The notes below the pieces were generated by a model that worked only from the letters and a program-made list of their open reading frames with translations, ran no database searches and was not told the origin of the DNA. From NCBI GenBank assembly GCA_944389515.1, contig CALXMQ010000003.1, positions 44,762-108,761 of the forward strand: a DNA stretch of 64,000 nucleotides, given 5' to 3'. The position numbers and the translations under genes are program-made. The first letter of the stretch is position 1; each line of letters begins with the position of its first letter. Source of the stretch: an uncultured Alphaproteobacteria bacterium (GTDB lineage Bacteria > Pseudomonadota > Alphaproteobacteria > Rs-D84). This document shows, one piece after another, positions 1 through 64,000 of the stretch.

Positions 1-593
1 ACGAACATTGGCATGTGATTTACATTTATGTGCGATGGATTAAAATCATTGCCAGTAAAACTGGTTATTCTTTTGCACATACGCGTTATTGACGGGGTTG
101 ATTTGAATACCGGCACAACCGAACAACATGTACGCGTTTCGTTTGTTATATCTTTGATATAATGATTACTGCCCTGATAAATAGGGGTATAGTTATAACG
201 TTCATAAAATTTTTGTGCACGTGGCAAAGATATTAAATCTAACATTTTTGCACCAAATGCACCTGCATTTTCCGCAGATTTTAATAAACGACTGCCTATC
301 TTTTGTGATGTGTATTCAGGCAACACGTATAAACTGCGTATTGTTGCGACGTTATCCATACAGTCACCTTGGATAAATCCTACCATATCCGCATCATCAT
401 ACGCACCAAATGCAAAATTAAATTTACGACGACGCCAACCATCTAAAAAATCCTTTAATGCATCATCGTAATCTTTATCTGTCATTATATATCCACAAGA
501 ATGTCGAAATGCAGCCGCACGAATATATAAAAAATCATCCCATACGTTTGGATTTGATTGGTTAAATATCGGTAAAATACTTATATCACTCAT
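1..593 (-). CDS. GNAT-family N-acetyltransferase (3' end runs off window; absent from supplied ORF track)
   Basis: Manual translation from ATG at 593: MSDISILPIFNQSNPNVWDDFLYIRAAAF...VATIRSLYVLPEYTSQKIGSRLLKSAE...AQKFYERYNY. GNAT acetyl-CoA motif A and the FYE motif are present, with no stop before the window edge. Confidence 0.75.
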   Translation of the reverse strand, partial: MSDISILPIFNQSNPNVWDDFLYIRAAAFRHSCGYIMTDKDYDDALKDFLDGWRRRKFNFAFGAYDDADMVGFIQGDCMDNVATIRSLYVLPEYTSQKIGSRLLKSAENAGAFGAKMLDLISLPRAQKFYERYNYTPIYQGSNHYIKDITNETRTCCSVVPVFKSTPSITRMCKRITSFTGNDFNPSHINVNHMPMF

Positions 594-629
594 AGCAGTC
601 TCTATTATTAGTACAAAAAATCTTTTCTG

Positions 630-1364
630 TCAATATATAAAATCCAATTTTATATTATCAAAGTTATCGTGCGTTGCGTTTGGTACAACAATCATGTTTG
701 TCCCCCCAGTCCATTTTGCAGATAATGCCCCAGGTACTGTTTTATCGTTTTCAGCAACATAATGTAACTGGGGCACATGCGGCAATCCGTCTAAGTTCAG
801 CGATGTTTTCAGCGGACTGTCACCGAAAAATTCAGTCCAATCTTGGTGATTCAAAACACCAGCGATTGTAATCCATTGACGCACATTTAATTCTGGATAA
901 TTTTGAATAACCAAACCAGAAACCATTGCCCCACCAGAATATCCCACCAATATAATCGGACGTATGCCAGATACCGATTTTATCGCATCAGACACAGATT
1001 TAATCACACGATGCGAAAATCGACCATATGTCCAATCTGATTGGTTGCAATTTGGAGACATTATATATTGGCATGGACGTGCCATATATACAACATTTGC
1101 GGCAGAATCTGAACTGGCCAAATCACGCATAAATGTGCCACGTGGTGTTGGATTACTGGTTGGAATACCGCGCCCGTCAAATGCGTGGCCATCGCCTTCG
1201 ATATAAATATGAATTGGGGCGGTTGAATCTGTTATTTTCTGCCATGTGGCAATTTCAAAATCCCCAGCACGAATTGATTTATATACAAAATTACTTGGTG
1301 CGTGCCAATCAGAAACACAACCACATAATAACAATAAAACTAACAGTGACCTGCCATGCGACAT
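630..1364 (-). CDS. Alpha/beta-hydrolase fold lipoprotein
   Basis: Lipoprotein-like signal (LLLCGC), GYSGG nucleophile elbow, YIEGDG, and C-terminal D/H candidates. Confidence 0.75.
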   Translation of the reverse strand: MSHGRSLLVLLLLCGCVSDWHAPSNFVYKSIRAGDFEIATWQKITDSTAPIHIYIEGDGHAFDGRGIPTSNPTPRGTFMRDLASSDSAANVVYMARPCQYIMSPNCNQSDWTYGRFSHRVIKSVSDAIKSVSGIRPIILVGYSGGAMVSGLVIQNYPELNVRQWITIAGVLNHQDWTEFFGDSPLKTSLNLDGLPHVPQLHYVAENDKTVPGALSAKWTGGTNMIVVPNATHDNFDNIKLDFIY

Positions 1365-1511
1365 AGTATGTTATATCATAATGAAAAACACATCCCCAGT
1401 CAAACAATCTGTATAAAATAGCTATTTGACAAATTTTATTGACAAAATACTTGACAAATATATTTTTTGGTGCATAATTTGTACATAATAAAAAAACAAA
1501 AAGGTGTTTGT

Positions 1512-2279
1512 ATGTTCAAAGCATTGAAAATGAAAATTGCCGCGCGTCGCATGGAACGCAAACGTAACGTTCGTAAATCCAGCACTAAAAAAGCGCGCCG
1601 CAGCACGAACAAATCATTTTGGAATCGCGTATGGAATACAATATGCACCCCATTTCGCGCAATCAGTCGTTGGTTTCGCGCATTTTGGAAATGGATTTGC
1701 AGACTGGATTTAGTCGGCATGGTAAATATTGCATTATTATCTGCGATAATCGTTTTATTTTCAATGCTGATAATCGATGTAATCGGGTGCAACAAACGCC
1801 CTGTGGTTATTGTCACAAAGCGCAACGCCCCCCAGATTACTATGAATTCTGATGCGGCAAATCGTACGGTACGTCAACGCACACCAAAAATTCAAACATT
1901 ACCAATAAAAAAAGATGCAAATCGCAACTTTATTGGTAAAACGATTGATGTTATGCCGGTGCGTCCAGACAAAGTTGCCATCCAGCAAACTGCACGTTGC
2001 AAAAACACCATGTATGGCGATGTAATTATTGACAGCCGGGGTGCCGCAACAATGTTAAAACCATCCAGTGTGGTCAAAGGTAATCTGTATCTGCAACACA
2101 TGCGTAAATATACATTGCCACGCGGTGTTCGTATCGAAGGTAACTTGTTCTTGCGCAATATGGGTATGTTGCAATTTGGCGGCGAATTTACCGTGACAGG
2201 AAATATATATGTTACACCAGATTCGTCATTTGGCCCAATCCCAGGCAATGCACGCATTGGTGGCCAAGTAATTTTATAA
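1512..2279 (+). CDS. Hypothetical single-pass membrane protein: basic N-terminus, C-terminal (V/I)xGNL(Y/F)L beta-solenoid-like repeats
   Basis: RBS AAGG before ATG 1512, TM segment around aa 65-90, repeats VKGNLYL / IEGNLFL / VTGNIYV, downstream terminator. Confidence 0.6.
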   Translation: MFKALKMKIAARRMERKRNVRKSSTKKARRSTNKSFWNRVWNTICTPFRAISRWFRAFWKWICRLDLVGMVNIALLSAIIVLFSMLIIDVIGCNKRPVVIVTKRNAPQITMNSDAANRTVRQRTPKIQTLPIKKDANRNFIGKTIDVMPVRPDKVAIQQTARCKNTMYGDVIIDSRGAATMLKPSSVVKGNLYLQHMRKYTLPRGVRIEGNLFLRNMGMLQFGGEFTVTGNIYVTPDSSFGPIPGNARIGGQVIL

Positions 2280-2310
2280 AATTATTGGTTTTTCATTTGT
2301 TTCTCCCTGA

Positions 2311-2340
2311 AAAACGGTTGCGAAATCGCAACCGTTTTTT
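2311..2340 (+). terminator. Rho-independent terminator
   Basis: AAAACGGTTGCG-AAAT-CGCAACCGTTTTTT. Confidence 0.8.
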
Positions 2341-2399
2341 ATGGATTTTTTATACAAAATATGTTATAATATCTGCATCCGAACAAGGGGATAAAATAA

Positions 2400-2678
2400 A
2401 TGAATACTTTTGAAAAAATATTAAATGTCTTTGGGAAAAATTTGGGATATACAATCGTACTGGTTGTTGCAATGATCTTCTTTGCATATTTTTCAGACGG
2501 TTTAATTCCGGGCTTGATTACGGCATTCAGCGCATTGGTCGCATACGTATGTGGTGCGGCATTATACCGCGCGTTTCGTGATGCGTTTTCTGGCAAGAAA
2601 ACGGTTTCCGCCACGGTCAAAGAACCTGCTAAAAAAACAACCACAAAAAAGAAAACATCAAAAAACAAAAAATCTTAA
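2400..2678 (+). CDS. Small membrane protein with 2 TM segments and Lys-rich tail
   Basis: RBS GGGG, two hydrophobic segments, downstream hairpin 2679-2704. Confidence 0.6.
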   Translation: MNTFEKILNVFGKNLGYTIVLVVAMIFFAYFSDGLIPGLITAFSALVAYVCGAALYRAFRDAFSGKKTVSATVKEPAKKTTTKKKTSKNKKS

Positions 2679-2829
2679 AAAAATCCCACAATCGTGGGAT
2701 TTTTATTTTATTGTTACAAATTTTATAACATCACGAACCATAAACTGTAATTAAACCTGGTAAACCTGTATTTGTCACGATACCAGTCCACAATAAACAC
2801 ATAAAATAATACCCCAAAATGGGGGTATT

Positions 2830-3204
2830 TTATTGTGCATCAGATGTTGATGCATTATCTGTCGCGGTGGTATCAGATACATCGCCCGTTGCACCAGGAA
2901 TCGCAGATTCAGCCGGGGCGTTGCCCTGTTGCACCAATTCATTACGCAAATCACTTTGCTGTATTGCCATATCAGATTTTGCAGAAACCAACGCCAATAA
3001 CGCACACAATACAAAAAATATTGTTGCCAGCCACGCCGTGGCACGCGTTAAAAAATTACCGGCCGCCGCCCCCGTCAACGCGCCACCAAACATTGATGCC
3101 GCAGACGATCCGGACATACCACTGCCCTCTGACTTTTGCAGTAAAATTATTCCAGTCATTAAAATTGCGACGATTATCAATAAAACCAATAAAATTGTGA
3201 ACAT
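2830..3204 (-). CDS. secG: Preprotein translocase subunit SecG
   Basis: ILLQKSEG-x-G, FGG, NFLTRATAWLATIFF signature. Confidence 0.92.
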   Translation of the reverse strand: MFTILLVLLIIVAILMTGIILLQKSEGSGMSGSSAASMFGGALTGAAAGNFLTRATAWLATIFFVLCALLALVSAKSDMAIQQSDLRNELVQQGNAPAESAIPGATGDVSDTTATDNASTSDAQ

Positions 3205-3246
3205 TTAATACCCTTTGATTTGAAATCAATTTTATATATCAAAACA

Positions 3247-3879
3247 TTAAATTGCAAGTTTTTTCAATAATTCTTCGGCGGCAGCGATACTGGCAGCCTT
3301 TTTAGATGCACCACATCCTGTGGCACTGTGCCCCATGGCGGTTACCCGTACATTAAACGTCGGTTTGTGCGACGCCCCAGTTGCCGGCAAATATTCATAT
3401 TCTGGCAATGCACCATTATCTTGTTTTTGAACCAATTCTTGTAATGCTGTTTTTGCATCTTTGGGTGCGATAACATCTGCCGCCGCCAAATCACGCCAAA
3501 TATCAACGATTATATCACGCACAACATCAAACCCACCGTCAATAAATATGGCACCAAATACAGCCTCCATCGCGTTGGCACAGATATGTTGAATCCGACC
3601 AGCAGTCATGTGACCATGATGTATTTTTTTGTCTAATCCGAATTCCATGGCAACATGCGCCAATGTTTCTGTGGATACCAACATTGCATGCCGACGTGCC
3701 AATTCCCCTTCGTGTTCAGTTGGGAACATTTCGTACAACAATGCCGCCACCGACAACCCCAACACGCGATCGCCAACAAATTCCAATCTTTCATTATTAT
3801 GTGCGGCATTTGCCCCACTTTGGGTCAATGCCAATTCCAACAATTCAGGATTCTTGAAAGTATAATTTAATTTTTTCAC
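3247..3879 (-). CDS. rnc: Ribonuclease III
   Basis: NERLEFVGDRVLGL signature and dsRBD (DAKTALQE, KKAASIAAAE). Probable GTG start at 3879 just after the lepB stop. Confidence 0.95.
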   Translation of the reverse strand: MKKLNYTFKNPELLELALTQSGANAAHNNERLEFVGDRVLGLSVAALLYEMFPTEHEGELARRHAMLVSTETLAHVAMEFGLDKKIHHGHMTAGRIQHICANAMEAVFGAIFIDGGFDVVRDIIVDIWRDLAAADVIAPKDAKTALQELVQKQDNGALPEYEYLPATGASHKPTFNVRVTAMGHSATGCGASKKAASIAAAEELLKKLAI

Positions 3880-3880
3880 T

Positions 3881-4768
3881 TTAATCAATTCCCATGCCAA
3901 ATCTGTCCCAGCGCATTTTATTTCCCCAATTCCAAAACGCCAACATTGGTGAATAATAATTATGCGAATACCATATAAACCAAACCGGCCCCAGCACATT
4001 GTCACGTGGGACATATCCGATATCAGCACGACTGTCCCCACTGTTATCGCGATTATCACCCATAAAGAAATAATGATTTTCAGGCACCGTGAACATCATT
4101 GTATTATCCAATGGTCCTTTGTCAGTCATTTCAACAATACTGTGCGCGACACCATTTGGTAATGTTTCTGTGTATTCTGTGCCAGCGAATACCCCACACG
4201 CCCATTGATTCTGGTTACAGAATTTATCATCTTTGTATTCAATGGTATAATTGAATTCCGCAGGCTTGTTATCAACCCAAACCTTGTTTCCCTGTATCAT
4301 CATATTTTTTTCTGGGATATGATAACCAGCACTGCGTAATGATTTCGGCAAGGTGGCAATAATATATGGACGTGGATTTTCACGTGGAACAATTTCACCG
4401 TTTATATACAACCGACCGTCCATCATTTGTATTGTGTCACCAGGCTTTCCAATCAAACGTTTAACATAATCCTGGGATTCATTGATTGGATTACGAAACA
4501 CTATTACATCGCCAATTTCTGGTTCATGACCCCAAAAACGCCCGTTCCACAAGTGCCACGAGCCAAATGGAAACGAATAACGCGAATATCCATATGGCCA
4601 TTTTTCTACAAATATATGATCACCAACATGCAACGTTGGTATCATTGACCCAGATGGTATATTAAATGGTTCTAATAAAAAACTGCGAAACGCAATCGCA
4701 ATCAGCGCACCATAAAATATGGTATTAAACCAATCACGTGCAACATTTGATTTCTTTTTAACGGGCAT
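3881..4768 (-). CDS. lepB: Signal peptidase I
   Basis: PFNIPSGSMIPTL (catalytic Ser), DYVKRLIG (Lys), GDNRDNSGDSR; canonical lepB-rnc order. Confidence 0.96.
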   Translation of the reverse strand: MPVKKKSNVARDWFNTIFYGALIAIAFRSFLLEPFNIPSGSMIPTLHVGDHIFVEKWPYGYSRYSFPFGSWHLWNGRFWGHEPEIGDVIVFRNPINESQDYVKRLIGKPGDTIQMMDGRLYINGEIVPRENPRPYIIATLPKSLRSAGYHIPEKNMMIQGNKVWVDNKPAEFNYTIEYKDDKFCNQNQWACGVFAGTEYTETLPNGVAHSIVEMTDKGPLDNTMMFTVPENHYFFMGDNRDNSGDSRADIGYVPRDNVLGPVWFIWYSHNYYSPMLAFWNWGNKMRWDRFGMGID

Positions 4769-4846
4769 GATGTTTTTATCCTTGGGCTTTATACGGGCAC
4801 CATTTTATAACTTGAATTGATTTTGCGCAAGTTTTAATATGCAAAT

Positions 4847-6367
4847 ATGATTTCTTTGAATTCAATCATATTTAACGGTATGGACGCAACACAAATTGAC
4901 GTCCAGGTTCAATTATCCACAGGTTTGTCAAAACCAGAATTTAACATAATCGGATTGGCTGATCGTGCTGTCAAAGAATCTGCGGAAAGAATACGAAACG
5001 TTTTATCCGCATTAAATTTATCTTTGCCGCCCAAACGACTGACTGTGAATTTGTCGCCGGCGGATGTAGAAAAATCAGGTTCGCATTTTGATTTGCCAAT
5101 ATTATGTGGAATATTATGCGCGATTGGAATTTTGCCGGAATCAGAATTATCAAAATATATAATTATCGGCGAAGTTGGACTGAATGGTACAATCGTAAAA
5201 ACAAATGGAATATTACCTGCCAGTGTTTGGGCAAACCAACACGGCATGGGTATAATATGTCCTGGGGACCAAGGCGCCGAAGCGCGATGGGCCGGACACA
5301 CAAATATATTGGCGCCGTTTCACGTTCTGGAATTGATAAATCATTTCAAAGGAACGCAAATTTTACCCATACCCCCGTTATCCACGCCATGTGCAGAACA
5401 ATCAACACATATGGATATGGCCGAAGTGCACGGCCAGTCCGCTGCGAAACGCGCATTGGAAATTGCCGCCGCCGGTGGGCACGCAATGTTGATGGTTGGA
5501 CCACCGGGATCTGGGAAAACAATGTTGGCATCACGGTTGCCAACAATATTGCCAGAAATGACACCTGATGAAATACTGGAAACATCTATTATATATTCAA
5601 TCGCAGGGCAACTGAACGGGAAATCTTTAATTACAACGCGCCCATTTCGCAGTGTACACCATACTGCCAGTGCAATATCTTTGGCCGGTGGTGGCGCAGA
5701 TGCCAGACCAGGCGAAATTTCATTGGCGCATAATGGCGTTTTGTTCTTGGACGAATTACCAGAATTTAATCGGACGACGTTGGAAATATTACGTCAACCT
5801 ATGGAATCTGGGAAAATAATGATTGCACGTGCACGTCGCACCGCAACGTATCCGGCACAATTTCAACTGATTGCGGCAATGAATCCATGTCCATGTGGAC
5901 ATTTGGGAAATGCCGCCCTGTCCTGTTCACGCGCACCCCGTTGCGCCGAAGCGTATCAAAACAAGATTTCTGGCCCATTATTGGACAGAATTGATTTACA
6001 TGTGGATGTTGACCCGGTCAATCCATGGGAAATGAATAAAAATGACAATACACATGTTGAAACATCGGCACAAATTCGGGCACGTGTTATCGCCGCGCGT
6101 AATCGCCAAATTGAACGCCAAGGCACCCCAAACGCGCAACTGGATGGCACCTTGTTGGACACGGTTGCAAAATTATCCGATGAATTGACCCAATTTTTGA
6201 ATACCGCCGCAGAAAAAATGGGCATGTCTGCACGTGGATATAATCGTATACGTCGAATTGCACGTACCATCGCCGATTTACGTGGCGCAACAAATATAGA
6301 GATGACTGATTTAGCCGAAGCATTATCATATCGTCCAATAAATCGTGGTAAATATGGCATAAAATAA
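4847..6367 (+). CDS. comM: YifB/ComM family Mg-chelatase-like AAA+ ATPase
   Basis: GLADRAVKES, GPPGSGKT Walker A, PGEISLAHNGVLFLDELPEF, AMNPCPCG. Confidence 0.92.
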   Translation: MISLNSIIFNGMDATQIDVQVQLSTGLSKPEFNIIGLADRAVKESAERIRNVLSALNLSLPPKRLTVNLSPADVEKSGSHFDLPILCGILCAIGILPESELSKYIIIGEVGLNGTIVKTNGILPASVWANQHGMGIICPGDQGAEARWAGHTNILAPFHVLELINHFKGTQILPIPPLSTPCAEQSTHMDMAEVHGQSAAKRALEIAAAGGHAMLMVGPPGSGKTMLASRLPTILPEMTPDEILETSIIYSIAGQLNGKSLITTRPFRSVHHTASAISLAGGGADARPGEISLAHNGVLFLDELPEFNRTTLEILRQPMESGKIMIARARRTATYPAQFQLIAAMNPCPCGHLGNAALSCSRAPRCAEAYQNKISGPLLDRIDLHVDVDPVNPWEMNKNDNTHVETSAQIRARVIAARNRQIERQGTPNAQLDGTLLDTVAKLSDELTQFLNTAAEKMGMSARGYNRIRRIARTIADLRGATNIEMTDLAEALSYRPINRGKYGIK

Positions 6368-6395
6368 AAAATCCGCCATTTGGCGGACTTTTTTT
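6367..6395. terminator. Bidirectional terminator between convergent genes
   Basis: AAAAATCCGCC-ATTT-GGCGGACTTTTTTT. Confidence 0.75.
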
Positions 6396-6396
6396 A

Positions 6397-7377
6397 TTAA
6401 AACTCAAACCGTATTCCCAACATTGCATTTATAAAAAATGTGTTTTCTGCACTGAACCAATCACGATGCAATGTACCGTCTTCATTACTAAGTGCCCAAC
6501 GAATACGTGGAATATATGCCGCACGAACGCCAAAATCTAAATACATATTTTCTGTTATACCATACGACAATCCCAATGCCAACAACCCAGCGATATTTGG
6601 CGTATTTAATTCAGAACGATAAAATTGAATAACATCATCATTTTGTTCTTTGACCCCATATGGCAACAAGTCATACAACCCAGATAAATCACCATACGGA
6701 TCAGATAAATTTAACACAGTTGCAATATCAGCATACCCAACACCAAACCCAAAATATGGTATTGCGGTACGCACAGGCTTTTGTATTCCAGAATAAAAAT
6801 CGTAAAACGCCATTACACTGAATATATCTGTTGTAACACTGGATTGCACCGCGCCACTGGAAATTGTTGCGATGGCACCGGCCGCATCGCCACTGAACAA
6901 AGTGGCATCACCTTCGATAAATGGGGATGCATTATATTCACTTTTAGAAATATGATCCCACCCCAATTCTATGCGCCATTGCGGTTTATTCGGCACAGTC
7001 CAACCAACACTGGCCCCAGCGGCAAAACCAAAAGATTCATAATCCTGGGTCGCAGGTAAATCGCCAATATTTACATATCCGGCCGGGACAAAATCACCAC
7101 AATCACCACGATCTTGGCATTGATAATACCCCAATTCGGACATAATTGTACTGCCATCAGGACTCATATAATACAACGGGGTCAATTCACCAATTTCATT
7201 TTTTATTCCACCCATACCAAATGATGCGCCACCACGTACAGACACGGTAAATCGGCTGCCATCATCAGTATATGCACCATCACCCACATAATATCCGGGA
7301 TATTCCCAATTTGCGTGTGCCGCGCCCAAAAACAGGCATGATAATAATGGTAAAAATAATATGCTCCTGCATCTCAT
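6397..7377 (-). CDS. Outer-membrane beta-barrel protein (opacity/surface-antigen-like)
   Basis: Signal peptide (AHA), PYFGFGVG, amphipathic strands, terminal GIRFEF Bam motif. Confidence 0.75.
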   Translation of the reverse strand: MRCRSILFLPLLSCLFLGAAHANWEYPGYYVGDGAYTDDGSRFTVSVRGGASFGMGGIKNEIGELTPLYYMSPDGSTIMSELGYYQCQDRGDCGDFVPAGYVNIGDLPATQDYESFGFAAGASVGWTVPNKPQWRIELGWDHISKSEYNASPFIEGDATLFSGDAAGAIATISSGAVQSSVTTDIFSVMAFYDFYSGIQKPVRTAIPYFGFGVGYADIATVLNLSDPYGDLSGLYDLLPYGVKEQNDDVIQFYRSELNTPNIAGLLALGLSYGITENMYLDFGVRAAYIPRIRWALSNEDGTLHRDWFSAENTFFINAMLGIRFEF

Positions 7378-7432
7378 GCCTATTATTATATCACAAAATT
7401 ACATGCAATAAAAACAGATTTTACTGATAAAA

Positions 7433-9223
7433 TTATTCTTGGATAAATCCGCCAGACTGCATTTTCCACAACCGTGCATATTCACCACGTCTGCGCAGTA
7501 ATTGGTTATGTGTCCCCTGTTCTATAACCACACCGTTGTTCAGCACGACAATCTTGTCCATATTACGCAACGTTGATAACCGATGTGCGATTGCCAAAGT
7601 TGTACGCCCATGCGCCAATTCATCAAAAGATTTTTGAATTGCGATTTCTGTTTCACTGTCCAATGCGGATGTCGCTTCGTCCAGCACTAAAATCGGGGCA
7701 TTTTTCAAAAATGCACGTGCGATGGCAATACGCTGTTTTTGACCACCAGATAATTTAATTCCACGGTCACCAACCATTGAATCATATTTCTTTTCGGTTC
7801 CCATGATAAAATCATGCGCGGCCGCACGACGCGACGCATCACGAATTTGCTTATCCGTGGCGCCAGGTTTGCCATATTCAATATTTTCACGAATAGTCCG
7901 ATTGAACAATGTTGGTTCTTGGGGAATAAACGCAATACTGCGACGCAAAGAATCCTGGGCCACATTGCGGATATTTTGCCCATCAATTAAAATTTCACCA
8001 CGTGTTGGATCATAAAACCGCATCAGCAAATGCACCAATGTTGATTTACCTGCGCCCGATGGCCCGACCAATCCGACACGTTCACCAGGTTCAATAACCA
8101 GATTAAAATCACGCAAAACCCATTTGCGTTTGTATTTGAACCATACGTTTTTGAATTCTATCCTGCCATGTGTCACGACTAAATCAGGCGCATTTTCCAC
8201 ATCACGCACCGCCAATTCTATATTTAATTCATCGTACGATTTCTTGGCACTGCCTAATAATTCTACAACATTTGGAATTTGCCCAATAATGCGCGATATC
8301 ATCCCCATAACATTAAAGAATACAGACATTGTAAATACTATTTCAGATACCAATATATTACCATTGGAAAACAAAATCACGCACAGCAACATCGTTATGC
8401 CAAACGCAATATCCCATACAAAATTCGGCAATCCCCAAAACCAACGTTGAATAAAAAACGAATAAATACGTGTAGTAATGGTCTTTTTACGTGCAGGTTT
8501 CAAATATTCACGTTCGGCATCTGCGGCGGCAAATAATTTCACAACTGAATAATTTGAAATACTGTCTACGATTTTACCAGACAATGAACTGTTTTCTTCG
8601 CTGGCGGTTTTGGCAGAATTGCTCATCGGTTTCATCAGTGCCAAACCATATACCAATCTGAATATAAAAACGGCCGCAAAAATCAATGCAACATACGAAT
8701 TTATTTCCAATACTAATCCCACGTTTATCAAAATCATCACAATGGAACCAAATATTTCCAAAAAATTCATAATAACATTGAAACCATTTGATACATATGT
8801 AATCTGTGAATTTATTTTTCCAGCCATACGCCCAGTCCAAAAAGACATAGACTGATGTTGGACAAAGTCATTTAACACATCAGATATTTGATTTGATATT
8901 ATCGGTTGCCAACGACCGTGCAACATGCCACGTAAAATCAGACACACATCCCACAGTATAAATAACCCTGTAATAAATAAAATTGTTGGTAACGCAAAGT
9001 CAACAAAACTTTCGCCCCCAGGTGGCGTTTGTTCAAATAATGCGATAAACCAACGCTGATAATTTGGGAATAACACGGCGTCTGACATAACGCACATAAA
9101 CAATATCGCATACCCAATCATCAATGGCCAATGGCCGCGCATCGCATATTTGAAATAAAATTTCCACAAAGATTTAGGTAATTTTTTATTGTAATCGTAC
9201 GACATGACGTACGCAATATACAA
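7433..9223 (-). CDS. ABC transporter, fused permease and ATPase (exporter)
   Basis: N-terminal TM domain, GPSGAGKST, LSGGQKQR, LVLDEATSALD. Confidence 0.93.
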   Translation of the reverse strand: MYIAYVMSYDYNKKLPKSLWKFYFKYAMRGHWPLMIGYAILFMCVMSDAVLFPNYQRWFIALFEQTPPGGESFVDFALPTILFITGLFILWDVCLILRGMLHGRWQPIISNQISDVLNDFVQHQSMSFWTGRMAGKINSQITYVSNGFNVIMNFLEIFGSIVMILINVGLVLEINSYVALIFAAVFIFRLVYGLALMKPMSNSAKTASEENSSLSGKIVDSISNYSVVKLFAAADAEREYLKPARKKTITTRIYSFFIQRWFWGLPNFVWDIAFGITMLLCVILFSNGNILVSEIVFTMSVFFNVMGMISRIIGQIPNVVELLGSAKKSYDELNIELAVRDVENAPDLVVTHGRIEFKNVWFKYKRKWVLRDFNLVIEPGERVGLVGPSGAGKSTLVHLLMRFYDPTRGEILIDGQNIRNVAQDSLRRSIAFIPQEPTLFNRTIRENIEYGKPGATDKQIRDASRRAAAHDFIMGTEKKYDSMVGDRGIKLSGGQKQRIAIARAFLKNAPILVLDEATSALDSETEIAIQKSFDELAHGRTTLAIAHRLSTLRNMDKIVVLNNGVVIEQGTHNQLLRRRGEYARLWKMQSGGFIQE

Positions 9224-9248
9224 AAATCAAAAAATCTGTTCAAGTGGT

Positions 9249-11027
9249 TTATTTTACAATTTCGTGGAAAATTGTGGCCGGAATTGTACCACCTGTAACC
9301 TTGGACGTCATAGATGTAAAATTATCATTTCCCATCCATACGCCAATTATTAAATCGCGCCATGCACCAATAAACCACGCATCCCGATTATCATTACTGG
9401 TGCCTGTTTTTCCGCCCAACACCCCAGGCGCCATCGCACGATGCCCGGTACCACCAACCTTTACAACATCGGCCAGCAAGTCTGTCATATAATCCACAGT
9501 TTGTGGTAATAAAACCTGTAACGGTTCAGATGGATTGCGTTCATAAATTATATTTCCACGTGGGTCTGTTATTTTCGTGATTGAATATGGACGCACAGAA
9601 TAACCATCGTTCCAAATAACGGCATAAATCGTTGTTAAATCCAACAGCGACATTTCAGACGCCCCCAGCACAGTTGAATATTCACGACGTAACTTATTCC
9701 CAACACCCAAACGCCCAGCCATATCCAGTACGTTATCAATACCAAATTCTTGGGTCAATTTTAATGGCACTGAATTTACAGATTTTGCAAATGCGGTTGC
9801 CAATGTTATATCACCATAATATCTTTTATTATAATTTTGTGGCGAATAATCACCGATTGAAAACGGTGAATCATTTACATAACTGTCGGGGGTCATACCA
9901 TTTTCTAATGCCACCAAATATACCACAGGCTTAAAAGAACTGCCGGGTTGACGCAATGCCAACGCACGATTAAACTGACTTTCTTGATAATTTGTGCCGC
10001 CAACCATTGCACGCACCGCACCATCGGTTTCCATTGCAACAACCGCGCCCTGGTGTTCACCAACACGCGTTGGTAATATATCGGCAATACGATCCTGTAA
10101 ACCCATATCCAGCGTAGTATACACATATAAATCTGATTCAAATGTGCCGATGGTTGATTTAACTTCGTCCAAAACAAAATCTGTCCAGTAACGATATATA
10201 TTCGTATTTGGCGCAGGTGCCGCAGGCGCCAATTCACGCGCTGCAATGCGCGCCTGGTTCAACGTGATATAACCCTGGCGTACCATTTCTTGCAAGATAA
10301 CACGTGCACGCGCAATGTTTTTATCGGGATTTACCAATGGACTGTATGTGGTTGGTGCTTTTAACATCGCGGCGATTTGTGCCGCCTGGGCAACAGATAA
10401 ATTATTCGCAGAACATTGAAACATCATGCGCGCCGCCGCATCAATCCCACGCATGCCACCAACCAATGATACCCTGTTCATATATAAATCCAGAACCTGG
10501 TTTTTAGTAAACCGATTTTCCAACCAATATGACAAAATCAATTCTTGAACCTTACGTGAAATCTTTTTTTCACGCGATAAAAATACGTTTTTGGCCGTTT
10601 GTTGCGTAATTGTTGATCCCCCAGCCGCCAAACGGCCATGCATCAAATTAGACACCATCGCACGCGCAATCGCACGAAATTCCACCGGCCCGTGTTCAAA
10701 AAATCTTTTGTCTTCGATTGCAACAATCGCCTGCCATACGTGTGGCGGCAATGTATCCACAGATACAGGCGTTCCCATTATACGATTAGAAGAACGAATT
10801 TCATTGCCACTTTTATCTAAAAACACAATCGCCGCCGGACGTGTTTCATGTAAAATTGCATCCAACGATGGCATTTGTAAAAATACAATTACAACATATA
10901 TCGCAACCCCAACCAGTACCAACATAAATAAATCAACACACCATACAAATAACCGAACCCCACGTGATGGGCCGGGATTTTGATTGGTGCGCTTGCTGGT
11001 ACGTGATGTGTTGCTTTTTTTGAACAC
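9249..11027 (-). CDS. Class A penicillin-binding protein (transglycosylase-transpeptidase, PBP1A family)
   Basis: EDKRFFEH, GGSTITQQTAKN, RKVQE; SSFK, SVN and KTG motifs. Confidence 0.93.
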   Translation of the reverse strand: MFKKSNTSRTSKRTNQNPGPSRGVRLFVWCVDLFMLVLVGVAIYVVIVFLQMPSLDAILHETRPAAIVFLDKSGNEIRSSNRIMGTPVSVDTLPPHVWQAIVAIEDKRFFEHGPVEFRAIARAMVSNLMHGRLAAGGSTITQQTAKNVFLSREKKISRKVQELILSYWLENRFTKNQVLDLYMNRVSLVGGMRGIDAAARMMFQCSANNLSVAQAAQIAAMLKAPTTYSPLVNPDKNIARARVILQEMVRQGYITLNQARIAARELAPAAPAPNTNIYRYWTDFVLDEVKSTIGTFESDLYVYTTLDMGLQDRIADILPTRVGEHQGAVVAMETDGAVRAMVGGTNYQESQFNRALALRQPGSSFKPVVYLVALENGMTPDSYVNDSPFSIGDYSPQNYNKRYYGDITLATAFAKSVNSVPLKLTQEFGIDNVLDMAGRLGVGNKLRREYSTVLGASEMSLLDLTTIYAVIWNDGYSVRPYSITKITDPRGNIIYERNPSEPLQVLLPQTVDYMTDLLADVVKVGGTGHRAMAPGVLGGKTGTSNDNRDAWFIGAWRDLIIGVWMGNDNFTSMTSKVTGGTIPATIFHEIVK

Positions 11028-11130
11028 TTGATATTTTCCCCTAACCTTTTATGGAATTATATCACAAACGGCTTGCGTTTTTCCATAAATTAAAACTATA
11101 ATTGCCCATATGCATACAAAGGAACGAGAG

Positions 11131-11769
11131 ATGAAAAAACTGATTGCCACAATATTGACAGTTATCACATTGCCGGTATTTGCAGATAATTATGATTCTT
11201 ATGAATATGGTTATAACGATGCGCCACGGCGCGATAACTATGTCGGTTTGCGCATGCATAAAAATGAAAATATTGCATTTCGTGTTGAACCAGAATATGG
11301 AAACGGAACAACGCTGCGTGATGACAGCTTTGGTGTCGGGCTGATTATCGGCAACAGATTGACCAACCATATAAAAATTGAATTTGAATCAGAATATACA
11401 TATGGCGGACAAAAAAAGTACGGCACAGATTATGATTTTAACATATGGTCAAATATGTTGAACGTGTATTTATACCAACAATTCGGTGGTGCGGTTGAAC
11501 CATATGCAGGTTTGGGTGTTGGTGTATCTGGTCTGTGGGGCGATGCCAATGGCACGATGCATGCATCAGACGCCACGGCAGACATGTCTTGGTCGGCAAT
11601 GATTGGTGTAAATTTTGCACTGAATGCGCGCGTTGATTTGAACATCGGGGTTAAATATCAAAACTATGGTGATTTAGACATGTATAACAGCGACGATGGC
11701 ACACATGCGCCTGTTGAAATTGACGGTACAGAATTTTATATCAGTGCCGCATATAAATTTGGATTGTAA
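11131..11769 (+). CDS. OmpA-like / 8-stranded outer-membrane beta-barrel protein
   Basis: Signal peptide MKKLIA...PVFA, PYAGLGVG, terminal YKFGL; RBS before ATG 11131. Confidence 0.75.
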   Translation: MKKLIATILTVITLPVFADNYDSYEYGYNDAPRRDNYVGLRMHKNENIAFRVEPEYGNGTTLRDDSFGVGLIIGNRLTNHIKIEFESEYTYGGQKKYGTDYDFNIWSNMLNVYLYQQFGGAVEPYAGLGVGVSGLWGDANGTMHASDATADMSWSAMIGVNFALNARVDLNIGVKYQNYGDLDMYNSDDGTHAPVEIDGTEFYISAAYKFGL

Positions 11770-11788
11770 TAATTATTGACTATGATTT

Positions 11789-11823
11789 AACAGCCGCCCA
11801 AACAAACGGGCGGCTGTTTTTTC
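11789..11823 (+). terminator. Rho-independent terminator
   Basis: AACAGCCGCCC-AAACAAAC-GGGCGGCTGTTTTTT. Confidence 0.8.
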
Positions 11824-12137
11824 TGTATCCATAAATAAACAAGTACATTTTGTTATGGGTTGATATTCTCTCTCTCCTCTGTCCCCATGACAACAAATGT
11901 ATTATACCACCACATCCCCCAAACATACAACAAGTAAAGATTCTTTTTTTGAATATTTTTGTAAAAAAACACATATACTAATTTCAAAATACGAAATACA
12001 CACATTATTCAACCCATGCGCGAATTATTATTAAAAATATTAGGATAAAACTATCATCAACATCAGTAAACTATATTGTATTGATTTTAATTTTGTACAC
12101 TTGTATAATTCTTCGGATAAAGAAAGGAAGTATTCTT

Positions 12138-12989
12138 ATGACTGACCTGTTCGGCAACCCAAACATAAAAATAAATAAAACACATTCTAATAAAAAGGGC
12201 GCCATTTATGACAATAGGAATAAAATAAATGATTTAACTGGTGCCGAATGGCTATATTGGACTAAAACAGTTATTTCAAAAAGCTATCCTTCAAATATGC
12301 AACATAAATTGCGTTCTCAACATGGTGGTCAAAAACCCCCACAACTATGTGCCGATTTAATAAAAATTTTTACAAAAAAGGGTCAATTAGTTTTAGATCC
12401 TTTAGCAGGAGTTGGTGGAACTTTGCTTGGTGCTGCATTATGTGATAGAAAAGCGATAGGTATCGAATTAAATCCTAAATGGGCAAATATTTATAAACAA
12501 GTATGTAATTTAGAACATTTAGAAGAATATCCCTTTATTGTAGGAGACGCTAATGATAAATTAAAATATATTTTACCAAATAGTATAGATTTTGTACTAA
12601 CTGATGTACCATATTGGATAATGGATCAAGTAACCAAAACAAGATCTTCTGCTACGAGAGTTTCTAATTTATCAAAATTTAATGAAAAAAACTTGCAAAC
12701 AAAAGAAGAATGGCTAAGAGAAATGAAGGATATATTTGTTAAAGTAGCCAAAACACTGAAAAAAAATGGATATATGGCAGTTTTTATTGGGGATATGTAT
12801 CGTGGCAAAGAATATCATTTCTTGGCGGGTGAATTGGCTAAGACCATTTCTGAAATCAATGAGTTTACTTTGAAGTCTGACATCATTTGGCATGATGATT
12901 CTAAAACACTACATATATATGGTTATCCTTTTGCATATATACCTTCTGTAATACATCAACATATTTTAATTTTTAGAAAGGAAGAATAA
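12138..12989 (+). CDS. Amino-type (m4C/m6A) DNA methyltransferase (M1 of R-M system)
   Basis: Motif I VLDPLAGVGGTL before motif IV TDVPY; NDLTGAEW N-terminal motif; stop abuts the next ATG. Confidence 0.85.
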   Translation: MTDLFGNPNIKINKTHSNKKGAIYDNRNKINDLTGAEWLYWTKTVISKSYPSNMQHKLRSQHGGQKPPQLCADLIKIFTKKGQLVLDPLAGVGGTLLGAALCDRKAIGIELNPKWANIYKQVCNLEHLEEYPFIVGDANDKLKYILPNSIDFVLTDVPYWIMDQVTKTRSSATRVSNLSKFNEKNLQTKEEWLREMKDIFVKVAKTLKKNGYMAVFIGDMYRGKEYHFLAGELAKTISEINEFTLKSDIIWHDDSKTLHIYGYPFAYIPSVIHQHILIFRKEE

Positions 12990-15056
12990 ATGCAGCCCCA
13001 TTTAGTGAATCCCAGAATAACAAAAAAAAATATTTTTTCTATGGCAGATTATCAACAGCTGCGTAATGTTCATGAATTTATTTTATATAGCGACAATATT
13101 TTAGAAGGTATAGTTTTATTAAACATACTAAGTTCACACGATAATCTTTTACATTTTTATGGTGTTATATACGAACCAATAGATCAACCAATCTATTTGT
13201 TCAAAGACGCCAAAGAAAATATTTATTCAATTAAAATTTGTGGTGCTTTTGAAAAATGGCAACTGCCTAACCAAGTAAATAAAATAAAACAATTTATCGA
13301 TTTACCAGATTATATCTTATATTCGATAAATTCCCAAAAAGCGATTCTTGCAGGTGAAAACACAGAAACAGCATCCGTAGGAAATTCTCAGTGGCAAAGA
13401 GAGGGAAGAAAATTAGGTGCGGCAAGAAATGGTGTGCCTTTTATTTATCAAACTTTTTATTCTGGGAAAGACGAATCCCAACAAACACTTAGAGAACCGA
13501 CATCTTTGCAGGTTTATAATCATCTGGTATATTCTATACGTTATAAGGCACCATCTTTTGTAGCTTATTTTGAAAATAATTTTGAACAATCAAACCCAAG
13601 ATCAAGAACCCCAAAAGACAGTCAAGAACTATTTATCAATTATATTCAATCTGTACTGGTAACTGATGTAAGACCAGATCAAAATGATCAAAAAAGAAAC
13701 TTAGAAAAAAAGTTTTTCAAACACATGCTAGGATATTTAACCGAAGGAAAATATTCTAATACACACAGCATAGGAACCGAACCTAGGATACTAAGTGATT
13801 TTAGGGTAATAAATCCTGGGGTTAGAAATGGAATCATTGAACACACAGATGATTTTGTTTCGTCTTTGTTGAAATATATATATGATGATGATAAAGATTT
13901 TATAGAAAAATATCCAATAGATAATTTGGATACAGAAAAATTTGTAAATTGGACCGCTTACAGAAATAAAAATTATATCTCTAATTTATTAAAATTTTTA
14001 GAAGATCGGGGACAGCATGCAAAAAGCTATATTAAGGGACAGGCAAAAATCGGATTTGTCGATACAGAATTATGTAAAAATTATATCAGTAAGAATTTCC
14101 CAAATAGCGTAAACGCGATTGATGGAATTTTAAATTCTAAAATATACCCTATGACGTTAGTAATGCCTTTGAGAATACACAAGATATCAAATGGTAATTT
14201 AACATTTTCACCAGATCCAGAAAGTGGGGAAATAGCAGCGTTTTGCGAATTATTTGGTTATACAACAAAAAAAGAAAAGAAATACCCTGTTATCGGTTAC
14301 GTCACAGTGGATGCGGGAGAAGAATTTAATATAGAAAATAAACGTGGCACAAAATTATATAAAGCATTGGCCGAATATATAGATATTCTTATAATAAATA
14401 ACAACCAAGTTATTACTAACTTAAAAAAAACAGACATAACTGAAACACATTTTGTACCAAAATCAATACAAGATGTACACCCGATGGGAACGACAGAAGA
14501 AGTTGGTATCGTATCTACATACCTGACACAAACAAATATAAAAGATAATTGGCAGTTGTGTTTTATTCATACCCATCATTCTTCATGGCAACAATTTGTC
14601 ATACATAACGATACAAAAGACACGCAATCTAAAATACACAGAAAGTCTACCAAAGTAGACTTAATCACACAATACCCGGATAAAAATAGTACATTATTTA
14701 TGATTGCAGAAGGAAAAAATAACTATCAAGACTTGTTAAGAGATAAGAAAATTCGAACCGCTATGAAAACAGCGAGTGAACATATCAATAGCAATAATCA
14801 TATAAGCTTTAATGCCTTTATTTATACTTTGAATACGGTACAAAATAACAATCCAGAGTATTATGCAAAAAAGGAAGCAGAAACAGTGGCTGACGCTATT
14901 CGGTTGGGGCATTTTGATGATATTGCATTTGAACCAAATTTTGTGATAATCATTGTATATAATGACATACATGGAAAAACCGCATTTAAGTTAGTTTATT
15001 CATCCAATTTTGATAAACACATCAAAGCTATATTGGATTTGGATTTTGCACAATGA
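12990..15056 (+). CDS. Putative Type IIS restriction endonuclease (688 aa)
   Basis: Lies between two MTases with translational coupling (TAA-ATG, ATGA). Two PD-(D/E)xK-like motifs: LPDY...GENTE and VDLI...AEGK. Confidence 0.7.
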   Translation: MQPHLVNPRITKKNIFSMADYQQLRNVHEFILYSDNILEGIVLLNILSSHDNLLHFYGVIYEPIDQPIYLFKDAKENIYSIKICGAFEKWQLPNQVNKIKQFIDLPDYILYSINSQKAILAGENTETASVGNSQWQREGRKLGAARNGVPFIYQTFYSGKDESQQTLREPTSLQVYNHLVYSIRYKAPSFVAYFENNFEQSNPRSRTPKDSQELFINYIQSVLVTDVRPDQNDQKRNLEKKFFKHMLGYLTEGKYSNTHSIGTEPRILSDFRVINPGVRNGIIEHTDDFVSSLLKYIYDDDKDFIEKYPIDNLDTEKFVNWTAYRNKNYISNLLKFLEDRGQHAKSYIKGQAKIGFVDTELCKNYISKNFPNSVNAIDGILNSKIYPMTLVMPLRIHKISNGNLTFSPDPESGEIAAFCELFGYTTKKEKKYPVIGYVTVDAGEEFNIENKRGTKLYKALAEYIDILIINNNQVITNLKKTDITETHFVPKSIQDVHPMGTTEEVGIVSTYLTQTNIKDNWQLCFIHTHHSSWQQFVIHNDTKDTQSKIHRKSTKVDLITQYPDKNSTLFMIAEGKNNYQDLLRDKKIRTAMKTASEHINSNNHISFNAFIYTLNTVQNNNPEYYAKKEAETVADAIRLGHFDDIAFEPNFVIIIVYNDIHGKTAFKLVYSSNFDKHIKAILDLDFAQ

Positions 15057-16090
15057 AATATATCGGAAATAAAACAAGATTATTAGAATTTATAAATACC
15101 TCTATGCAAAAGAGCAATGTTCCACTTAGTGGGGTGTTTATTGATATATTTGGCGGAACAGGATCTGTAGGAAAATTCTTTAAAAGCAAAGGTTATCAAA
15201 TAATATCAAATGATTTAATGCTATATTCGTACATAGCCCAATATGTAAATGTATATTTAAATAAAATGCCAACATTTTCTAAGATTTCTTCAAATGGCAT
15301 CTGTGGCGTTTTAGATATTTTAAACAATCCTGAATTAAGTTCCCGTGGATATATTTATGATAATTTTGCTCCGGGCGGCAGTTATAAACGTCAATATTTT
15401 TCGGACGCAAATGCGATGCGCATAGACGCCGTAAGAGACCAAATAGAAAAATGGTATCAACAAAAAAAATTATCTATAGATGAATATTATGTATTAGTAT
15501 ATATGCTTATAGATGCTGCGGATTTCGTAGCTAATATTTCTGGAACATATGGGGCTTACTTAAAAATATGGCGATCCATGGCGTTAAAAACATTGTGTCT
15601 AAAAATACCAAAAATAACAGATAATAAAAAAAACAATAAAATATACCAATTAAACGCCAATGATTTAATAGAAAACATTACTGGGGATATTTTATATCTG
15701 GATCCCCCATATAATCAAAGACAATATGCTCCGAATTTTCATGTATTAGAAACATTGGCAATATGGGACAAACAAAAATTATTTGGCAAAACAGGCCAGC
15801 GTGATTATAGCAATAAAAAATCTGATTATTGTCAAAAAAGCAAAGCATCAACAGCCTTAAAAGATCTAGTGCATAAAGCTAAATGTAAATATATTATACT
15901 AAGCTATAATAATGAAGGCATAATAAGTAGAGAAGAAATTATAAAAATATTATCTTCTGTTGGAATTGTTGAAGAATATATTCAACCTTATAGGCGCTTT
16001 CGAACAGAAAAAGATAATGATAATAGACATTACAAAGATTGTGATGACAAAGTTCAAGAACATTTATATATCGTAAAAATATCTGTATAA
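15053..16090 (+). CDS. D12-class (M.NlaIII/FokI-like) N6-adenine DNA methyltransferase (M2)
   Basis: MKYIGNK, DIFGGTGSVG, YLDPPYNQRQY, LSYNNEG; pattern closely follows M.NlaIII-type enzymes. Confidence 0.92.
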   Translation: MKYIGNKTRLLEFINTSMQKSNVPLSGVFIDIFGGTGSVGKFFKSKGYQIISNDLMLYSYIAQYVNVYLNKMPTFSKISSNGICGVLDILNNPELSSRGYIYDNFAPGGSYKRQYFSDANAMRIDAVRDQIEKWYQQKKLSIDEYYVLVYMLIDAADFVANISGTYGAYLKIWRSMALKTLCLKIPKITDNKKNNKIYQLNANDLIENITGDILYLDPPYNQRQYAPNFHVLETLAIWDKQKLFGKTGQRDYSNKKSDYCQKSKASTALKDLVHKAKCKYIILSYNNEGIISREEIIKILSSVGIVEEYIQPYRRFRTEKDNDNRHYKDCDDKVQEHLYIVKISV

Positions 16091-16185
16091 CTACTTTCTT
16101 TAATTATACAAAGATTATACAAAGTATTCTTACCCCACATGGGGATTTGATCGGGGGCATGACAGTTATATTAAAACTGTCCTGG

Positions 16186-16896
16186 TTATGTATTCAGGTA
16201 ATGCACAGACATATTTGGTTGACTGGCCACAGTTGTTATTTTTCCATTATCAAATATAATGGCCGCATTATTATCTATTGCCCAACCTGGGATATTATGT
16301 TTTTTCGCCAATGCGTCAAAGAATCCCTGCTCTATCTTGGTCTTGGTATTATAATGTGGCACACAAAAACCATGTATAAAACCCAAACCTGGCAACAAAT
16401 CCAGTTTATTCCAATCTATTTGTCCAGTTTCATTTTGAATATAATCTTCATTATCATAATAATCAAACCAGCATATCGCACCTGCGGACAGACCAGATAA
16501 AATCATACCGGTATCGGCATATTCTTGTAATAATTTATCAAAACCAATTTTTTGCCAGCAATCTATCATGAACCTGGTATCACCGCCACCAACATAGATG
16601 GCGTCAGTGTTGGATAAAATGTTGCGAATTTCAGATTCTGTCGGTGGATTTTCAACCAAACGCAATTCAGACACATTTGCACCCAGCGACGAAAAATGCG
16701 CCATCAAATAGTCTGTATAATTCGGCGAATCTTTGCCTGCGGTTCCCAAAAACAATATGTTTGGATTAGATTTGCCCGTCATTTCTATGATTTTTTTATT
16801 TATTGGAATATTATCCAATGGATATTGTTTTTTGGTGCCATCTGGTAAAATTTTGACACGTCCATTTTCACCACCACCAATAGCGATTATTTTCAT
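16186..16896 (-). CDS. Peptidase E / S51 family (class I glutamine amidotransferase-like)
   Basis: IGGG, LFLGTA, IYVGGGDT, GLSAGAI nucleophile, PHY. Confidence 0.85.
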   Translation of the reverse strand: MKIIAIGGGENGRVKILPDGTKKQYPLDNIPINKKIIEMTGKSNPNILFLGTAGKDSPNYTDYLMAHFSSLGANVSELRLVENPPTESEIRNILSNTDAIYVGGGDTRFMIDCWQKIGFDKLLQEYADTGMILSGLSAGAICWFDYYDNEDYIQNETGQIDWNKLDLLPGLGFIHGFCVPHYNTKTKIEQGFFDALAKKHNIPGWAIDNNAAIIFDNGKITTVASQPNMSVHYLNT

Positions 16897-17011
16897 TATC
16901 TGACCTTTGCTGTTTTATCGTATCATATCAAAACATATTTTTATATTCCATTGAATTGTGGCAATGCCAATGCGTTTATATACAACGTTATAATAGCCAC
17001 CAAATAAAAAC

Positions 17012-17058
17012 TTGACACGGTGTCAGATTATGCGCTATTCTGACACTGTGTCAGAATA
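17012..17058 (+). promoter_or_regulatory. Promoter with twin TetR-type operators TGACAC-N-GTGTCA
   Basis: TGACAC-G-GTGTCA (17013-17025) overlaps the -35 TTGACA. TATTCTGACAC-T-GTGTCAGAATA (17036-17058, perfect 11-bp arms) overlaps the -10. Directly upstream of the TetR gene. Confidence 0.85.
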
Positions 17059-17075
17059 TGGAAAGGAAATAAAAA

Positions 17076-17702
17076 ATGTCAATCGCCAGTCACACTGACA
17101 AACGCAGGTCTGAAATTGTACGCGCGTGTCGTGAATTATATCAGACAATGTCTTTCAAAGATATTACAATCAAAGAAATCAGTGAATACACCAGTTTTTC
17201 AAGACCGTCTATCTATAATTATTTTGCAACCAAAGAAAGTATTTTTTTGGAAATATTCCGTGAAGAATACGCCCATTGGTGTGATGACATGGATGGCATT
17301 ATAAAAAAATATAAAAAACTGAGCATAAAAAGTTTTGCGGATAAGTTGGCACAAACATTGGAAAATCGCCCTGTGTTGTTAAAATTGCTGTCTATGAATC
17401 TGTATGATTTAGAAGAAAACTGTTCATTAGATGATTTAACGATATTCAAACAAGAATATAAACGTGCGTTGGATACAGTCGAACATTTATTGGTGGTATA
17501 TTTTCCCCAGATGTGCAATTCGGCCAGGAACCAGTTCATATATATATTCTTTCCATTTATGTTTGGGCTTTATCCATATGCGAACGTCACCCCAAAACAA
17601 AAACAGGCGATGATTTTAGCCGGGATAAAGTTTCCAACCAAACGTGTTTATGATTTTGCATATCAAACAATATTTTCACTGTTAAATAACCAAAGGGGGT
17701 AA
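17076..17702 (+). CDS. TetR/AcrR family transcriptional regulator
   Basis: N-terminal HTH ITIKEISEYTSFSRPSIYNYFATKE. Confidence 0.92.
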   Translation: MSIASHTDKRRSEIVRACRELYQTMSFKDITIKEISEYTSFSRPSIYNYFATKESIFLEIFREEYAHWCDDMDGIIKKYKKLSIKSFADKLAQTLENRPVLLKLLSMNLYDLEENCSLDDLTIFKQEYKRALDTVEHLLVVYFPQMCNSARNQFIYIFFPFMFGLYPYANVTPKQKQAMILAGIKFPTKRVYDFAYQTIFSLLNNQRG

Positions 17703-17706
17703 GTAA

Positions 17707-18198
17707 ATGACCAGTATTTTATCTTCTGTACTTATTGCGTATTTTTCTGCAACAGGCACAACAGCAAATGTTGCCCAGAAATTGGCATCGGCATTGGATG
17801 CACCTGTTTATGAAATCAGACCCGCGCAACCATATACAGATGCAGATTTAGATTGGAACAATGAATCCAGTCGCAGTTCATTAGAAATGGATGGCAAAAT
17901 CCCATATCCTGAATTGGCAGATTTGGATGCGCCGGTCAAAGATTATGACACTATATTCTTGGGCTTTCCAATATGGTGGGGAACGTCACCAAAAATTGTA
18001 AACCAATTTGTAAAAAGTTATGACCTGACGGGCAAAAAAGTAATTCTATTTGCGACGTCTGGGTCCAGTGGTCTGGGCGATACGGCGTCTGATTTACAGA
18101 TGGATGCAACTGGTAACCCTGAAATCATAAATGGCCGGCGTTTCCCGGCCAGTGTCAGCACAGACGAACTGAAAACCTGGGCAGAAAGCATAAAATAG
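17707..18198 (+). CDS. Flavodoxin (Flavodoxin_4-like)
   Basis: AYFSATGTT FMN loop, LGFPIWWG, FATSGSSG. Confidence 0.9.
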   Translation: MTSILSSVLIAYFSATGTTANVAQKLASALDAPVYEIRPAQPYTDADLDWNNESSRSSLEMDGKIPYPELADLDAPVKDYDTIFLGFPIWWGTSPKIVNQFVKSYDLTGKKVILFATSGSSGLGDTASDLQMDATGNPEIINGRRFPASVSTDELKTWAESIK

Positions 18199-18211
18199 CA
18201 AAGGACAAAAT

Positions 18212-19210
18212 ATGAAACCATGGGTAACAATCGTTTTAACTTTAATCGGAATTACCGCAATCACAATGGGCATATACAAGTATTTTGCAACAAACATGAT
18301 TAAATCGGGGGATAAAATGGAAAACACACCTGCCAAGGTATATTATGTCAAAGAAATCACACCAGAAAATCTGATAAAAATATATGACGCGTTGGGCGTT
18401 GAATTAAAAGGTAACGTCGGCGTCAAAGTATCCACTGGCGAAGCCGGATCACGCGGTTATTTGAAACCTGATTTAATTGGGCCGTTGGTGCAAAAATTAA
18501 ATGGCACGATTATAGAATGCAATACCGCATATGCTGGGCAACGTAACACCGCGGCCGACCACATTCGGGTTGCCGCGGAACACGGTTTCACCAAAATCGC
18601 AAACGTCGATATTATGGATGCAGATGGTGAAATGAAAATCCCCGTCAATAATGGAAAGCACTTGAAATACAACCTGGTCGGGACGCATTTGGATAATTAT
18701 GATTCTATCTTGAACTTGGCGCATGGCAAAGGACACGCGATGGGTGGTTTCGGCGCGAATCTGAAAAATCAATCTATTGGTATCGCATCCAGAAATGGCA
18801 AAGCGTACATCCATTCTGCTGGATTCACAGCGGATCCAGATGCCGCGTGGTCTAATTTACCAGAACAACGGGCGTTCATAGAATCTATGGCCGAGGCCGC
18901 AAAATCAGTCAGCGATTATTTCGCGTCACAAAACAAGCAGATAGTTTATATAACTGTGATGAACTTTTTATCTGTGGATTGCGATTGTGACGCGCACCAG
19001 ACAGACCCTGTTATGGCGGATTTGGGCATTATTGCGTCCACTGACCCAGTTGCAAACGACCAAGCGTTCGTGGATATGATATACGCATCCACCGACCCGG
19101 GCGCCAAGAAATTACAGGAACGTATCGACCGGCAAATGGGGCGACACATATTGCCGTACGCAGAATCAATTGGATTGGGTACAACAAAATACGAACTGAT
19201 AGAATTATAA
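18212..19210 (+). CDS. DUF362 domain Fe-S protein
   Basis: VKVSTGE, ECNTAY, AHGKGHAMGGFGANLKN, DCDC, ASTDPVANDQA. Confidence 0.85.
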   Translation: MKPWVTIVLTLIGITAITMGIYKYFATNMIKSGDKMENTPAKVYYVKEITPENLIKIYDALGVELKGNVGVKVSTGEAGSRGYLKPDLIGPLVQKLNGTIIECNTAYAGQRNTAADHIRVAAEHGFTKIANVDIMDADGEMKIPVNNGKHLKYNLVGTHLDNYDSILNLAHGKGHAMGGFGANLKNQSIGIASRNGKAYIHSAGFTADPDAAWSNLPEQRAFIESMAEAAKSVSDYFASQNKQIVYITVMNFLSVDCDCDAHQTDPVMADLGIIASTDPVANDQAFVDMIYASTDPGAKKLQERIDRQMGRHILPYAESIGLGTTKYELIEL

Positions 19211-19214
19211 AAAC

Positions 19215-19237
19215 AAAACCGCCGTTATGGCGGTTTT
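19215..19237 (+). terminator. Terminator of TetR operon
   Basis: AAAACCGCC-GTTAT-GGCGGTTTT. Confidence 0.75.
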
Positions 19238-19299
19238 ATAATGGTTGATCTTATTTTTGTTCTGATTTGTTATTCAGTGACGCGCCGGGTTGCCAATTA

Positions 19300-19327
19300 T
19301 TGACAATATGTATTTGCTTGCTATAAT
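19300..19327 (+). promoter_or_regulatory. Consensus sigma70 promoter TTGACA-16-TATAAT
   Basis: Exact hexamers 30 bp upstream of ATG 19358. Confidence 0.8.
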
Positions 19328-19357
19328 TGCAAAAAAAAACGATACAAAAGGTGTAAT

Positions 19358-19729
19358 ATGTTTTTGCGATTAAGATATTATTTCAAAACAGACCGCAAAA
19401 TACGCGTCCAGGACAAACAAGAATATGCCGACCAGCGTAAAAAGTTAAAAAATTTAGACGACATACTGGAATACCGGTGCAAAGAGATAACGATCCCATT
19501 TGATTATCCGGCTTTCTACAGTTGTCTGGGATGTATTAAACGTAGTACGATCGGGTCAGAATTCTATTGTCCTGGGTTTAGTTTTGATGTTCCTTGTGAA
19601 CATGAACACAGTTGTGTACGAGGACCTGATAATAGTAAATTTGTTAAGGCGCGACAAGAATATTTTAGCCAAAAGCAACTTGTTCATGATTTTTGGCGCA
19701 ATCGTATGCGCGAACGTGTAAAAGGGTAA
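19358..19729 (+). CDS. Hypothetical Cys-rich protein (123 aa)
   Basis: Consensus promoter and RBS AAAGG; six Cys including CLGC and CEHEHSC. Confidence 0.65.
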   Translation: MFLRLRYYFKTDRKIRVQDKQEYADQRKKLKNLDDILEYRCKEITIPFDYPAFYSCLGCIKRSTIGSEFYCPGFSFDVPCEHEHSCVRGPDNSKFVKARQEYFSQKQLVHDFWRNRMRERVKG

Positions 19730-19775
19730 GTTGCGCGCGACGCACCCCAAAAACAGTTATAAATTAAAGCATTGA

Positions 19776-22700
19776 TTCAACCTGTGCTTTAATCACGCTT
19801 GGTATTATCGGCCGTTGTGTTCGATGCGGTTACGGGTAAAATTTTGATTTTTGTTTCATATTTTGAACATAAATTGCGTTACATCACTTTCAACCCTGGG
19901 TTGAATACGAGACGCATTTTACAAGCATTTTTTTCAACATTTCAAAACTATACACGATGCAAAATACGCAAATCGATTGCTGTATTTATGCGCATTTTGA
20001 TTACAAACATGCAAAAGCGAAACAATTCAACCATTGGTTGAATTGGGTCTTGATTTTATGGCATACATCACTTTGTATTATCGACATGTGATTACAAACG
20101 ATATAAATTGATTGTGTACGATACAATATTCAACCTATGATTGAATTCTGTTTTCATTTTATATGCATGACATCACGTTACAGCAGAAACATTTAATAAA
20201 CCAGAAAGTTTTCTGTCATACAATATATACGCAAATCGTTTTAGAATTAGTCGTCTAAATCAACCACAGATTGTGTTTGATATAAAATCAAGGCCATGCC
20301 CCATAAATGGGCAAGCGATTAAACCCACATCCCCCAATATCATGGTTGTGGGATGACCGGTTGGTAAACACGTCGGCGGTGCCCAAAACACCAACCTGTA
20401 CTTTTTACAAAGGCAATGCATAAAGACCAAAAGTTATTCGCACTGTTATACATCTTGGAATTCATGAATACAACAGTGACATTGCCCTAAATACCACGGG
20501 ACAGCACAACCCCAGGTTGAACAAAAATAATTTTACACCGCCATCCTGTGATGTTCAGATTTTTTCCGTGATGCCCGAAATGTAATAAGCGGCCAGGTTG
20601 CAAAATCCGATATCCTTATCCCATATAATCGTCAGAAAATTCGATTTATTCGGCGATTGTCGTTTCACCAGATTTTGCATCAACATAGACAAGAATTTTA
20701 TTATTTAATCAACCTGCGATTGAATCAGGCCTTAAAAAAATATCGTAACAAATATTTTGTTTATTGTTATCACAGTTTTGCTTAGTTGGCAGGCGCCCCG
20801 AAACAATTCAACCACCGATTGAATTGTTTACACTATTCTATTTTTCGCACAATGTTAAAAGCAGCCGCCACGTTCAACCCTGTGTCGAATTTTAATAATA
20901 ATTCTAGTATCTTTCTCGTACAACCTGCTCGCAGACACCCGGTACAGCGTATTTAATTCAACCACGGGTTGTATTTAACCCCAAAAACATATTGTTTTCA
21001 TGTACTTATCAAAAAATGCCGGACGTAAAAATTATAAATCAGTGGCATTGGCTTACTTGTTTTATAACTGGGACGTTTTAAGGTGCGCGATTTGCCCGGT
21101 TTTGTATAAAAAAGAGACATTACGCCAAAAATCCCAGAACGTTTCAACCATAGGCTGAATAAAAAAATAACTCTAATATTTTTACACGACTTTATTTATT
21201 GGGTTTGTATTCAACCCATGGTTGAATTGCCACATGTAACAACATGATGTTTGCACACTATAACAATTTATAATCGAACACCTGCACTAATTCAACCTAT
21301 ACTAGATTTACGCGTTAAAAAATTCCGGCTCTCATGGAACGCCCGAATATTTTCGCATAACTTTGCATAAAAACGTGACAACCGATAGACAATAAAAAAT
21401 CTGCCATTTTGATTCAGAAATTATCGAACTGGGCACAGATTAGCCCCCCCTTTTTTTCATCAACAGAGCCACAAAAAATAACCCATGCGATGAATTTGTT
21501 GAATAATATTACAGTCTGTATCACCAACAGAGAAAGCATCCAAATTCAACATGTTTACTATGGGATATTTACATGTAATTTGTTCTGTTGTGGCGGCAAA
21601 CCCAACAACTTACGATTGAACTTTTGTAATAAATCAACCTGTATTAGAACTGCCGGCTAAACGCCCTACTCTTGCAACACACAAACACATTATAGCACGC
21701 GACAAAAACACCACTGTCGCAACCTGTGGTTGAATCGTACGTTGTTTTCTATTATTCGTAGGTTGAAAATATGTTTTTACACAACCTATGATTGAGTGCA
21801 TGGCCACATTTTTACACAAAATACATCATAATAAACATCTTTCTGCAACAACAAAACAGGTACCAAATTCAACCATAAGTTGCACAAACAAAACAATTCT
21901 ATTATTTCCACCGACTGCATAAATTCAACCCATGGTTGAACATTTTACTAAAATCACGTAACATACAAACGCACATTGTAATAAATACATTTTTGTATCG
22001 GCAGAAAGAGTCCACCAAATTCAACCAATGGTTGAATTTACGTTGTCTTTCTTATTTACAACAGGACACAAACGGTCACAATGCGCTAAATTCAACCCAC
22101 GGTTGAATACACGGCTTTAATCCTGCACAACACAAAAGCAGCCGATGGCAAAACCGCATAATCCGATACTCACACTATCATACATAACAATCTTGATTTG
22201 TATGAGTGGTTATGATGCCCTAAGACACACTATCAACCAAAACAAGAACACTTTTACTATTTCAACCTGTGATTGAATTACGCTTCGAATAAATGCACAA
22301 AATTTATAAAGTTTACCAAAAAAAAGAACGCGACATTTATTTCGGATACTGATTATACAAATAGAAATAATTATGTTGCAGATTGGTATGTAAATTGTGT
22401 TCGACGAGGAAATATAAAAAGTATGGCATCAGCAATCAAATTAAAAATAATGAATGGTAATGAAGCGTTGGACTGGGAACGTTTGTACCAAGACTATTAC
22501 CACTATTCATGTGATTTTAAGCATGTGAATTGGCAAAAACACTGTATGTCTACAGATACAAATTGTGCCAAGGATATGGCCACACAAATTATAAATGTGT
22601 CAAATATGTACTTTTGTTTTATAGCCAGGACATTTTAGGGTGCGATTTACCCGATTTTTGTATAAAAAGAGACTTTGCGCTAAAATTTCCAGAATGCTTC

Positions 22701-22862
22701 AACCATAGGTTGAATTAGAAAAACACTTCTAATATTGTCACCAACTTTATTTATTGGGCTCATATTCAACCTGTGATTGAATCACTGCATATAATAATAT
22801 AATGTTAGCGCGACCTAACAACTAATAGTCGAATACACATAATAGTTCAACCTATGATAGAT
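19776..22862. repeat. Cluster of about 25 dispersed palindromes TTCAACC-N3-G(G/A)TTGAA
   Basis: Perfect copies start at 19889, 20026, 21210, 21924, 22020, 22091, 22698. Near-perfect or degenerate copies at 19776, 20129, 20259, 20505, 20708, 20807, 20873, 20957, 21143, 21291, 21604, 21633, 21718, 21780, 21868, 22261, 22765, 22846. Confidence 0.93.
21059..21325 (+). repeat. Diverged ~270 bp direct repeat, copy 1
   Basis: Aligns by eye with 22615-22882, with three palindromes at matching positions. Confidence 0.85.
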
Positions 22863-22906
22863 TTATGCGTTAAAAAATCCAAGTTTTTATTACTGGGACA
22901 ATTTAA
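22615..22906 (+). repeat. Diverged ~270 bp direct repeat, copy 2, plus start of a third copy at 22883
   Basis: TTTTATAGCCAGGACATTTTAGGGTGCG...GCGTTAAAAAATCC mirrors copy 1. GTTTTTATTACTGGGACAATTTAAG at 22883 restarts the unit. Confidence 0.8.
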
Positions 22907-22970
22907 GCCCCCCCTGCCCCCAATGCAAACAATGGGTAATAAAAAATCCGCAGAAACCTGCGGAAATCTG

Positions 22971-23046
22971 TGGCTCGGGCAACTGGACTCGAACCAGTGA
23001 CATACGGATTAACAGTCCGTTGTTCTACCGACTGAACTATGCCCGA
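22971..23046 (-). tRNA. tRNA-Asn(GTT)
   Basis: TCGGGCA acceptor stem, anticodon loop CTGTTAA, TTCGAGT T-loop, G73, encoded CCA; 76 nt; terminator 22941-22965. Confidence 0.97.
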
Positions 23047-23165
23047 ATAGCTCGCTTATCATATAACCTTTTTAATCCCATTTCAAGTATTTTTTTTATT
23101 CATTGCGATTTTACTTTTTTGGTGATATATTTCAACCCGTCCAATAAAAATATAGAGGAAGCAAA

Positions 23166-23984
23166 ATGTTATTAAAAGGAAAAAAGATTTTAATCACAGG
23201 TGTTGCAAATGATTGGTCTATGGCGTGGGCAATCGCAAAACGCGCCCATGACGAAGGTGCAGAAATTGCAATGCCATATGCCATGCCAAATTTGGAAAAA
23301 CGTGTGCGCCCGTTGGCTGAATCTATTGGTGCAAAATTTGTCCAAGAATGCAATGTTCAAAATGATGAACAAATAGATTCTTTATTTAATAATATTGAAC
23401 AACAATGGGGCAAATTAGATGGTATGCTGCACGCAATCGCGTTTTCAGACAAAAATGAACTGACCGGTCGTTATGCAGATACAACACGTGCTAATTTCAA
23501 AAACACAATGGATGTTTCTGTGTATTCTTTGGTTGATTTGACACGGCGTGCATCTAAATTGATGACAGACGGCGGCAGTATTGTCACCCTGACCTATTAT
23601 GGTGGTGAAAAGTCTGTTCCAAATTACAACGTGATGGGCGTTGCAAAATCTGCATTAGACAGCAGTGTACGTTATCTGGCATCTGATTTAGGACGCGATA
23701 AAATTCGTATCAACGCAATCAGTGCGGGACCAATTATGACATTGGCGTCATCTGGTGTTGGCGGTATGAAATCTATGTTGCGTCTGAACGCAGAACAAAC
23801 ACCATTGCGTCGCAATATGACACTGGACGACGTATCTGGTGCCGCAGTTTATTTGTTCAGTGATTTGTCCAGTGCGGTTACTGGGGAAGTTCACCATGTT
23901 GATTGTGGTTATTCTACGACTGGGATGATTCCAAACGAATTAAAAGAAGTTTTATTAAAGGGTTTGGATGAACAAAACAAATAA
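23166..23984 (+). CDS. fabI: Enoyl-ACP reductase
   Basis: ILITGVANDWSMAW, LHAIAFS, YNVMGVAKSAL, NAISAGPI. Confidence 0.96.
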   Translation: MLLKGKKILITGVANDWSMAWAIAKRAHDEGAEIAMPYAMPNLEKRVRPLAESIGAKFVQECNVQNDEQIDSLFNNIEQQWGKLDGMLHAIAFSDKNELTGRYADTTRANFKNTMDVSVYSLVDLTRRASKLMTDGGSIVTLTYYGGEKSVPNYNVMGVAKSALDSSVRYLASDLGRDKIRINAISAGPIMTLASSGVGGMKSMLRLNAEQTPLRRNMTLDDVSGAAVYLFSDLSSAVTGEVHHVDCGYSTTGMIPNELKEVLLKGLDEQNK

Positions 23985-24134
23985 TACACTGTAAATACAA
24001 ATAAAAAATCCCACGCATGTGGGATTTTTTATTTTGAATATTTTCCTGTAAAAAATAATTGATTTTATATAAGAATACAATCATAATTAGAACATAACCT
24101 TACTTATAAGCAGAAAAACAAGGGAGAGAATATA

Positions 24135-26440
<2,306 letters not shown>

Positions 26441-26450
26441 TTCATAATAC

Positions 26451-26480
26451 AAAATCACCGCCGAACGGCGGTGATTTTTT
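26451..26480. terminator. Bidirectional terminator
   Basis: AAAATCACCGCC-GAAC-GGCGGTGATTTTTT between convergent ligA and the glycosyltransferase gene. Confidence 0.8.
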
Positions 26481-26495
26481 GTTCATATAAACATA

Positions 26496-29400
26496 TTACA
26501 TACTGGTCAAAAATGCTAAATCAGGTGAACAAATTATCCCCAAGCCTTTATCGCTGGTATAGCGCCCTTCCCTGAAATCTATACCACGTGATTTCAGTTT
26601 TTCGCGCAACATACGCCATGTTTCTTGTTCGCCAACGCGGTTCATATCATCCAGTAAAATAACAAATGAAGCATCCAAATTATCTACGATATCCAGAATT
26701 TCTGGGCGTGAGTAATGGTCACTGCCACGTGGGCCATCAATCAGCACCAAATTAAATTTTGTTTTTCCGATGGCATCTGAAAACCCATGATACGTTCTGG
26801 ATTCGTATGGTGGGACAATTTGCACATTTACTGCATCTAATATAGTTGTATAATCAGGTGCATCAGGCATTTGCCGGGCAAAGAAATTCAACCAATCTGG
26901 ATTATTTTCACAAATCATCAATTTTGCGCCCGTGGCACGCGCATATTGTATGGTCAATTTTGACGATTGCCCCAGTCCGCATTCCAGTATGCTGGTGGGA
27001 CGCATTTCATCCAAAACACGATACAATACGTACAGCACAATATAAGACACCGCCCAACGCCCAGGCGACACACTTTTGTTATTCAGCCATGAACTGTTTG
27101 ATATCGTATCATGATAAACATGCGCCCAATATTGTTCAGAATCACGCAAAGATAATTCAGATTGATTACGTTGCACTGCGTCGCCAACCGCAGAAACAGC
27201 CGTGGTAATTTCTGAATTTAATGCAGAAATCTGGTCACCCATGCCATGGCGCATGTTATCAACCGCATCAGTCATATTTTTTGATGCAGTGGCCACGGAA
27301 ACATTGACCGCATTACCCATATCTGTAATTTTAGTATTTAGTTCATCGCGTGCATTATCCACAGATTTATGCAATTTTTTATTCAGCAAATTCGCAGAAT
27401 CTTTGACCACCGCATGAATACTGGCGATACGCCCGTCCAGTTGAACAATGCCGCCATGCAACGTTGTGTGTACAGTATCAGACACATTACGTACATTATC
27501 AGTGACATGTTTTTCCAGGCTGTGTGCGATTTTTTTGGATGATTCACGCATAACGTCCGCCATATCCAGCACACTGGCCGTACCATCAGTTACAACATTG
27601 CGGATTTCATCTGAAAATTCAGATATACGCGCCAAAATATTATTTTGCGTTTCTGAATTTGCCGCAATAATCCCAGTTTTCATACCATCCAGTTGCCGTT
27701 GCAATGTATCACAACGACGATTGATATCTGCAACCGCCCCCATAACCGCCGCATGGTTTTGATTTATCAAATCAACCATGTACCGTCGGCTTCGTGCATA
27801 CAGAACTGATTTTAAGTGGCGAAAAAAATATTTGATGTGATGCGCATTAAAACGTTTGTATAACCAAGATATAAATTTTTTTCTTTGAAATGACGGATAC
27901 ATTTTATTCACAATATCAGTCAATTCTGTTTTCTTGTATCTGTATGGTTCTGTTTCAATATCAACAACAACCTGGGCACCATTTTTAACCGGCATTTCAT
28001 ATGTAAATGGTGCACCATGCCATACAGATATTGGTTTTGATAATATTTCACGTCCATCAATACGCACAGAATTATATGTAACCCATAATGGCACGCGTTT
28101 GCCATCAATCATTTTATAAATTCCACGCAATGATAATCGTAATGTTCCATCACCATGTGATGTTATGACAATTTTTTGACGTTTTTGTGATGATTCAACG
28201 ACACTGCCGGTGCCAGATTCATTTTTGAACCAATCTGGTGTGAATACACGCGCACCAGACGCGACGACGTCCACAGTATTTGTTGATGCCCCAAAGTTTT
28301 TAATATCGACACGAAATACGTTCAAACTATTAAATATATTACGGATATTCATTTTATTCAAACGCGCCCGTCGACCCAACATAGATATCATGTAATATGG
28401 GAATAAAGCATATGTTTTTAACATGCTGTACCGTGGCAATTTATAATATTCACCAGTATCAATATTATATGCCCGTTTGGGTAATTTTAACATTTTACCC
28501 AACATCAGGTTTGTCGCGTCTGTATCCCATACCATAGCCCCCGAAGCTGGTGTAAATGTCATTTCACCAAAATATATTGTTCCATCATCTAATTGATAAA
28601 AATCAACACGGACATAATTAAAACCAGCAGATAATTGTTCCGCCAATTTTTTCATTTGCGCCAAAGACTTTGGGCGTGGTGCAACACTGGAATCAAACAT
28701 ATTATTGTTATAAAAACGTTGTTTTTTCCAATCAGGACTATAAAACGCCGTTTTAAGCCCAGTAGAGTTCCGTCCAGACAATAATTGAATATATTCAACT
28801 TTGCCGTTAAAACACCAAAATTTGTAATCATATAAATCATCTATGGTTTTATTTTCCATAAATTTTTCAATCATGATTTTTGGCTGAATTTCACGATAGT
28901 GTAATTCATATCCGTATTTGAACGCAAAATTTAGGTTCATCCAATAATCTAATTTTTTCTTTACATCTGCTAAATCTAACTTTGTTTTATCACGAACAAT
29001 TATATTCCATCCAGATCCGTGATTACATTTAATAACAAATCGTTTTGGTAATTTCGAAAAATCGATATCTTCGAATCTGTCATATACACCCAACAATGGT
29101 ATCAGATATTTATCACCAATTTTTTCGCGCACCCAATCACGCACCAACAATTTGTCTGCAAGACGTGTTTTTATCGGTGTTGAATCATATAATTTTAACC
29201 ATTGAATTTTTTCATTAAATGTTACAGGACGATATAAATTCAGATATTTATTACAACATTTATTATACCAATCTGATAATAATTGTTTATAATCCAAATC
29301 TGCCACAAAGCTTTTGTATAGTGACGTGTGTTTTGCATAATACCACCAATGTCGGGCATATACTAATTCTGGGTGATTCCATGGTTTTATAGCAGAAGTA

Positions 29401-31136
29401 TAATGAACAATCGATATGTTTTGCTTAGATTTTTCCTGTAATGCTTTATACTGGCTTAGTACATTACTGTTACCTATTGCAGATTGCCACATAAAATTCC
29501 AACCACCATCAATATATTTTACATTATCTTTGCATACCATGTTCAAAATATCTTGGTCGGGACATTTAAGTTGTGTATATTTTTCAACCAAATCAAAGCA
29601 TTTTTGTTCAAGATGTAAAGAATTCCATTTATCGACATTTATCAACAAAACGCCCGAATTAAAATAATCATCAGGATTTATACCCATTTTTTGCAAATAA
29701 TTATACATGCTCTGGCCAACATAATTATGAATCGCGGCAATGTAATTGTCACCAATTTGTTCCTGGAAAATATCGGCAACATCACGCAATATAACAATAT
29801 CACAATCTAAATATAACACACGATGCGCATTTGGAAACAAACGTGGTATCAAAATTCTGTAATACATTTCTGTGGAATAATGCGCCTTTGAATATAAGTT
29901 TATTGATTGAATATATTGATTTACATTGATAAATTTTATACTGATGTTTTCTGATTTTACCGACAATATATCATTTTTTGATTTTTGACTTAAACCACTG
30001 TGGAAAACGGCGATATTGTAAAAATAATTTTTATTTGAATTTTCAACCAAACTTTGCAGCGCAACAACCAAGTATTTAGCATAATTATCATTTGTTGCAA
30101 ATACTATGTTATATGCAAATTCTTGTTGCAGCATCTGTATATGCGATTTATCAAATAATTTGGCATATGTATCCAAATGCGAATAAAAATTATCAGGATT
30201 TTTTTGTATTTGATATTTTAATGAATCTTTAATACGATTATAAAAACCATGTTGTAATAATTGTTGGCGTTTTTGTGTCGTTAAAAATCTTTTTAATTCG
30301 TCAAACGCAATGTATATATTCAATGGATTTGATTTTGATAAATTTGCCGTAATTTGATTGCCTGTATTATATCTGTAATGTATAAATTTTTCTTTTATAA
30401 TGGATATTTTCGATGCAACAGCAACAGCCGCATAAGAAAAATAAACATCATTAGCATTTTCAATGCTTTGAAATTTCAAATTATATTTTGAAATCAATTT
30501 CGCATTAAAAATTTTATTCCAGCAATTTGGTGATGTCAGATTGAAAATTTTATCTTGTACATCATCTATATGTATAACACCTGTTTCTGGGACACATAAC
30601 CATCCCATTTCTTTTGTTACGTTATTTTTATAATCAATCATATCACCAGAAAAAATGCATACATCGGATTTATCTTTTTTTAATTTTGCATAACACTGGT
30701 CCAACATATCCAATTCAAAAAAATCGTCGGAATCCAAGAAAGACAAATATTCACCACGGGCAATGGATAAACCGGCATTGCGCGCCACGCCGGCGTGCAA
30801 ATTTTTCTGGCGCAGGACGGTTATACGTTTATCACGACGGGCGTAATCTTTCAAAATATCCAGCGAACTGTCCGTGGAACCATCGTCAACACATATTATT
30901 TCTATGTCTGGTAACGTTTGATTTACAACACTGTCCAAACATTGCGGTAAATATTTTTCAACATTATATACTGGGATTATAACAGACACACGCGGTTTAT
31001 ACGATATTTTGTTCTGTACAATGATTTCTGCGGTTGTATCTGGGTCGCCATCTGCGTTTTTGACAATTATGATATTATTTTTCGTTACCCGTTTATTCTG
31101 TGACTTCACAGTTTTTTTATTCATTTTCTTGGTCAT
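26496..31136 (-). CDS. 1546-aa multidomain glycan synthesis protein: GT2 + GT8 + TupA-like ATP-grasp + beta domain + long helical/coiled-coil + class I SAM methyltransferase-like
   Basis: VSVIIPVYNVEKYL...FLDSDD (GT2); IVFATNDNY, YLDCD, DQDILN, HYTSAIKPW (GT8); TFNEKIQWLK, DYKFWCFNG, YFGEMTFTP (ATP-grasp); ILECGLGQSS, LIDGP, LLDD (MTase). Confidence 0.85.
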   Translation of the reverse strand: MTKKMNKKTVKSQNKRVTKNNIIIVKNADGDPDTTAEIIVQNKISYKPRVSVIIPVYNVEKYLPQCLDSVVNQTLPDIEIICVDDGSTDSSLDILKDYARRDKRITVLRQKNLHAGVARNAGLSIARGEYLSFLDSDDFFELDMLDQCYAKLKKDKSDVCIFSGDMIDYKNNVTKEMGWLCVPETGVIHIDDVQDKIFNLTSPNCWNKIFNAKLISKYNLKFQSIENANDVYFSYAAVAVASKISIIKEKFIHYRYNTGNQITANLSKSNPLNIYIAFDELKRFLTTQKRQQLLQHGFYNRIKDSLKYQIQKNPDNFYSHLDTYAKLFDKSHIQMLQQEFAYNIVFATNDNYAKYLVVALQSLVENSNKNYFYNIAVFHSGLSQKSKNDILSVKSENISIKFINVNQYIQSINLYSKAHYSTEMYYRILIPRLFPNAHRVLYLDCDIVILRDVADIFQEQIGDNYIAAIHNYVGQSMYNYLQKMGINPDDYFNSGVLLINVDKWNSLHLEQKCFDLVEKYTQLKCPDQDILNMVCKDNVKYIDGGWNFMWQSAIGNSNVLSQYKALQEKSKQNISIVHYTSAIKPWNHPELVYARHWWYYAKHTSLYKSFVADLDYKQLLSDWYNKCCNKYLNLYRPVTFNEKIQWLKLYDSTPIKTRLADKLLVRDWVREKIGDKYLIPLLGVYDRFEDIDFSKLPKRFVIKCNHGSGWNIIVRDKTKLDLADVKKKLDYWMNLNFAFKYGYELHYREIQPKIMIEKFMENKTIDDLYDYKFWCFNGKVEYIQLLSGRNSTGLKTAFYSPDWKKQRFYNNNMFDSSVAPRPKSLAQMKKLAEQLSAGFNYVRVDFYQLDDGTIYFGEMTFTPASGAMVWDTDATNLMLGKMLKLPKRAYNIDTGEYYKLPRYSMLKTYALFPYYMISMLGRRARLNKMNIRNIFNSLNVFRVDIKNFGASTNTVDVVASGARVFTPDWFKNESGTGSVVESSQKRQKIVITSHGDGTLRLSLRGIYKMIDGKRVPLWVTYNSVRIDGREILSKPISVWHGAPFTYEMPVKNGAQVVVDIETEPYRYKKTELTDIVNKMYPSFQRKKFISWLYKRFNAHHIKYFFRHLKSVLYARSRRYMVDLINQNHAAVMGAVADINRRCDTLQRQLDGMKTGIIAANSETQNNILARISEFSDEIRNVVTDGTASVLDMADVMRESSKKIAHSLEKHVTDNVRNVSDTVHTTLHGGIVQLDGRIASIHAVVKDSANLLNKKLHKSVDNARDELNTKITDMGNAVNVSVATASKNMTDAVDNMRHGMGDQISALNSEITTAVSAVGDAVQRNQSELSLRDSEQYWAHVYHDTISNSSWLNNKSVSPGRWAVSYIVLYVLYRVLDEMRPTSILECGLGQSSKLTIQYARATGAKLMICENNPDWLNFFARQMPDAPDYTTILDAVNVQIVPPYESRTYHGFSDAIGKTKFNLVLIDGPRGSDHYSRPEILDIVDNLDASFVILLDDMNRVGEQETWRMLREKLKSRGIDFREGRYTSDKGLGIICSPDLAFLTSM

Positions 31137-31168
31137 GACACGTTATTCCCTTGAATATATATGCTGAA

Positions 31169-31636
31169 TTATTTTTGTTTCATCGCCCGGATTTCTGTAC
31201 GCAGGCGTTCGTATTCATCGCGTACGCGGATTGGATATTGAAATGCGTAAACAATACGTTCACCCAAACTGTTGTGTGTGATGGCGTCTGGGGTGGTGCC
31301 GGCGATACCGGATACCGCACGAACATATCGCCCTTCGCGCCAACCAGAATCTATGTAATGCATCAATGGGCATACTTTGGCGACGGCAACATCTGGATTA
31401 TCGGCCAGGTACGCATCCCCATTAAATTTAGGTGATGGATTGCGACCTTCGCGCCAACCGTATTGTACATAATGTGTAATCGGATCTGCCCCAGCGGCGG
31501 CAACATCAGGGTATTTTGATAAATACCATTTTTCATCAAATAATTTTGATTTACGAACCCGGTGATGTAATAAAATACTTTCATATTTTTTACGACCAAT
31601 CAGTCCCAAATGCCGTAATAACTTTATTAAAAACAT
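31169..31636 (-). CDS. Standalone protein made of the glycan-locus repeat WYLxxYPDV...HYxxxGWREGRNPSP
   Basis: FDEKWYLSKYPDVAAAGADPITHYVQYGWREGRNPSPKF followed by a second copy. Confidence 0.7.
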   Translation of the reverse strand: MFLIKLLRHLGLIGRKKYESILLHHRVRKSKLFDEKWYLSKYPDVAAAGADPITHYVQYGWREGRNPSPKFNGDAYLADNPDVAVAKVCPLMHYIDSGWREGRYVRAVSGIAGTTPDAITHNSLGERIVYAFQYPIRVRDEYERLRTEIRAMKQK

Positions 31637-31676
31637 GTCCTGTTCCCTTTGATTTAATCAATTTTTGGCAAACAAT

Positions 31677-31809
31677 CTGACGGAGGTTAAAAATTTCAAA
31701 ACTCAGCCTCCTGACGGAGGTCAGACTGTCTGCCTGTTTTGAACGCTATAATAGTACTAGAAATAAAATCCTAAGCAAGTCATTTTTTTTGAAATCTAAC
31801 CTCCGTCAA
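31677..31809 (-). promoter_or_regulatory. Putative invertible promoter cassette 1 (sites A, B, C with GA core; promoter TTGCTT-16-TACTAT)
   Basis: A 31677-31690 CTGACGGAGGTTAA; B 31711-31724 CTGACGGAGGTCAG; C 31796-31809 inverted (rc TTGACGGAGGTTAG). The -35 (31773-31778) and -10 (31751-31756) lie on the minus strand between B and C. Confidence 0.8.
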
Positions 31810-31850
31810 AATGAAATATTCCATTGTTTTTTCAACAAAAAATGGAATAA

Positions 31851-31880
31851 AAAAATCGCCCCCAATGGGGCGTATTTTTT
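31851..31880. terminator. Terminator after ABC flippase, insulating cassette 1
   Basis: AAAAAATCGCCCC-CAAT-GGGGCGTATTTTTT. Confidence 0.75.
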
Positions 31881-31881
31881 A

Positions 31882-33846
31882 TTATGCGGCACTGGGGGCG
31901 TTGGGCGATGGCGGTGTCGCAGCATTTTGTGGTGCGGCCGGTGCCATAGGCGCGACCCCAGGCTGGGGCGCCGGTGTGGGCGCAATCGCCGGTTTTGGTG
32001 TTGGCTGAGCCGCCGGTTGTTGGGTTGGTTTTGCACCTGTATCTGTGCGACATTTGAACTGCATATCATACAATGTTTTGTATGCGCCGCATTCGTTTTG
32101 CATCAGTTCTTCGTGGGTGCCGGCTTCGACTATTTCGCCCTGGTTTACAACAACAATCTTGGACGCATTACGAATTGTTGACAATCTGTGCGCGATTACA
32201 AACACTGTTTTATCTTGCATCAGGTTTTCAATCGCACGTTGAACAACGGCCTCGGACTTATTATCCAGGGCGGATGTCGCTTCGTCCAGAATTAAAATCG
32301 GCGCGTTTTTCAAAAATGCACGCGCAATGGCAACACGCTGTTTCTGGCCACCAGACAACAATATGCCGCGTTCGCCGATTTGTGTGTCCAATCCATTTTT
32401 CAGACTGTGTATAAAATCATCTAAACATGCCATTTTTACCGCAGTTTGCAATTCTTCTTCGGTGGCATGTTCATTGCCCAGCATGATATTGTCGCGAATT
32501 GTACCAGCAAACAAGAAATTATCTTGGAACACAACGCCGATATTATTACGCAATGATTTTAATGTATAATCGCGGATATCTGTACCATCAACCAATATTG
32601 CCCCAGATGTCGGATCATAAAATCGTGGTAACAAACTGACCAATGTTGTCTTGCCCCCACCAGAATTACCAACCAATGCGATAATTTGCCCCTGGGACAC
32701 AGTTAAATTGATGTTCTTTAAGATTGGTACCCCTTTGTTATATTCAAATGACAGGTTCTTGAATTCTATGACCCGATGCGTCGCAGGCATTTCCCGTGCA
32801 TTTGGACGATCGGCAATCGCAGGTGCCTTGTCCATAATATCAAATACACGTTCAATCGCCATAAATGACATCAATACAGAGTTATAATTTGACCCCAGGC
32901 TTTTCATCGGGTTATACAACATTATCAATGCCGTTAAAAAGGACACAAATCCACCACTGGTGATATAATTATTCAATACCAGGTATGAACCAAACCATAT
33001 CGCCGCACCAATACCAATCGATAAAATTATATGCATAACAGGGGTCAACCAACGGGTCTTTTGCACCATTTTCATTTGCAATTTGAAAACGCCGTCCAGA
33101 ATCGTTTTGAATTTGTTTTGTTGATATTCGCCCAGGTTATACGATGTAATTGTCTTGTTCCCAGAATATGTTTCATTATATGCGGTCATCATGGTCGAAC
33201 TGGCCATAATATTGCTGTCGAATACAGATTGCAGTTTCTTTTTCAATGTCGTCATCGGCAAAAATGCCACAAATAAAATCGTGACGCAAACCGCCGCCAG
33301 TTGCCATGAATTATAAAACAAAACAAATATCAATGATATCGCAGTAAATAATTTCTGAACAAAGTTTTTTAAGTTTGTCAGCAATCCAGCGCACGCCATA
33401 TCTGCGTTATTGTTAAACATCATCAAAATATCGCCAGAATTTCTGCGGTTAAAGAAATTTGTATCAAAACTGAGCATTTTTTTATACAAATCTAGCTTTA
33501 ACAAATTTGTAATTTTTGCCCCAACCCACGTATTCAGATAATTTGCCGCGTATGTCAATGCACCCTGTAATGACGTAAATAAAACAATAACCAATGGAAT
33601 ATACCATGCCGCCTGTAATGATTTATCAATCATCACCAAATCCATATATGGTTTCAGCGACATGGCGATAACACCTTCGAGTGCCCCAATCGGCATCGCC
33701 AATAATATAGATAATAAACCCTGGAACCAGTATGGTTTTACATACGGCCACATACGTTTATAATTTTTAACTATTGCAGTACGCGCCAGTTTATGGGTGC
33801 TGGCTTTCTGTTTATCATCTTGCTTCATCTTTTTTATCCGCATCAT
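31882..33846 (-). CDS. MsbA/PglK-type lipid-linked glycan flippase ABC exporter with Pro/Ala/Gln tail
   Basis: TM domain, GNSGGGKTT, LSGGQKQR, ILDEATSALD; located inside the glycan operon. Confidence 0.88.
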   Translation of the reverse strand: MMRIKKMKQDDKQKASTHKLARTAIVKNYKRMWPYVKPYWFQGLLSILLAMPIGALEGVIAMSLKPYMDLVMIDKSLQAAWYIPLVIVLFTSLQGALTYAANYLNTWVGAKITNLLKLDLYKKMLSFDTNFFNRRNSGDILMMFNNNADMACAGLLTNLKNFVQKLFTAISLIFVLFYNSWQLAAVCVTILFVAFLPMTTLKKKLQSVFDSNIMASSTMMTAYNETYSGNKTITSYNLGEYQQNKFKTILDGVFKLQMKMVQKTRWLTPVMHIILSIGIGAAIWFGSYLVLNNYITSGGFVSFLTALIMLYNPMKSLGSNYNSVLMSFMAIERVFDIMDKAPAIADRPNAREMPATHRVIEFKNLSFEYNKGVPILKNINLTVSQGQIIALVGNSGGGKTTLVSLLPRFYDPTSGAILVDGTDIRDYTLKSLRNNIGVVFQDNFLFAGTIRDNIMLGNEHATEEELQTAVKMACLDDFIHSLKNGLDTQIGERGILLSGGQKQRVAIARAFLKNAPILILDEATSALDNKSEAVVQRAIENLMQDKTVFVIAHRLSTIRNASKIVVVNQGEIVEAGTHEELMQNECGAYKTLYDMQFKCRTDTGAKPTQQPAAQPTPKPAIAPTPAPQPGVAPMAPAAPQNAATPPSPNAPSAA

Positions 33847-33847
33847 T

Positions 33848-34525
33848 TTACATCAATTCATCATTTGTTGATATGTCTGTGTCGTATGTTTGGGGCATGC
33901 CACCATCCATTAAATTCTGTTTAATCCATATACCTATTTTGCGTTTTGTCTGGGCGCCTAAAACACGTTCAACTGTTATTTCGCGTACTGCCATAAATAT
34001 TTTTCTGGAATCTTTTGGTGGTGTATATGGCTGGGTTGCCAGAAATTGCAAAGACAACGTATCGTCTGACATTACCGATGCCGGAATATTGGCCACAAAA
34101 GGCCCGTCATATCCGACACGCCATACAGCAACCTGGATCCCGTTGGCCAAAACAGTTACCTGTTGATACGTGGCGGTATTCGGGTTAAACACCCCAAACG
34201 CATCAACCGTTACACGTAAATCTGTGCCGGCACCATTTGGAATATACAGGTTCAGCACCGATTCCATATTTAATGCACATCTGTGTTCTGGTTCTTGGCC
34301 GCCCCAACCGTCAGATGTTTTAATATATTCCGCACTGTTGCCATCACGTGCAAAAGATATCGGCGTACCTAAAATATATGGTCGAAATTTGTTCTTGTCA
34401 ACAGTTGTGGTGGCAATATCCGACATCATGGCGTTATTATATTGATGACGATATATCATAAATCCCCCACCAACAACCAATGCCACAGCGACAATCACAA
34501 TTAAAAATATCTTCCATTTTTTCAT
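33848..34525 (-). CDS. Membrane-anchored hypothetical protein (beta-sandwich-like)
   Basis: N-terminal TM anchor; GWGGQEPEHRC...VTVLANG pattern seen in glycan-locus accessory domains; coupled to neighbours. Confidence 0.55.
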   Translation of the reverse strand: MKKWKIFLIVIVAVALVVGGGFMIYRHQYNNAMMSDIATTTVDKNKFRPYILGTPISFARDGNSAEYIKTSDGWGGQEPEHRCALNMESVLNLYIPNGAGTDLRVTVDAFGVFNPNTATYQQVTVLANGIQVAVWRVGYDGPFVANIPASVMSDDTLSLQFLATQPYTPPKDSRKIFMAVREITVERVLGAQTKRKIGIWIKQNLMDGGMPQTYDTDISTNDELM

Positions 34526-37500
34526 GATTTTACCTGTTGTTGTTTTTTAGTTTTATTTCGCATATATTTGCATGCAAATAAATAATACGGAAATAACAAA
34601 TATGCCAGTAAAATATTTCCAAGACGTTCACGGCGTACTTCATAAAACACTTCTGGATATCGGGTCAAAACATTTTGTAATTGTTCATCGTTGTAACATT
34701 TTTCCACAGTATTTGTTTTCCACAGGCATTGGCCATCTTGACTGCCGGGGACAAAATTCAATGCAGAAAAACTGTTATTGATAATGTGTATCTTGGTGTG
34801 ATTTTTTACCGCCATTGCCCAAATCCATATATCATCAGCCATTGGGCACAATTCTAAAAATTCAGATTCATTTAATATATTTTTATCCAGACAATGTGGC
34901 GGATACAATACGCCACCAACACCAGTTAGAAAATTATTATACACCGCAGATTCATTTTTGAACGACATTTTCCATGCGTTATACGGTGCGATTTTTCCTT
35001 TATTAAACACAATTCTGTGTGCACGATGACAATGGATAATATTTGGACATTCTGAATATGCGTCCAGCAACAGTTTTAACCAATTTTCTGTATATAAAAT
35101 ATCATCGTCTGCGGTTACCAAAATCGCATCAGGGAATTCGCGCAATGCAGGAATAATCTTTTGAAAACTGCGTAAAGTTTTATCAATCCAATGAATTTCA
35201 AATGTATCATCCAACAAATCTGTCAAGTTACGTGGCAACGAAGGTCGTTTTTTTGGAAATTCTGCCCTGGACAGATATAAAATTATTTTGTCTGGTTTAA
35301 CAGATTGATTTTTCAATGTCTGGATTGTTTGATATACAGAATCGATACGCGCCGGATATGAAGTCACAGATACAACCACAGGATTAGTAATTTTGCATAA
35401 ACGTTCGCCCTTTAACCGCGCGACATCATAATATTCTTTGACATATGTTGGGCGCAATGATTTATGCATACCAGTAAAACGATTTTCATATTTGCCATAC
35501 TTTTCGTAATGCAGCAACGGATTTACCCCAGCACGCGCAACATCTGGGTTATTATATAAATATAATCCAGTATCAAATTTTGGTGACGGATTATATCCAA
35601 CACGCCAACCGGTATCTAGATAATGTTGCGCAGGATTTATATCCATTTGTGCTACATCCGGATACATACGCAAATACCAGCGCCGATTAAAATATCTGGA
35701 ATGCTTGATATATTCTAAATTTGATGAATAATTTTTCTTGTGTTTGAATAATTTTATAAACAGCTGGTTGGCGCGTACATTGGCGTGTTTACGCCATGTG
35801 GTAAAATTATGAATTTTTGCGATTTTCAATCCATGCCCAGCCACCAACAAACCAAATACAGTTTCTAAACTGTGGGCAACGGTACCAACACTGCCGGTTT
35901 TAGAATCTGCACTAAAATCAGATTCTTTGAACGGATATTGTTGAAATGGCAGCAATAAATCTGAACGCACCGCAAACATTGTTCCACATACAAATGGGCA
36001 AGTTGCAAAATATTTTACCCCCATTTTCTGGCATAATTGTTCCGTATTTTTCGCCTGAGACGTTTTTTCTGTATCACCAATTAAATTACCACTGCCGACC
36101 ATGCCGACGCCTTTGCGTTTAATCAAGCGTGACAAACGTTCAAATTGATGACGCGACCCAATCAATGGATTTATTAAATCGTCATGCCATTGCCAACCAT
36201 TGTATATAATCCCGTTTTTTATCCATGGTGTTGCCCTGGCATTTTTAGTATGCATTTTCAGCACAAATATGTAATCAGCCAAAGACACTTGTTGCAGAAC
36301 CAACCAAAACGGATATATGTCATAACCGCGATTTGGCACATGCAGAATATGAACATCTGGTTTGAACTGTTTCAGTTTATATTCTGTGGATGCGACATGT
36401 TCTGTTACCGTAACATATAAATCATAATCACGGGTTATATTTTTTAATCGATGTAAAAACCAATCCAACTGGTCATGATAAAATAAATGCAAATGAACCA
36501 AGATTTTATTTATTTTATACTCTGTTACTGACGGCTTATAATTATGAAAGACCAATTTGAATTCAGGATGAAAACGCAGGCTGATTTTATCAACAGGATA
36601 ATGACGTATTCCATTTTTCCATAATAAATAATTAAAGCTTAGTTGATCACGTCGTGAATAATTTTTAATAAAATCCCACCATTGTTCACATAATTTTTTT
36701 ATTTTTGCATCATTATGACGTCGTAATAAAACATTTGTTTCGTACAACCCATTATGTTCAGGATATTTATCTGCACGCAATATTTGCATTTGTGTATTTA
36801 TCAAATCAGGATTATCTTTGCCATCAGCGATACATGCCGCAGCTTCATCATAAATACAATCGCGATGTGGATGCAATGATATTGCAATTTTATGATTTGC
36901 ACGAATATGCTTGTTTATCAATTTATATATCGCAGGTCCACTGATTTGAATATTACTGTCCATCCAAACAGAATATTTGTATTCCGGGAATAAAATGTGG
37001 GGATGTGTTTTATGCCATCTGGCATTACGAACATTATCTGCCTTAGAAAACGCCAAAGGTTTAATTTGCCACCATAAAAAACGCTTCTTTTTTAATAACT
37101 TTGCATTATCTGTAAATAAAACATAATCAAAATGTGCATCAGGATAAAAATCAGTTATAATTTCATCATATCCACCAGATATACAAGAATAAATCACACA
37201 ATTTATATTTTTTATTGCATCGTGTTTTGCCCAATATTGTATCGATACATTTTCATCAATATATGAACCCGTGGTATAATTATGTTTATGACCGAATTGT
37301 TCATAATGCAATAATGGGTTTATGTGACAATCTTGATAACGTTTCAAATACCCATTTGTATCAAATTTAGGGCTGGGGTTGCGGCCTTCGCGCCAACCAT
37401 ATTGCATATAATGACGCACAGGATTTATCCCGGCGCGTTTAACGTCGGGATACATATTCAAATACCATTTTTTATCAAAATACTTTGATTTTGATATCGT

Positions 37501-37533
37501 TTTATAATCTTTGTCGCGATGCGATATCGTCAT
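34522..37533 (-). CDS. 1003-aa multidomain glycosyltransferase: repeat + DUF616-like + RgpF-like + repeat + GT-A domain
   Basis: VIYSCISGGYD, WMDSNI, SRRDQLSF (DUF616); VHLHLFY, NRGYDIYPF, KMHTK (RgpF); VSVTSYPARI, TADDDILY, TGVGGVLYPP, ADDIW (GT-A). Confidence 0.82.
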   Translation of the reverse strand: MTISHRDKDYKTISKSKYFDKKWYLNMYPDVKRAGINPVRHYMQYGWREGRNPSPKFDTNGYLKRYQDCHINPLLHYEQFGHKHNYTTGSYIDENVSIQYWAKHDAIKNINCVIYSCISGGYDEIITDFYPDAHFDYVLFTDNAKLLKKKRFLWWQIKPLAFSKADNVRNARWHKTHPHILFPEYKYSVWMDSNIQISGPAIYKLINKHIRANHKIAISLHPHRDCIYDEAAACIADGKDNPDLINTQMQILRADKYPEHNGLYETNVLLRRHNDAKIKKLCEQWWDFIKNYSRRDQLSFNYLLWKNGIRHYPVDKISLRFHPEFKLVFHNYKPSVTEYKINKILVHLHLFYHDQLDWFLHRLKNITRDYDLYVTVTEHVASTEYKLKQFKPDVHILHVPNRGYDIYPFWLVLQQVSLADYIFVLKMHTKNARATPWIKNGIIYNGWQWHDDLINPLIGSRHQFERLSRLIKRKGVGMVGSGNLIGDTEKTSQAKNTEQLCQKMGVKYFATCPFVCGTMFAVRSDLLLPFQQYPFKESDFSADSKTGSVGTVAHSLETVFGLLVAGHGLKIAKIHNFTTWRKHANVRANQLFIKLFKHKKNYSSNLEYIKHSRYFNRRWYLRMYPDVAQMDINPAQHYLDTGWRVGYNPSPKFDTGLYLYNNPDVARAGVNPLLHYEKYGKYENRFTGMHKSLRPTYVKEYYDVARLKGERLCKITNPVVVSVTSYPARIDSVYQTIQTLKNQSVKPDKIILYLSRAEFPKKRPSLPRNLTDLLDDTFEIHWIDKTLRSFQKIIPALREFPDAILVTADDDILYTENWLKLLLDAYSECPNIIHCHRAHRIVFNKGKIAPYNAWKMSFKNESAVYNNFLTGVGGVLYPPHCLDKNILNESEFLELCPMADDIWIWAMAVKNHTKIHIINNSFSALNFVPGSQDGQCLWKTNTVEKCYNDEQLQNVLTRYPEVFYEVRRERLGNILLAYLLFPYYLFACKYMRNKTKKQQQVKS

Positions 37534-37563
37534 TATTTTCCCTTTGATTTACACAAGTGATAC

Positions 37564-37591
37564 AGTATAAAATATATCACCGTAAAATCAA
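37564..37591 (-). promoter_or_regulatory. Fixed sigma70 promoter TTGATT-16-TATACT for the middle glycan operon
   Basis: Hexamers on the minus strand 30 bp upstream of the ATG at 37533. Confidence 0.65.
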
Positions 37592-37605
37592 GTAATTTTA
37601 ACCAC

Positions 37606-37634
37606 AAAACCGGGCAAAAAGCCCGGTTTTTTTT
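37606..37634 (-). terminator. Terminator after tail-fibre gene pair
   Basis: AAAACCGGGC-AAAAA-GCCCGGTTTTTTTT. Confidence 0.75.
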
Positions 37635-37635
37635 A

Positions 37636-37932
37636 TTACTGCTTTGGAAATTGTTGCTTTATCGCCGTTATCGTATCAGACCATGTATTGGTACCATTTA
37701 TTTTATCCCAATATATCATGTCTAACTGGTCCGATATTGGTGGGTACATCGCGACCCGTTGTTCTGTATATGTCATGCTGGGCGCATGGGGTGCGTGACC
37801 CGATACGTACGCAACGCCATTTACGATTTCTATATCTGGTATTTCAACGTCAAATCCAAATTGTTTGGCTATTTTTGGGTTATCGGTGTATGATCCCAAC
37901 TTATAATTTGTAACTTTATTTGTGTAATACAT
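37636..37932 (-). CDS. Phage tail-fibre-associated small protein
   Basis: C-terminal YxEQRxxxYPxIxDQLDMIYWD...GTxxWxxxIxAIKQQFPK motif typical of phage tail-fibre-adjacent proteins. Confidence 0.65.
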   Translation of the reverse strand: MYYTNKVTNYKLGSYTDNPKIAKQFGFDVEIPDIEIVNGVAYVSGHAPHAPSMTYTEQRVAMYPPISDQLDMIYWDKINGTNTWSDTITAIKQQFPKQ

Positions 37933-37934
37933 TG

Positions 37935-38765
37935 TTATGCCCCATGGAATATAAACAGTCTTTGATAATTTATATCTGTCAATTTTGGTACAATCACTTT
38001 GATTTCCAGACCCGCAAAAACAGGTAACAAAATTGTTTCGCGCATGCCGGTTGTCATACGACGATTATATATTGTTTTTGCATATGGGGCTTCGATACTG
38101 ACGTCCGAATTGGCCCCAGGCACAAATACCAATGTCAACAGACCGTGCGCTTCGGGTGTATATGTGTATGTGCCTGCATCTGTGCCCAAGAAATTCAAAC
38201 TGATTAAATCACCATCTATCAGTGACCATCCAATCACAGTGTTGCGACCATCGGCAGTAAAACTGGTCGCATTTTGCAATGCAGATATATCTGTTTTTGT
38301 GCCGATGTTTTCAACACCACCCAATGCGGTCAGTTGTTGACCGATGTTGTCCAGTCGTTGTATAAAAGCATCAAAATCTGGTAAATTTACAATATCTGAA
38401 TACTTGGTTGCAAAATCATCCAATGTACCGGCAAAATCTTTTAATTTTTCAATTACAAAAGAAAAATCTTGGTTTAATGCAACTGTGTCAATCGGGACTG
38501 TCGGTTGATAATCCACAATTCGTGTCAATCCGATATTGCGCGAAATTTTAATTTTTGCACCGGAAACTGGCGCTGTATCAAAAACTATTGTTCCCCCAGA
38601 ATATGGAATATCTGATGGTTCTGGACTGTCTGTGGGTGATAATTGAAACCCAGAATTTATTGTCGTACCGTTCACGTTTACCACAACATCAGATGCGGTA
38701 AAAAACGGAAATGAAAAAACAAAATCCTTGGTTTGTCCATCACCCGTGTATGTTATTGTTGTCAT
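37935..38765 (-). CDS. Short phage tail-fibre protein with T7 gp17-like N-terminal adapter domain
   Basis: TYTGDGQTKDFVFSFPFF...VVVNVNG...IVFDTAPVSGAKIKISR...VDY...ALNQDF; RBS AAAGG before ATG 38765. Confidence 0.75.
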   Translation of the reverse strand: MTTITYTGDGQTKDFVFSFPFFTASDVVVNVNGTTINSGFQLSPTDSPEPSDIPYSGGTIVFDTAPVSGAKIKISRNIGLTRIVDYQPTVPIDTVALNQDFSFVIEKLKDFAGTLDDFATKYSDIVNLPDFDAFIQRLDNIGQQLTALGGVENIGTKTDISALQNATSFTADGRNTVIGWSLIDGDLISLNFLGTDAGTYTYTPEAHGLLTLVFVPGANSDVSIEAPYAKTIYNRRMTTGMRETILLPVFAGLEIKVIVPKLTDINYQRLFIFHGA

Positions 38766-38894
38766 TTTGTTCCTTTCTTTTATCAGATAAAAAAAGTGCG
38801 CCAATCGCGCACAACAAAAAATTCGGGGATGTTTTATCCCCGAATTGTTGGATATAAGTATATCATAAAATCATAAAAAAATCAACATGAATCA

Positions 38895-39905
38895 TTATTT
38901 ATGCGTAAAAATTTTAATCAATGGTATAAAATCAAACAAATACACTTTGTAACATGTCGTTGTTATAATATCATGACGTTGCCGATAAATCGTTACCAAT
39001 GGTATTGATAAAAAAGTCAAACGATAACTTTTTTCATAACGCGGTTTTTCACTGATTGCCAACTTTAACCCAACGCGCATGGCGTTTTGATAAATTTTAT
39101 CCACCAATACCGCAGATGCATACGGATACAAATATTGTATCCCCGGTAAATTAGGCAAAGAATTCTTTTTCAAAAATGGCAAACCACTTTTTAACATTTC
39201 TAGTGGTTTATCATATACACGATGCATTTTATCGCCAACTTCGCCACTGATATACGTAGACATCCGGTACCCATGTTGCAATACGCGTTGTGATAAACCG
39301 ACTTCATATTTCAGTACAATCAACTGCTTATCAACCTGGTGTGTAATTTCGTTCATAAATTCATGTAAAAATGCAGAATTCGCAACACGACGCGATAAAC
39401 CAACAAACCAAGATTGAACCTGGACAGGTGTTGCCTGATTCGCAAAATCAATCATGCCAGTTAAATCCACACCACGTGTTTCTAAGTCAACCAGAATTCC
39501 TTCGATATCAAACAGTGGGCCATATACACTGTCATTTACCAGATAAACCCAATCATATTTATTTAATAAATTATTTTTATCTGCCCATTGATATCCACGT
39601 TTATATGAACCAAAGTCATATTCGCCATGGCGTTCGGCCTTGGCATGTAAAATGTTTGGTATTTCTTTTAACTTGTCCAATTCTGGGTCAGATACCTTGT
39701 TATCCATAAAGAATATAACATCGCCATACCCAGACAGGCATTGCAAATAATGTAACAAGGAATCGTCTATAATTCCTTGGGCATCATAGCCAGCAAATAA
39801 AAATAATCTTTTTGTGTTCATAATTTTGCCTGCTGTACCACCAGATGTTTTATATCGTTTTTGTTGCATGTGTATCCCCTGGTATTTAGTGCAAAACACG
39901 CGCAA
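38895..39905 (-). CDS. Rhamnan synthesis protein F (RgpF)-family glycosyltransferase; true start probably near 39820-39870
   Basis: LFLFAGYD..GIID, GEYDFGSYKRG, LVNDSVYGP, VQSWF, YEVGLSQ, PFLKK. Confidence 0.82.
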   Translation of the reverse strand: MRVFCTKYQGIHMQQKRYKTSGGTAGKIMNTKRLFLFAGYDAQGIIDDSLLHYLQCLSGYGDVIFFMDNKVSDPELDKLKEIPNILHAKAERHGEYDFGSYKRGYQWADKNNLLNKYDWVYLVNDSVYGPLFDIEGILVDLETRGVDLTGMIDFANQATPVQVQSWFVGLSRRVANSAFLHEFMNEITHQVDKQLIVLKYEVGLSQRVLQHGYRMSTYISGEVGDKMHRVYDKPLEMLKSGLPFLKKNSLPNLPGIQYLYPYASAVLVDKIYQNAMRVGLKLAISEKPRYEKSYRLTFLSIPLVTIYRQRHDIITTTCYKVYLFDFIPLIKIFTHK

Positions 39906-39906
39906 T

Positions 39907-40030
39907 CAAACGGTGGTTAGCCAAATAATAAACTGACGGTGGTCAGATTGTCTGCTTGTTTTGAACAACAACATGGTACTGGAAATAAAATTTATATCAA
40001 GTATTTTTCTTGAATTTTAACCACCGTTAG
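39907..40030 (-). promoter_or_regulatory. Putative invertible promoter cassette 2 (sites A', B', C' with GT core; promoter TTGATA-16-TACCAT)
   Basis: A' 39907-39920 CAAACGGTGGTTAG; B' 39933-39946 CTGACGGTGGTCAG; C' 40017-40030 inverted (rc CTAACGGTGGTTAA). The -35 is at 39995-40000 and the -10 at 39973-39978. Homologous to cassette 1. Confidence 0.8.
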
Positions 40031-40039
40031 ATTGAAAAA

Positions 40040-40636
40040 TTACCCGTTTGTGCGCAAAAAACGTGTTATAGTTGCCGCAGAAACGCGAAAGTTGCGTGCA
40101 ATATACATTTTCGTATAACCTTGGTTCAGCATTTTTATAACCGTTTCATATTTGCCATCCATTTTATGTCGTTTATTGCGACTGCCGAATGCACGCCCCA
40201 GTTTATATCCCTGGGCACGTCGCAATGCCAATGCTTCTTTGGTGCGTTGACTGATTAAATCGCGTTCTATTTCCGCAGATAATCCAAACGCAAATGCCAA
40301 AACCTTGCTTTGTATATTATCCCCCAATTCATATCCGTCTTTGACGGTATATACACGCGCCCCGATATTCATACAATGTTCCAAGATTCGCATTATCATG
40401 AACATCTTGCGCCCCAATCGCGACAGTTCGGAACATATCAATACATCGCCCGATTGTAATCTGCGCAGACATGACCCCAATGCGCGTTTGTTGGGCTCTT
40501 TGGTGCCAGACACGCCAGAATCTTGGATATATTTTTCAATTTGAATGCCCAGTGAACGCGCCTTGGCTTCTATGCCCAACTTTTGATTTTCGCAATCTTG
40601 GTGGTCAGTACTGACCCGTATATAGCCATATACCAT
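40040..40636 (-). CDS. Mpi-family serine recombinase (DNA invertase), 198 aa
   Basis: YGYIRVST catalytic Ser; SELSRLGRxxFMIMxIL..CM and DNIQSKVLAFAFGLSAEIERDLISQRTKEAL as in Bacteroides Mpi; C-terminal HTH; RBS AAGGAGG before ATG 40636. Confidence 0.9.
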   Translation of the reverse strand: MVYGYIRVSTDHQDCENQKLGIEAKARSLGIQIEKYIQDSGVSGTKEPNKRALGSCLRRLQSGDVLICSELSRLGRKMFMIMRILEHCMNIGARVYTVKDGYELGDNIQSKVLAFAFGLSAEIERDLISQRTKEALALRRAQGYKLGRAFGSRNKRHKMDGKYETVIKMLNQGYTKMYIARNFRVSAATITRFLRTNG

Positions 40637-40767
40637 TTTATTTACCTCCTTGGTTTTGTATGTGGTTATGGCTGGATTATATGTATTTATGAAAAAAATC
40701 CTGATACATTTAATAAAAATCGCCCCGAATTTTCCAGGGGCGGATGACATGAAAATATGTATACAGT

Positions 40768-40983
40768 TTATCTGTCGTCGTGATGTGATGTTCTGTCAAC
40801 AATCATCCAAATCAACCACGCCAGCGCTGCAATACCGATTATGCTGTATACAATGCTGCTGGCGATGCTGGCCGGGCCAAAGATAAACGCAACCAAGTCG
40901 AAACCAAAGATTCCAATCAACCCCCAGTTCAGGGCACCGATAATCGTCAATGGTATCAAAACATAGTTTGTCAGTCCTCTCAT
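40768..40983 (-). CDS. DUF378 domain membrane protein
   Basis: LTIIGALNWGLIGIFGFDLVAFIFG; start revised to ATG 40983. Confidence 0.85.
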   Translation of the reverse strand: MRGLTNYVLIPLTIIGALNWGLIGIFGFDLVAFIFGPASIASSIVYSIIGIAALAWLIWMIVDRTSHHDDR

Positions 40984-41152
40984 CTGTTTTTTCTCCTTTT
41001 CAAGATTTGACACGTCTTTCATCAAAGACAATGTAATTATATACACTTTTACATGCACTTGCAATCGCAATACTGTATTTAGGAAAAGGTTCTTAGTATT
41101 GATTTTACATGATTTTATTCATACAAACAGGTACATATTGCCACATATGTAA

Positions 41153-41830
41153 TCATTGATTTATAATATGTTGTATGGCGTAATTGGCCGCATATAATCC
41201 AAATACACCTGTCACAGTTACCACAGACCCAAACGTTCGATTTGGTAAAACATTTTCATTTGGTAATTCTGTGGAATACACGGCATCAAAATCTGGCAAA
41301 TTTTCAGTACGCACAATTTTACGAATTTTTGCCGCCAATGGGCAAACTGTCGTTTTTGAAATTTTTGCTATTTTTATTTGCGATATATCTGTCTTGCGCG
41401 CCGCCCCCATGCTGGAAATAAACCGGATATTACGCGCAATGCACCATTTATATAACGCAACCTTAGATTCCAAAGTATCAATCGCATCAATTACAAAACA
41501 CGGGCTCATATCCAGCACTGTCGTTTTATCAAAAAACATATTCAGCGCAACAACATTTATATCTGGATTTATATCATGTATGCGCGCAGCAGCAACATCA
41601 ACCTTGGGCAAACCACATGTGGATTCCAGCGCAAACAACTGGCGATTTATATTTGATTCTTCGATTTTATCAAAATCAATCAAAATCAAATTGCCAATAC
41701 CCACACGCGCCAACGCTTCTATGGCAAAAGACCCAACCGCACCACATCCAACAACCATAACGGTTGCTGAGTGCATTTTTTCAACAGCCGCATCACCATA
41801 CAATAAACGTGTTCTGTGTAATTTATCCAT
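41153..41830 (-). CDS. tcdA: tRNA threonylcarbamoyladenosine dehydratase (ThiF family)
   Basis: VVGCGAVGS, DFDKIEESNINRQ, DAID, SSMGAA, CPLA. Confidence 0.88.
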   Translation of the reverse strand: MDKLHRTRLLYGDAAVEKMHSATVMVVGCGAVGSFAIEALARVGIGNLILIDFDKIEESNINRQLFALESTCGLPKVDVAAARIHDINPDINVVALNMFFDKTTVLDMSPCFVIDAIDTLESKVALYKWCIARNIRFISSMGAARKTDISQIKIAKISKTTVCPLAAKIRKIVRTENLPDFDAVYSTELPNENVLPNRTFGSVVTVTGVFGLYAANYAIQHIINQ

Positions 41831-42557
41831 TATTCAAAACCATAATTGTATTTTTATAAATTGTATCGGCGATTTTATCCACCGCAACTGATTTTATGTT
41901 CGCAATATGATGTAAAACGTTCGCCGCCCCAGATATATCTGGGCCGTCACTTTCCACCAATATACGACCATCTGGGGTATGATGTACGGCGTCAATCGCC
42001 CGACGGTGACGCGCATCTGTTATCATTGGTGAATATGAAAAATAAAAATTATACTGCGAAATCAAACGTTCAATAATATCCGTTGGACCTGAAAAAGCAT
42101 GTGCAACCATTATCCTGGGCAATCGTGATTTATGATTTTTCAATATATATAAAATTCGATTCCATGCGCCAATGCAATGTATAAATGCCGGCCGATTATA
42201 TTCATACGCAATATTTAATTGGGTGATAAAAATGCGTTCTTGGGCGTCTAGATCAGGATAATTTTTATCCAATCCGATTTCACCAACCATTAAATTTGGG
42301 TTTTGATGTAATAATTCGCACATATGCGCCACCCACGTATCATCCCCAGCCACTGTGGCAATGTGCCATGGATGCACCCCGACACATCCATAAACATTAT
42401 CATAATTATTACATGTTGTTATTACGTTGTCCCAATCACGTGGTGATGTGGCATTACATATTGCCCCCACCACCCCCATATCATTGGCGTGTGATAACAT
42501 ATGGGCAATATCCTGGGTCGATTGAATATGGCAATGTGCATCTATTATTTTTATCAT
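41823..42557 (-). CDS. tatD: TatD family nuclease/hydrolase
   Basis: IDAHCH, GVHPW, VGEIGLD, IHC, HAFSG, LVESD. Confidence 0.9.
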   Translation of the reverse strand: MIKIIDAHCHIQSTQDIAHMLSHANDMGVVGAICNATSPRDWDNVITTCNNYDNVYGCVGVHPWHIATVAGDDTWVAHMCELLHQNPNLMVGEIGLDKNYPDLDAQERIFITQLNIAYEYNRPAFIHCIGAWNRILYILKNHKSRLPRIMVAHAFSGPTDIIERLISQYNFYFSYSPMITDARHRRAIDAVHHTPDGRILVESDGPDISGAANVLHHIANIKSVAVDKIADTIYKNTIMVLNNG

Positions 42558-42669
42558 GATACCCAGGATAAATCTTTCATCACTGATTTGCAAAGTTTAA
42601 TTATTTATTGAATTTCCGTAAATGATTATGTAAATATTCCAATTATACACATTTAGACGGAGGTGTTAT

Positions 42670-43935
42670 ATGAACATAGCAGTTATAGGTTCTGGATACG
42701 TTGGATTACCAACAGCATGTGGTTTGGCCAGTTTTGGTAACCATGTTGTATGTATCGACAACAACGAACAAAAATTGGCAATATTGCAATCTGGCCATAT
42801 GCCATTGTTCGAAGACGGATTGCAAGAATTATATGAATCTAATAAAAGCAACATCAGATTTTCTGGCGATATGTCAGATGTTCGCAATGCAAATTTAATT
42901 ATATTGGCCGTTGGCACACCAATGGCAGACGATGGGTCTGCGGATTTGCAATACATATATGAGGCCGCTGCTGAAATAAAACCTTTCTTGCAAAACGGTG
43001 CAATCGTTGCCACAAAATCAACAGTACCAGTTGGAACAAACGATGAAATAGAACGCATAATCGACAATAAAAATGTAACTGTTGTATCTATGCCGGAATT
43101 TCTGCGCGAAGGTTACGCACTGCATGACTTTTTCCACCCAGACAGAATTATAATCGGTACTGATAATGTCGATGCGTATAATAAACTGCGCGATTTGTAT
43201 GCACCGCATATTTCACCAGATAAAATAATTCGTACCAGTCGCCGTTCTGCGGAAATTATTAAATATGCATCAAATGCGTTTTTGGCAACAAAAATCCAAT
43301 TTATAAACGAAATCGCAGACCTGTGTGAACAAGTTGGCGCAAATGTATCAGATGTTGCCGACGGTATGGGCATGGATTCCAGAATTGGTCGCAAATTCTT
43401 GAACGCTGGTATCGGATACGGTGGCAGTTGCTTTCCAAAAGACACAAATGCATTGGCATATGTGGCCAACAAGCATGGCGTACATTTAGGATTGGTTTCT
43501 AAAACAATCCAGGGTAATCATGAACGCCGTCAAAATATCGCAAATCGCATAAACGCACAAATTGATAAAATTGGTGAAAATGCACGCGTGGCAGTTCTGG
43601 GGTTGGCGTTCAAAAATGGTACAGACGATGTCAGATACAGTCCTGCCATTGATATTATTAAAAACATACGTCATAACCAAATTTATGCATATGACCCCCA
43701 GGCAATGAAAAATGCATCAAATGTATTGGAATCAAACGTTAAATATGCAAATTCATTGCATGATTGCGTTGAAAATGCAGATATAATCGTAATCTTGACA
43801 GAATGGCCGGAATTCCGCGAACTGGAATCCGCAACATTTGAACATCCAACAATCATACTGGATTTCAGAAACCTGTTGGACGAAAACGTAATGTCCGCCA
43901 AAGAAAATGTAACATACAAACGAATTGGGAAATAG
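42670..43935 (+). CDS. ugd: UDP-glucose 6-dehydrogenase
   Basis: IGSGYVGL, AVGTP, KSTVPVG, PEFLREG, KYASNAFLA, GYGGSCFPKD. Confidence 0.95.
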   Translation: MNIAVIGSGYVGLPTACGLASFGNHVVCIDNNEQKLAILQSGHMPLFEDGLQELYESNKSNIRFSGDMSDVRNANLIILAVGTPMADDGSADLQYIYEAAAEIKPFLQNGAIVATKSTVPVGTNDEIERIIDNKNVTVVSMPEFLREGYALHDFFHPDRIIIGTDNVDAYNKLRDLYAPHISPDKIIRTSRRSAEIIKYASNAFLATKIQFINEIADLCEQVGANVSDVADGMGMDSRIGRKFLNAGIGYGGSCFPKDTNALAYVANKHGVHLGLVSKTIQGNHERRQNIANRINAQIDKIGENARVAVLGLAFKNGTDDVRYSPAIDIIKNIRHNQIYAYDPQAMKNASNVLESNVKYANSLHDCVENADIIVILTEWPEFRELESATFEHPTIILDFRNLLDENVMSAKENVTYKRIGK

Positions 43936-44128
43936 TTCGTTTGATTTCACCGCACAGTACGACATTATTTATATCGTATTTTGCGGTGGCATGTTACATG
44001 ATATAAATACCTGATAAAAAATTATGCAATGCACGGTATTTTTTCTTGATTTTTTATTTTTTATGTGGCAGAATTAGCCCCGAACTTTGGCAAAGGTGAT
44101 GCATGTCATCCCTTTCCAGTTCAGTTTT

Positions 44129-44204
44129 GGGGACATAGCTCAGTTGGTAGAGCAAATGACTTTTAATCATTGGGTCCAGGGTTCGAGTCCCTGTGTCCCC
44201 ACCA
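44129..44204 (+). tRNA. tRNA-Lys(TTT)
   Basis: GGGGACA/TGTCCCC acceptor stem, anticodon loop CTTTTAA, TTCGAGT, CCA; 76 nt; terminator 44209-44233. Confidence 0.97.
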
Positions 44205-44254
44205 CGATAAACCGCAGAAACCTGCGGTTTTTTGTTTTTTGGGTTAGCGATTAT

Positions 44255-44842
44255 TTATCTGAATTTTTTGCGTATCCAACGCGATATTTTTACATAAATG
44301 TCATTATGTTCTGATGGCCAGTTCGCACCATTTACATTTAATACATCAGACAGAACATAATCCCGACGAAAATCCACCGGAAAATATGTATATTTTTCCG
44401 GATTATGTTGTACATCTGTCGCCAATACGTCAGAATAAATTTCAGACACATACAACACATCTGCAATTTTTTTATCAATTACATATTTATAAATACCGCC
44501 ACCGCCACAGACAAATATTGTTTTATATGGGTATATTATGTGGCTGATTTTGATTGCGTTTTCTAGCGAGTTTGTTTTTATATATTTTGTTCCATTATCA
44601 GTTGGCATTGGTTGGAATTTTGGGAATTTACGACTGCATACAATATTTCCCCGACCGCGCAATGGGTAATGCGGCAAGTTATAAAAAGTTGTTGCCCCAA
44701 AAATACACGGATGGTTCATAGTTGCTTTTTTGAAAAAATAAAAATCTTTATCAGAATGCCACGGCAATTTATTATCTATACCGATAATGTCGTATGGACC
44801 AACTGCAAATATTGCAACAATATGTTCAGAATCATTAAACAT
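44255..44842 (-). CDS. folA: Dihydrofolate reductase
   Basis: IGIDNKLPW..D..FFK..T, LRGRGNIVCSR, VCGGGGIY. Confidence 0.85.
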   Translation of the reverse strand: MFNDSEHIVAIFAVGPYDIIGIDNKLPWHSDKDFYFFKKATMNHPCIFGATTFYNLPHYPLRGRGNIVCSRKFPKFQPMPTDNGTKYIKTNSLENAIKISHIIYPYKTIFVCGGGGIYKYVIDKKIADVLYVSEIYSDVLATDVQHNPEKYTYFPVDFRRDYVLSDVLNVNGANWPSEHNDIYVKISRWIRKKFR

Positions 44843-44934
44843 CGTTTATTATGCTATTAAATTTATCAGATAAATCAATATGGATAATACGGCAATGAAG
44901 TTTATAAATAAAAAACGGGGCAATGCCCCGTTTT

Positions 44935-46176
44935 TTATTTCGCAAATGAATAATCCATTTCCAAATGATTTGGGTTATATGTACCGTTCATAATCGCAAT
45001 CGTATCTTCGACAATAACCAGTTCTTCATTTGTTGCAATCATGAATATTTTTACTGGACTGTCAGGTGTGGAAATTTCCATTTCATCAACACCTTTGCGT
45101 GCCAATGCCGCAGCATTTTTTTCACGATCCAGTTTGACACCCAATTCTTCCAGGCCGGCGCAGAATTTTTCACGCAAGAAATCGTCGTTTTCACCGACAC
45201 CTGCGGTAAATACTAATGCATCAGTGTGCCCCAATTCTGCCATAAATGCACCAATGTATTTTTTTACATTGTGCGCTTCCATTTCTATGGCCAAACGGCA
45301 TTTATCATTTGTTTCGCGATTTTCTTCTACATCACGACGATCAACAAAGCATTCAGTCAATCCCAACAAACCAGAATCTTTGTTCAAATGCATTTGCATC
45401 TGGTCAGGTGTCAAATTCAAACGTTGCATAACATACAACACAACGCCAGGGTCCAAGTCACCGGGACGAGTACCCATTGTCAGTCCAGCCAATGGCGTCA
45501 TACCCAATGACGTATCCACAGATACCCCATTTTTAATTGCAGTGGCAGATGCCCCCGACCCAATATGCAATGTTACTAAATTGCATTCTGATGCAGGACG
45601 TCCCAACATTTTTGCCGCACGTTTTGAAACATATAAATGCGATGTTCCATGGAATCCATATTTGCGTACGCCCAATTCTGTATACCATGCATTTGGCACC
45701 GCGTAACGATATGCATAATCAGGCATTGTTTGATGAAATGCGGTATCAAATACAGCAACCTGGGTTGCGTTTGGCAACAACTGTTTCGCGGTAACAATAC
45801 CCATCAACGCCGCAGGATTATGCAACGGCGCAATTTGTGACAATTCATCGATTGTATGCATCACTTCATCAGTAATTTCCACAGATGACGCAAATTTATC
45901 CCCCCCCATAACAACACGATGGCCAACGCCACGAATTTCGTTCATATCGATTGACGCTTCGCGTAACATGAACAGAACGACATTTAACGCTTCGTTATGA
46001 TTTTTCATTTCTGTTTCTTTGCGCGTTTTTGTGCCGTCTGGGTATTTTTGGGTTACAAAAGAATCCGGCAATCCGATTTTTTCAACATTTCCGCCGACAA
46101 CATATTTTTTGGAATCGGCGTCAAAAACCTGGTATTTCAATGAAGAAGAACCACAATTCAGTGCAAGTATGTACAT
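44935..46176 (-). CDS. ackA: Acetate kinase
   Basis: ILALNCGSSSLKY, GHRVVMGG, APLHNP, FDTAFHQT, YGFHGTSH, FTAGVGEN, TNEELVI. Confidence 0.97.
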   Translation of the reverse strand: MYILALNCGSSSLKYQVFDADSKKYVVGGNVEKIGLPDSFVTQKYPDGTKTRKETEMKNHNEALNVVLFMLREASIDMNEIRGVGHRVVMGGDKFASSVEITDEVMHTIDELSQIAPLHNPAALMGIVTAKQLLPNATQVAVFDTAFHQTMPDYAYRYAVPNAWYTELGVRKYGFHGTSHLYVSKRAAKMLGRPASECNLVTLHIGSGASATAIKNGVSVDTSLGMTPLAGLTMGTRPGDLDPGVVLYVMQRLNLTPDQMQMHLNKDSGLLGLTECFVDRRDVEENRETNDKCRLAIEMEAHNVKKYIGAFMAELGHTDALVFTAGVGENDDFLREKFCAGLEELGVKLDREKNAAALARKGVDEMEISTPDSPVKIFMIATNEELVIVEDTIAIMNGTYNPNHLEMDYSFAK

Positions 46177-46252
46177 AACATCCCCTTTGTTTTACGGGGT
46201 TCAGCATAACACACGACGCGACGTGTTTCAACAGTAAAAAATCATGAAAAAA

Positions 46253-48694
46253 CTATGCCGCCAGTTGATATTTATTCAAATACGCCTGGAATTTAGCGGC
46301 GGCATTTTTATCAAATTTCTTTTGTTTTTCTTTGGCACTGCCCATAGCCCAAGAATACATTGTACCAGTATGACTGTCGCGACCTGTTTCCAAAAAGTCC
46401 CAATATGCCATCAATTCACGATATTTATCTTGGTGATTTTTATCCCAATCACGAATTTCTTGGTCGCGTTTCTGCATGCGTTGATTTAATTCCGCAACAC
46501 TTTGTGTTGCATTTTCAAATTCATCTATCTTGGCACTTAAATTTGCAGCACGACGTTGGGCATTATTATATCTGCGTAACGCGGTATTCATACGCTGTTG
46601 CTGGATTTGCATATCTGCACGTGCATGTGCAACATTTTGTGGTGACATTTGTTGTTGTGCAGAATATGCGTCATTATATTCTGCTAACTTTTGCTGTCCC
46701 AATGCCCGTTTTTCATTTAATTGACGCATTAAATCCGCCGCCAACGCATTTTGAGTTGCCGGTGGCATATTGGCAAAAGTATTTGCATTTTGCAGTTGTG
46801 ATTCTAAATCTGCGACGTCATTAGCCAACGATTGCATTTCTGCATGCAAATTATTCATTGTTTGCGTATATCCATCATATGTATCAACAATGGATTTAGA
46901 TTGTCCATATCGTTCTTGGGCCTGTTCATATTCGCCATGTCTTCTTTGTGCAAGATTTTCTGCATTTTGCAAATCAGTCTTTTTTTGTCCGATTGTATTT
47001 GCATTAAATCCACGCGAATCTAATCGTTGCAGTGCGGTTTCAAATTGCTGTTTTTTTGTGCTATCTTTTTGATTTTCTGTATCATTATGTTGTCTTGTTT
47101 GACTTAAATCTGCATCTTTTTGCTGCATCCATGTTGTGTGTGCATCACCAACACGTCCGGTTTTTCCGTTAAACTTGCTGCCGTTCAGGCGAATTGCATT
47201 GCCGCCCATGGTAATTGCATAACCAACGGCCATAAATGCGTATTTGATACTTTTATCCATGGCATTTGTAACAAATTGCACTGCCTGATTCTTGTTCCAC
47301 GACAACCCACCATCAGAAAAGATAGACAATTTTTCTTTACCCAGTGTATCCATAATTTTGCTGGTTGTGTATCCGTATTTGACAACTGACAAAACCTCCA
47401 TCGCGGTTTTGGCTTCATCCATTTTATTTTCACGAACAGCCTGGACAATCAATTCAGATACAATGGCCTTCATCTGGCGACCATTTTTTAATGCACCGGC
47501 AAAGGCACGCGGCATTGTTTTGTTTAATTCATCCAATGTTTTTACCATCCAATCAAAATGGTCAACCGCACGCGGCGATTTATACATCAGATTCTTTTTA
47601 ATATCACCTGCACTGTCTATGACCTTGGCCAAACCATCAGTTGGTTTGAATTTGACCTTTGCCCCAGTCAATGCCTTGAATATCAATTTTGCAGATGGTG
47701 AAAAATATAACCTGTCGCCACGTAATTTGATATATTTATCCATATAATCAGACCACGTGTCCGACACGTTGTCTTTTAACTGTTGCCATGGGGTCAATTC
47801 ATCGTCACGCTTTGGCGGAACATAATCCTTGCTTTCTTTATTTGCATAGTCAATATTTGCGTTGGCGGTGTCAATATGTTTGGATATTTTACCGTTATCA
47901 TATTCTTTGAATACATCATAAACCTTGGAATCAGTGACCAATGTATTCAATAAATCTTTATGGTTATCTTTGAAATCTTGCAGTTTCGTTGGATCAACAC
48001 TGGGGTCATCAAACCATTTATCTATATCTTCAAAATTTATTTGTGCGTATTGTGATTGCCCCAATTTAGTATCGTTTTGAATATAATAATTCATGTATTC
48101 TGCAACACGCTGTATAACACCTTGCAGTTTTACATCTGTATTATATTTTGTCGGCTGTTGAATATCGCGCAACAAATCAGAATATGATATACCAGCATTA
48201 CTTAGTATATCACGAATATAAAATCCCAATGTGGCACGATATTGGTTATCAGATAATAACTGATATAATTGCCGTATTTGATCTTCGGCACGAACCTGGG
48301 GATTCGCGGCACCATTTGAAAATAACTTGGTCTGGGCATTTCCGAAATATTCGTTCAAGAATTCTAATGCGTTTTTATTTGTTTTTTCAAATTTACTTTT
48401 GTTTTCGGCCATTGCACGAAACGTATTTTGGAACGCCTTGAACAATTTTTCCCACTCTTTATCGTCCATATGAAAATTATCATTTACGTCTGTCGGATCG
48501 GGCATGCCGTTTTCAACCCATTTGCCATTGGCATCTGGATGCATCAGTTTAGATTTCCACGTTTTCATATTTCCACGGAAATCATCTGATTTAACATATA
48601 CATCAAATTGCGCACGAACTGTTGGCGGCATAGTATTAAAACGCCGCTGCATATAATATTGCAACAAAAATTCGTCCATTTTTACGTCCGCCAT
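46253..48694 (-). CDS. Large helical / coiled-coil hypothetical protein
   Basis: About 813 aa, Gln/Asn/Ala-rich heptad region in the C-terminal third; no motif recognised. Confidence 0.7.
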   Translation of the reverse strand: MADVKMDEFLLQYYMQRRFNTMPPTVRAQFDVYVKSDDFRGNMKTWKSKLMHPDANGKWVENGMPDPTDVNDNFHMDDKEWEKLFKAFQNTFRAMAENKSKFEKTNKNALEFLNEYFGNAQTKLFSNGAANPQVRAEDQIRQLYQLLSDNQYRATLGFYIRDILSNAGISYSDLLRDIQQPTKYNTDVKLQGVIQRVAEYMNYYIQNDTKLGQSQYAQINFEDIDKWFDDPSVDPTKLQDFKDNHKDLLNTLVTDSKVYDVFKEYDNGKISKHIDTANANIDYANKESKDYVPPKRDDELTPWQQLKDNVSDTWSDYMDKYIKLRGDRLYFSPSAKLIFKALTGAKVKFKPTDGLAKVIDSAGDIKKNLMYKSPRAVDHFDWMVKTLDELNKTMPRAFAGALKNGRQMKAIVSELIVQAVRENKMDEAKTAMEVLSVVKYGYTTSKIMDTLGKEKLSIFSDGGLSWNKNQAVQFVTNAMDKSIKYAFMAVGYAITMGGNAIRLNGSKFNGKTGRVGDAHTTWMQQKDADLSQTRQHNDTENQKDSTKKQQFETALQRLDSRGFNANTIGQKKTDLQNAENLAQRRHGEYEQAQERYGQSKSIVDTYDGYTQTMNNLHAEMQSLANDVADLESQLQNANTFANMPPATQNALAADLMRQLNEKRALGQQKLAEYNDAYSAQQQMSPQNVAHARADMQIQQQRMNTALRRYNNAQRRAANLSAKIDEFENATQSVAELNQRMQKRDQEIRDWDKNHQDKYRELMAYWDFLETGRDSHTGTMYSWAMGSAKEKQKKFDKNAAAKFQAYLNKYQLAA

Positions 48695-48815
48695 GATGTA
48701 CCCCACATATTCACACATGATATTATAGTATTTTTTCGTCTAAAATTCAATATTTTCAATACACAAAACCAACAAAATAGGTTATAATTCTTATAAATTG
48801 CAGGGGTGAAATTTT

Positions 48816-50048
48816 ATGAATAAAAATTCTGCATTACGGCGTTTTTTGCACAATGTATATGGGTATTCTTTTTTTAATAAATTTATGCTGTTGACGCCTG
48901 TGTATGCCGTATTTATGCAGGAAAATGGTCTGACGGATTTACAATTATCGTTGATGTTTGTGATTTTATCCGCAGGTACATTTTTAACACAAATCCCAGT
49001 TACATGGATTACAAATAAGTTGGGCGTTAAACCTGCAATCATGTTGGGACAATTATTAAAGGCCATTGCGTTTGTATTATGGCTGGTATGGCCAACATTT
49101 TGGGGTTTTGCAATCGGCATGTTTTTATGGGGCGTTGAATGGGCGTTCTTTAACGTATCGTTCGAAGGTATGGTGTACGACGAATTACGTGCGCGCCGCC
49201 ACCAAAAAATTTATTCCAAGGTGCTGGGGGTGCGGTATAATTTACAAGCAATCGGTACGGCATTATCGGCGTTTGGTTCATTATTGATGTTTGCTGGATA
49301 TGGATGGATTACATTTGCGTCGCTGGTTGCGTTGGCTTTATCTGTGATATGTATTGCACGTATTGATTTGAAATCACGTACCAGTGCCGCACCACGTCAA
49401 CGCAAAGTCCATTTTATGAAACTGTTCAAAACAGGTATGCGTATTTGCGCAAAAACACCATGCATATTTTTGATGTTACTGCTTAGTCTGTTTGTGGCAA
49501 ACATTGCATATCTGGACGATTATCTTAGTCCCATTGGCATAGAAATTGGTTTACCCATAGAATTTGTGGGATTGATTCAATTCTTTATATTGGGCTGTGC
49601 CGTATTGGGTCAAACGTTTGCATATCGATTTGCCCGAATTCGTGACTGGATTTTATATACTTTGATTTGCGCCGGTGGATTGGCATTTGTCGCTTTTTCT
49701 TATTTTTATTCTGTATCGGGATTATTAGCATTGGGATTGGCATATGTGTTATTCAGCGGATTAAATGTATTGCTGTATTCACGATTCCAAGATTTTGTAC
49801 CCACAACATATCGGTCAGTAATTTTATCATTGTACAGCATTGGCGATAATATTGTTTATATCGGGACATGCCTGGTTATCGGACTGGGTGGAACATTGGG
49901 CAGTTGGCGTTACAGTATCATGATTTTAGGTATGGTTTTAATTGGTGTTGGATTGTGGGCATTGGTGGGAATACGCGACAAATGCGCGATTGCAAATATG
50001 CCAGGCGCACATGCAGTCAAAACCACACACCCCACTGGCAAGGCATAG
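48816..50048 (+). CDS. MFS transporter
   Basis: About 12 hydrophobic segments, N-terminal MFS pattern, EGMVYDEL. Confidence 0.85.
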   Translation: MNKNSALRRFLHNVYGYSFFNKFMLLTPVYAVFMQENGLTDLQLSLMFVILSAGTFLTQIPVTWITNKLGVKPAIMLGQLLKAIAFVLWLVWPTFWGFAIGMFLWGVEWAFFNVSFEGMVYDELRARRHQKIYSKVLGVRYNLQAIGTALSAFGSLLMFAGYGWITFASLVALALSVICIARIDLKSRTSAAPRQRKVHFMKLFKTGMRICAKTPCIFLMLLLSLFVANIAYLDDYLSPIGIEIGLPIEFVGLIQFFILGCAVLGQTFAYRFARIRDWILYTLICAGGLAFVAFSYFYSVSGLLALGLAYVLFSGLNVLLYSRFQDFVPTTYRSVILSLYSIGDNIVYIGTCLVIGLGGTLGSWRYSIMILGMVLIGVGLWALVGIRDKCAIANMPGAHAVKTTHPTGKA

Positions 50049-50090
50049 TTTCCTGTATATTTTTATGGCGCGGTTGGGCACAATATAAGT

Positions 50091-50762
50091 ATGAAATTCA
50101 GCCTGCGTGATTTTTTATTAAAAATGATTCCATATGTGTTATCGATTGCTGGGGGACTGGTGTTATTTATTGTCACCAAAGACGATGTTCATGACCCAAA
50201 TGTAACAGATTTAATAAATAACATCGCTGCATCGTTGTTGTCAATTCCATTGGTGTTTTTGTTGTACGATTATTCCAATTATCGTGTATCAAAGCAGTTA
50301 AAAAAGACTTTGGCTGACAACATGGGTGATAAAATCAATGTATTATTATTAAAATTGATTATCACAATCAGGCAAATTATCGGCATACGCGGAAAATTGA
50401 CTTTTACCAGTTTGAATAATATGGACGATATCAGCATAACGCATATCGCCACAAAAATAAAAATTACACCAAGTGCAATAAACAACCTGCGCCAATGCAG
50501 GGATGATATTGATAATCTGATATATCATAATGCGAATTCAAATGTATTATCTGGGGATCAAATTCAATCTTTATCTGGATTGATGCGCGCATTATCACAA
50601 CTGATAAACGAACATGAATTTCGGCGCAACCATCGCGCGGCCGCCAAATATATTAAAAATATAATCAATCATATTACTGACTGGATGGATTCAGACGCAT
50701 TGGCCGCAATGCATTTTCAACAATTATTGGGGACGGCTGAAATTCCAGATAATAAAAAATAA
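50091..50762 (+). CDS. Hypothetical membrane protein (2 N-terminal TM)
   Basis: ORF with consistent codon style and two hydrophobic segments. Confidence 0.55.
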   Translation: MKFSLRDFLLKMIPYVLSIAGGLVLFIVTKDDVHDPNVTDLINNIAASLLSIPLVFLLYDYSNYRVSKQLKKTLADNMGDKINVLLLKLIITIRQIIGIRGKLTFTSLNNMDDISITHIATKIKITPSAINNLRQCRDDIDNLIYHNANSNVLSGDQIQSLSGLMRALSQLINEHEFRRNHRAAAKYIKNIINHITDWMDSDALAAMHFQQLLGTAEIPDNKK

Positions 50763-50766
50763 CGCC

Positions 50767-52062
50767 CTATTTTAACAAATCACCAGATTTTATATATTCT
50801 GGGGTGCCTGGTTTTAATGACTTTTGCGCACGACGGGCATATTCACGCGATTTTTCAGAATTGCCAATCATGGCGTAATATTCTGCGCGCGCCCAATCTG
50901 CACGACCATCATCGTATGCACGTGCCAAAACCCAATACGTCAGTGGCATTGGCGATACTAATAACGCACGTTTACACATTTCAATCGCACGATTACAATC
51001 CCCGGGTTTATTTCGTTCTGTCAATACCAGTGCCAGCGCAGTTTCAATTTGTGGTGCTTTTTCATCTGTCAATTCTAAACTGCGTTCATATGCGTCAACA
51101 CTGTCATCATAATGTCCCAACTGATATTCAATATCCCCCAACAATTCATAGAAATATGGATTGTTTGGACGACGTGAAATTAGCGACAATGTGCCCACGC
51201 GCGCATCATCCAGGTTACCAACCTGCATCTGGGCGATTGCGCGCGCATATAATGCGGCATCAGACGTGTCAGAATTCGGATATGCCGTGGCGACATTTTC
51301 AGCGCTGTCTAAATATCCAATCAGTTTTGCACGAACCAATTCATATTCTGAACGCTGGGCATCCGTTGGGGCATTTGATGGTTCATAATCAGAATCTAAT
51401 TTTTCAATTTGTGTGCGCACATGACTTAAACGTTCTGCGGTCAAAGGGTGATTTATACGATTAGGATTTATTCGTGATTCCAACGCACCAGTCATATGCC
51501 CCATTTGTTCGAACACTTCGATAAATCCATTTGGATTTAATTTTGCACGCAACATCAATTTCAATCCCATATCATCGGCAATACGTTCTTCGTCACGGGT
51601 AAACGCCAACATCGATTGTTGGGCAACACCACTGGACCCAGCCAAAACCCCAGCCCCCAACGAAGGATCGCCCCCCAATGCCATCAGTCCAATTCCCAAT
51701 GCCTGAATCAGCATTGTACGCGTCATTTCTGCCCCCATACGGTCAGCCATTTGCGCCATATGCCCACCCAATGTATGCCCCAATTCATGGGCAACAACCG
51801 CCTGTAATGCATCAGGCGATTTTATTTGCGTCAGCAAACCTGTGTACAAATACACATCTTCGCCCCCCATAACAAATGCATTGAATTGATTGTCATTGAC
51901 AATATGTACACGCAAACGACCGTTTGGAATATTTGCCGCGGTGGCCAACGGTGAAATCAGTTCTGTAATCATACGTTCTGTTTCTGTATCATTTATCAGC
52001 GATGCCGCATGTACCGGCACGACGAATATTATAAATAACAAAAAGCAAAATATTTTATGCAC
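50767..52062 (-). CDS. M48 family metalloprotease with TPRs (BepA-like)
   Basis: FNAFVMGG, AHELGH, FTRDEERIAD, HPLTAERL, C-terminal TPRs. Confidence 0.88.
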   Translation of the reverse strand: MHKIFCFLLFIIFVVPVHAASLINDTETERMITELISPLATAANIPNGRLRVHIVNDNQFNAFVMGGEDVYLYTGLLTQIKSPDALQAVVAHELGHTLGGHMAQMADRMGAEMTRTMLIQALGIGLMALGGDPSLGAGVLAGSSGVAQQSMLAFTRDEERIADDMGLKLMLRAKLNPNGFIEVFEQMGHMTGALESRINPNRINHPLTAERLSHVRTQIEKLDSDYEPSNAPTDAQRSEYELVRAKLIGYLDSAENVATAYPNSDTSDAALYARAIAQMQVGNLDDARVGTLSLISRRPNNPYFYELLGDIEYQLGHYDDSVDAYERSLELTDEKAPQIETALALVLTERNKPGDCNRAIEMCKRALLVSPMPLTYWVLARAYDDGRADWARAEYYAMIGNSEKSREYARRAQKSLKPGTPEYIKSGDLLK

Positions 52063-54109
52063 CTATTACCACCCCACGATCAAATATAAACATTAAATCG
52101 CGTGTCCACGCATCTATATCCACCATATCACGTGCCGCCGATGCCGCCAATTTGAATAAATCCCGATGTCGCGCATAATCAACAAAGTGATAATTTATCC
52201 AACCACTTTGCCGCGTACCTAATAATTCACCTGTGCCACGCATAATTAAATCTTGTTCTGCGATGGCAAATCCATCATCTGTTTCTGTTAAAACATCCAG
52301 ACGTTTTAACCCATATTCACTGATATTACGGCCATACAGTAAAATACAATATGATCGTTGGTTACCACGACCAACACGTCCACGCAACTGGTGCAATGCC
52401 GCCAACCCAAATCGTTCTGCATTTTCAATTACAATAATTGTTGCACGGGGGACATCTATGCCAACCTCTATCACAGTGGTGGCGACCAATAATTTCATAT
52501 CAGAATTATCATCTGCAAACTTTGCCATAACAGCATCGCGTTGTTTTTTATCCATTTGACCATGCACCAATCCAGCATGTGGAAATATTTTTTTTAATTC
52601 ATCATATCGCGCATTTACAGCCGTTAAATCAGACACTTCGGATTCCGCCACCAATGGGCATACCCAAAAAACCTTGGCCCCAGAATCGATTTGAACACGT
52701 AACCGCGAAATCAGTTCATTTATACGTGCGATTGGTAACTTGGTGGTTATAATTGGCAACCGGCCGGCCGGCTTTTCATTTATAACAGACACATCCATAT
52801 CACCATATATGGTCATAGACAAAGTACGCGGAATCGGGGTTGCAGACAAAGCCAATAAATCAGGATTATTACCCTTGGCACGTAACGCTTCGCGTTGGGA
52901 TACGCCAAATCGATGCTGTTCATCAACGATGACCAAGCCTAAATCTTTGTATTCAACATCTTCGGAAAATAACGCATGTGTACCAATAATAATTTTGGTT
53001 CGTCCAGAACGCAAAGACACTAATTTTTCACGTCGCGTCGCCCCTTTGTCCCGACCCGTCAATATATCACATACAATGCCAATTTTTTCACACATGGGTT
53101 GTATTTTCGCATAATGTTGTTGCGCCAATGTATCTGTGGGTGCCAACAATGCCGTTTGCGCGCCAGATTCTGCCATTTTAACCGCCGCCGCCAATGCGAC
53201 AATGGTTTTACCACTGCCGACATCGCCTTGGACCAATCGCATCATCGGGACGTCACGTGCCAAATCATCAAAAATTTCACGCAAAGTGCGACTTTGTGCG
53301 CCAGTTAAATCAAATGGCATACACGCATAAAATCGCCCCATTAAATCATATTTACGTGGACGAACATCACGGCGGTTACGAACATCATTGCGATTACGGC
53401 GACTGATTACAATGGCCGTTTGATGTGCCAATAATTCCCAGTATGCTAATTTCACCATCCATGTTGAATTTGGCATTAAATCTTCGTTTGATTCTGGGTA
53501 ATGAACATGGCGCAGTGCATCAAAAAATTCGCGAACATTGTCGTCTGGTTCACCCACGATTTTATCGGGTAATAAATTAAAAATCTGGTCACGAACATTG
53601 GCAAAAGTTTTCTGGGTCAATCCTTCGCCCGCAGGATAAATTGCCTGGATTGACGGAATTTTATCCGCATTTTGCATTTCTTCGATAAAATCAGGATGGT
53701 TTATTGTCGGACGCGCGCTGCGTTCCAATTTACCACTGACCATACGCCATTGGCCGATTGGTAATTTTTTCAGCCAATAATCTAAAAAGTTCACATTAAA
53801 GAATTGCAAAACAACCGTATTGCCCATTTTATCGGCACATGTAATTTGTGTTGGGCGCCGATGGCCACGAAACACCCCACCCTGCTTATGCGATTTTACC
53901 AATAATGGTATTGTAATTATATCGCCAGCCGCAGCATCAGCAACATTTTCAGTGATTCCGCGCGCACGAACATATGCCGGCGTATGCAGTAAAAAATCCA
54001 ACACACGACGTCCAGGCAAAACATCATCAAACCGGGTCGCCAAAACTGGGCCAACGCCTTTGATAAACTGTAAATCTGTATTCAAAAAATCTAATAATTC
54101 GCGCTTCAT
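52055..54109 (-). CDS. recG: ATP-dependent DNA helicase RecG
   Basis: QGDVGSGKT, APTDTLAQQH, VDEQHRFGV, SATPIPRTL, LHQLRGRVGRG. Confidence 0.96.
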   Translation of the reverse strand: MKRELLDFLNTDLQFIKGVGPVLATRFDDVLPGRRVLDFLLHTPAYVRARGITENVADAAAGDIITIPLLVKSHKQGGVFRGHRRPTQITCADKMGNTVVLQFFNVNFLDYWLKKLPIGQWRMVSGKLERSARPTINHPDFIEEMQNADKIPSIQAIYPAGEGLTQKTFANVRDQIFNLLPDKIVGEPDDNVREFFDALRHVHYPESNEDLMPNSTWMVKLAYWELLAHQTAIVISRRNRNDVRNRRDVRPRKYDLMGRFYACMPFDLTGAQSRTLREIFDDLARDVPMMRLVQGDVGSGKTIVALAAAVKMAESGAQTALLAPTDTLAQQHYAKIQPMCEKIGIVCDILTGRDKGATRREKLVSLRSGRTKIIIGTHALFSEDVEYKDLGLVIVDEQHRFGVSQREALRAKGNNPDLLALSATPIPRTLSMTIYGDMDVSVINEKPAGRLPIITTKLPIARINELISRLRVQIDSGAKVFWVCPLVAESEVSDLTAVNARYDELKKIFPHAGLVHGQMDKKQRDAVMAKFADDNSDMKLLVATTVIEVGIDVPRATIIVIENAERFGLAALHQLRGRVGRGNQRSYCILLYGRNISEYGLKRLDVLTETDDGFAIAEQDLIMRGTGELLGTRQSGWINYHFVDYARHRDLFKLAASAARDMVDIDAWTRDLMFIFDRGVVIGA

Positions 54110-54241
54110 ATACTATAAAATTAGTCAAAATATATAAAAATGGCAATGATAAAGTTATATATAACCAACAAAAATATTGACAACAAGTTGTTTTGTACTA
54201 TATTATGTACCAACAAAACATTTTAACCCAAGGGAAAAATT

Positions 54242-54541
54242 ATGACAGACAAAAAAACATTATTGGGACAAATTGAGTTTTTACGTGAACGCAATGCGCG
54301 CCTGTATGATGAAACAAAATCTTTGAAACATCAAAATCATGTATTATTGCAAAATGCGGCTAACTTGAATCAAATGATTGCGAACCGCGATGCGCAAATT
54401 GCCGACTTACGCGCTGAAATTGCCGCCAAAGAAGAAGAAATTCGCAAACAAAGCCAAAAATTAGAAGTTTTGATGGAATATAATAAACGTCTGAACGAAA
54501 AGGCAAATTTGGTACGTGATTTACCGTCAAACGTACGATAA
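54242..54541 (+). CDS. Small coiled-coil hypothetical protein
   Basis: Heptad pattern; promoter TTGACA-16-TATATT and RBS AAGGG upstream. Confidence 0.6.
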   Translation: MTDKKTLLGQIEFLRERNARLYDETKSLKHQNHVLLQNAANLNQMIANRDAQIADLRAEIAAKEEEIRKQSQKLEVLMEYNKRLNEKANLVRDLPSNVR

Positions 54542-54588
54542 AATAATATCATACATATAATGAAATACGGGGCAAATGCCCCGTATTT

Positions 54589-56385
54589 TTATCCCACCAA
54601 TTTATGCCAAATGCTTTGTTTTTTGGCCGGTGCTTTTTTACGACGACGATGTGGTGCGTTCATTGTTGTCTTTTTCGCATCCACATGTTGCGCATTTTTC
54701 TTTTTCGCATCTGTTGATGGTGCATATGCATTCAACAAATCATCTGTTTTATTTTGTTCTGGGGCGACACGTTGGATTGAATATTGGTCAATATTCATCA
54801 AACTGTCATCGCCAACAATAACAATTTCTGTATCAAATTCAGATTCCATTGACGCCAATTCTGCACGCTTGTGATTCAACAGGTAAATCGCAATATCAGT
54901 TGGAACCGTCATAATAATTTTCTGGGCACTTTTTGCCAATAATTTTTCCTGTAAATGACGGAATAATATTATTGATGCCGTTTGAATAGACGGTACCACC
55001 CCTGCCCCCATACAGTGCGGACATTGAACATACGACGATTCCATAAAACTGCTGCGCAGACGTTGACGCGACAACATCAATACCCCAAAGTTATTGATTT
55101 TTGCAACCTGGGTACGGGCACGGTCACGCTTCATCACTTCGCGCATTTTTGATTCTAATTTACGATTATTCTTTTCTTCTTCCATATCGATAAAGTCAAT
55201 CGCAATAATCCCGGCCAAATCGCGCAACCGTAATTGCAAGGCGATTTCTTCGGCGGCCTCTAAATTAGTATTCAATGCGGTTTGTTCAATATCTTTTTCC
55301 TTTATCGCACGTGATGAATTTACGTCGATTGTCACCATGGCTTCGGTTTGATTGATAACCAAGGATCCACCAGATGGCAACTGAACATATGGGCCATGCA
55401 TACCTTCCAGTTGTTTTTCAACACCGGCCTTGACCATCAATGGAACCGCCGGGTCACGATATTGAACCAGTTGCTTGCGCGGGGCACGACCGTACATTTG
55501 TTGAAAATACTGTTTGGCGGCATCGTATGCTTCTTCGCCCTGGATAATCAATACATCGTCTTTGTCCGACAAGAAATCACGAACAACGCGGCGTAACAAA
55601 GAATCTTCGGTATGAATTGTAACAGGCGCAATGGATTCCAGCGTCGTTTTACGAATTTCGTTCCATAAATTGACCAAGTAATCATAATCTTTGGCAATAT
55701 CAACAGAATTTGCCCCCATCGCCGCAGTACGTAAAACAACCGTCATACCACGTGGAATTTTTAATTCGTGCAATATTTCACGCAGACGGGCACGTTCAGC
55801 CTTGTCCGAAATCTTTTTAGAAATTCCATAACTGTTACGTTTGCGCGAATTAGGCATCAATACCGCAAAACGGCCGGCCAAAGACAAATATGTTGTCATT
55901 GATGCGCCCTTTTGCCCACGTTCTTCTTTGACGCCTTGGACCAACAAGATTTGTTTTGGCTTTATAACATCCTGGATTTTGAATTCATGCGAACGTTTTA
56001 ATAATTCTTTGTTATCTTCGCCAGCACTGTGGTCATCGTATTCGGCGACTTCGTCGGCATCGTCATCTGGATCGTCATCGTCGTCAACAATATTTGCATG
56101 TGCCAATTCAATCAATTTCTTTTTTTGTTCTGGGGTCACCTGGTAATAATCGGGATGAATTTCAGAAAATGGCAAAAAACCATTTTTACCCGACCCGTAA
56201 TCAACAAATGCCGCCTGCAAGGAAGGTTCGACGCGAATAACCTTGGCCAGATAAATGTTCCCTTTTATCTGGGGTTTAGTGGTTGTTTCAACGTCAAAAT
56301 CAGAAACACGATTGGTTGTGGTATCCACAACAACGACACGCGTTTCTTCCGGGTGGACTGCGTCCACATAAATCTTCTTTGACAT
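54589..56385 (-). CDS. rne: Ribonuclease E/G family
   Basis: KGNIYLAKVIRVEPSLQAAFVDYG, IDVNS, DFIDM, CPHC Zn link; start revised to MSKKIYVDA. Confidence 0.93.
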   Translation of the reverse strand: MSKKIYVDAVHPEETRVVVVDTTTNRVSDFDVETTTKPQIKGNIYLAKVIRVEPSLQAAFVDYGSGKNGFLPFSEIHPDYYQVTPEQKKKLIELAHANIVDDDDDPDDDADEVAEYDDHSAGEDNKELLKRSHEFKIQDVIKPKQILLVQGVKEERGQKGASMTTYLSLAGRFAVLMPNSRKRNSYGISKKISDKAERARLREILHELKIPRGMTVVLRTAAMGANSVDIAKDYDYLVNLWNEIRKTTLESIAPVTIHTEDSLLRRVVRDFLSDKDDVLIIQGEEAYDAAKQYFQQMYGRAPRKQLVQYRDPAVPLMVKAGVEKQLEGMHGPYVQLPSGGSLVINQTEAMVTIDVNSSRAIKEKDIEQTALNTNLEAAEEIALQLRLRDLAGIIAIDFIDMEEEKNNRKLESKMREVMKRDRARTQVAKINNFGVLMLSRQRLRSSFMESSYVQCPHCMGAGVVPSIQTASIILFRHLQEKLLAKSAQKIIMTVPTDIAIYLLNHKRAELASMESEFDTEIVIVGDDSLMNIDQYSIQRVAPEQNKTDDLLNAYAPSTDAKKKNAQHVDAKKTTMNAPHRRRKKAPAKKQSIWHKLVG

Positions 56386-56592
56386 TAAATAATCCTTTTG
56401 TTTTATACGCGTATGTAATGGCAATAACCCGTCCCCGTGGGGCGTCCATGCCCATGCCAAGGGAATACGCAATGATGACAAACAGCGCATAACGAATTAA
56501 AGAAATTAGTGATAACATAAACACTTTACTATCAACCCCATTTCATACGTCAAATCCCAGCATAGCATGCCGAATAAACGCAAGCAAGGCAT

Positions 56593-57615
56593 TTATTTTT
56601 TCCGACGTTTAATATTTTTTATTTGGGTTGGAATATGTGGAATTTTTTCCTGGGCGGCGGCCAACCAGCGTTTCATACGCGTACGCAGCCAATGTTCGTA
56701 TATGAAAAACAACCCACCGACACCAATCAATGGCAACACATAATATATAATTCTGTACGCCAACAATGCACCAAATATATCGGCCTTGTCCACTGTATCT
56801 GGCAACGCCAGCAAAAATATACTTTCAAATACGCCAATACCACCAGGAACCTGGCTGAATACGCCAGTGGCCTGGGCAATGACAAACAATCCGATATATG
56901 TTCCAAACGGAATATGCACAAATGGCATCAAACAAAAGTATAATACCATACCGGCCAATATACTGTCGGTGGCACCCAGTAAAATCTGTAATAATGCGGT
57001 TCTGGTTGTGGGAACCATAAATTTAATTTTACCGATTTTGATATTCTTTTTCTGAAAGAATAATGTTACCGCCAAATAAGCCAAAACCGCCGCAGTACAT
57101 ATAATAAATAAAGTATTTATACCAACACTGGCCCCGACTGATTTATCTAAAATATGGGACGGCACCAGAAAATACCCGGCAATAACAATCGCAGAAAACC
57201 CCAAGAAAAAAGTAAAACCAGAAAAAGTTATCATTTTCAAGATATCGCCGCCACTGATGCGCCACCGTGTATACAGCCGATATCGAATTGCGCCACCACT
57301 GACAACCGCGTTACCAGCGTTGTTACTGATTGCAAATCCCAACATGCCAGCCATCATCCATTTCCACCAAGAAACACGCGCGCCAACATATCGTAATGCC
57401 AAATAATCATACAATGATAACGCCAAATAACCCAATCCACATGCAATACATGCCGCAATCAAATTCACAGGCGGAATATCAATCAATGCGTGAAAAATAT
57501 CAGAAAAACTGTAATCACGCAGTTGCCACCACAACATAACGGCGGCCAATATAAAGAAAAAAAGGCCCGAATAACTGACTAATTTTTTGAACAGGCGCTT
57601 TGCCTTGGCTGACAT
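56593..57615 (-). CDS. Lysylphosphatidylglycerol synthase-TM / UPF0104 flippase-like membrane protein
   Basis: GGAIRYRLYTRW, QVPGGIGVFE, ALLAYRIIYY; MprF N-terminal-like domain only. Confidence 0.8.
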   Translation of the reverse strand: MSAKAKRLFKKLVSYSGLFFFILAAVMLWWQLRDYSFSDIFHALIDIPPVNLIAACIACGLGYLALSLYDYLALRYVGARVSWWKWMMAGMLGFAISNNAGNAVVSGGAIRYRLYTRWRISGGDILKMITFSGFTFFLGFSAIVIAGYFLVPSHILDKSVGASVGINTLFIICTAAVLAYLAVTLFFQKKNIKIGKIKFMVPTTRTALLQILLGATDSILAGMVLYFCLMPFVHIPFGTYIGLFVIAQATGVFSQVPGGIGVFESIFLLALPDTVDKADIFGALLAYRIIYYVLPLIGVGGLFFIYEHWLRTRMKRWLAAAQEKIPHIPTQIKNIKRRKK

Positions 57616-57739
57616 ACAAATCCTTTTTCAATTTCGACAGGATACACATATGATTGTCAAAAATCAAATGCAAAAAAAATTGCAATCCTGTCACTTTATT
57701 ATATAGTAATACATCAATAAAACAAAAGGATTTTATAAA

Positions 57740-58456
57740 ATGATGCGTCCGTCAATGCGCCAACCCACACAAATGCGACCTGTATCAATAGAAACAGGTG
57801 TAAATAAATGGGCCGAAGGTTCTTGTTTAATAAAAATTGGCGGAACCCAGGTTTTATGTACCGCATCTGTTGAACTGAATCAGCCATTATGGAAACGTCT
57901 GCAAAATAAAACAGGCGGATGGGTTACGGCGGAATATTCAATGTTGCCGCGCGCAAATGGCACACGAAAAACACGTGACGCGTTGGCCAAAGATCATCGA
58001 AACGCAGAAATATCACGACTGATTGGGCGCGCAATGCGCAGTATTGTTGATATGGAAAAACTGGGGCGGCATACAATAACAATCGATTGCGATGTAATCC
58101 AGGCAGATGGCGGAACACGGTGCGCATCAATTACTGGCGGATATGTGGCGTTGGTATTGGCCGTTCGAAAATTGATTGAATCTGGCCGTATACATGAAAA
58201 TCCTGTACGGGATTATGTTGCCGCAATTTCTGCCGGACTGTGGAACGACGAATTGATTTTAGATTTAGATTATGACGAAGATTGCGTCGCAGAAATGGAT
58301 GCTAACTTTGTCGTATCTGGCAATGGCGATTTCGTGGAAATCCAGGCAACTGGTGAACAGCATCCATTTAACAGTGCCCAGATAGAAAAACTGATGGAAA
58401 TGGCACAAACAGGATGCAAAAAACTGATTGATTTACAACGCCAAGTATTGGAATAA
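57740..58456 (+). CDS. rph: Ribonuclease PH
   Basis: GWVTAEYSMLPRA, EISRLIGR, DCDVIQADGGTR, LDLDYDED, EIQATGE. Confidence 0.96.
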   Translation: MMRPSMRQPTQMRPVSIETGVNKWAEGSCLIKIGGTQVLCTASVELNQPLWKRLQNKTGGWVTAEYSMLPRANGTRKTRDALAKDHRNAEISRLIGRAMRSIVDMEKLGRHTITIDCDVIQADGGTRCASITGGYVALVLAVRKLIESGRIHENPVRDYVAAISAGLWNDELILDLDYDEDCVAEMDANFVVSGNGDFVEIQATGEQHPFNSAQIEKLMEMAQTGCKKLIDLQRQVLE

Positions 58457-58472
58457 ACACATATCAAAATAA

Positions 58473-59252
58473 TTAAAATGCGTATGGTTTGGCACGGAAA
58501 TTTTCGCGTGCAGCCTGGATATTTTTGGCAACATCCGATGTATAGCGCCCCATATCAACCAAATCCAAAGACCCATAATACGCCGTCATCATTGGGTCAT
58601 ATGCATTTGTTGTCGATATCCATTTATCTGTCCCAGAATTTGGCGCACCGTATTTATCCAAGACACCTTGCCAAAAAGTTAAAATTTTCTTTTCACGTTG
58701 GTCGACAAATTTTTCGTTATCGCCTTCTATTTCATTTACATCGTTATTATATAAAATGCGCCAAACAACATTATCATCCGCATTGCTGGTAAAATATACA
58801 ACGATTGTTTCACCAGTATTTTCGCGCAACAAATGCAATTCCGCCGCATATAATAAACCACGATCTTTGGCCAAAGTATTTATACACTGTTCCAATTCAG
58901 ACGGGACAACGATACCCTGTTGCCGACATTCATAATCCAGATTATATTTCCACTGTTTTTGAATTGAATAAACAATGCTGTCTTGTTTGCGTGGCGAATA
59001 CAGTCCCTTGGATTTGAAAAACAACGTTTCAACATCATCAAATGACATGCCCAACATAACCCCAGCAATATCAAAATTATTTACAGTTATGGGTTTCGCC
59101 CCAGCATTTAATGTCACAGAATTTGTTGTCACATCTGTTGTTCCACCATCTGTGATGGCAAAATTGCTGAAATCAAAATCATCTGTGGCGGCCCAGGTTG
59201 GCGTAACAAATGCCAATAATAAAACCGCGAAAATATAATTACACAAACGCAT
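58473..59252 (-). CDS. Exported hypothetical protein
   Basis: Signal peptide (PTWA); last gene of the bamA-linked run. Confidence 0.6.
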   Translation of the reverse strand: MRLCNYIFAVLLLAFVTPTWAATDDFDFSNFAITDGGTTDVTTNSVTLNAGAKPITVNNFDIAGVMLGMSFDDVETLFFKSKGLYSPRKQDSIVYSIQKQWKYNLDYECRQQGIVVPSELEQCINTLAKDRGLLYAAELHLLRENTGETIVVYFTSNADDNVVWRILYNNDVNEIEGDNEKFVDQREKKILTFWQGVLDKYGAPNSGTDKWISTTNAYDPMMTAYYGSLDLVDMGRYTSDVAKNIQAARENFRAKPYAF

Positions 59253-59258
59253 TAAATG

Positions 59259-59903
59259 TTATCCTTGTATGATTTGATTCACGCGAAAGTTAAATACAGC
59301 CGCCGGATCGCCACCATTTTCTAAAAAACGGTGTAATTCAGCGATACTTACATCTTTGCGCATGCCCATTTCATATGTTATATTCATATACATTGTACCA
59401 CGTGTGATTGTCGGTGCAACACTGAAATCATTAGGCGTGTTCCATGTGGTCAATTCATAATTGACAACCCAATACTGACTGCCGCTGGGTTGATAAATTT
59501 TATCAATAACACGCACAGTGCGCATGGATTTGTCCCTGGCCAGTTTTTGAATTGATTGCGCTTCGTTGGATGTCCACTCTTCAAACACCGCCGGCACAGA
59601 CATACGTGCCAACACACCGTTTGCCGCCATGCGTCGTGCGATATTTTCAGCATCCGGCGCAGCATAAAAATATTCCGTCACATATTTACGAACCAATAAA
59701 TCCAAAAATTCTGAATCCCCCATATATTCAGGTGTTTGTGGAACCCCAGGTCGACGTTCTGATAAATTATTCGGCTGAAAGAAATATGGGAAAATATTCT
59801 GATTCATCCCAGCATCAAAAATACCACCGGCAAAATATATACCCACACCGGTCAACACCAGTAATATCACACCAGCAAAAAACATTATCAACTTTTTCAT
59901 CAA
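59259..59903 (-). CDS. Bitopic protein with VirB8/NTF2-like periplasmic domain (putative)
   Basis: Single TM, LVRKYVTEYF helix, VRVIDKI..WVVNY strands. Confidence 0.45.
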   Translation of the reverse strand: MMKKLIMFFAGVILLVLTGVGIYFAGGIFDAGMNQNIFPYFFQPNNLSERRPGVPQTPEYMGDSEFLDLLVRKYVTEYFYAAPDAENIARRMAANGVLARMSVPAVFEEWTSNEAQSIQKLARDKSMRTVRVIDKIYQPSGSQYWVVNYELTTWNTPNDFSVAPTITRGTMYMNITYEMGMRKDVSIAELHRFLENGGDPAAVFNFRVNQIIQG

Positions 59904-60601
59904 TTTATCTTGTATGCGTTAAAATCAGCAACATAATATCCCAATGTTTGCGGATAGTTTTCTGGATTGCGAGCAACCTTGGCAAATGCAAATACGGTCA
60001 TATCACCCGATATGTTGGATTTTATTGTGGCCAAAATTCGCCACGTTCCCCCAGAAACATTTATTTCGCCGGCCGGTTCAATCTGGAACTGGGTCTTGTC
60101 AACAACCCAATATTCCCCTATTGCAACACGCGACTGATAATCTGGGACAACATCGTATATAAAACGATTAAATAATTCTTCGCCAGATGAACAAAACAAA
60201 GTACATGTTTTATCGTCAAAGCCACGTTTTGACTTTTCCCCACACATTTCATCACGTTTGCACGTTTGCCACATTGCGTCGTTTTCAGATGTAATTTCAG
60301 ATATAGTAAACCAATTTGCAGCAAAATTTCCAACAACAGATTGCTGGAACGACCATAATGCTGGATATTCAATCGGCCCATTTCCATGCGAATGCCCAAC
60401 CACCGTCCATTGTCCTGTAATATCATCCACAGATACGATAAATGGGTCAACACGCCCAGAACGCAATGACCATAACAACACAACACATGCAAAGATTATC
60501 AAAACAAATAGTACGCACGACGCAATCGCCATAAATCTGGATATGGCAATACGCGTGCCCGCCGGAAATGCGGGTATGTCAAAATTGTCTGGATAATCCA
60601 A
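59900..60601 (-). CDS. VirB8-like bitopic protein (putative)
   Basis: TM followed by VDPFIVSVDDITGQWTVV, resembling the VirB8 PxxxxVDxxTG motif; C-terminal GYYVADF. Confidence 0.5.
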   Translation of the reverse strand: MDYPDNFDIPAFPAGTRIAISRFMAIASCVLFVLIIFACVVLLWSLRSGRVDPFIVSVDDITGQWTVVGHSHGNGPIEYPALWSFQQSVVGNFAANWFTISEITSENDAMWQTCKRDEMCGEKSKRGFDDKTCTLFCSSGEELFNRFIYDVVPDYQSRVAIGEYWVVDKTQFQIEPAGEINVSGGTWRILATIKSNISGDMTVFAFAKVARNPENYPQTLGYYVADFNAYKIN

Positions 60602-60630
60602 TGATGTCCCCCCTGTATTTTAATGGTGGA

Positions 60631-60777
60631 TTATGCCTGGAACACCATGATGCAGGCACACGGACTCAATTTCAATTCATTATTATCATATCCAACGCCA
60701 ACCGGTTCACGATCGTAAATCTGGCCACAGCCTGCCAAAACCAATGCGACAAATAACCCCAGTATTACTTTCTTCAT
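60631..60777 (-). CDS. 48-aa lipoprotein (LAGC lipobox, C-terminal SPCAC)
   Basis: MKKVILGLFVALVLAG-C; RBS AAGGGG before ATG 60777. Confidence 0.7.
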   Translation of the reverse strand: MKKVILGLFVALVLAGCGQIYDREPVGVGYDNNELKLSPCACIMVFQA

Positions 60778-60842
60778 GACTTTCCCCCTTATCATAAATA
60801 AATTATAAGAAAATTTCGCCCATCCGGTCAAGATATAAAACA

Positions 60843-63116
60843 CTAAAATTGTGTTTCAAACGACAGCAAGAAACGCTGTTCCCGGTCGTATTTATTCATC
60901 TTTAACGGCCATCCCCATGAAAAGTTCATCGGTCCCATCGGGGTATTCCAATAAATACCAACCCCAGCAGATGTGCGCAAATCACTGTCAATCAAGTTAG
61001 GTACACCGGCAAATGTGTATTCTTCTTTTGGTGGCTTGCCCAAAATACCATAATCCAAGAATACAAACCCTTTGACCTGGTATTCATCTGGTATAAATAT
61101 TGGGAAATTCAACTGGGTTGAACCATTTACCTTCCACAATCCGCCCAATGAATATGTGGTATATGCCCAATTTCGCGAACCAACGCCAGCAATATCAAAA
61201 CCACGTAACGTTTCACCGCCCAAGAAATAACGATAAACACGCGATACATATGAATTGTCAATCGGCTGAATCAATCCGAATTCTAGTGATGAACGCAGTT
61301 GCCACCGATCATCCCAGAATTTTACCATGCCAATAATATCAGCATTATACCGCATATATGTTTCAGTACCACCAAACCCAGTATATGCAATTCCAATATT
61401 GCCAACAACACCAGTATGTGTATTTTGCTCAAAATTTGTGTCCAGATTATAATACCGCAGATATGTCCCCAGTGTAAACAAACTGGCATCACGCCAACCA
61501 TCATCAGAATTCAAATCGTAATTCTGGTCAAATGATGCGGATAAACGCACCGTTTGTGACCAATGGTCGGTCAATTTCCACCCCATACGTCCAGCCACCG
61601 TCAAAGAATCACGATCATATCCAAATCCACCCAATGACGTATAATCATACATTGTATATGAAACATCAAATCCCGCAGATAACGGCCGACCAAATAAATA
61701 TGGTTCTGTGAAACTGAACAAAGCCTGGCGCTGGTACTGGGCAATCGAACCGCGCAGTTGAACAATTTGACCACGCCCCATAAAATTAGATTCTGAAATT
61801 CCGGCATCAACCATAAAACCGTTGATATTCGACCAACCAAAACCACCAGATAATTCACCAGTTGGTTGTTCTTCGACCTGGATATCCAGGTTTATCATAT
61901 TCGCATCAGCAATACGATTTGGCACCATTTTCACGTCTTTGAAATAACGGGTGCGCATTAAATTTTGACGGCCTTCTTCGATTGTTTGTAATGAAAATGG
62001 GTCACCAGAACGCATTGGTATCAACTGTTCTATCACGGAATCAAATGTGCGAACATTGCCCAAAATATTTATATTATTCAGATAAATACGATTTGTTTTT
62101 TCAATCTGAAATTCTATATCGATTGTGTTCGTATCATCATTTTTTGTTGGCACAGGATTTACATTTATAAACGCATATCCATGATCTGCCACCGCGCCAC
62201 GCAAATTAGAAATCGTTTCATCAACCAAATCAATATTGTAAACGTCCCCAGAATCCATCGTGATAACATCATATAGTTCTGAATCTGGAACATCAGGGAA
62301 CGGATTTTTTATGGTCAATTTACCAAAATTATATTTTTCACCTTCGTCAATCGTAAATGTCACAGAATAATACTGACGATCAGGGGTAAATACGCCATTT
62401 GCATCAGTAACCTGGATATCAACATATCCATTACGCATATAAAATTGACGTATCATTTGTTGGTCATACATGATTCTGTCTTCGTCAAAAACATCAAATT
62501 GCGTCATAAAACGCCACCACGCATGTTCGCGCGACAAAATTTGATCACGTAATTCAGAATCACGAAAAACCTTGTTTCCTGTGAAATCAATACTGCGGAT
62601 ATATGTTGGATGACCTTCGTCAATTTCGTACACAACATTTACACGATTATCATCCAGTTCTATTTTTTGTGGTTCGATTTTGGTACCAAAGAATCCCTTG
62701 CGCTGGTATATGGTCAACATACGTTGCACATCAGCGCCAATAACAGATTCATCATATGAATCACGTGATTTTAACCGCAATTCTTTTTTCAAATCATCGG
62801 TGGAAATTTCATCGTTTCCTTCGATTGTGACCATGTTGACGGTTGGGGCCTCTGTAATATCAATTTTCAAAACATTGCCCGACATGCGCACACTGACACG
62901 AGAAAAATATCCACTTTCCTGTAAACGTTTTGCGATTTGATTCGCAGATTCAGACGTTACATTATCCCCAACATGCACATCTGACAAAATACGCACAGAT
63001 TCTGCGTCCATGCGCATATTGCCGGTGACATCTATGCGTGACACAGTCGCCGCACATGCCAACACAGGCGACACAATAATTCCAGTGGCTGTTAAAAATA
63101 ATTTCTGTCCGTTCAT
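60843..63116 (-). CDS. bamA: Outer membrane protein assembly factor BamA
   Basis: Five POTRA domains, GGETLRGF loop, terminal FETQF. Confidence 0.96.
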   Translation of the reverse strand: MNGQKLFLTATGIIVSPVLACAATVSRIDVTGNMRMDAESVRILSDVHVGDNVTSESANQIAKRLQESGYFSRVSVRMSGNVLKIDITEAPTVNMVTIEGNDEISTDDLKKELRLKSRDSYDESVIGADVQRMLTIYQRKGFFGTKIEPQKIELDDNRVNVVYEIDEGHPTYIRSIDFTGNKVFRDSELRDQILSREHAWWRFMTQFDVFDEDRIMYDQQMIRQFYMRNGYVDIQVTDANGVFTPDRQYYSVTFTIDEGEKYNFGKLTIKNPFPDVPDSELYDVITMDSGDVYNIDLVDETISNLRGAVADHGYAFINVNPVPTKNDDTNTIDIEFQIEKTNRIYLNNINILGNVRTFDSVIEQLIPMRSGDPFSLQTIEEGRQNLMRTRYFKDVKMVPNRIADANMINLDIQVEEQPTGELSGGFGWSNINGFMVDAGISESNFMGRGQIVQLRGSIAQYQRQALFSFTEPYLFGRPLSAGFDVSYTMYDYTSLGGFGYDRDSLTVAGRMGWKLTDHWSQTVRLSASFDQNYDLNSDDGWRDASLFTLGTYLRYYNLDTNFEQNTHTGVVGNIGIAYTGFGGTETYMRYNADIIGMVKFWDDRWQLRSSLEFGLIQPIDNSYVSRVYRYFLGGETLRGFDIAGVGSRNWAYTTYSLGGLWKVNGSTQLNFPIFIPDEYQVKGFVFLDYGILGKPPKEEYTFAGVPNLIDSDLRTSAGVGIYWNTPMGPMNFSWGWPLKMNKYDREQRFLLSFETQF

Positions 63117-63117
63117 A

Positions 63118-64000
63118 TCAGTTTATTCCAAATACACGTGCCAAATCATTCCACATCGTCAATGCGAACAGCCCGATTATAAACAGCCATCCGGCAATAA
63201 TCGCAATTTCCATACCACGCCCCCCCAGTTTACGACGGGTGATACCTTCGATAATCAATATCAGCAAATATCCCCCATCCAGAACCGGTAACGGCAATAA
63301 ATTTATAACACCAAGATTGACCGATAGCAATGCAATAATTGATAACAATGCAACGATTCCCATTGCCAATGCCTGGCCTGATACTTCTGCAATGGTGATA
63401 AACGACCCCAGCTGCTTTGACGAACGTTCACCTGTAACAATTTGCTTTAATACAACCAATAATGTTTTTGATTGATAATACGTTTCACGCGCACCAGCAT
63501 ACAAACCATCAAAAAATCCCTTTTTGCGCAATTCTGTTTTACTGCCATCTGCAATCAAGCCCCATCGTTCAGCCGGCGATAATTCCACACGAACCAATTC
63601 AGTATCACGCAATAATAATACATCTGCATCGCGATTAGATGCCAATTCTTTGGCAATAATCAATTCACCCCAGTTTGTAATCTTTTCGTCATCAATTTGC
63701 ATAATAATATCGCCAGGTTTTACACCTGCATTAAATGCAACAGATTCTTGAATAACCTGACCCACAACAGGTAATTGGACTTCTTTGGCCTGGAACATAA
63801 ATATGCCAGAATATATCAACCATGCCAAAATGAAATTCATGGTGACACCGGCGGCAACAATTATAAATTGTTTCCACGCAGGCACAGATAAATAATGTCC
63901 TTGTTTTTTGTCATTTGGTAAATCTTTGTACTTTTTACGGTCAAACATATCTTCTTGACCATAAATGGAAACGTACCCCCCCAATGGCAAGCACGCCAAT
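63118..64000 (-). CDS. rseP: RIP metalloprotease RseP (5' part outside window)
   Basis: LPLGGYV, AGVTMNF, PDZ domain, NLLPLPVLDGG; upstream of bamA. Confidence 0.93.
   Translation of the reverse strand, partial: LACLPLGGYVSIYGQEDMFDRKKYKDLPNDKKQGHYLSVPAWKQFIIVAAGVTMNFILAWLIYSGIFMFQAKEVQLPVVGQVIQESVAFNAGVKPGDIIMQIDDEKITNWGELIIAKELASNRDADVLLLRDTELVRVELSPAERWGLIADGSKTELRKKGFFDGLYAGARETYYQSKTLLVVLKQIVTGERSSKQLGSFITIAEVSGQALAMGIVALLSIIALLSVNLGVINLLPLPVLDGGYLLILIIEGITRRKLGGRGMEIAIIAGWLFIIGLFALTMWNDLARVFGIN

Follow-up and report, generated by a model that had tools for sequence, protein, structure and literature searches.

A putative three-site promoter switch with four natural arrangements upstream of glycan genes in an uncultured alphaproteobacterium of the order Rs-D84

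To our knowledge, phase-variable glycan promoters driven by Mpi-type enzymes are known mainly from Bacteroidales. In Bacteroides fragilis, a small serine recombinase of the NF009949 family acts on the Mpi capsule promoters, which are short promoter segments with flanking inverted repeats placed before surface-glycan operons at several loci of the genome of this gut bacterium. Each of these switches has two sites, its promoter is of the Bacteroides -33/-7 type, and the invertible segments of B. fragilis measure about 170-230 bp.

The closest precedent for an extra repeat is the B. fragilis large-capsule (EPS) promoter IVp-I, whose inverted repeats are duplicated at one end in strain NCTC 9343 and at both ends in strain YCH46 (PMC3090145). 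The number of repeats between promoter and genes is inversely correlated with transcription, according to the passage of PMC4747536 that cites Chatzidaki-Livanis 2008. ON forms of IVp-I with one, two or three repeats before the genes occur, and the enzyme is a tyrosine recombinase, Tsr19/BF2766.

The invertases Hin, Gin, Cin and Pin combine a serine recombinase with a C-terminal helix-turn-helix, use dyad sites around an asymmetric 2-bp core, and need Fis together with an enhancer to invert segments of 1-4 kb that contain coding sequence or a promoter plus genes. These features also apply to the Min system of plasmid p15B, where one serine invertase is able to work on more than two sites. Serine recombinases make a double-strand cleavage at the central dinucleotide of their sites, followed by a 180-degree rotation. 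R64-type shufflons, in which the tyrosine recombinase Rci shuffles coding segments of pilV, contain several sites of mixed orientation and reach more than two arrangements by sequential inversions.

Here, we analysed a 64,000-nt stretch of DNA (the window, C3:44762-108761) of a 947,067-bp genome in 14 contigs, whose host is most likely a Candidatus Enterousia (order Rs-D84, Alphaproteobacteria). Metagenome-assembled genomes (MAGs) from the gut of humans, chickens, ruminants, horses and rabbits, labelled either as uncultured Alphaproteobacteria or as Candidatus Enterousia, encode orthologues of the recombinase of the window. Enterousia belongs to the order Rs-D84, whose members have genomes under ~1 Mb and a suspected dependence on partners (PMC12306168). 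In the paper collection that was searched, none on inversion or phase variation in Rs-D84 was listed.

A search of the window sequence detected three exact copies of the 10-mer TGACGGAGGT within positions 31677-31809, a region hereafter called switch 1 or cassette 1, and the search of both strands of the whole genome returned the same three only. Since all genome-wide copies lie within 131 bp, chance is no reasonable explanation for them. Each copy belongs to a site composed of an arm, a central GA and a second arm, and the sites delimit two segments as follows.

31678-31687, plus strand: 10-mer TGACGGAGGT of site A, exact match
31712-31721, plus strand: 10-mer TGACGGAGGT of site B, exact match
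31799-31808, minus strand: 10-mer TGACGGAGGT of site C, exact match
31677-31690, plus strand: site A, CTGACG-GA-GGTTAA, central GA at 31683-31684; crossover site of the 119-bp inversion
31711-31724, plus strand: site B, CTGACG-GA-GGTCAG, central GA at 31717-31718; perfect 5-bp dyad around GGAG
31796-31809, minus strand: site C, TTGACG-GA-GGTTAG, centre at 31802-31803; inverted relative to A and B
31688-31711, plus strand: spacer S, 24 bp, separating the cores of A and B
31722-31798, minus strand: segment X, invertible and containing the promoter, 77 bp from core to core, in ON orientation in the window

The centre-to-centre distances are 34 bp for A-B, 85 bp for B-C and 119 bp for A-C. The initial annotation had described A and B as direct repeats 34 bp apart with C inverted, and the exact copies and their spacings agree with it. 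Read in gene orientation, the window has the order C> X> <B S <A, followed by a gene for 155 aa and then by a gene for a 1546-aa glycosyltransferase. A rough common motif, AAT(C/T)T(G/A)AC(C/G), was obtained by reading the 12 half-sites. The sites resemble hix sites, whose half-sites end in ..AACC, as do half-sites here. Between site C and the terminator-like hairpin described below lies an AT-rich palindrome (31817-31849), whose arms of 16 nt (TATTCCATTGTTTTTT / AACAAAAAATGGAATA) enclose a loop of 1 nt and which has no counterpart in cassette 2.

Cassette 2 is a paralogous three-site switch located in the same window, upstream of an RgpF-like gene. This gene is the first of a run of glycan genes whose last member is the ABC transporter gene that borders switch 1.

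39907-40030, plus strand: cassette 2, three-site switch paralogous to cassette 1
39907-39920: site A' of cassette 2, central GT
39933-39946: site B' of cassette 2, central GT
40017-40030: site C' of cassette 2, central GT
Within cassette 2, minus strand: promoter TTGATA-16-TACCAT

The two cassettes share 82% column identity over an alignment of ~190 columns and have the same three-site layout. In cassette 2 the core is ACG-GT-GGT at all three sites, with distances of 26 bp (A'-B', the offset already given in the initial annotation and confirmed by the site coordinates), 84 bp (B'-C') and 110 bp (A'-C'). The left arm of A' is CAAACG instead of CTGACG or CTAACG. A whole-genome search found no third cassette of this kind.

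The promoter, the hairpin and the genes around switch 1 are the following.

31773-31778, minus strand: -35 element TTGCTT, facing the glycan genes in the window
31751-31756, minus strand: -10 element TACTAT, facing the glycan genes in the window
31846-31883, no strand assigned: bidirectional terminator-like hairpin just past the stop codon of the ABC transporter gene
31169-31636, minus strand: first gene under switch 1, 155 aa, with switch 1 upstream
26496-31136, minus strand: second gene under switch 1, 1546 aa, in which GT2, GT8 and TupA-like ATP-grasp domains are accompanied by a helical region

On the minus strand, both cassettes contain a -35 hexamer (TTGCTT or TTGATA), a 16-bp gap and a -10 hexamer (TACTAT or TACCAT), preceded by an A-tract. 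The pattern TTGnTn-16-TAnnnT is kept in diverged cassettes of other species, in which TTGATT-16 is followed by TACAAT, TATACT, TAATAT or TATTAT. A plus-strand candidate, TTGAAC-N19-TAAAAT, was rejected because, unlike the minus-strand element, it is not conserved in the diverged cassettes. Given that the minus-strand element is conserved and the plus-strand match is not, the promoters of both cassettes, as found in the window, face their glycan genes.

To the right of switch 1 stand the hairpin and then the 3' end of the ABC transporter gene. The hairpin has a stem with 6 GC pairs (31857-31872) and T-runs on both sides. An insulating terminator had been proposed near 31851-31880, and as a sequence feature it is present, with a terminator score on both strands. 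Promoter 1, once reversed, would face this bidirectional hairpin, which would stop its transcripts away from the glycan genes; for promoter 2, reversal would put the 3' end of the recombinase gene in front of it.

The 155-aa protein has no Pfam or NCBIfam match, and a Pfam scan of most of the downstream genes identified no UpxY/UpxZ-type gene. Strains of one species differ in their glycan locus, as seen when L024 and L135-L143 are compared with window positions 26496-37533. The large glycosyltransferase upstream of a 225-aa gene has 1003, 977 or 1091 aa, with GT4/GT1 domains in the 1091-aa form; in L024, a 1142-aa form replaces the 1546-aa enzyme, with ~900 differences in 3.4 kb; and the ABC transporter has 654 or 648 aa depending on the strain. 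Elsewhere in the window, at 19776-22862, a ~3-kb non-coding tract adjoining a tRNA gene contains about two dozen TTCAACC-NNN-GGTTGAA palindromes at variable spacing.

To see which arrangements exist in nature, independent assemblies were chosen by their encoding exactly identical neighbouring proteins, and the switch was parsed in each. Cassette 1 was resolved in 22 distinct contigs of the species, the window included, and these fell into four arrangements.

ON-1, C> X> <B S <A: the window arrangement; 11 contigs (the window, L014, L015, L016, L018, L019, L020, L025, L136, L138, L151)
OFF-1, C> <X <B S <A: BxC flip of 85 bp; 1 contig (L140)
OFF-2, C> <S B> <X <A: AxC flip of 119 bp; 7 contigs (L022, L024, L137, L139, L141, L142, L143)
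ON-2, C> <S B> X> <A: spacer inverted and upstream, promoter facing the genes; 3 contigs (L013, L017, L021)

All junctions in the 22 contigs are base-exact, as exchange within the 10-bp core predicts, and the spacer S lies downstream of the promoter in some contigs and, in inverted orientation, upstream of it in the others. The initial annotation had considered both the BxC (85 bp) and the AxC (119 bp) inversions to be geometrically allowed, and the OFF-1 and OFF-2 contigs indicate that both are used. Its further suggestion, that sequential flips move the spacer upstream and so produce two ON and two OFF states, is matched by the presence of all four among the contigs. Because ON-2 and OFF-2 arise only through strand exchange at A, this site is a crossover site, and an accessory or autoregulatory function, offered as the alternative, is ruled out as its sole role by the same contigs. 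The left arm of A and the right arm of B are alike over 15 nt, which makes the hybrid site of ON-2 an almost perfect palindrome of 34 bp. When JGI metagenome contigs were scanned for the exact pattern of the C-flank junction, no match was obtained.

In cassette 2, the X segment was observed in both orientations, with 5 contigs ON and 13 OFF; use of site A' or movement of the spacer was seen in none of the 18 resolved contigs of this species. The orthologous cassette of a sister species has the same three-site layout; the recombinases of the two species are 87% identical. All four states were recovered there among 11 contigs (8 OFF-1, 1 ON-1, 1 OFF-2 and 1 ON-2), and use of the third site is thus not peculiar to one locus. 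The CAAACG arm occurs in the recombinase-proximal site of the sister species, yet all three sites are used there.

Among the surroundings of 69 recombinase orthologues of other species, a convincing three-site layout was found only in the sister species. Of 328 genomes of the order, 2 contain the three-site pattern with the exact core. With the 191-bp cassette as query, a BLAST-type search of 60 related genomes returned chance-level matches only, which indicates that the cassette sequence is species-specific.

We regard switch 1 as, very probably, a promoter inverton in which three crossover sites are functional and which is operated by a small serine invertase of the Mpi family. Recombination of C with B would flip the 85-bp promoter segment X, while recombination of C with A would flip 119 bp, that is X, B and S together, after which the newly opposed sites would permit the next flip. 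An 85-bp flip would lead from ON-1 to OFF-1 and from ON-2 to OFF-2, and a 119-bp flip from OFF-1 to ON-2 and from OFF-2 back to ON-1. Since the promoter is turned round by every single inversion, the four arrangements make up a cycle. The leader of ON-1 contains two sites and S; that of ON-2 contains one hybrid site, with the promoter 34 bp nearer to the gene and S upstream of it. Because the direct repeats A and B stand only 34 bp from each other, excision of a 34-bp circle is presumably sterically excluded, which would keep the direct repeat stable.

One candidate enzyme is encoded next to cassette 2.

40040-40636, minus strand: 198-aa Mpi-family serine recombinase with Resolvase and HTH_7 domains; stop codon 9 bp from C'

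Along its full length, this protein matches NF009949 ('master DNA invertase Mpi family') with 255.6-255.8 bits and E = 3e-76, just below the curated cut-off of 272 bits. Its closest solved structure is the Gin invertase, and the alignment to Gin includes the YIRVST, LxRLGR and ERxLIxxRT blocks with the catalytic serine and the conserved arginines. A second Mpi-family gene, located elsewhere in the genome (C1:60550-61140), scores 305 bits, above the 272-bit cut-off. Both Mpi-like proteins read ELSRLGR, with Ser replacing the conserved Asp of LDRLGR in Gin. The genome contains three further resolvase-domain genes besides the two Mpi-family genes; one resolvase-domain gene, C8:46486-46970, runs off the end of contig C8. 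Two tyrosine recombinases were found, both Xer-like and both outside the window. From these comparisons, the enzyme of switch 1 is likely to be a serine invertase of the Mpi family.

By analogy with the chemistry of serine recombinases, strand exchange would take place at the central GA or GT of the sites, and the asymmetry of this dinucleotide would give each site its polarity. Recombination between a GA site of cassette 1 and a GT site of cassette 2 should give no ligated recombinants and would spare the operon between the cassettes from inversion; among ~11 contigs that span both cassettes, which are 8.3 kb apart, no inter-cassette rearrangement was seen. No Fis-type HTH_8 domain was detected anywhere in the genome and 85 bp leaves no room for a remote enhancer, hence the reaction must differ from the Hin/Gin paradigm. 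Several points count against our explanation: 85 bp is very short for the synapsis of two sites by a serine recombinase, just one OFF-1 contig represents that state of cassette 1, site A' of cassette 2 was used in none of the resolved contigs of this species, the adjacent recombinase stays just below the Mpi cut-off whereas its paralogue exceeds it, and the leader folds offer no clear reason for an unequal output of ON-1 and ON-2.

Compared with the described systems, the enzyme appears to belong to or to border the Mpi family, and the system would work like the Mpi-driven capsule promoters of Bacteroides. Both have a small serine recombinase that matches the NF009949 family (here, the adjacent enzyme scores below the curated cut-off and its paralogue above it), short promoter segments with flanking inverted repeats before surface-glycan genes, more than one locus per genome and a gut habitat. 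The Bacteroides repeat core, approximately ARACGTWCGT, and the cores ACG-GA-GGT and ACG-GT-GGT look alike in their ACG-NW-SGT form. In contrast to the Bacteroidales promoters, the switches described here belong to a reduced-genome alphaproteobacterium, have sigma-70 -35/-10 type promoters, carry three sites each, invert only 84-119 bp, include one recombinase gene physically joined to a cassette, and have no UpxY/UpxZ-type gene among most of the downstream genes. With IVp-I, switch 1 shares the surface-polysaccharide target and ON forms that differ in repeat number (two sites in ON-1, one in ON-2). It differs in its phylum, in its candidate serine recombinase and in that the whole cycle of four states has been documented in natural populations. 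With Hin, Gin, Cin and Pin it shares the enzyme architecture and dyad sites around a 2-bp core, but neither the kilobase-sized segments nor the Fis and enhancer requirement of these systems. The term 'mini-shufflon', used for switch 1 in the initial annotation, holds as an analogy only, since a promoter and a 24-bp spacer, all non-coding, are moved instead of coding segments, and the likely enzyme is a serine and not a tyrosine recombinase.

What the third site contributes is less clear than its use. The main alternative, which we regard as only slightly improbable, is that site A is competent for recombination without any phenotypic role, as a duplicated half-switch that is carried along, with ON-1 and ON-2, and likewise OFF-1 and OFF-2, functionally equivalent. 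The predicted folds of the ON-1 and ON-2 leaders are consistent with this, as they contain the same 15-bp stem and show no clear terminator difference. So are the lack of conservation of S between the cassettes, the scarcity of the layout (1 of 69 loci of other species) and of this core (2 of 328 genomes), and the absence of A' use from the contigs of cassette 2. Against neutrality, the third site is retained in both paralogous cassettes and in the sister species, where it is used; moreover, the inverse correlation of repeat number with transcription stated for the B. fragilis large-capsule promoter in the passage of PMC4747536 citing Chatzidaki-Livanis 2008 would argue for an effect. By analogy with that promoter, ON-1 may have a lower output than ON-2, a suggestion that we make tentatively. 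More doubtful still is the full scheme of a programmed four-state cycle that would give graded glycan output (off, low, high), driven by a Fis-independent serine invertase at 85 bp, with GA/GT as a one-base barcode. A leader attenuator, with a B/S hairpin and U-run in ON-1 that would be lost in ON-2, was also considered but found no support, as the same dominant 15-bp stem appears in both folds and a natural S variant, GAAGG, weakens the small hairpin.

The identity of the acting enzyme also has an alternative. Rather than the adjacent 198-aa recombinase, the distant paralogue C1:60550-61140 could act globally, as Mpi does in Bacteroides. Its score of 305 bits lies above the Mpi cut-off, compared with 255.8 for the adjacent gene, no recognisable cassette is visible directly downstream of it, and switch 1 is in any case 8.3 kb from the adjacent recombinase gene. 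However, orthologues of the adjacent gene directly abut an inverted-repeat cassette across Rs-D84 genomes, and many contigs end ~40 bp or less from the stop codon of these orthologues. We consider it rather unlikely that the distant paralogue acts in place of the adjacent enzyme; both may act. Such ends were found in 8 of 80 contigs with the orthologous recombinase from related Rs-D84 MAGs (L053, L063, L067, L078, L088, L089, L105 and L111), suggesting that adjacent switches commonly break assemblies of this lineage. The C1:60550-61140 recombinase may also act on distant sites, the two switches of the window included.

The arrangements could in principle be old, fixed rearrangements that distinguish strains, with a switch that is inactive now. 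That each assembled contig has one arrangement and that strains of the species are ~1% apart would fit such a history. Nevertheless, ON-2 and ON-1 contigs show no difference over 3,400 nt of downstream flank, and the window and L144, separated by 4 SNPs in ~9.8 kb upstream, have cassette 2 ON in one and OFF in the other. States are scattered across strain backgrounds that differ by ~1%, and the recombinase gene is intact and sequence-identical in many assemblies. Moreover, contigs stop at precisely the base from which the alternatives differ: four of them (L027, L028, L031 and L133) end 2 nt past core C, at 'TA', the last bases common to the X> and <S continuations. L152 ends directly after C-<S-B, L020 and L021 begin at a core, three contigs begin at core B' of cassette 2, and the N-gaps of scaffolds L012 and L142 span just a switch. 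We interpret these breaks and gaps as indirect evidence, short of proof, for mixed populations in the sequenced samples, and consider a switch that has ceased to operate very improbable. Natural variation across contigs thus supports the interpretation of cassette 1 as a real four-state genetic switch.

That A, B and C are instead operators of a transcription factor or RNA elements (CCUCC/GGAGG pairing), with the variant contigs as assembly artefacts, has a negligible probability: short hairpin-plus-T-run matches do overlap B and B' on the minus strand, but the core is identical within a cassette and different between cassettes, as befits crossover sites and not a shared regulator, a 10-12-bp repeat is below the usual k-mer sizes of assemblers so that misjoins are not expected, the same exact junctions recur across apparently different pipelines (judged by record names), Logan contigs and many samples, and the variant contigs of this species and of the sister species contradict it.

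Taken together, the multi-repeat feature was already known from B. fragilis, but with a tyrosine recombinase. New features are the lineage of the host, the shortness of the inverted segments, the cassette-specific crossover dinucleotide, and a three-site serine-recombinase layout for which all four states are documented in nature. One extra 14-bp site yields four arrangements from ~130 bp of DNA, and the 85- and 119-bp inversions bear on how sites are brought into synapsis without Fis or an enhancer. Standard inverton finders, which expect two repeats, would probably mis-score a three-site switch. Should the programmed four-state cycle prove true, it would be a compact multi-level switch in a bacterium of less than 1 Mb that is probably partner- or host-dependent, and would represent a new design principle for invertons as well as a small part reusable in synthetic circuits. 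More generally, the Mpi enzyme family would be running switches in an uncultured alphaproteobacterial gut lineage with genomes below 1 Mb and a suspected dependence on partners (PMC12306168).
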